Positions 1 through 58,102 of a stretch of DNA of 58,102 nucleotides are shown here, piece by piece. Numbering within the stretch: position 1 is the first letter of the stretch; each line of letters starts with the position of its first letter. Below the pieces are notes generated by a model. It was not told the DNA's origin. It made no database searches and saw nothing but the letters and a program-made list of their open reading frames with translations. The stretch spans positions 1 through 58,102 of the forward strand of contig CALSCP010000281.1 in assembly GCA_943704425.1 (NCBI GenBank). The letters are read 5' to 3'. The DNA comes from Ministeria vibrans ATCC 50519 (Eukaryota > Protista > Filasterea). Position numbers and translations under genes: made by a program.

Positions 1-13020: not shown

Positions 13021-14985
13021 TCACTTGCGAAGAAGCCTCATCTGCCGCGTCATGCCGTCCAGTTCTTGTCGAAAAAACCTCAACTGTTGATCGCGCAAGG
13101 CAATGCGATCGCTAAGCTGTTGTTCCCGTTCGCTGTACGTTCGTGTGGCGTCCCAGACCGCACGCCTCAAAGCCATTTCGCGCTGTCGATTTCGGTCCTC
13201 AATTGCGCGCGTGCGTTCCACCAGATCAGCAACACTCTGCAAATCAGGTGATAGCAGAGTACGAGCCGTCTCAAGCTCGCGCTGGACACCGGCAAGGAGC
13301 GCTTTGTGTTCGTATTCCATATGCTCACGCACAAGCGACGCCTCGGTGTGTCTGTGCACACTACTCTCGAGTCGTGCCAGTGCGTTGGAGAGTGCTCGCA
13401 AACGCTGATCGCTCTGTGACACCAATTGTTCCGTCTGGCGTTCAGCAAAAAGCACCACCGTGCGCACAAACTGCTCCGTCGCGCGCACTGTCCGCTCTCG
13501 CTCTCGTTCCGCCACACGACACTGTTCTTCCATCTGATTCAAGCGACACTGCGCAAGCTGCAGCTCAGCCTGCAGCGACGCAGTCTCGTCCACCGTCTCC
13601 TGCACCCTTTGTGCGTCGCGCGCTTGCATGTGCTTTTGGACTTGCTCTTGCTCTTGCTCTTGCTGCTGTAGTTGTCGCTGTAATTTTTGCACTACGAGGT
13701 CTTGCTCGTGTCGTCGCGACCGCTCCATTTCCAACTCAGCTTCAAGCTCAGCAACAAGCACACGGTCTTCATTCACCTGGTCCTCACCCGCGCCTGCGCC
13801 GCCGCCGGCACCATTTGCGGTGCGGACGTGTGCAAGAGTCTGCCGAAACCGCGCTCGTTCGCGCGCCAATGTTTCTTCACTCACCGCAAGCAGACGCCGT
13901 GCCACTACGACGTCCGTCCCGCCGCGTTCCTCTTGCTCCATATCCTCCAGTTGCGCTGCAAGCATAGCAAAGCCCCGTCGTTCGCTCTGCACCGCCTCCT
14001 CGGCCGACACCAGCGCATCGCGCAGTCGACCGCCCGCCAACTCCAGCAGCGTCACTCGCTCCTCTTGTTCCACACACCGACGGTGTGACACTTCTCGAGC
14101 CTGCACAGCTGCTGCCTCGCCCTCACGATGCTGCTCCACGGCGCATCGCCATTCTTCGGCGCGTGTCTCTGCAATACGCGCCCGCTCCTCCAACTCACTC
14201 ACGGCACGCTGTCGTGCCTCTTCTTCCTCTTCGTGCTGTGCAAGCTCGCTTTGCAATCGACGCACGCGTTCGTCAGTGATGGTTCCCGCATTGCGCCACT
14301 CTCCGTCACGTCGCGAATAGTCTTCGCGCAATCGAGCAAGCTCACGCTCAAGCCGGTCCGCACGCTCTCGCTCCTCCCGTAGCAACTCGGTCGAACGTGT
14401 CCGAGTGTCGCGTATTCGCTGGCACAACCGCTCGTTCTCCCGCTGATAGCCCTCAATGAGCGCCTCCTGCTCGCGAATTTCAAGTCGAGCCTGCCGCAAG
14501 TGCTTGTCTTCCAGCGACGATGACGACGACGACGACGACGTGGACGACAACGGCGATGCGTCTCCCGAATCCGCTTTGGACGACGCACGCGGCGAGTTGG
14601 TGCCAGCTACCCTCTCAGGGGAGGCAGAGACAACGTCTTCCGAATCCGCTTTGGACGACGCACGCGGCGAGTTGGTGCCAGCTACCCTCTCAGGGGAGGC
14701 AGAGACAGAGCGCAGACGCCCAACCGTCGCTCCTTGCTCAACTTCCCTCAATGCGTCTTCGACACGTTCGTCGGCCGCCACAGCATTGCAATCCGCGACG
14801 TCGTCGCCCTCACCCGTGCACCCCTCCCCATCGTCGTTGTCCGCATCGCCAAGGGCCCCTTCGTCTTTGTCGACAGTGAGCGTTCCATCAAAGATGCGGC
14901 TCATCGGCGCGCTGGCAATATTACACATACTCTCATCTTCCCCTCCACCACCAAGACTGTCCTGGCTCAGAGCAGACACTTCCAT
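13021..14985 (-). CDS. CEP162: CEP162-like centrosomal coiled-coil protein, single exon
   Basis: EQEALIEGYQRENERL and the C-terminal RDQQLRFFRQELDGM resemble the two conserved CEP162 blocks (EQExLLQGYQQENERL; KNRELEKFRTELDSI). Confidence 0.65.
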   Translation of the reverse strand: MEVSALSQDSLGGGGEDESMCNIASAPMSRIFDGTLTVDKDEGALGDADNDDGEGCTGEGDDVADCNAVAADERVEDALREVEQGATVGRLRSVSASPERVAGTNSPRASSKADSEDVVSASPERVAGTNSPRASSKADSGDASPLSSTSSSSSSSSLEDKHLRQARLEIREQEALIEGYQRENERLCQRIRDTRTRSTELLREERERADRLERELARLREDYSRRDGEWRNAGTITDERVRRLQSELAQHEEEEEARQRAVSELEERARIAETRAEEWRCAVEQHREGEAAAVQAREVSHRRCVEQEERVTLLELAGGRLRDALVSAEEAVQSERRGFAMLAAQLEDMEQEERGGTDVVVARRLLAVSEETLARERARFRQTLAHVRTANGAGGGAGAGEDQVNEDRVLVAELEAELEMERSRRHEQDLVVQKLQRQLQQQEQEQEQVQKHMQARDAQRVQETVDETASLQAELQLAQCRLNQMEEQCRVAERERERTVRATEQFVRTVVLFAERQTEQLVSQSDQRLRALSNALARLESSVHRHTEASLVREHMEYEHKALLAGVQRELETARTLLSPDLQSVADLVERTRAIEDRNRQREMALRRAVWDATRTYSEREQQLSDRIALRDQQLRFFRQELDGMTRQMRLLRK

Positions 14986-15086
14986 TGAGGAAGAGACAAA
15001 TGAGGAGTGATTTGAGTTGCATTGGTTTAGTGACAGGCATTATTTTTTCAAAAGATCGAAAGATTTTTACAAAAATTCCCTTAAAA

Positions 15087-18000
15087 ATGGCCCCATGGCG
15101 CCTTGTAGCGATAGTTCTTGTTGCTTTTATGGTGCACGGCTCTGACTGTCGAACGAAAGGAAGCGAAGCGCTCGGCACAGTGACGAATCAATGGGAACAG
15201 GTAATGTCTTCTTACACGCACCCACGAGACGGTTCCCCCTCCTTCTCTGACTGTGCACTGCTCACACCGTGCATGTGCTCTTGGTTTGCTGCAAGAGCAG
15301 TCCTCCTTTTGCTTCATTGGGGGGTTTTATCGTGTCGCTGAATTATTTTCGCTTTCGCTCGTGTCTTGCCTCTCCCGGCATTTGTGACTCCCCCGTACTT
15401 CCTACACACTCCTCGTGTCTTTACAAGAGGCGATGCGGTGTATCGTGTCACGCACGCACACACACACACATTAATAAATACATACTAATCACTCACACCT
15501 TACCTGACTCATTCACACTTCCCCAGGACTTCACTACTGCCTTTGGACCTGATTTCGCCTGGATGCCTGCTCCCATTACGGCCCCCCGATGCATCTTTGG
15601 ACAGCTCATGTACAATGGCGAGTTGCCGTGCGTCTGCTTTGACATGTTCAATCCCAATGATACCCTCTCCTACTTCTATCCGACTGTCTGGCTCTACAAC
15701 ATCCTTTTCAAGTCCTGGACCAAAAACCCCAACGAAGGCGCTCCCATGTTGCCCTTCGATCCAAACCTTGCGGCTGCCGGTCACGACCAGTGGGCGTCAC
15801 CCACCATGTCGCTCGTGACGGTCCTCGACAACCTTGGCAACGAGACACTTCTCCTCCTCAACTCGGCGGCCCTGGTGTGTTCGCCCGAGTGTCGCTTCTC
15901 GCTCGTCCTGATGCGCTGGGACACGAGCAAGTCGTGGGTGATTCTTGACACGTCGTTGGGCCCAGCTCCCATTGCGCCCATTTACAATCCCGTCGTGGTC
16001 GCCTGGCAAGACAAGATTCTGCTGCACAATGTCAACACCACGCTCACCCGCGACAACGCTACCTACATTTACTCGTACCTTAACAACGACTGGCTCATCG
16101 CCGACAGCGGCCCACAACCGGCCGTGAGCAACGAAGAGTGTGTGTGCAGCGATCAGACCAGGACCGTCTGTCCCTCGTTTGGACCGTACGGCACCATCAA
16201 CTCCATCAACGGTACTGTCTTCCTCTCCTACTGCACCGGCGACTGTTGCGACACCCTCAACCTGTGGACTTTCCCCATGGACGCGCCCGTCAGCTCAAAC
16301 CTGAGCGTGTGGAGTCCTATGGAGACCAACATGACGCAGGACGCAGTCAATTGCTTCCACGACGGCGAGGTGCAGTCGCTGTCGCGTGGCATTGTGTGGA
16401 CCGACGGACAGCTCATGTTCATCTCGTCGGGCAGCAAAGGCTGGCTCATGTGTTCGTTTGACGTCATCACGCACATTTGGACACGCCAGACAGACCAGCT
16501 TGTACGTGGCGCCCCTAGCATTGGCCACTTCTCCGAACTCATCCCCAGCGCCATCGACTCCTTTGTGCTCCCTATCTACTCGGAGACAGCGCCGCTCTCG
16601 GGCCACGCCGTCGAGTCAGGCCAGACCCTGCAGACAATTTCACAGTACTACACCATGGGACCATTTGCTTATTGGTGGCTTCAGCGCACCGCCGACGAGT
16701 CTCCATCGGGTCGCTTTGGCTTTGCACAGTCCACCACCACCGACATGGCCCAGTACTACATTTTTGGCGGTCGCGACTACACTCCCTCTGTGTCTGATGC
16801 TCTATGGAGACTTGACGTAAAAAATAATGAGCGAGAGAGGAGGGACAGGCAGAGAGATAGAGAGCGAGAGTGACAAAGTGACAGGCAGAGGAGAGATAGC
16901 TTGAGTGAGTGTGTATCTTTGTGGTGTGTACCTTTGTGTATCTTTGTGGTGTGTATATTTGTGTATATTTGTGTTTTAGTGGTGCGTGTTGCCAAAGAGA
17001 CAGAGGCGAACTGATGTTGTGCTGTAATTAGATGGGCACTTCGACGTGGACTCGCATTGTGAGTCGGAATTACCCGCCGACTGCGCGAGAATTGGCGTCG
17101 CTGGTGCTGCTGTTGGATGACTCGATGATTGTGCTCTTTGGTGGGATTTCAGGCGTGCTCAATCAGGAGATCACATCGGTCATGTACAACGACACGAATT
17201 TGTTTGACTTTAACACACTCAACTGGTACAATGCGCTCGAGAGCGACGCCTACTCGCCCGAGTGCCTCAATGTGTGCTGGGGCACAACCATGTCACAGAC
17301 GTCCACATCGACTGCCATGCTTATCACCATTGTGGGGCTTTTTTCGCTCTCAACCGTCACCGAGGTGCCTCACCGTCTCGAGTGGACCCGTCGCGACCAC
17401 GGCGACTTTCCACCGCGCATGCTCCACGCCGCCATGGTCGCCGACTTTGATGCGCTCTATGTGTTTGGCGGCATCACCAATCATAGCATCATGATCAAGG
17501 AGCAGTACGAGCTCACACAGGGCACCAACGACCTGTGGCTCTTCAACGTGTCCACGGGTGTCTGGAGTGAGATATTCTACGACCCCGCTTCGGTGGTGCC
17601 GTCGCCGCGCTACGGACACCAGTGCGTTGTGCTTGGCACCGAAGCGGGAACGCGGCTTGCATGTTACGGCGGTCTCAACGGCGACATGTACACGGCTGTG
17701 CCTCGCGACCCCCACGTATACCTGTTCTCGACCATGTTGCGACGCTGGGAGGTCGCCACGTCAATTAACAACCCACCGCCCAACACCTACTTTGGCATGA
17801 CGGTGCACCGCGACGACAACAGCATGACCATTTTCACGTTTGGCGGAACGCTCTTTCAGGTTCAGTGGATTGCTATGGGCGTCACTCGTACCATTACACT
17901 TGGTTGCAATCCGGGCAGTTATTCGCCCGACTACTTTACAACGGTTCGAGCGATTTCTTGTTTGTTGTCTGCGTATTTTCTTTTTTTCCTCTTAATCTTT

Positions 18001-20230
18001 TTCTTTTTTTACTTCCTCTGCCACAGCTGTGCTATTCGTGCCCTGTGGGATGGTATGCTGAAAAGTTTGCCCAGAAGCAGTGCGTAAAGTGTCCCCGTGA
18101 CCAGACAACTGCGCACGAAGGGGCCAGCAGCAAGTCTGAGTGCACTGTGTGTCCGTCCAACAATCAGCTGTCGGCGTACTGCAACCGGAACGGCTACTGT
18201 CTACAGATGAAAGAGCTGGCGACGCCCACCTGCACCTGTCGTTTTGGTTACAGTAGCTTTGACAATTGCAACGTAACACAACACGCGATAAGAATAGCAA
18301 CAGTTAGATTTCGTTTGACTCTCTGTGTTTTTGTAGGTTCCATGGATTGCGGTGATTGTGTGCACGTTTGTTGCAATTTTGAGTGTGATATTTGGTTTTT
18401 TGTTTGTGCGCTGGCGCAACAGTCGGCGCGAGCGACACTATGTGCGTCTTTTGGACCACGCAGAAGACTCCGTGCTGCGTCTGTCGCGCGTGTGGTCGAT
18501 TCGCGAGAGTGAGCTTATGCTGCACTATCACATTGCCGAGGGAGGCTTTGGTGAAGTGTGGTTTGGCGAGTATCATGGCCATGCGGTGGCGGTGAAGCGG
18601 TTGCGCAACGACGTGACGCTCAGGGGGCTCATGGACTTTGAGCGGGAAATTGAGCTCATGTGCACTCTGCGGCACGAGCACATTGTGTTTTTCTATGGTG
18701 CCGGAATTGACCATCTCGAAGTAACCCACACCTAAGTAGTGTAGTGTAAAGCATCGTTTTAACATGTCACTGCTCATCCCCTCATAGGAACCTTTTCTGG
18801 TGATGGAGTACATGGGCCTGGGCTCCATGGCGAATCTGCTACACGAAACCACCGACGAACTGTCCATGAACGAGCGTGTCAAGTGGATCACCGATGCCGC
18901 CCGTGGCATGCGTTTCCTTCACGCCCAGAGCCCCCCTTTTGTTCACAGAGGTATATATAAAAAAACAGTACAAAAAAACATAAATTTGTGTAAATGTTTT
19001 TCTTTTCTTAATTGTTGAATAGATTTGAAAACAGCCAATCTGTTGATTTCGGCAAGACGAGTGTGTAAAATCAGGTTTGGCATTCCACCAATTAACACAA
19101 CAATAATAATAATAACAATAATAATATTATTATAATAATATTATTATTATAATTATTAGTATTACTATTATTATTATGATTATTAGTATTACTATTATTA
19201 TTATGATTATTATTATTTTTATTATTATTATTATTATTATTATGATTATTATTATTATTATTATTATGATTATTATTACCATTATTGTTATTATTATTAC
19301 TGTTGTTGTTTTATCGGGTTGTGCAGTATTTGGAACATTGAAAATATATTTGTTAGTGACTTTGGAACGACTCGCATTGTGGGCAAATCATTGCCTCTAC
19401 TGCGGACGGGAACGGGAAGACCGTACTCGACGACTGCGAGCTACAGTGCGCGGAGTATGGTGTCGGACGGGGCGAACGGGAGCGACGATGGGCGGGAGCA
19501 GACGACGGGGGGCGATGCGCAGTCGACGGAGCGACTGTCGGGGACGGCGGCGGCCATTAAGCACTGGCGCAATGTGCCGGGTGTGGCGAACACGCGCATG
19601 TCGAGCCATGGGTACAAGTCGACAAATGCAGATGGGGTCATGGGCACGCTGGCGTACTGTGCGCCTGAGTGTCTTCTCTCGGCCGCCGGCGAGTATAGCG
19701 AGGTGGACGGCACGTCGAGCGATGTCTACTCGTTCGCCATCATCATGAATGAAGTTATGGAGCGTCGGTATCCCTTTGAAAACACGGGTCTGGTGGGCGG
19801 CGATCTTGCCGCCCACGTGCTCAACGGCAACCGCCCGCTTGTCACGGACGACGCTTATCCTGTGCTGCCTGCCTCGTCTCTGTACGGCCGCAAGTCGTAC
19901 CGTGCTACCATGGAGATGTGCTGGTCTATGCTGTCGTTGGCGCGCTACAACTTTGACACTCTTGTGAGCATTCTTGTGGGCGTGTACAACGACGTGGGTG
20001 GCGAGACGGTTACTAACGAGGAGAATATCAAGCGACAGACGCACGCCGCGTCGGGCCTGGCCACCAACCAGACGACCAACCACACCTACCTCCAGCTCAC
20101 CTCGGGCAGTCTCAGTGCCACGAACCTCTCGCGCACCGGCACGAGTGGCTTTCCTCGCAGTGCAAATCACCTGCAGACGGGCGGTGACGACGATGATGAT
20201 GATGACGATGACGACTACGATGACTACTAG
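15087..20230 (+). CDS. Receptor-like TKL Ser/Thr kinase: signal peptide, Kelch propellers, GCC2/GCC3-type Cys-rich repeats, EGF, TM, kinase
   Basis: Signal peptide MAPWRLVAIVLVAFMVHG; Kelch YIFGG/VLFGG/YVFGG/CYGG; CPVGWY..CVKCP; TM helix WIAVIVCTFVAILSVIFGFLFV; kinase EGGFG, VAVK, HRD/LKTAN (split by an intron), DFG and GTLAYCAPE. Confidence 0.88.
19100..19300. repeat. Imperfect (AAT)/(ATT)n microsatellite in a kinase intron
   Basis: Directly visible. Confidence 0.95.
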
Positions 20231-20356
20231 CCATAATAATATTATAATAATTATAATTTTAATTTTGATTGATTATTTTTTGTATTAATTTTGTTTAGTA
20301 GATGGTGCAGTAATATTATAATGAAGAAAAAATTAATAATGAACGAGAAAGATTGT

Positions 20357-21435
20357 TTAAATGAATCTGTGCTCACAAGGATCGTACGACTCGCGTCGAC
20401 ACGCCGACTCTGTCTCATGGTATATCAATTCAAACCCTCGAAACTTTTGGCCCACCACCATTTGACCAAATCGGTGAGGACCGTCTGGGGAGAAAAAAAA
20501 AACAAAGAGCAAGGGGGAGTGGGGGTGGGGGTTAGTGACAGAGGTGTGTCAAGTCACTGTGTTTGAATGTCATTCAGTCACAAGCGTGCGCGTTCTCATC
20601 AAGTTCTCATAAAGCTGGTCACGTACACAGAGCGCGTGCATGTTGTCTGCGCTATGTAGCGTCTCTCTCTCTGTCTCTCCATTTGTTTCTTTGTCTTTCC
20701 CCCCCTCTATCACTTTTTTTTTCTTCTATGCTTAAACATGACTCGGTGTACCTTGAGGGTGAGTAAAAAGCTCGATTTGCAGGTCAATCATGTCTTTGAA
20801 GAGCGCCTCGTGAAGAGCTGTTTGCGACACCGAGTAGTCCTGCAACGCCGGATTCTTATTCACTTCAATCAACTGAACCTAACACATAATGAGAATGTGT
20901 GTGAGTACGTCATGATCAGTGAGCACTTTTGCAAGTGTTTGAGTGTTTGAGTGTTTGAGTGTGTGTGTGTTTGAGTGTGTGTGTGTGTGTGTGTGCGTGT
21001 GTGTATTGGCGTGGGAATGTGAGTGTGTGAGTAGATAATGATGCGTTTTTTGAGTATTTGTGGTGTGAGTGAAATATATACAAGGATGTAATAAGTGATA
21101 ATTCGCACCTGTAAATCATCGGTGAGCATAATATCGAGTCCTAGCAATTGGAAAGTGCCGGAGCGACGCGCAAAGTTCGCTCGGTTCGACTCAAAGATCA
21201 GTCTGCAGATTTTAGTCATTTCCTTCTGCCTCAGTGTAAAAAAACGGAAAACCAAAACCAAAAAAAAACAGGTCAAACAACGCAGAGGGAACTGGGTGAA
21301 AAAAAGACAGAAACTGACAAGAAAGCGCGTTCTGAAGTGTGCTGCGCGGGGGTGGCCGCTCTCGACGAGGTAGTCTTCCAGCTGGTTCACTGTCCACAGC
21401 AGTTCCTAGTATGAGACACAGTCGTAGAATACATA

Positions 21436-21474
<39 letters not shown>

Positions 21475-23547
21475 GTTATTTTGATTATGTTTTGTCATAC
21501 GTCGGTGGACACATTCTTTCCCTGCTCTTGACGACGTTGGATTTGCAGGACTGTGTTAATAATGTGAGAGGCAAGGTCGTTTGACGATGCATTGTACGGC
21601 ACAAGGGAGCGACGCACATAGCCCGAGTGCATGAAAACCATGTAAGGGCGCGTGTTGGCAACTAAGCATTGAATAAGCATGTTCAGAAAACGCATTCAAT
21701 ACCAATGGTTATAAGTATTACTGCACGAGGGGCACTTGATGATACAAGCTACTCTCTCTCTCTATCACTTTGTTCTTTGTTTCTTTCTCTCTCTCCCCCT
21801 TCTCTAGTCTTTGTCTCCTTGGTGCTGTCACACACAACATAAATACACGTATATAGTATATATCCATATACACACACATCTGACACACACATACACACAC
21901 ACACAAATCATAACAATATAATTATGTTACTATCATAATGATAACGGCGTACTGAGCATATAATGGCGGATGTCAAATTTGCAAGCGTGAATGAGAAGCG
22001 GGTTGGAGATGTAGCTCTGAATAACGGCCGACACAGGTGGCACACACGTGCGGTGCTGCTGTGCAAACGCATCCAGATCCGCAGAGTGCATCATTTTGAT
22101 TCCTTTGCCTCCCCCGTGACTATAATCATCAAACAAAGGGTTCCAAAAGAAACTCAGCTAGTGTACAGATTTCGGGTCTTTTTTGGTACCGTCCTGGTTT
22201 GAGCATCCACATTTGGCGTCGACGATCGTCAAAACGCGAGAAAAACTGAATGCACTCTTCGCGGTTGTGCAGATCGTATGTCAGTGGCATCAGCCCAACC
22301 TCTCTCATTGCTACAAGGTTAAAAAAAAAAACGTCAATCGCTTCTTCAATTATCGTTTCTTATTTGTTTGTAGTTGTCATTGTGCGCTTCTTACAACAAC
22401 CGTATTCTCTGAGAAAATTTGCCTTGTCGCGGTATTGCTCGTTTTTAAGGCCACCTTGGACAAAGCTTGAATAAGCCACATGTGCATGAAACACACACAC
22501 ACATGCAGGCACCCACATATATAAGACAACCAAAAAGGCTCCTAATTTTTTTACAAATTGCCCCTGTCTTACCTAAACTCCAGGAACCGAGAACGTACGA
22601 GTGCAGAAGAGACGCCCGCTTCTGGTCTGGCGGCAGGTTGTGCTCGAGTGCTCCTTCGGACCAGCGTCCCCACATCACCTGATATGTTTCGCCCCTGTCC
22701 ATCTGTTGGAGAGGGAGAGCTAAGTTTAAGCGCATGCATATGCAATGCAATCCAATGGCAACATTGGCTGTCGTACTCGTGCTTTGCAGCGCTGCAAGCT
22801 GTTCGAGGCAATCCATCCGCGGCGGTGAAACTCCCTGCACCAACAGCATACAACATTCATGAGACCAAGCAGCACCGCATATGCACGCAACACTCCATGT
22901 TTATGTGCTCTTCGATTCATACCGTTTTGTCAAAGGGTAAATGGTGTGAACATGACAAATGTGAGGATGTCCGTTGAAGATGTCTTCCGTTAGCTGTGCG
23001 AATCATTAATATTAGCCGTGACTGGCAATGCAGCGCATGACTTCCACGCATGCAATGCAGTACCTGTGGTTCAACCGGGCGGCTCTCAAAGCACTTGCGA
23101 AGGAACTCGCGTGAGATGTGGCCGTGAGCGTGTGGAAGCCGTCCCGCAGGCGCTGAGCCCGAGTGCGCCCGTCGCTGCCCTCGGTCATGCGTCGCCCGTT
23201 TTACATGGTGCACCAGCGCTTTGGAAAGGCCCTTGCGGATTTCTTTCATGGCCGCCTTTTGCAAGTCAATTAATTGTTGTCAAAATACTATCGGACGTCA
23301 ATCTGTGTCAAAAAGGTATTTACGTGTTTTGCTGCGTTTGGCACAGTGTTCGCGCTTGCGGTTTCTTCTACGTCCCATTGGCCATCGTACGTCCACTATG
23401 GAGGCGTATGATGAGGTGAGAAGTCGACAGGACGACCGCGTAAGGGGAGAGTTTTCATACCACATCAGGCCTGAGCAGCGTCATGGAGAGTCCCACAACA
23501 AGTGCAAGGGCAATGAGAGCGACAAATACAGATGTTGGAGGCCTCAT
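20357..23547 (-). CDS. Tubulin-tyrosine-ligase-like ATP-grasp ligase (TTLL10-like core) with an N-terminal signal anchor or signal peptide; about 13 exons
   Basis: The spliced product has WMLKPGRHGGGKGI, VIQSYISNPLLI..KFDIRHYML, ANTRPYMVFMHSGYVR, FQLLGLDIM and LIEVNKNP. Exon 1 encodes MRPPTSVFVALIALALVVGLSMTLL. Confidence 0.85.
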
Positions 23548-23862
23548 TGACTTCAAAAGAAATGATTAATGAATGAAATTGAAATTTGAAATTCAAGATA
23601 ATCAAAATCGAGATCTGTACACAACATCAAAACCGTAAGAGATGTTGTTGCACAAATTTTTGAGATTGGAAGCAGTACTCCGTACATCCTCATCTCTCCC
23701 TCGTATGGGTACGGTTACAGACTATTGGAATGATATAATCGATTAGTTCTGTAGTCTGTCGTACGGCTTCTTGACTCTTTGTCGGTAGGTAGTACATGGG
23801 ATTGTATTAACGAAAGAATTATTTTCATACGAATCAATTAATAATAATAATAATAATAATAA

Positions 23863-25710
23863 TTATTCGGTCCGAGTCATTTTGAGCAACGACTGCGACT
23901 CCATTCGTTTGTGCGCGGCTATGTCACTTAAGGCCTGATTGAAATCACGCATAGCCATGGGGCGCAACTGCGACGGCTTGTTCGACTCAGTGGTCGCATT
24001 ACTTGATGCAGAGGCGCGCACAAGATCACGGACACAGGCGTGAGCGGCAAAGCGGCACATTTCGCGGAGGTCTGAGCCGGAGAGACCCTGAGTGCGCTGC
24101 GCGAGGTCAGCCACATCAACGTCCGCACCAACGTGCTCGGTCTGCAAAATGACGCGCAGAATGGACGCGCGCTGCTGCTCGTCAGGGAGTGTAATGTGAA
24201 AGCGTTTGGGCATGCGACGCAGAATGGCACTGTCAAGGTCGGCAGGACGGTTGGTGGCCCCAAGCACAATTACGCCCTGTGACGAACTCGACGAGCTCAG
24301 TCCGTCCCACAGCGTCATAAACAATGCCTATAAAAGAGATAGATATAATTATAAGGGCAAAAGAACGTGATAGAGGGAAAAAGAACAAAGTAATAGGAGC
24401 GGACAACATGATAATGTGATAGGAAAAAGAACAAAGGAATAGGAAGAGGACAACATGATAAAGGAGACGAATGAAAAGAAAACGGGCGAGGGATAAATAT
24501 ATTATGTTAAATACTTTGATTTGTGAGGATGCTTCGTGGTCGGTGGAAGAGCGCTCGCGTAAAAACGAATCTACACATAGGGTGGTTTACGAGTGAGTGA
24601 TAAAAAAAAAGGGTAACAATGAATACTCATGATAATAATATTAAAATAATTATGATTATTATTAAATTATTATTATTGATTATACCGATTTCGTCGATGA
24701 AGATGATGCAGGGCGCAACCTTGCGTGCCAAGGTGAAAACGGCCTGCGTAAACTTTTGACTCTCACCAAACCACTTGTCGTGGATTGAGCTCACTTGAAG
24801 GTTGATGAACGCGCAGTTGCATGCCTGTGTGAGCGTGAGTGAGAGAGAGAGAGTAAGTGAGACGTGAGTGAGAAAGTGTATGTCTTTGTGATATATAATT
24901 ATATAATATTATAATATAATTATGTGTCAGTCGGTGCATGGCGTACCTTGGCAACTGCCTTGGCCAGCATCGTCTTGCCACAGCCAGGAGGTCCGTAGAG
25001 AAGAACACCTGCGAGAGGAAGAAGGTAAAAAGGCCTGTCGGTTAGCATGGGAGGAGACGGCGCTGTCGCTCTGGTACCAGAGGGCGGTTGCAAGAGGGTG
25101 GAGCCGGTACGGAACAAGTCGGGTCGGGTGTACGGCAGCACAACGGACTCCTGCAGGTCCTCGACGATGCTGTCAAGGCCGCCAATGCTGTCCCAGGACA
25201 CTGTGATGTCGCGTGGATCAATGATGTCTTGCGAAATGACACATTCGTGATCTGAGAGCTGTACAAAACGAATCGCACAAAGATAGGAAAAAAAAAAAAA
25301 AAAAAAAAAAAAAAACGTGAGTGTCGAGCTGTTTGCAGAGAGAAGGGCCGCACAGGGAGGGACGGCAGTACCTGGACGTTCTTGTTCAGACGCTCCAGAA
25401 TCCGTTTACTTGCGTTACGAGCGGACGCCTTCTTCTGTACGCGCGGGAGAGAGGGAGGGAGAGAGAGAGGGCGAGTGAGTCAGTGAGTGCGTGGTCGAAA
25501 AGTCGAAATCGACTCGTGTTCTCGTGTTGGCTTACATTTCCTCCATCCATGGCGCCCAGTAAGTACCTCACAGAGTAAAACAGAACCACCTGAAGGGAAG
25601 AGGAGCAGCGATAAGCGTCGCGGTAGAGCGCAAGAGCGAAAGTCGATGCGCAAAACCTGTGATGCGGCGAACAGGCCAAGCTCCAGTAGTAACTTTGCCT
25701 TTCTCTCCAT
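23863..25710 (-). CDS. ATAD1: ATAD1/Msp1 AAA+ ATPase
   Basis: N-terminal anchor, [41 protein letters not shown] and [18 protein letters not shown]; canonical introns. Confidence 0.93.
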
Positions 25711-26001
25711 GGCTATTGGTTGATGTCAAAAGACACGTCTGGAACTGAGGGAAGTAAAAGTATTATTAATTTTCTAATTACTTGAAATCGCAATTGAGTC
25801 ACGACATTATTACGTCTTAGTGAAGTTGGTATAATGTTACCAATCACAAGCGAAAAGCGAACACAAACATGACTCTAGAGTCTGCAGTTTGGACAGATTG
25901 AACTGAATAATAATAATAATAATAAGAAGAATACAACTCATTTATTAAATAATAAGAGGTAGAATGAGATTGTAATGATTAATGAAAAGAGATTATACAA
26001 T

Positions 26002-28850
<2,849 letters not shown>

Positions 28851-29255
28851 GTAAGGAAATTGATAGAACCATTGAAAGTCGGGAGAAACGGAATCGGGAT
28901 CGGAATTATGCGCCTCGCATGCGTCACAAGGGATGGGCAACGACGATGAAAACGAGCCAAGCGAATGCGAATGAGGCCATGGGGGCGTCGGCACGACCAT
29001 TAGACGCATCACAAGAGGGACCAGGAACACAAACAACCGCGACGTGGTTTGCGGTATGCGAAATCTTGGCTCGAGCGATTTAGTGACGTCATTAAAAGGT
29101 GCTAACCAGACGCGTGGGGGAAGGCGAGCGGCAATCGGGGGCGTGCCAGGGTCTGTCCAGGGAGTCATGCAACATGCACAGTAGAAAGGAGGCAGGGGGG
29201 CCACCACAGCCAAGTGTTGAGGCGTTTCACGCTGCCGTCCGCACCAGNNNNNNNN

Positions 29256-30410
29256 TTTGTGAGTAGAGGGTCACGTAATCGATCGCGCGCGTCGCCACTC
29301 AGTGTACGAGTGGGCGGGCGTGCCTCCGACCTCTCCGGCTCGCTGGTGGCCGGCAGCGGAAAGCACAGCTGGTAAAAGGACATGATCAGAGGAATAGCCT
29401 GCATCTTAACAGCTCGTGTGCACGTGTTGTGTGGGAGTACATCGACCAGAGTGACAAGCGCGTTCAGAGCATCAGCGCGAACCTCGATCGAGTCGTCTTG
29501 ACAAAGTTCAAGCAGTTCTGGTATGACTCGAGACTGAACAAGTTCGGGGTTGCTGTTGACGAGGGCACGTGCAAAAGTGACGAGCTGCATCGCCATGGCG
29601 GTGCGCACGGACGCCAAGGTGTCTTGGCACAGAGACAAGGCACGATCGAGCAACGGTGCAAATTGTGTCTCTGGCAGGGCGCGGGCAAGCGCCCCGAAGC
29701 AGTCCACGGCAGCCAGGCGTTGTTCACTTGACGCAGTGGGTGCACACGAGAGAGTGCAAAATGTCAGTACATCGGAGAGAAGCACCGCACTATCCAGAAC
29801 AGGCACAATGGCAACCAGGGCCCCGACCAGAGTCGCAAAATCGGTCTCTACCGAGACGCTTTTGAGCTTCGCAAGAAGCGCCGGAAGAATATTCTCCGCG
29901 ACTACCTGGGGAAAAAGGGTATTGGAAAAGAAAGAATTATAGTCAACGGAAACTAGAGTACAAGACGTTCGAGAGCGATTGATCAAAAGGGAAACAGACC
30001 TTCTGGGGAATCAGGTTGCTCCTGACAACCACTTTTAACATAGCAACAAACGGCTCGTGTGTAAAACCACTTTGATCGTCGACCGCAGTGCGTGTTGCTT
30101 GTTCCACCAGAGATACTACAGAGTGGTCAGAGAGCGACGCAAGGACGCGAGGGAGCTGTTCAAGCGCGTAACAGCTCTGGACAGAAAATTTGGATTTGAA
30201 CATGAGCGTAAGACGCTCACTGATTGGCAGCGACGCATCCACCTCGAGTTCGGGATCGTGCTCGATAGGCAGATGGCCACTTGCGGAGGTGGGCTGTATA
30301 GCCTGAGCTTCACACGGGAGTTCCGTCACAGGATCGGCCACGGGTGGTGGAGTCAGCCCTGCGCCCGGTGGTGGGAGTGTCAGTGGGGCCAGACCCAATG
30401 GGGGGTGCAT
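29256..30410 (-). CDS. PPP4R4: HEAT-repeat protein, PP4 regulatory subunit 4-like; 3' end truncated at the N-gap
   Basis: LEVDASLPISERL..VQ..LP, SLCQDTLASVRTAMAMQL and VIPELLELCQDDSIEVRADA resemble the PPP4R4 N-terminal HEAT region. Confidence 0.7.
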
Positions 30411-30522
30411 TGGGCAGGGGGAGGGGGAAACAAGTGTGAGAAAATTGAAATACAGAGTGTGAATTGGTGAATCAGAGACAAACAATATAAATACAATTAC
30501 ATAATTATTAATAATTGATTGT

Positions 30523-31664
30523 TTACTTCCACCAATTCGAGACTGACAGAGAGACAGAGAGAGAGCGCACGTAGTGCCACATTCGAGGAGGAATATAAAG
30601 CATTTCACCAGGTGCAAGGACGCAATGGAACCAGCGCGTGTGGGAGTAGCGCGGGAACGCTTCAAGATCCGGTTCGTCAATATCAACCTACATACATGCA
30701 ACATGGAATAAGATTAGCGTATATTTTAAACTGCGGGCCACGCACTCTGCTTGTGTTGGAGAGGAGAAGGGCATCGTGAGGATAGAGGCCGGAGGTGTAC
30801 TCGGAGGCACAGAGAGCAAGATACTTGTAGCCAACGACCTGACACAGCAAGTTGTGTGTTGGGTCGAAGTGGCAGGGTGTGATGGTGTGACAGGGACCCA
30901 TCCACACGTTGACGACGACGGAGGGTGGTGGGGTGTCGTCACTGTCACTGTCGCTGCCACAGTTGCTCGCTTGTGCTGGTTGTTCTTGTTGTTGGGTCGT
31001 GCATGAGCAGTAGTCTGGTATGTACATGTCCTCTTGAAGAACGGGAATCTGTCCGAGAAGAAAACGAGCGGACGAGTTGAAAAGTGATTTTTTTTTTTGT
31101 TTGTTTGTGTGTGTGTGTTTTTTTTTTGTGCACCTGCTCCAAGAGACTGTGCTGAGCAAGATAGGCAATGTCTTTGGACTCGGTGTTGGAGGAGAGAAGA
31201 CGCTCAAGGAAGTCATCGATGGTCATGAGCGACTGCGACCAGTCTGCATCGGTGTACTTGCGACCGATCTCGACGGGGACTGTGCGTGCGCCCGCGATGC
31301 GGTGCCAGTAGTGGCGGTGGGTCCAGCGTGTGTGGGCGTTCCAGTGCGCCATGCCACCTGTGATGATCACAGGACTGCCTGATTGTAGGCATTCTTGCTG
31401 GAACCAGTGAAGTGATGGCTGCTCCACGCGTCGAATTGCGCTGGCGTGTGTGAGCTGGTGTGAGGGAATCACGCCCGGATCATTGAGAATGTCACGTTCG
31501 ACGAGAGTTTCGCCACAGAGTAGATCATTGTCGGTAATAACTGTATCGCTTGGCGACAGGCAAGCACACGCGTGTGTTGCAAGAGTGTTCAGGGCGTCTG
31601 TCACAGGCGCTAGGGGTGCGCCTAGCAACAGACCGCGATCGCACAGTTGAACACACTCCTACAC

Positions 31665-31696
<32 letters not shown>

Positions 31697-32120
31697 AATA
31701 TTTATTGAACACAAACGCAGTAAAGCAAAAACAATGCCAACGTACTTTCCACTGATCGAGACTGGCAGCCGAGAGGGCACGCATCAACTGGACCGCAGCA
31801 TAGCGATAGCGCCACACAAGCGGAACATCCTTCCAGTGAGACGCATAAAGTTGGTCGTGAAAGGCAGTCTCGGCACGTTTCCCCGTCTGCTCAACGCACT
31901 GCAGGTAGTGGCCACCCCGGACATCGGACCAACAGGCTTCCAAAAGCACAAGGACGGTCGAGACGCCAGTGCGTACTGTTGGGTCTGCCACACACAACAT
32001 GAGAGTTCGTCGCGATCAAAACATTCTGCTGCTGCCCTTACCAAGCAGGCCGTGCCAGAGCGCGCCGTCAGTGCCACGAAAAGTAGAGAGCGCGTCAAGA
32101 CACTCAGAGATTACATCCAT
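30523..32120 (-). CDS. KDM8: JmjC-domain protein JMJD5/KDM8
   Basis: AGARTVPVEIGRKYTDADWSQ, YLAQHSLLEQIP, TPCHFDP (HxD motif) and PGEMLYIPPRMWHYVRSL; stop at 30523. Confidence 0.92.
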
Positions 32121-32191
32121 AAAAGGGTGAAAAGGAGTGGAAACAATTAACAAACCGATCAAAATGGATCAGAAATTCAGAATATTTTGCT

Positions 32192-33679
32192 ATGAGTAGC
32201 GACAACGACTCGGATATCGATGAGATACGCGAACGACGGAAGCGTCGACGTGTTGCGTTGCGTGTCGACCCAGTACGCGACCGGCGCATCAAACTCTATT
32301 AATTAATAATAGGAATAAATGAAGTCGAAAAGTTTACAGTAATAATGATTATTTTGGCATTGTGTTGTGTGATGTGTATAGAGTCGCACGACGATCAACA
32401 CCGCCCAGGGCGTCGATGCCGTCGATTCAAGTGCCGCTGGCGCTGGCACTGCAAGCACATCACTGTTGGTGACTTCAAAAGCAGCCGCGACCAAGGGAAG
32501 CGACGCGGCTGTCGAGGTGACAAGCAAATCGTTTCTCAAGGGACAGCGCACTCTCAATCCGCAAAACGACTACTGCCACCACTTTGTCGACACGGGTCAA
32601 CGACCGCAGAATATGTGCCGTGAGTATCCCTACGGCGACGACCGACGCCTCGAGAACATTCCCAGCCTGCACGAACTCATTCGTCTCAAGGCATGCAGAG
32701 ACACTCATCACAGACACACACACACATCACAAGAATTACTTACGCACTTATTCACTTGCTCACTCGCTCACTCACTCACTCACACGCACACACACTCACA
32801 CACACACACATTCTCTCTCTTGCACACACTCACAATCTCACTCTCACACATGCAGACCACTAAGCGTTTTCGTGTTTAGGACCAACTGGCGCGCTCCATG
32901 GCGCTCCCACCCATGTACATACAGTGTGACTTGTCAACCTACGACCTGCGCAACGTCGGCAATCGCTTTGACGTGATTCTCATTGACGCACCACTTGAAG
33001 AGTATCAACGGCGCGCGCCCGACGTCATATTCGATCATCGTCCGTGGACCTTTGATCAAATTGGAGCACTTCGTGTCGACCTGCTTGCCGATATCCCCTC
33101 CTTCCTCTTTATGTGGGTTGGCAGCAGCGATGGACTGCGTCATGGCCGCGCCGTCATGCAGCAGTGGGGCTATCGGCGTGTCGAAGACATTTGCTGGGTC
33201 AAAACCAACAAGAAATCAACGGTATGTGGAGACAGAATGGCAGCGAGGGTTGTATTATTCTGATGGTTGTGCGTATAGACCAAGGATGGAGTAGAGGGAG
33301 GGCTGTTGGACGGATGTATTCTCAGACACACTTTGGAAGTAACGACGCGATGAGATAGAGAGAGAGAAATACAGAGAGAGAGACACAGACAGTGAGACGA
33401 TACTTATATTGCGTTCGGTTTAGCACTGTTTGATGGGAATCAAAGGAAATCCAAAGCGATCGACGGACACGCACCTAATCCACTGTAACTGTGACGTGGG
33501 TATGACACACACAAGCACACTGAAAGAAAAAGAAGAAAAAACGAAACCAATTGTTTTACTTTGTTGATAGATGTGATTGTGTCGGAAGAATTTGCACACG
33601 GAAGCACTGAGAAACCAGCGGAGCTGTACAGTCTGATTGAGCATTTCTGTTTGGGCCGACGACGCATTGAGCTGTTTGG
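32192..33679 (+). CDS. METTL14: m6A methyltransferase non-catalytic subunit METTL14; 3' end missing
   Basis: [57 protein letters not shown] and [15 protein letters not shown]; includes one GC-AG intron. Confidence 0.92.
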
Positions 33680-33700
33680 GTAGTCATAGCGATGCAGAGA

Positions 33701-33703
<3 letters not shown>

Positions 33704-33789
<86 letters not shown>
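33704..33789. repeat. (GA)n microsatellite at a probable mis-join
   Basis: Directly visible. Confidence 0.95.
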
Positions 33790-33794
<5 letters not shown>

Positions 33795-33994
33795 AGTGAT
33801 AGAATCAAAGTGATAGAATCAAAGTGATAGAAACAAAGTGATAAGTGATAGAAACAAAGTGATAGAAACAAAGTGATAGAGAGAGAAAGAGGAGGGAGAA
33901 AGAAACAGAGTGATAGAGAGAGTGTGTGGTGTGGAGGGAAGTGATGAAGTGATAAAGTACGAAACATACAAAGAGACTTTTCACATGTTCTGTA

Positions 33995-34230
33995 CCTTCG
34001 TCCTCGGGATACACAAACGCATACATCAAAAGACCCAACGAGGTAAAGAGCGACACGGAGATGACGCCGCCAATGGCCATCTGCATTCTCGGCGTGTGCC
34101 AGAAGGGTTTTGTCATTTCGTTCACTTGTGATGGTGTGGCCGTCGCCGCCTGCGTTCCCCGCCACGGCCGCGGCCCGTCCACTGGCTCTCGTATTTGAAA
34201 CACTTTCAGCAATCGATTTCGGAATCCCAT
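33995..34230 (-). CDS. Small single-TM protein of unknown function; first exon only
   Basis: ATG at 34230, hydrophobic segment MAIGGVISVSLFTSLGLLMYAFVY, then a GT donor leading into a CT-rich intron. Confidence 0.5.
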
Positions 34231-34322
34231 TGAGACGACAGTGAAAGAAAAAAAAAACTAAACGTTTGATGAGTTTGACATTTTCCAGACTGATCACTCT
34301 TCACTCCATAATTTTCTTGCAA

Positions 34323-34810
34323 ATGAAAGCGGTGGTCGTCTTAACTTTGGTGACACTCGTCGTGGTTCCTTCCCTCGTCGACGCCCAGTTTCAGTACGAA
34401 TCAAATGACAAAAAAAGTCTCTCAACTGCAACACACTTTTTCTTTGGTAGATTTTCGTTTGGCGGAAGCGACGGAGGCGACGGCGGAGGCGGAGGCTTCT
34501 TTGACAACATCTTTGGTGGCGGTGGCAGCGGTGGCGGCGGCGAAGGAGACGCTGGAGAGCAGGCAGGCGGGAAAGGAAGCGCATCGCAAGCGTACGTGAA
34601 CGACCCACACGCCAAATCAAACTGCTACGTGTGCAGTCGGCCACCAAACGACTGTGTCCCCACCCCAATGGTACACATGGCTTACCACACCTTCATTCCA
34701 TCTTCTCACTGCCTTTGTCTCTGTTCTAGGACTGCCCCTGTCCGTTTGGAACGAAAAAGTGCAAAATTGGGGACTGGTACTATTGCAACGCCAAGTGCAA
34801 AAAAAAGTAA
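34323..34810 (+). CDS. Secreted Gly/Cys-rich LCL2-like protein, 3 exons
   Basis: Signal peptide, QFQF..FFDNIFGG and YVC..CVPTPM/DCPCPF..K..GD..C resemble the fungal LCL2 pattern. Confidence 0.6.
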
Positions 34811-34914
34811 TCTCTCTCCTCTCTTCATCACCCCCACCACTGTGAATACCTGAATATACTTCAAACCCAATTATTAACAAACAAGACATTCGTTATGATT
34901 ACACTATTATGTTT

Positions 34915-37088
34915 TTACACGTCGGTGGAAGATCCGTCCACCGAATGGACAACAACACGGGGCGCACTCTCACGTCTTGCATTTGCCAGCAAGGCCGACG
35001 TACGTCGTGGGCTGTTGGACAAGTCTCCAATAGGATCTGTCGCGTGTGCAGCCTGAACCAACGCCGCCAGACTCGGCTCACTGTCGACGTGTCCTTCATT
35101 CTCCATCTCAAGTCTGGGCAATGTCTTCGCAGACACCGTGCGCTCTCCACCAGAAAGTGAATCAGGCCAAATTTTGCGTGGAATAGGCGCTTCGTTGTCA
35201 TCCGATTTTTCTTTCCCCGGCCCTTTCGACTCGATCGCGTTCATCGTCTCGTCACGAAGCCGCTTGGCGTAAGCAGCGAGCTCGGCGAGCGTGGCCGATC
35301 CGTGTGCACCAGTCATGGCGAGCGGGTCAATGTCAGAGTCGTCGACGGATCGGCGCCTGCGTGTTGCTTGATCGGTGCGTGTGCGTGTTTTGCGTCGTCT
35401 CTCACGTACACTCTGGCTCGTACGTCGACTCGCCTCGTTTGCTTCATCTGTAGGGACTTTTGAGGGTGTTCTCGGGAATGTCAGATTGGGAGTGTCGCAA
35501 GGCGGTGCCGTCTGTGGACTGGTCGGGGCAGTGCGTGTGATGGACGACGCCGTCGGGGGTGCAACTGTTGGTGATGGTAGGGGGAGCAGTGCCAGCGAGG
35601 GAGGAGCACCATCTGTCGTGGAGACAAGTGAAGGAGGTGCAGGGAGGGCTCGCAGCGTTGCGCGAGAGAGTGCTGGTGAAATGGAACGTGTTCTGTCGAG
35701 ATCTTGTGGGGCATTAACTTCCAAGGTGTCATCGTGATCACTCTCAACAAAGCCATCTTCATCCCGTTGTCGTGGTGTTTCCACAGCTGCTGCTCTGCTG
35801 TTTCCTTCCGTTCTCGGGTCGCTAGTGGCGGTCCAAGCCATGGCACCACCATTTTGACGCATCGAAGGCGATGCCGCATTCCACGACACAGCAGCAGCAG
35901 GATTAGGAGAAGGATCAGGAGCAGGATCAGTCGACACACTGTCACCAGCAACGTTTGCTATTGGTTGAATGCGATTGTCGCGACGCCCCAACCAACGACG
36001 ACCCTTCCGTTTGTTAGCACTCTTCTTCTTCTCATCCGGAGTATCCAACACCGCTTGGTTGGGCCTCACAAGTGTTGTGAGAACGCGTTGGTCACGTCGT
36101 CGTGTGGGACGCGCCGGAGGCTCGGTGCCCTCGATGCGCGCACGTTTTTCAAGGTAGTGCTGAAAGGTTGAGATGCCTTGCCAGGCAAGCCAACAATGGT
36201 ACAAAAGGAGCTCGCCAATGAAGAGTGCAATGACTGCCAGCAAAGCGACAAAGATGATGTTGAGCACAACAAAGACTGTCCCATTGAGTGTGAGACTCGC
36301 ATTGCCAAATACTCGTGTGTAGCTCACCGCACCCACACTGAAATGCCGCACAGTTGCATACACGCCAAATCCCAGAAAGACAACGCTCGTCAGAAAGGCA
36401 CTAAGCACCGTCATAAAGAAGAGATAATAGTTCCGACGTCCAACGCACGTATTAAGCCAACGACTACGTACAAACAAAAATGCGGGACATATATGCGTTA
36501 CAAACAAAATAGTCTCCGTCTCACTCTTGTGCATGTCTGACACAATAATTTTGTCAAATATCTCAATTAGTGTCGTCCATCGCCGTACCAGTGATGATCA
36601 AAACCCGCTACGCACTTGTTACACACACGACAGTGTTTGCTTTGTGCGTCCACATGGACCTGACAGATGTTACAGTAGAGTTGTTCAATGACATGGGAGT
36701 GCTGGCGACGGTCAAAGGTGACGGGCTCGCCGAGCGCGTCCCACTGTTGAAGCAGGCGCTCGTCGGCAGGATTCACGGCCGTGGTGAATATGTGAAAGAA
36801 CAAGTGAAGTCCTAAGAGCAGACCGCCGGCACAGTAGGCGGCGGTGGAGACAGGGCTTGGGGAGTGAAACGTCGCCGTCACAACAACGCCAAAGAACCAC
36901 AGCGAGAATAACACGAGAACAAGCCAAGCAGCCACCTGACCTGGATGTGGAGTGCATGCAAACCCATTGCGACGTCGTCTCCGCGCGTTCGCTCCGATCG
37001 ACCCCTCTCCATTCCCTTTTGACGCGCTGGTTGTCGTGGGCAACGGCGACGCATTTGCCGCACTGTCCACGTCCGAAGAAGAAGACAT
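34915..37088 (-). CDS. DHHC palmitoyltransferase (ZDHHC1/11-like) with a long disordered tail
   Basis: RRNGF..HPGQVAAW and SKHCRVCNKCVAGFDHHC (Cys codon split by an intron), followed by RWLNTCVGRRNY. Confidence 0.9.
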
Positions 37089-37269
37089 TGACTGACGGCC
37101 AAAGTATAACGTTCGACGTACTCCAGCCTTGATGGCGGTGCTTGCGACGCACACTACGAAGAACGGAAGACGGACGAGGGCAAAGATGTTGGCAAAATAT
37201 TTGAAAAAAAAAAAGGAAAATATTATAGTTTGAATAATTTAATTTATTATGAGTGAATAACTTTTTTTT

Positions 37270-40067
37270 TTAATTTTTCTTCTGATCGAGAGGATGAGTG
37301 GAAAAGTAACCATCGTTGGCAAGGACCTCCTCGGCAATGCGGTTGACCATAGCATCGCCGTTGCGATCGGGACCTTCGCGAAGCTCTTGGACGTTACGGG
37401 CCAGGCGCGTCTCGGCTGAGCGTGCAAAGGCGGCGCACAGATTGGAGTCGTGCTCGGCTGTGGGCACACCGAGGTCAAGGGCACGCGACGTGCGCGAAAC
37501 GGTCGCCGTGAGCAAAAAGAGATCAATTGAGATGTCGGCAATACGACGCAGCAACTGCTGCTGCTCCACCACTCCATTCTTGTGATCCATCAGGGCACGC
37601 GTCACGGCCGCATTGAGATGCGCCGTATACGTCGCCAGCAGATCACCGTGTGCCTTGAGCGACGGATGCACTCCCTCGACGCTCGCCTGTACACAATACA
37701 CAAACAAAGTGTGATAAGCCTGGGCACTGCGTACTTCTTGTACACCCGATAAAAGAAATGAAAAATAATTAATAATGAAAACTGACCTTGCCAGCAACAC
37801 CGAGTGTGCGAAGGAAAGTCGAGCCAAGGGTACCCATGTTGGCCATGGGGTTCTTCGCAGCGGCCTTGATAGACTTGCCGACACTCTGCACACCCATCAG
37901 CGACACGAACATGCGCAGAATCTCATTGGTGCCCTCAAAGATCTATGACAGAGTTCACACAGCATAGTCTCGATTGAGATGGGTGCATTGCAGGCGTTTG
38001 GCCAACGGTTACCTGGAGAATGCGAGCGTCACGCAAGAAGCGCTCGTACGGAAGGGTCTTGATAAAACCTTGACCGCCGGCCATTTGCAGGGCCTCGTTA
38101 ACGTTGATCCACAGGGCTTCGCTGCCGGCAATCTTGCACATGGCCGCCTCAAGCGCACAGTCGCCGTGCTTGCCCGAGTCGATCATGGAAGTCGTCAGAA
38201 AGGCAGCACTCTCCAGGGCATAAGCAGACACAGCCATTTCAGTCAGTCTGAGACAAAGAGAGAGAAAAAAATTGAGTGAGAAAGTCAAAAGAAATAACAG
38301 TCAAAGACCAACCCAGTCAAACACATACCACACACACTCTCCTCTCTTCTCTATATTTCTATCACTCTCGATCACTTTGTCTCACTCTATCACTTTGTCT
38401 CACTCTATCACTTTGTCTCACTCTATCACTTTATCTCACTCTCCCACTTTTTCTCACTCTATCACTTTGTCTCTCTCTCTCTCTTTCACTCACTCACTCA
38501 CACATACACGCAAACGGAGAGCACGCAATGTTACATACTTTGCGCGAATGAGACCAAAGTCGGCAAGAGGACGACCAAACTGGGTGCGCTGCTTGACATG
38601 CGCCACCGACATGGCCAACAGCTTCTTGCTGCTCCCTGCTGCTCCCGCCCCCAGGCCAAATCGTCCACTGTTCAGAATCTTCACTGCCACTTTGAAGCCC
38701 GACCCGACTTCACCCAAAACATTCTCTAGTGGAACGCGGCAGTCCTCAAAAAACACCTAATTCAAACACGCACGCACGTAGTGCAAAAGACACAATCACG
38801 TAAACACCCAGTATGAATCAAAGTCACTTTTTCCAAGTCAAGCTCACCTCAGTGGTATTACTGCCACGGATTCCCAGTTTGTCTTCAGGTTTGCCACTCG
38901 TAAGTCCACCAAACGATCGCTCAACAATGAAAGCTGTCACCTAAATAAGCAAAGTAAACTATTAGAATGGAGGGCAAGACGTGCGCGAATTCCAGTTTCG
39001 GACATTGTACTGACCTTGTCCTTCTCATCGCCCGTCTTGGGGTCCTTGATCGTGGTGCGCGCAAATACAGTCATAATCTCGGCCGTTCCTCCGTTGCTAA
39101 TCCAACATTTGCTTCCGTTCAAAAGGTAGGCTTTTCCGTCATCTTTGGGCAAAAAAATACACACACCAGTTTGATCACATTTCCGTTTTGTTTCTCTCCA
39201 TCACTTTGTTCCTTTCTCCCTCTTTTCTCGCTGTCACTTTGTTTCTTTCTCTCACTATCACACGTTTCTTTTCCCTCTCTCTATCGCTTTGTTTGTTTCT
39301 CCCTCCTTTCTCTCTCACAACCAATCTTACCACTCAGAGTCGCTCGGGTCTTGATCGACGCCGCATCAGAACCACTGCCCGGCTCTGTCAGTGCAAATGC
39401 AGCCGTGTTCTCGCCACTCGCCAAGCGAGGAAGGTACTTTTCCTTTTGCTAAACATCAAGACGCATAGAGGTGGTAAGTACGATGAAATCGGCCGTTTGA
39501 AGCATTCACACCTCTTCCGTGCCAAACATCAAGATTCCCTTGAGGCCAATGCTCTGGTGCGCCATCAGCGTCACAGCAACACCCCCGTCACTTGCAATGT
39601 TCTCGACAATGCGCGCAAACGACGAGTTGTTCTGGCCGAGCCCGCCGTACTTCTCGGGAATCTGAATGCCAAAGAGCCCCAGCTCCTTGAGCCCGTCAAG
39701 CGTCTCCTTGGGAATTTGGCTGTCGCGGTCAATCTTCGCACTGTCAACCTGTTCGTCGTAAAAGCGATTGATCGGCTCCAACATCGACTCAAGCATCTCC
39801 TGCTCTTCGGCACCGGGGTTCACGGGGTAGGGGAACACCTTCTCCGACAACACCTTGCCGTGGTACAGCCCCTTTACGATTCCTTCGAGCTCTTCACGAC
39901 GACAAACCTATCCAGAAAATTTACTGTAGTGAGTCCCATTCATTATCTCTCTTCTCCGCCCTCTCCGCCTGCCCTACGCTCGTCGAAAGACACGCCAAAG
40001 GCTGGTGTTTCACAGGAACCATTCGCGACGTGCGCGCAACACTGGCCACAGTTCGAATTCGCAACAT
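37270..40067 (-). CDS. ACAD9: Acyl-CoA dehydrogenase, ACAD9/VLCAD type, mitochondrial
   Basis: [50 protein letters not shown] and [19 protein letters not shown]. Confidence 0.88.
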
Positions 40068-40166
40068 GACACAAAGCAAAAGAATAATGAAAGTGGTTAG
40101 TGGTAATAATAAGACGTAATTTTTATATTAATCATTGCTTTTGATCATTCACATTCCTTTGTTGGT

Positions 40167-43100
40167 ATGGAAAGTCAACCTCCTTCCGAGGCGGGCCCGC
40201 TGCCCACCCGAAAGTCTGCAATTCTACCGCCGTCGCGCGTGCCCAGCAGTAGTAGCCCTCGAATGTCGGCGCCCGTCGGTGCTCCCCCCCCCGTCGCTCC
40301 AAAGCTCTCGTCGACCATGGCCGCCCGCTCGCCACCTCCCGTCGCGAAAAAGAAGAAGGCTCCGCCGCCCATGCCCGCTCGAAAGACCTCTGTGCTTCGG
40401 ACGGGGTCGTCGCTCTCGTCGTCGTCCGAAGACTTTGGCGCTGCAGCCCCTCCCCCCCCTCCGCAACGCCCAAAACGTCCCTCGCTTGCACCCTCCTTTG
40501 ATGCCCTTGGCGAACAACCACTTGGCGAAGAAGAGGCGAGCGGCGTCAATGGCGACGGGGCCTTAGCAACGGAAACGGTTGGCGGGTCTGCGTCGGACTC
40601 GTCCGCCTCTCTCTCTCGTCCCGTTGCCGCCATTCCCGACAACCACCACGTCGACGAAGCCGACATTTACGCCATGCCCGTCTTCAAGGCGAAGCGCACC
40701 TCATCAACGCGTTCCTCAACCTCAAACACCTCGAACGCAGCGGTGCCTCCCGCCGCCGTCGCTCGCGTCGCCATTCCCGCCCCCAACCCCAACACCGTCG
40801 CACCGCCAGCTCCGCTCCCGAAAAAGACAGCACCCCCTCCACGTCCTGACCGGTCTCAGTCAACGGTGCTTAAGAGCGCCCCGCCACCTGTCGTGCCTCC
40901 TCCCGTTGCCTCGCCACCTTTGAAGAACGCTCGACACAGCCAGACGAGCCAGAACGCACCGCGCCGTGCCCCGGCCATTCCCCCTCCCTCTGGCGCCACC
41001 TCTCCCAACCCCCCTCGATCACTCTCTTCCTGCCCCACTCCGCCTCGTACTGTCGCGGCCCCTGACCCAGCTCCCGTCTCGACTGCGTCCACCCCGTCCA
41101 CTCCGTCGACCCCCTCGTCGTCGGCCAGCTCGAATCGTGCCCCACCTCCGCCGCCTCCGTCGCAGGCCGCAATAGAACTGGTGCGACGCGAGAGAGAGGC
41201 CAAGGAGCGTGCGGCGCGTGAACAGGCACAGCGTCTGCAGGAGGAAGAGGAGGAGCAGGCGCGTGCGGCTGAGGCAGAGCGCCAGTGGGAGCTCGAAGAG
41301 CAACAACGTCTCTTGGCCTTTCAGCGTGAACAGTCCTTGCTGATTCAACGCGAAGAGGACGCGCGACGCCAGAGTCTGCGCGCCTCTCGTATCACCGCCG
41401 AGGGCGACCCCATCCCACACTCAAAAGCACCCATTGCCAACACTGCGGCGGCCATAGCCGCTACCAAGCAACGCGCTGCCTCCATCCCCGATGCAATCTC
41501 GTCGCTTCCCTCCGCCTCCACACTCCTCGACTCGTCTTCTCCGCGCGACACCAAGAAACGTGTGGCCCGCTCGCTTGTCAATCCCGACGGCACCATGGCA
41601 CCTCCCCCGCGCCAACGAATTTCCCTCATTCCCACTACCACCACCCCCACAACCACCGCTGCCTCCTCTTCTTCTTCCTTCTCCTCGCCGGCCGTCTCCT
41701 CTTCTCACTCCAACGCTCCACTCGCCTTACCCCTCTCTATGCATCGCTCCCACGTCATCCCAACGCCTCTCGCGTCTCGTGATTCGTCAACTCTCGTCGA
41801 CTCTCAACGGCAGTCGCAAACACCCGCGCCCGTCAAGTCGAGCGACGACATGCCGCTTCCCGAGGGCTGGGAAATGCGCGTTGAGAAGGAGACGGGTCGT
41901 CGCTACTTTATTGATCACATCAACAAAGCGACGAGCTGGGTAGACCCGCGCGACGCACTTACCAAGCCAAAAACGTTTGAAGAGTGTGCCGGCGACGAGC
42001 TCCCCTACGGCTGGGAGATTGTGGTCGATGGGCGCATTGGACGCTACTTTATCAACCACAATACACGCCACACGCAACTTGAGGACCCGCGCGACCCAGA
42101 TCGACACGCGCGTCAGCGCAGTCTGCTTAAAGACTACATTCGTGTGGCGCGCGAAGGACTCGAGCGTGAGCGTGCGACCCTGCAGCAGCTTGAGGCAACG
42201 CTGAGTCGCGCCGAAGCTGACGTTGCCGAGCTTGTCTCGAACATTGTGGCGTACCAGAAGCAGCAGGAGGACGAGTATGCGCACCAGCCAAGTGTGGCGA
42301 TGCAACTGCAAAGTACCATTGACAACCTGAAGGAGCAGGCAAGCCAGCAGCGGATCGTTGTGGTGAATCGTCGTGCGGAGGAGACGCGTCAGCGGGCTGT
42401 GCTCGAACAGCGCGAAAAGACCTTTCAGTTGCTTGTCAATGTGGAGCGCAAACTTGACGCGACCGAAGGTTACCGGCTTGAAGATGCGCGTCTTGCCGTC
42501 GAAGAGACGGATCAAGTGCAGCTGGCACTTTTGAAGCAGCGCCAGGAGACGGAGGAGCTGCGGCTGCGATGCGAGGCAGCCGTGCACCACGTCAATCAGG
42601 CGGACCACTGGCACGAGAATGGCGACCCACGCACGCTCGACACGGCCGCACTAAATGAGGAAGAACGTGTCATGTACAAGGCGGAGATTCTCGTGTGGCT
42701 TGTCGAAAATGCCGTGTCGCTCAATGTCGTGGACACGTCGCTCGCCGCAATGCTCGACCGGCAGCTGCAAGACGGACGTGTGCATGTTGCCTTCAGCGAG
42801 ATTGGCGACACGCTTCTGGCGGTACTACCCACTATTGCGGTGCTGGAGGAGACACTCGTGATGCACGGCACTCGCATGCAGTTGCTGCAGGAGCATGTAG
42901 CACAGGCAAGCGACGAGGCACGCGCGAGCAACACGTACGACGAGGCGGAGGGCGACGACGGTGACTTCCACGGCAACGTTACTACCAACCAGCTGCTGGT
43001 CATTTGCGACATGTACGAGACCGAGTCGCGTTTGGTGCAGGCCATTGTGGATGTGATTGAGGATCATGTGGGCTTTGACGCGCTCGACCTGACCAACTGC

Positions 43101-44348
43101 GATCAGTTTATCGAGCAACATCGCCTTGATGGCGAGCAGATTCGCTCGGATCTCACCGAACGGCTTGACCAGATTATGCCTCGCTCCTATGTGGAGGCAC
43201 TTGCTCATGCCAGTCTCGAAGGCGACCGCGAGCTCCGTCGTCTCGTTGCCCTTGTCAAACTCGACCTCATTCGTTCGGCGCCAATGAATCTGCCGCCGGA
43301 CGCGCCCCTCTCAGACTTTGTGCCTCTCTTTGACGAAGATGCGTATGTGCGTGCCGTCCATCGGTCCTTTGGCAGCTTGTCTGTGTCGCAGTCCGTCGCT
43401 GGCGCTGCTGCTGCTTCCGCCGTTGCTGCGACAACGGAAACTCCGTTGCGGCAGGACGGCGAGGAGGCGCTGTATGCGAATCTGCAAGATCTGCACAATG
43501 CGGACGCGAGCGAGGCCGAGCCTCTCTACATGAACCACGATGCCTACCGCACGCCCAATGCCGTCGCGTCCGATGCGGATGGTGCAGCAGTGGACGAGGC
43601 ACGCGGCTGGTACGGCGACGACGAACCGCTGTACGAACGACTGGCGGCGGTGGGCCGTGCTCACCGAGTCCACGACCAGCACGCAGTCGCCGATTCTCCT
43701 GACACGACGGCCACCGAGATTGTGTCATCCGAGGTCGCGAAGCTGTCACAAGCAGCGCGACTGGGCCGTATTCTGTTTTCGCTCGACGGCATTGCTCGCC
43801 TCAACGCGTCACCGTCGCCCTCGCCGACGCCCGAGACTCAGTCGTCACCCTTGTCAAAAAACGACAAGCAGTCTCGTTTTGGCACGTTGCGTCGACGTCC
43901 CAGTGTCGCAGTTACGTCGCTACGCGAGGTCACTGCCGACAACCTTGACTCACTTGATGTTCAGCGTAAGCTGTTGGCCGCCGCTCGTCTCGATGCAGTC
44001 GATGCTGCCGCTGCGGTCTCACGCGCGGGCAGTTTTTCAAGCACCAAGAATCCCTACAAGACAACGGTGGCGTCAGCGACCGGGACGCCAACAACGCTCG
44101 AAGCAACGGGGGTTGGGGGCTCACAAAGTTCACTTCAACTCGACCATGGTGTGGTGGCGCCGCTGGAGACGGAAGACGCAGCCGGTGTTGCTCCGACGCG
44201 CACTCGTCTTAACGTTGAGATCAATTTGGCCGTAGCAAAGCGCGAGCTGCTTGAACAACAGGTGCGTCTGGAGGAGGCGAGAAAGGCCGCGCAGACAGCG
44301 CCTTTGCGTGAGTGGGGCACAGTTCTTGACGAAGAGATTATCATTTAA
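40167..44348 (+). CDS. WWC1: Kibra/WWC-family protein: Pro-rich N-terminus, WW-WW, coiled coil; single exon, 1393 aa
   Basis: LPEGWE..YFIDH..TSWVDPRD..TKPKTF.EC..DELPYGWE..TQLEDPR..LLKDY matches the Kibra tandem-WW block including its linker. C-terminal RTRLNVEINLA resembles Kibra RTSLDLELDL. Confidence 0.85.
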   Translation: MESQPPSEAGPLPTRKSAILPPSRVPSSSSPRMSAPVGAPPPVAPKLSSTMAARSPPPVAKKKKAPPPMPARKTSVLRTGSSLSSSSEDFGAAAPPPPPQRPKRPSLAPSFDALGEQPLGEEEASGVNGDGALATETVGGSASDSSASLSRPVAAIPDNHHVDEADIYAMPVFKAKRTSSTRSSTSNTSNAAVPPAAVARVAIPAPNPNTVAPPAPLPKKTAPPPRPDRSQSTVLKSAPPPVVPPPVASPPLKNARHSQTSQNAPRRAPAIPPPSGATSPNPPRSLSSCPTPPRTVAAPDPAPVSTASTPSTPSTPSSSASSNRAPPPPPPSQAAIELVRREREAKERAAREQAQRLQEEEEEQARAAEAERQWELEEQQRLLAFQREQSLLIQREEDARRQSLRASRITAEGDPIPHSKAPIANTAAAIAATKQRAASIPDAISSLPSASTLLDSSSPRDTKKRVARSLVNPDGTMAPPPRQRISLIPTTTTPTTTAASSSSSFSSPAVSSSHSNAPLALPLSMHRSHVIPTPLASRDSSTLVDSQRQSQTPAPVKSSDDMPLPEGWEMRVEKETGRRYFIDHINKATSWVDPRDALTKPKTFEECAGDELPYGWEIVVDGRIGRYFINHNTRHTQLEDPRDPDRHARQRSLLKDYIRVAREGLERERATLQQLEATLSRAEADVAELVSNIVAYQKQQEDEYAHQPSVAMQLQSTIDNLKEQASQQRIVVVNRRAEETRQRAVLEQREKTFQLLVNVERKLDATEGYRLEDARLAVEETDQVQLALLKQRQETEELRLRCEAAVHHVNQADHWHENGDPRTLDTAALNEEERVMYKAEILVWLVENAVSLNVVDTSLAAMLDRQLQDGRVHVAFSEIGDTLLAVLPTIAVLEETLVMHGTRMQLLQEHVAQASDEARASNTYDEAEGDDGDFHGNVTTNQLLVICDMYETESRLVQAIVDVIEDHVGFDALDLTNCDQFIEQHRLDGEQIRSDLTERLDQIMPRSYVEALAHASLEGDRELRRLVALVKLDLIRSAPMNLPPDAPLSDFVPLFDEDAYVRAVHRSFGSLSVSQSVAGAAAASAVAATTETPLRQDGEEALYANLQDLHNADASEAEPLYMNHDAYRTPNAVASDADGAAVDEARGWYGDDEPLYERLAAVGRAHRVHDQHAVADSPDTTATEIVSSEVAKLSQAARLGRILFSLDGIARLNASPSPSPTPETQSSPLSKNDKQSRFGTLRRRPSVAVTSLREVTADNLDSLDVQRKLLAAARLDAVDAAAAVSRAGSFSSTKNPYKTTVASATGTPTTLEATGVGGSQSSLQLDHGVVAPLETEDAAGVAPTRTRLNVEINLAVAKRELLEQQVRLEEARKAAQTAPLREWGTVLDEEIII

Positions 44349-44456
44349 TTTTTGTTTTGATTGTACATGTACATAAACTGAAAGAAACAATTCATCCTGT
44401 GACCAACTTCCAAGTCCCAAACAATATTAATAATTATAATAATAATAAGAAAATCC

Positions 44457-44495
44457 ATAGAGAATCGAGAGCTGTAGCCAATGTCGAAACAAGAC
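44457..44495 (-). repeat. Dispersed ~39-bp element, copy 2 (other copies at 12839-12866 and 46332-46370)
   Basis: Reverse complement GTCTTGTTTCGACATTGGCTACAGCTCTCGATTCTCTAT is 36/39 identical to 46332-46370. Confidence 0.88.
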
Positions 44496-44639
44496 TATAT
44501 ACAAAGCAAAGCAATAATACAATGGTGTTTTTCTTTCTTTTTTTCTTTTTTGGTATTCGTTTCTGATTGATATAATTCTCCTCGTAATTGATTAATGGTA
44601 AAGTTAAAAGTAGTGAGCTCTAACTTTTTTTTTGTATTG

Positions 44640-46743
<2,104 letters not shown>

Positions 46744-46901
46744 AGGAAGGAGAGACACATACATGATGTACACATGACTGTAATAGAATATAATTGTATT
46801 GTATTGTTTCAGGGCGATTGAGATCGGAGGCAATTGAATCACCATGATGTACACATGACTGTAATAGAATATAATTGTATTGTATAGTTTCAGAGAGTTT
46901 T

Positions 46902-48057
46902 TCAACGGCGATTGAGCTCGGAGGCAATGCTGAGTGCATCGTCGTCATCTGAATCGTTGTGACGGACACGGCCGAGTGGACCTAGAAGAGATGAGGCATG
47001 GAAGGAGGCATAACCTCGCTGGGATGTGTGATGGTGCGAGGAGAACGATGGTAATGAGGGACTGTCTGGGTAAGACGCAAGGTTGCGGTGGAGCAGTGAG
47101 TCGTCGTGACTTTGACGAAAGGATCGATCGCGCTCGCGTTCGTGCTCGTCGAGGAGGTGTTGAATTTGTTCGACAAGGTCACGTGCCGATCGCAAGGCTG
47201 GCGAAACTGTCCGGCGTGATGTTACACTTGAGGGTGGTGGGGTGCGAGCTGGTGTAGTGCGTGTTGGACTGTCCGTGTGAGTACGATGAGCGCGCGTGAC
47301 AGAGACCCTTTGAGGATATGAAGCTGGTGAAGCCAATGGCTCAGACGAAGGTTGTCGCTGCTGAGTTACTGTTGCAGTTGCGGCGACAGCGGGCGAGGGA
47401 GTAGTGGTGGTGGTGGCGGTGGTGGCGGGACAAGAAACTTGATGGACAATGTTGACAGGTGCAGGCGACCGTTGCTCGTCGAGACGCTTTTCAAACTCGA
47501 CGATTTTCTCTTCGTACACACGCATCTTCTGTTCAAGAGTCGTCACACTTTCGCCTCGTTCGCGAGCTGCGTCTGCCGCAGTGCGCACCGAGTCGAGTTG
47601 TTCGTGCAGACTGTCTCTTTCCGAACGCAAACTCAACTGTTCATCTAGCAACTGCGACGCGCGAGCCTCTGACGCGGCACGAGCAGCGCGCTCGGCTTCA
47701 AGCTGGCTCTTCAATCGAGCACGGTCGCGTTTTGCCTTTGATAATTGCTGGACAAGCGTAGCAACGCGACGCTTGTCCTCACCGCGCAACGACTGCAGAG
47801 AGGCGCCCGCGTCGCTGCCACCAGGCGACAGCGGCCGCGCAATCAGCTCGTCCGGATCCTTCACTCTACTTTGCAGTGGGCATTGGCACGCCCGCGCCTG
47901 TTTTCCGTGTGTGAGGTTCGCTGTTGCGCTGTGACACTCTACATTGTGTTTTCGAATGTTATTTTTTGCTCTTTTTCAGTGTGCTGTGCTTACCATGTCT
48001 CGGATTGTCCGTCCAATACACTTGATATGCCTGTGGTGGAGCAGACCGTTGGTTCAT
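46902..48057 (-). CDS. Hinderin (KIAA1328)-like coiled-coil protein, 2 exons
   Basis: SLQSLRGEDKRRVATLVQQL resembles hinderin [20 protein letters not shown]; first exon ATG 48057 with a GTAAGC donor. Confidence 0.6.
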
Positions 48058-48335
48058 AGCGACAAATTCGCTTCAGAATTCAATTCTTCAAGAACAAAAA
48101 ATAAGAATAAAATTATAGACTCAACCGTTTATTCATACGACTGACGCAAAAGACAAGATACTGTTTTGCCTGACGGCTGGCTGCCTTGAACAGCCTCAAG
48201 TCATAAGTGACACGTGGTTTAGCACTGAGCCAGCGGGACAGGAGTCCCACAGAAGTCCAATCTTTAATTCATTTGAATATCAAAAAATATAATACTTTTT
48301 ATTAGTCACTACCTTTCCAATCCGGCGCCCTCATC

Positions 48336-51090
48336 ATGTCGTTTACGTCAAAGGCAGCGGTGACTCGCCTGAAGGTGGGCGAGCTGCGAGGCGAATTGAC
48401 GCAACGCGGCCTCGATACGTCCGGCGTGAAAAACGACCTTGTCGATCGGCTGTGGGACGCCATCGCCGTCGAAGTTGCCCAGGGTGTCGACAGCGCTGGG
48501 AAGGGCGACGCGGAGGAGACTGTGGCCGCACAGCAAAGCAGCAACGGCGAATCAACGTCGACTGAAAGTGTTTCGATGGACACGAGTAGCGACCACAGCA
48601 CGCTCCCGTCGGCGCCGGCATCGGCAGCATCGGCAGAAGCATCGGCAGAAGCAGCCGCAGCAGCAGCCGCAGAGGCGGAAAAGAAGGCGAACGAAGCGGC
48701 GACGAACGCAGCGAAAATCAAGCAACTGGAAGAAACGCGCCAGCGGCTGCTCGCGCAAATTGAGGCCTCGGCGGCCGCTCGCAAGCGAGAGTTGGAGGAG
48801 GCAGCATTGAAAGCTGCGAGTGCGACGCCGCCGGCGACGGCAACGACGGCCAAATTGACAGCGGCTCAGTTGAAAAAACGGAAAAAGAAGGCAAACAAGT
48901 TGCTGCGACGACAGCAGGAGCTGGCGGCGAAAAAGAGCGCAGATGGCAACGAAGGGGATACGGAGGGCGGCGAAGAGGACGGTGACGGCGACGACGACGG
49001 CACGATTGCCAATGTTGAAATTGAGTATGTGGTTCAGAAAGTCGACGATGCCACGGCGGAAGAGTTCTCCGATGTGTTTGCACACTTTGAGCGCGGAGGC
49101 AAGGAGCGCACGGACGACGATGAGCACGACGAGGATGCCATGTTGCTGATGATGGCGGGCGAGAATGGCGGCGAGGGTAGCAGCGGATCGGCGGCGTTGG
49201 TGGCGGCACAGGCAGCGGCCGCACGCATAGACACGGAGAAGATGTTGCCTCGCAAGGCAACGGGGGAGGATGGAGACGACGCGGACGACGGAGACGACGA
49301 GCGAGAAGGCGCCGGCTCGACCAAGTTGTCCAAGGGAATGATCCGACGACAGCAGCGTCTGACAGTGGCGGAGCTGAAGCAGCTGGTGGAGACGCCAGAG
49401 GTGGTGGAGACGCACGACGTGACGGCCTACGACCCGCGTCTGCTTGTCTTTCTCAAGGCCTACCGCAACACCATTCCGGTGCCGCAGCACTGGTGCCAGA
49501 AGCGCCGCTACCTTCAGAACAAGCGCGGACTCGAGTCGTCGGGCTACGAACTGCCCGACTTTATCAAACAGACGGGTATCACCGAGATGCGCGCAGCCGT
49601 CGCCGAGCAGGACGAGGGCAAGAACCTCGCTGCCAAGATGCGCGAGAAGGTACGTCCATGTTTACACGACACTTTGATCGAACCTCTAAACACATAATTA
49701 TGTATGTGTCTGTGTGCGTGTGTGTATGTTTTAGGCTCGTCCCAAAATGGGTCGGATGGAAATCGATTATCAGAAGTTGCACGACGCGTTCTTCCGTTGG
49801 CAGGTCAGTCACTTAAAACCACAACGTAATGGCAACTGTAATTTTTTTTCATCCGACCCATTTTGGGACGAGCCTAAAACATACACACACGCACACAGAC
49901 ACATTTTTTTTTTTTTTTTTTTTTTTTTTTGTAGACGCGACCGCGACTGTCGAAAGTGGGAGATGTGTACTACGAGGGAAAGGAGTACGAGACGAACGTG
50001 ACGCATCGTCGGCCAGGAATGTTGTCGGACGAGCTGAAGGAGGCGCTGGGGATGCGCACAGATACGGTGGTGCCGGTGCCGCCGCCCTGGCTCATTGCAA
50101 TGCAGCGCTATGGTCCTCCTCCGGCCTACCCTAGTTTGCGCATTCCGGGTCTGAATGCACCTATTCCGAGTGGGGCACACTTTGGGTACCATCCGGGTGG
50201 GTGGGGCAAACCGCCCGTCGACGAGATGGGCAATCCGCTGTACGGTGATGTGTTTGGCAAGGAGGCACAGGGCACGGGCGAAGTGCCCGACACGGACATC
50301 GACAAGGGCCTGTGGGGCATTATGGAGGTGGATGACGAAGGCAGCGACGACGACGATGAGGAGGAGGAGGATGACGAGAGCGGCGCGGAGAGCGGCGACG
50401 ATGACAGCGACAAGGCCAAGGATGAGGAGGACAACGACGACGACGTGCCCATTGCCGAGACACCCTCAGGCCTGGCCAGTCAGGTGTCGGCAGGCCTTGA
50501 GACTCCGTCGGTCATTGAGCTGCGCAAGCAACAGGTTATTGAGAGTGCCATGGACAGTGGCGAGGAGCAGCGTCGCCTCTACAAGGTCATTCCGCAGCAG
50601 AAAGCGGCCCTTGGCGACTCCTTCCTTGGCTCAACCCACGTCTATGACATGGGCGGCGCCAAAAAGGACTCTGGTACGTGTTAATAATGATTACTACTTG
50701 TGAGCGGAGTTTGATTGACTCGTTATTATTCTTTTTCCCCTATGTGTTTATTTCTTCCTCTCTATTTGTTTCACTCTCTATCATCCTCTTTCACTCTGTT
50801 TTTCTCTGTCCATCGTCTTTTTTATTTTTATTTTTTTTATTTTTTTACTTTTTAAATCTTTCCCCTCCTCTCCTTCGCTAGTGGACATTGCGTTGGATCC
50901 AAGCGAGATTGAGGGAATGGACGAGGCGACTGTACGTGCACACTACGAGAAGAAGATGCAGGAGAAGAAGGCTGGAGGCAGCGGAGATCGCGAGGATCTT
51001 AGTGGTATGGTGGCGGAGCATATTGCTAAGAAGCGCCGACGTCCCGACGACAAGAAGGACTCGTCGGCCGCGAAAAAGTTCAAGTTTTGA
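48336..51090 (+). CDS. SF3B2: Splicing factor 3B subunit 2 (SAP145) with N-terminal SAP domain
   Basis: RLTVAELKQLV, YRNTIPVPQHWCQKRRYLQ, IDYQKLHDAFF, PPPWLIAMQRYGPPPAYP, FGYHPGGWGKPP and C-terminal KKFKF. Confidence 0.96.
49704..49904. repeat. Perfect 55-bp inverted repeat (49704-49758 / 49850-49904)
   Basis: The two arms are exact reverse complements when compared base by base. Confidence 0.95.
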
Positions 51091-51119
51091 AATAATACAC
51101 CACACACTTTCACTTTTTT

Positions 51120-51422
51120 TTACAAACCACTCAACTGCCCGTTCGTGTACGAGGAAAAGAACTGCTTGGCATACGCATAGATGTCGGTGGGCTTTTCAAG
51201 AAGGATTGCTTGCATAAAGTCCCGAAGGAGTGCTTGCAACGCGGGATTTGAGCGAATGTACGCGCGATGTTGCGCCTCGAGCGATTCCTTAAGACCAAAG
51301 AAAAACGTCAAAAGGTATGAGCTAATGAGCGCCCAGTATGATTGTGCATTGTGGTCTACCTTTGTGTCTAAGAAATGCGACACGAGCTCGAGATCGCTTT
51401 CCCACTGTTCCGGTGGATTCAT
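51120..51422 (-). CDS. Mini-protein corresponding to the CATIP C-terminal RIIa-like domain
   Basis: Spliced WESDLELVSHFLDTK/ESLEAQHRAYIRSNPALQALLRDFMQAILLEKPTDIYAYAKQFF resembles CATIP WEEDMELYSKFLDRKEEL..YLRQHPE..LISDF. Confidence 0.65.
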   Translation of the reverse strand: MNPPEQWESDLELVSHFLDTKVDHNAQSYWALISSYLLTFFFGLKESLEAQHRAYIRSNPALQALLRDFMQAILLEKPTDIYAYAKQFFSSYTNGQLSGL

Positions 51423-51663
51423 GCGCTGTTGTCAAGGCGACGCTATTTCAAATTTAAATATTCGGGACGAATGACAAGACAGATTGGAAATTGAATGCTA
51501 AGCAGCAGCCAGAGCTCAAATGGCAGATTCACAGAAGTCCAAAGCACTGAAAAAAGAGAGAAAAGAATTAAGAATTATTATTACTGAATGTGAATTACTG
51601 AATTGTCTCTCTTCAGACCGTTTTGATCATCAGAATATTTTTCTTAAATCTTTCTATCCCAGC

Positions 51664-53199
<1,536 letters not shown>

Positions 53200-53374
53200 G
53201 GCACAGAAAGCGGAGCGTGTGTGAGAGAGATAAGATAGATAGGTAGAGAGAGAAAGAAAAAAAAGATAGAGAAGGGAACAAAGGAAAAGGTGGGTGTAAT
53301 AATAAAAGGAAAAAAAAAAGTTAGGTTGGTGTGAGAAAGAGACAGGGTGTGTTCGTGTGTTTGACACACAGGAC

Positions 53375-54208
53375 TCAACCGCAACAGCCCCCGCCGGCGC
53401 TTGCGCCTGCACCCCCACCAGCACGCGAGTCGTCTTCTATGATAATCGTGCTCTTCTTTCGCTGTGCCATTCCGCCTGCACCTGGGTTCTTCTTGTTCTC
53501 CGCTAACATACCTATAAAAAAAATAAGTACAGTACGGCAAAATAAAACTCAACCCCCCCCAGACTTACTCTTTGTGAGAGCCAAAATCATTTCCTCAATT
53601 CCTCGGTTGAGTTTTGCTGAGGTCTGAAAGTGCTTGGCGCCCACAGATGCCGCATATGCCTCAGCCTCAGACTAGAGCCCCACCGCCACCACCAGAGAAA
53701 GAAAGTTGTTAGCACTCAAAAACTCAAAGTGTCCGTCTTCGATATTACCTGTTCCACATTTCGGTTCTTCTCAAGATCACACTTGTTTCCAGCAATGACC
53801 AGACTAATTTCGTTTCCCAGCATTTTTCTCAATTCCTTTACCCAGTTTTTCACCTGGGAAACAACATTTTGGTCAGTCGATGAAGACCTTACTATTATTA
53901 TTATTATTTTTTTTTTTTTTACCTTTTGGAAGGAATCCTCGTCGGTAATATCATACACTAGAATTGCACCTTTGCTGTCACGGTAATAGATAGGCCCAAG
54001 GGCACGGAAGCGTTCCTGGCCAGCAGTGTCCTGTACCGCGATGACACAAGGAGTGAGTCAGAAAAAAGGTCAACATGTACACACAAACACTTACTCGCAC
54101 AAACCTACACTCACACATACATAAACACATGCTCGCACAGACACAGGCCCACTCAGACATAAACCCACACACTCGCATAGATGTGCACACACACACAACA
54201 ACACTCAA

Positions 54209-54241
<33 letters not shown>

Positions 54242-54951
54242 ACAACAACACACACACACACACACACAATATACGATGCTGTGTGACTAAAGAGACCATC
54301 AAACGCAGAAACTCAATGCGACAGAGGACACATTTGAAACAAAGTATGTCGCGCGAGAGGTAATAATCATAACAATACGAATGTCGTGGCGACAATGAAA
54401 AGAGAAAAAAAAAACTTTTTGAACTACAAGCTTGTTATGGCGACACGAGTGAGTTTCAACGGCGAGGCGGGTGTCTTGGCAAAATGTGGATCAAACGCCG
54501 CAAAGTGTTGTAGTTTGACATCGAGAGAGAGAGAGACAGAGAGTGGATGACCGAAAAAAAAAAAAAAAAAACGAAAAAAAAAAAAAAAAAAACGAAAAAA
54601 AAAACGACCGGGAGAGAGGCAAGGCGGAGGCGCTCTGGCTTACCCAAATGTTCAACGTGACTCTTTGGCCTCCAATGTTGAGGCGTTTCTGTAAAAAGGA
54701 CGCCTACAGTGCGAATGGGAGAGAAAATGAGAAAGGAGAGGAAAGAGAGGAGAAATGAAAGAGACGAAGAGAGCGAGAGGAACGGCGCTGGAGGCCATTT
54801 GGCACGGGGACAAGTACAAAGAGTCGCTTGCCTGGAGGGTCGTGACGTGCTTATCGTTGAAGGTGTTCTCGCAGTAGCGCATGACAAGCGAAGTTTTGCC
54901 GACACATCCTTCGCCAAGTAAGACAATTTTGAACTGTGGTGCGTCTCCCAT
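53375..54951 (-). CDS. RAB21: Rab21 GTPase
   Basis: VLLGEGCVGKTSL, HVTTLQ/ASF, WDTAGQERFRALGPIYYR, GNKCD, TSAK and C-terminal GGCCG. Confidence 0.95.
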
Positions 54952-55249
54952 CGCAGCCGGTCAAGAGGAGCTAACGATTCCTCGACTGTGCCCAATACAA
55001 ACAATACTATTTAGTAAATAGTTAATAGTCAGCGAAACATTAAACAATTCAACCCCCTTGGTTTGGTTTGGTTTGTGGGACAATCAGTCAGAGAGAAACA
55101 ATCCCAGTTCTTCAAATAGATAAAGGAAGTGAACACATTTTTCACTTTTCAGTCACGGACGTGTAAAGTCAACTCTAGATAGAGAGAGTGTGTGTGTGGG
55201 AGGCGGCCCAAGTGACATTGCAGGGAGCCTCAGTCTTGACGTACGTTGG

Positions 55250-56443
55250 ATGTCGTCGTCTGCGTCCTCCTCCAACAGCAGTGGCGGTCGAGGGGTTCGC
55301 TCACGACGCCGCTTACCAGGCTTGACCCTTGATGGAAGCAGCAGCTGCAGTAGCAGCGATAGCGAGGTATGCCGAGGCGCTCTACGCCGCTGAATCATCA
55401 GCGAGAGAGAAAGCGCCGACAAAGAGAGTGGAAGTGACAAAAAAAAAAAAAAAAACGTCTCATGACGGCTGTACGTGAAGTGCGAGCCGACTCCAAGCGC
55501 GGCTCACTTGGTATTCGCTTCCGGCCCGTGCTGCCAGGCGTGAGACGCCAGTGCGCGCCCTGTCTTTCCGGCGTCTGCTGTGTAAAATGGGACATTTTGG
55601 AAAATCTATTTACGGCTCGTTGAAAAAAAGACTCTAAAACTCCCGCTCCGCCGCTCGTTAGGACGATTGCCCTCCCTCCTTGGAGAACAATGCCGACAAG
55701 ACAGACAAAAGCCACAAGGTTTATTTTTTTTTCGCACTTTGGTTTTTGTTCGCTCTGACACCTTTTTCATATTCGGGGGTGCTTTGCAGGGAACAGGCAT
55801 TCCGGATGACTACAAGAAGGTGACTGCGTTGAAAGAGGCGGTGTTTGCAAAGTTAGGCACAGAGTAAGTGGGTTTGAATTATTTATATATCAGATTCAAT
55901 GATTGTCTTGAAGGGTGACGTTGGCCGCGTGTGGTGATTAGTGTCTTGCGTGTCTACATGCATGTGTAGTTTGACGTGGGGGGGAGGGGAGGGGTGTTAT
56001 TTTAAGTTCAAGGATACCATTCTCACCCTTTTCTTTCTTACATTTCCGTGTGGTTTGTTTAGCACCTACCCCGACATCCCACGCGGCGAACTGGCGAGTA
56101 CCACGCATGATTTCCTTTCTCTGGTGCGTCTAATGGAGCTGGGCGGACGGGATCCGCGCCACGTCCGCCAGTGCGATGGCGTCTCGTGCAAGCACAGCTG
56201 CAAGGAGGACGGCGAGCAACTCATGCAACGCGCCCTCTTGCTCTACGGCCATCTCCAAACAAAAGAGGTCCCGTTTGATACCTTCTGTTGTTGTTGTTGT
56301 TGTTGTTGGTATTGTTCATTGGCGTAACGACCCTAACCCTCATTATATTGGTGTTGCAGGCCAAATTTGTGACATTTACCGACGAAGACTTTGAGCTGAA
56401 GAGTGTCGTGGACGATGTGCTTGTACAGCTCTTGGTCGATTGA
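55250..56443 (+). CDS. Hypothetical multi-exon protein; 5' structure uncertain
   Basis: Four 3' exons splice in frame through GT-AG introns (DDCPPSLENN../GTGIPDDYKK../TYPDIPRG../AKFVTFTDEDF..stop). No family recognised. Confidence 0.5.
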
Positions 56444-56481
56444 TTGAGATTGAATGGTAGACAACAGTGATTCATTTTCGA

Positions 56482-56578
<97 letters not shown>

Positions 56579-56782
56579 AAACACAAAACAAAACAACAAA
56601 AAATAGTATATCCAATAAAGAGAACTTTGTGTAATTACTTCAACCAAACCGAAGCCCTCCCCAAAAACGAAAGCAGAATCAAAATGGAATACAAATACAA
56701 ACACACACATAGAGGAGCGAGAGAGAGAGCTATAGATAGATAGAGAGATAGAGAGACGCACACACACAAATCGCGCGTGTGC

Positions 56783-58047
56783 TCACTCTGGTCTGAACCT
56801 GCGCGCTGCTCTCATATGCGCAACCTTCTTCTTGTCCTCCTCAAACTTCACGCGCATCGCAGCAATCTATAATGTGTGTGTGTGCAAAAGTGGGTGAGAG
56901 GCATGACTTTTCTCGATAAGCATGTGTGATTCCTACCTGTTCGCGTTGGTGTTCTCTGTGTTGGAATCGGTAGAAGTTTGCTTCTTGCGACTCTTTCTTT
57001 TGTCGCTTCTTCTCGCGTGTCTTTTCATCTAAAATGCAATCAACAGTTATTAGTTGGCGTTTTCGTGTTTTTTGTGGCACTATCGTACCCTGAGTGAGAT
57101 GTGTCGCGCTTCGTTTGCGAGACACAAACGTCCATCCGTCCGATTCTGATTCCTCTCGAGCTCTTCGCTCTTCTTTTTCCCTACACACACACACAGACAG
57201 ACAGACACACAATAAGTTTCACTATTGTCGTGCGTGTTGTCGTTGGTTTCTTCCGTACATTTCCACTCGCTGTTCAAAATCCTCCATGTATTTGTCTACG
57301 GATCGCTCGAGAGCCTTTGGGTCTGTGTACTGAGACCAGTAGCGCTTTTCCATTGCTGTGCAGTCACGCAAAACGACAAAAACAAAACACACCTTAGTAT
57401 TACTGCGGCGGGTCACATCTTGACTCGCTCACCGGCAGGTCCTCGATTCTCCATGGCCACGTTGAGCTCGCCGCCACTCAATGAGAGTGCCTTTTCAAGA
57501 GCCTTTTCCGTCTTGAACACAATGTGGGCCGTCTACGGTGCGGTGAAGCAGAAACGGATGAGGACAGAAAACGAAGACGCAAGTGTCGCTTACAATGGAC
57601 GGCATGAGTCCGCCACTGTTCGCCAGACTTCCCATGTAAACACTTTCTATGGCCCCTGCCTTGCTGTACAGACTCTCGAGCGCCTGGTCAGCACAGCCGT
57701 CAGGCAAGTTGGTGACAAAGAGCGTTTTGCCGGCAGGATAGCGAGCAGCGGAGGCTTCGGCCGCCTGTACGGAAACAATAGACGCTTATCAGGAAAGCGT
57801 TCACAACAAGATGGTAGGTATGCACAGGGGACACACACAGGGGGCCACAGCGTCTTCCAAAACGTACCGCATCCCGACGATATTTTCCAACACGGTGTTC
57901 GCGCACGAACAGTTCAGAGGACACGCGGGAGCCGCTCTCCTCTACTGCCACCGACTTTTTCTTCTTCTTCGACGGTGTGGTCGTCTCTACTGCAGTCGTT
58001 GCCGCCGCCGACGGATACACACACACTATTTTTACCGCTTTGAACAT
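56783..58047 (-). CDS. RRP7A: Ribosomal RNA-processing protein RRP7A
   Basis: LFVTNLP RRM-like segment, VDKYMEDFE, DGWTFV, NFYRFQHRE and KFEEDKKKVAHMRAARRFRP. Confidence 0.93.
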
Positions 58048-58102
58048 GTTAAAATTAATATAGTTTCGTCATTTTATCGATCGTATTCAATATTAATTGA
58101 GT

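Follow-up and report, generated by a model that had tools for sequence, protein, structure and literature searches.

Can an amino-acid ligase of the TTL family work inside the secretory pathway or outside the cell? To our knowledge, the characterised TTL and TTLL enzymes all act in the cytosol, mostly on tubulin. A gene of Ministeria vibrans ATCC 50519, located in a 58,102-nucleotide stretch of DNA (contig CALSCP010000281.1, positions 1 to 58,102; hereafter the window), raises this question, since its predicted product carries a hydrophobic N-terminal helix followed by a TTL core.

The gene was rebuilt as a 14-exon, in-frame model on the minus strand (23547-20357), with the start ATG at 23547-23545, the stop TAA at 20359-20357 and a coding length of 1578 nt (525 codons and a stop). 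All 13 introns have GT-AG borders, and 11 of the 13 donors start with GTA, the GTATGA of exon 1 among them. A sequence-only reading had proposed a spliced gene with a hydrophobic start and a TTL core at 20357-23547, and its coordinates proved exact. Introns are also present in histone genes of the same genome, and no part of the window looks human. The features of the gene are as follows.

23461-23547, minus strand: exon 1; Met, basic tail MRPPTS, hydrophobic helix and RPDV; donor GTATGA, phase 0
23473-23529, minus strand: predicted signal anchor or signal-peptide core, residues 7-25 (VFVALIALALVVGLSMTLL); mean Kyte-Doolittle value 2.75
22923-23395, minus strand: exons 2-4 (23395-23324, 23255-23064, 22993-22923); stem without detectable homology, about 100-110 residues, no Pfam match
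22395-22834, minus strand: exons 5-7 (22834-22777, 22702-22573, 22454-22395); TTL N-domain (RRGW, YQVMWG) and first conserved Cys (GC, end of exon 7), from paralog matches
22190-22310, minus strand: exon 8; MPLTY strand, conserved Cys (REEC) and WMLKPG, from paralog and TTLL10-like alignments
21953-22119, minus strand: exon 9; GKGI loop, VIQSYI and KFDIR (21966-21980); Pfam TTL match
21501-21661, minus strand: exon 10; TRPYMVFMHSGYVRRS...HIIN, TTLL10-like signature; sequons NAS and NVS
21319-21405, minus strand: exon 11
21109-21225, minus strand: exon 12; GTFQLLGLDIM with the Mg-binding Asp; GLD at 21133-21141 (TTL D318/M320)
20752-20878, minus strand: exon 13; LIEVNKNP with the catalytic Glu and Asn at 20858-20866 (TTL E331/N333)
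20357-20484, minus strand: exon 14; clade-specific C-terminal motif F-E-L-I-Y...C...DPC and stop; no further domain

The use of exon 1 and of exons 2-4 is predicted from splice logic and by analogy with paralogs. An in-frame stop lies 18 nt 5′ of the ATG, and the end of the upstream neighbour, an AAA-ATPase gene, is only ~316 nt from the TTL-family gene, so that little space is left for an additional first exon. Because exons 2, 3 and 4 each begin in phase 0, the frame linking anchor and core would be kept if one exon were skipped. We regard it as unlikely that exon 1 falls outside the main mRNA and that the product is a soluble cytosolic TTLL started at a downstream Met, although in-frame Met codons are present in exons 3, 6 and 8 and exons 2-4 lack homologs. 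The proximity of the upstream gene and the resemblance of the exon 1 donor to the other donors of the gene argue against such an artefact, as does the rarity of comparable frames: only 11 of the 808 ATG-started, stop-free 29-mers of the window (~1.4%) reach a Kyte-Doolittle mean of 2.7 or more.

The TTL N-domain begins in exon 4, and the ATP-grasp core spans exons 8-13. Exon 9 matches Pfam TTL (PF03133) at E=3.3e-9, with 36.8 bits against a cut-off of 20.1 bits; exons 10, 12 and 13 give weak but collinear matches to the same profile, and a six-frame PF03133 search of the whole genome also picks C281:21948-22109. The motifs named in the earlier reading were all recovered, namely WMLKP in exon 8, GKGI and KFDIR in exon 9, PYMVFMHSGYVRRS, NAS and NVS in exon 10, GLD in exon 12 and IEVN in exon 13. 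The protein ends ~60 residues past EVN and has no cationic microtubule-binding extension after the core, and the C-terminal motif of exon 14 is kept in all four clade members.

Active-site residues were mapped from the window exons through the C244 paralog to 5gon_F, in chicken TTL numbering, using the ATP-ligand positions of the TTL structures. MAFFT misplaced short exon fragments relative to a full-length paralog, and the usable alignment was that of C244 with the window and paralog exons. The ATP-binding Lys of WMLKPG (22198-22200, minus strand) is equivalent by alignment to K150, and residues of exon 9 align to Q183/Y185 and K198/D200/R202. Equivalents of R222, H239, N242, D318, M320, E331 and N333 are likewise retained, and the single altered active-site position is that of T241, which is replaced by Ile. 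As judged from these alignments, the gene product is a TTL-family ligase with essentially all TTL ATP and Mg ligands retained. It thus resembles the TTL and TTLL3/6/7/11 enzymes of known structure in fold family and, position by position, in its ATP and Mg ligands. It differs in that those enzymes are soluble cytosolic proteins with tubulin- or microtubule-binding elements, and its exons match them marginally.

A secretory-pathway pseudoenzyme or carboxylate-binding module that has lost amino-acid ligation would be consistent with the high divergence of the sequence, since the TTLs in the PDB match single window exons at E values of 0.07 or worse, and with the replaced T241 and the E-A-N found in place of E-V-N in paralogs C2371 and C733. 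However, every ATP/Mg ligand checked is kept in the window gene, and the Glu and Asn of E-x-N persist in all paralogs, and we consider loss of ligation very improbable. Exon 10, when compared with PDB chains, had no match at E<=10.

The nearest relatives outside this genome were sought with exon 9 (55 aa), for which a HMMER scan of 1.84 billion representatives returned seven matches. The best real matches are two TTLL10-like animal proteins, P0002 and P0005; P0001 was dismissed as a repeat artefact, and P0003 and P0004, each with several TTL modules, have no bearing on the question. Along exons 9-13 the alignment with P0002 is collinear, and P0002, when searched against this genome, finds the clade of the window gene as its best match, making the two reciprocal best matches at the exon level; for P0005, a TTLL3-like fragment on contig C2065 scores about equally well. 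Both proteins also share with exon 10 the signature TRPY.VF.H.GY.R...PY...S.D...H..N, with identities of 47% over 38 residues (P0002) and 40% (P0005). The resemblance to TTLL10 noted earlier therefore holds, but orthology is unproven because identity over exons 9-13 is only 24-47% per exon, and "TTLL10-like" is here a nearest-neighbour statement about sequences, not demonstrated orthology.

TTLL10 itself is a cytosolic or axonemal enzyme that lengthens glycine chains on tubulin monoglycylated by TTLL3/8 (10.1101/2024.03.31.587457). The window protein shares its TTL ATP-grasp core but not the character of a soluble protein lacking a secretion signal, having instead a strongly hydrophobic 19-residue helix with type II polarity. 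No such helix begins the TTLL10-like proteins, the N-terminus of P0002 being basic and non-hydrophobic and that of P0005 hydrophilic. Moreover, the window clade has four members, extra conserved Cys residues and the C-terminal FELIY...C...DPC.

Exon 1 encodes MRPPTSVFVALIALALVVGLSMTLLRPDV, whose best 19-residue segment has a Kyte-Doolittle mean of 2.75. The N flank of the helix has a net charge of +1, and the C flank, taken as the last 4 residues of exon 1 and the first 11 of exon 2, a net charge of -4. A short positive tail, a 19-residue helix, a stem and a C-terminal catalytic domain thus follow one another in the sequence, as in a type II membrane protein. Golgi type II enzymes likewise have a short basic tail, a single N-terminal helix, a non-conserved stem and a C-terminal catalytic domain; the predicted product of the window gene differs from them in that its catalytic domain is an ATP-grasp ligase and not a glycosyltransferase or sulfotransferase. 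Its stem is not conserved among the paralogs, and exon 3 is rich in His, with a strongly basic net charge of +9.

Anchors of the same type were found at the N-termini of four more TTL genes in this genome, the close paralogs C733, C2371 and C244 and the TTLL6/7-like gene C1813, each named after its contig. The three paralogs start with Met, a tail containing Lys or Arg and a hydrophobic helix (Kyte-Doolittle means of 2.26, 1.83 and 2.11, respectively). In C733 the anchor exon is spliced in frame to the body across a GT-AG intron of 84 nt, and in C244 across one of 67 nt, with exon 1 of C244 encoding the helix together with the first part of the TTL N-domain. In C1813 the anchor (MNLLRGR followed by LAVAAAIVTVCLGISVWLG) and the TTL core share one open frame with no intron. 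C1813 matches TTL profile positions 7-181 at E=8e-24 and TTLL6 at 1.5e-16, while C244 matches TTL at 2.6e-11 and TTLL3 at 3.4e-10. An 802-residue open frame of the C1653 TTLL gene, used as a control, has no such N-terminal helix. Because four other TTL genes begin alike, one of them in a single frame, the anchor of the window gene is not readily explained as a modelling accident, and the anchor type and charge polarity that they share strengthen the idea that it is functional.

The sequence-only reading had called for a search for other signal-bearing homologs, which succeeded within this genome and yielded none beyond it, where the searches were blunt and found no ortholog combining an anchor with a TTL domain. 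The C244 open frame, its core (200-439) and the clade alignment retrieved no outside homologs, the word prefilter apparently failing on this divergent clade, and no relative was found in the metagenome and viral contigs scanned. An AlphaFold2 model of the C244 open frame, built from a shallow alignment, had a pLDDT of 48.7 and was judged useless. Golgi glycosyltransferase genes of the CHGN/GT7 and exostosin GT47 types have the C733 paralog directly downstream. A neighbour of C1813 was considered as a type II glycosyltransferase, which found no confirmation: it has a type II-like helix yet no Pfam glycosyltransferase match.

The side of the membrane on which the catalytic domain lies was judged for the anchored genes by the positive-inside rule alone. 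In all five, the helix is flanked by more positive charge on its N side than on its C side, in agreement with a type II protein whose catalytic domain faces the lumen. Their N-terminal tails are 5-10 residues long (that of C2371, counted from its ATG, is MMGFRRPS), and four of the five helices have the hydrophobicity of ER-type segments (Kyte-Doolittle means of 2.1-2.75), C2371 being the exception.

We consider it rather unlikely that these proteins are instead membrane-tethered ligases facing the cytosol, at the ciliary or plasma membrane, the ER or another organelle, where they would modify tubulin or nearby acidic proteins, the window gene serving as the TTLL10-type polyglycylase of the organism and C1813 as a tethered glutamylase. 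The charge polarity and short tails predict an N-in, C-out orientation, and the ER-type helices also speak against a cytosolic domain. Nevertheless, the window clade is closest to TTLL10-like tubulin glycylases, and this fragmented assembly yielded no better candidate for TTLL10, so that the clade could be the organism's own TTLL10; C1813 is nearest to the TTLL6/7 glutamylases, and the TTLL3-like fragments on contigs C2065 and C2615 could prime polyglycylation. The basic stem of exon 3 also fits a cytosolic location. Basic stretches in cytosolic TTLLs have a role in binding tubulin tails or microtubules.

Scattered Cys residues and N-glycosylation sequons had been noted in the earlier reading, and both carry less weight than it implied. 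The sequons give no support to a lumenal domain, as the two observed match the 2.06 expected from shuffled sequences, and this chance level fits a domain in the cytosol. The argument from Cys is specific to the clade only in part. The overall content is ordinary (10 per 519 residues), but Cys is conserved across the clade at four positions: the GC that closes exon 7, the E-[ED]-C of exon 8 and, within exon 14, C...[DN]PC. The exon 8 Cys is present in the TTLL10-like P0005 as well, and the first C-terminal Cys has a possible counterpart in P0002. With possible counterparts for two of the four positions in TTLL10-like proteins, the argument from disulfides is weak. The clade-specific partners, the GC of exon 7 and the DPC, are missing from both P0002 and P0005, which counts against a cytosol-facing enzyme.

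In a search of the literature on secreted or lumenal TTL/TTLL enzymes, we found only the prediction for CPED1/C7orf58, which had been named as a precedent and is indeed published as such. This protein is predicted to be secreted and to combine a TTL-like ATP-grasp domain with cadherin-like and PC-esterase domains, and it was proposed, on computational grounds alone, to join amino acids onto surface polymers (PMC2824669). In both cases a TTL-like ATP-grasp domain is computationally predicted to lie behind a secretion signal. The window protein differs in having neither a cadherin-like nor a PC-esterase domain (Pfam scans of its exons returned TTL only), in matching Pfam TTL directly and in being nearest to TTLL10-type sequences; CPED1, for its part, is confined to animals and has a signal peptide that is cleaved.

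On balance, we lean, somewhat beyond an even chance, towards a catalytically competent TTL ligase of Golgi type II-like architecture, nearest to TTLL10-type glycylases, that would act lumenally or outside the cell on targets other than tubulin. We infer both its secretory-pathway location and its substrate from the sequence. The N-terminal helix would be a signal anchor, or perhaps a signal peptide with its cleavage site after GLS, so that the ligase domain would lie in the lumen of the ER/Golgi or outside the cell. Lumenal ATP would there turn a substrate carboxylate into an activated acyl-phosphate, to which the amino acid would then be joined. Possible acceptors are a Glu side chain, a C-terminus and perhaps even a uronic acid, carried by secretory or surface macromolecules. 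Glycine, by analogy with TTLL10, is a first guess for the added residue.

The presence of at least five anchored TTL genes also suggests that amino-acid ligation of the microtubule type may occur in the secretory pathway or at the cell surface. More tentatively, we raise the possibility of a tubulin-code-like ligation system in the secretory pathway, in which at least five anchored ligases of two subfamilies would modify secreted or surface proteins or the carboxylates of GAG-like glycans. The four TTLL10-like members (glycylase type) and the one TTLL6/7-like member (glutamylase type) could then mirror the initiator and elongator split of tubulin modification. Within this scheme, C733 is the clade member placed beside chondroitin-synthase-like and exostosin genes.

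The five genes offer testable material, among them C1813, whose anchor and core share one open frame, and C244, interrupted by one intron of 67 nt. Should the anchors face the cytosol, these proteins would be the first membrane-tethered TTLLs, of interest for the modification of cilia. Should an active TTL ligase reside in the Golgi lumen or at the cell surface, the 2010 prediction for CPED1 (PMC2824669) would gain independent company, and ATP-dependent protein modification in the secretory pathway would reach beyond kinases. With such a ligase, a new class of post-translational or glycan modification would be defined outside the cell, for example the glycylation or glutamylation of matrix components.

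Reconstruction of the exons of the TTL-family gene, which comprises 1578 nt (525 codons plus TAA), bore out all coordinates and motifs quoted for it in the sequence-only reading and confirmed the observation that it has a hydrophobic start. The surrounding DNA is eukaryotic and intron-rich, with a GC content of ~47% and microsatellites inside introns.

23547-20357, minus strand: TTL-family gene, 14 exons with 13 GT-AG introns of 65-291 nt
23553-23693, minus strand: possible upstream open reading frame of 46 codons in the 5′ leader, ATG-started, in another frame, with its end 6 nt short of the TTL ATG
23863-24324 and upstream, minus strand: AAA+ ATPase gene (AAA and AAA_lid_3), with its end ~316 nt 5′ of the TTL ATG
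15269-20230, plus strand: large receptor-type kinase gene, convergent with the TTL gene, the two stops being 127 nt apart

The spacing of the ATPase and TTL genes is very compact. The receptor-type kinase gene encodes, in order, Kelch/attractin-like beta-propeller repeats, a Cys-rich module, a transmembrane stretch, a Tyr/Ser-Thr kinase domain and an Asp-rich tail. Introns are also contained in H3 and H2A histone genes of this genome (L027, an excerpt of contig G000:C1671), a feature that replication-dependent histones of many lineages do not usually show.

When the gene was searched exon by exon, with exons never joined, exon 9 matched Pfam TTL (PF03133) with E = 3.3e-9, and exons 10, 12 and 13 weakly matched successive segments of the profile. 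Solved TTL structures were reached through the paralog C244, whose main frame is intronless, and TTL residue numbers follow its alignment to them. Equivalents of K150 (WMLKPG), Q183/Y185 (VIQSYI), K198/D200/R202 (KFDIR), R222 (GYVRR), H239/N242 (HIIN), D318/M320 (GLDIM) and E331/N333 (IEVN) are kept, and T241 is the sole replaced residue among the positions compared, which we take, following the TTL structure papers, to be ATP ligands. The protein ends ~60 residues past EVN, with neither a further domain nor a C-terminal cationic microtubule-binding extension found after the core. The gene encodes a TTL-family ligase that is divergent and apparently active, and whose N terminus bears an anchor.

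The exon 1 product opens with MRPPTS and continues into a 19-residue helix whose mean Kyte-Doolittle value is 2.75; values of 2.7 or more occur in 11 of 808 comparable ATG-started frames of the window. The N side of the helix carries a charge of +1 and the next 15 residues (four from exon 1, 11 from exon 2) a net −4, which by the positive-inside rule predicts an N-in, C-out orientation. Alternatively, the helix could act as a signal peptide and be cleaved off; G19 and S21 are small residues. Either way, the ligase domain is predicted to be extracytosolic.

That the first exon has been mis-modelled is improbable. A stop codon lies in frame 18 nt 5′ of the ATG and, together with the closeness of both neighbouring genes, leaves scant space for an alternative first exon. 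The exon 1 donor, GTATGA, is the same as two further donors in the gene, and 11 of the 13 introns have donors beginning GTA. Exons 1, 2 and 3 end, and exons 2, 3 and 4 start, in phase 0, so the frame from anchor to core would be kept even if one homology-free stem exon were mis-called.

The key result is the recurrence of the anchor, which is present in at least five TTL genes of this genome. TTL matches were found at 11 loci on 10 contigs (29.7 Mb and 2860 contigs in all), and three of these loci, C733, C2371 and C244, group with the window gene in one clade. The C-terminal motif [FW]-x-L-[IV]-Y...C...C is common to the clade, and three of its four members have a [DN]-P-C ending. Each of the three paralogs starts with Met and a 5-10-residue tail that includes K/R (counted for C2371 from the ATG start MMGFRRPS), then a hydrophobic helix (Kyte-Doolittle 2.26 in C733, 1.83 in C2371 and 2.11 in C244), and in each the N flank is more positive than the C flank. 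Exon 1 of C244 comprises the helix and the beginning of the TTL N-domain and joins the 439-codon main frame, in frame, via a single 67-nt GT-AG intron; the C733 anchor is joined in the same way through an 84-nt intron. The C2371 and C733 paralogs are broken by stretches of N, bordered by (GA)n and (ATT)n microsatellites, at about 6200-7370 of contig excerpt L024 and about 2200-2380 of L020, so the assembly lacks part of the middle exons of both genes.

The fifth anchored gene belongs to another subfamily.

L006/L033, about 1160-2900, minus strand: anchored TTL gene of contig C1813, TTLL6/7-like

This gene matches TTLL6 (1.5e-16) and TTLL7 (3.8e-13), and its anchor consists of MNLLRGR followed by LAVAAAIVTVCLGISVWLG, with flanks of +2 and −4. 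Anchor and TTL profile positions 7-181 (E=8e-24) share one unbroken 361-codon frame, making their linkage independent of any splice model, and the second exon carries FGLD and IEMN. No such helix was found in a control, the 802-residue TTL-containing open frame of C1653. The head-to-head neighbour of the C1813 gene (L033:3024-4785, plus strand) begins with a type II-like helix, AFRLCLGAVLCIVMLRLIYV; the label ‘type II glycosyltransferase’ was unconfirmed for it, with zero Pfam glycosyltransferase matches.

The most likely reading of the window protein, held with modest confidence, is a secretory-pathway or surface ligase. Several features point to a lumenal location: all five anchored genes have a type II architecture with the corresponding charge polarity, the helix is of ER-grade hydrophobicity, Cys residues are conserved in the clade at four positions, no microtubule-binding extension follows the core, and the C733 paralog comes directly after chondroitin-synthase-like (CHGN/GT7) and exostosin GT47 genes.

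L025:1-2410 (G000:C733), plus strand: CHGN plus Glyco_transf_7C and exostosin GT47 exons, just upstream of the anchored TTL gene on the same strand

Glycosaminoglycan-type Golgi enzymes are here encoded beside an anchored TTL ligase. However, several features are neutral or count against a lumenal location. The count of the N-glycosylation sequons noted in the sequence-only reading is exactly the shuffled expectation. The Asn of the conserved PYN is present in cytosolic TTL too, which makes the N-x-S/T that recurs at this site weak evidence. The exon-8 Cys is also found in P0005, and one C-terminal clade Cys may have a counterpart in P0002 (both TTLL10-like animal proteins); exon 3 is strongly basic. 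A membrane-tethered, cytosol-facing tubulin modifier is a distinctly less likely alternative. The AlphaFold model obtained for C244 was of unusable quality.

The proposed resemblance to TTLL10 was assessed by an exhaustive HMMER scan with exon 9 only as query. Leaving out P0001 (1e-9), set aside as a repeat artefact, the best match is P0002, a Pleurobrachia bachei EukProt protein (E=6e-7) whose closest named Atlas cluster, a lead only, is ‘polyglycylase TTLL10-like’. P0005 (E=3.2e-5) ranks fifth, after P0003 and P0004. The latter two (1515 and 1264 aa) have unusual architectures, with three or four full TTL modules in tandem within Lys/Asn-rich sequence, and the N-terminal part of P0004 is acetyltransferase-like. 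P0002 aligns collinearly with exons 9, 10, 11, 12 and 13 (41, 47, 24, 39 and 39% identity) and, searched back against the genome, matches the anchored clade best (C244 1.2e-19, C2371 4.8e-12). The resemblance is thus genuine, although it denotes no more than a nearest neighbour of low identity; in the P0005 back-search the TTLL3-like fragment C2065 scores about equal. C2065 and C2615, near-identical contigs of ~500 bp, carry a TTLL3-like exon (38% to the database protein P0006) and may represent alleles or collapsed copies of the monoglycylase-type gene of this organism. TTLL10 is a cytosolic elongating glycylase that needs priming by TTLL3/8 (10.1101/2024.03.31.587457).

The suggested search for other signal-bearing homologs yielded four more anchored TTL genes in this genome, but no ortholog outside it in a single-exon scan of 1.8 billion proteins whose reach was limited to roughly >40-45% identity. 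A word-indexed protein search gave zero matches, even with C244 as query, and metagenome and viral contig scans requiring identical 8-mers recovered no relative. Because these searches are blunt, the missing outside matches are no evidence for a lineage-specific clade.

No characterised secretory TTL/TTLL was found in the literature. CPED1 (C7orf58), a published predicted secreted TTL-like ATP-grasp protein, has cadherin-like and PC-esterase domains, whereas the window protein has neither and is nearer to TTLL10-type sequences, which places it outside the CPED1 family.
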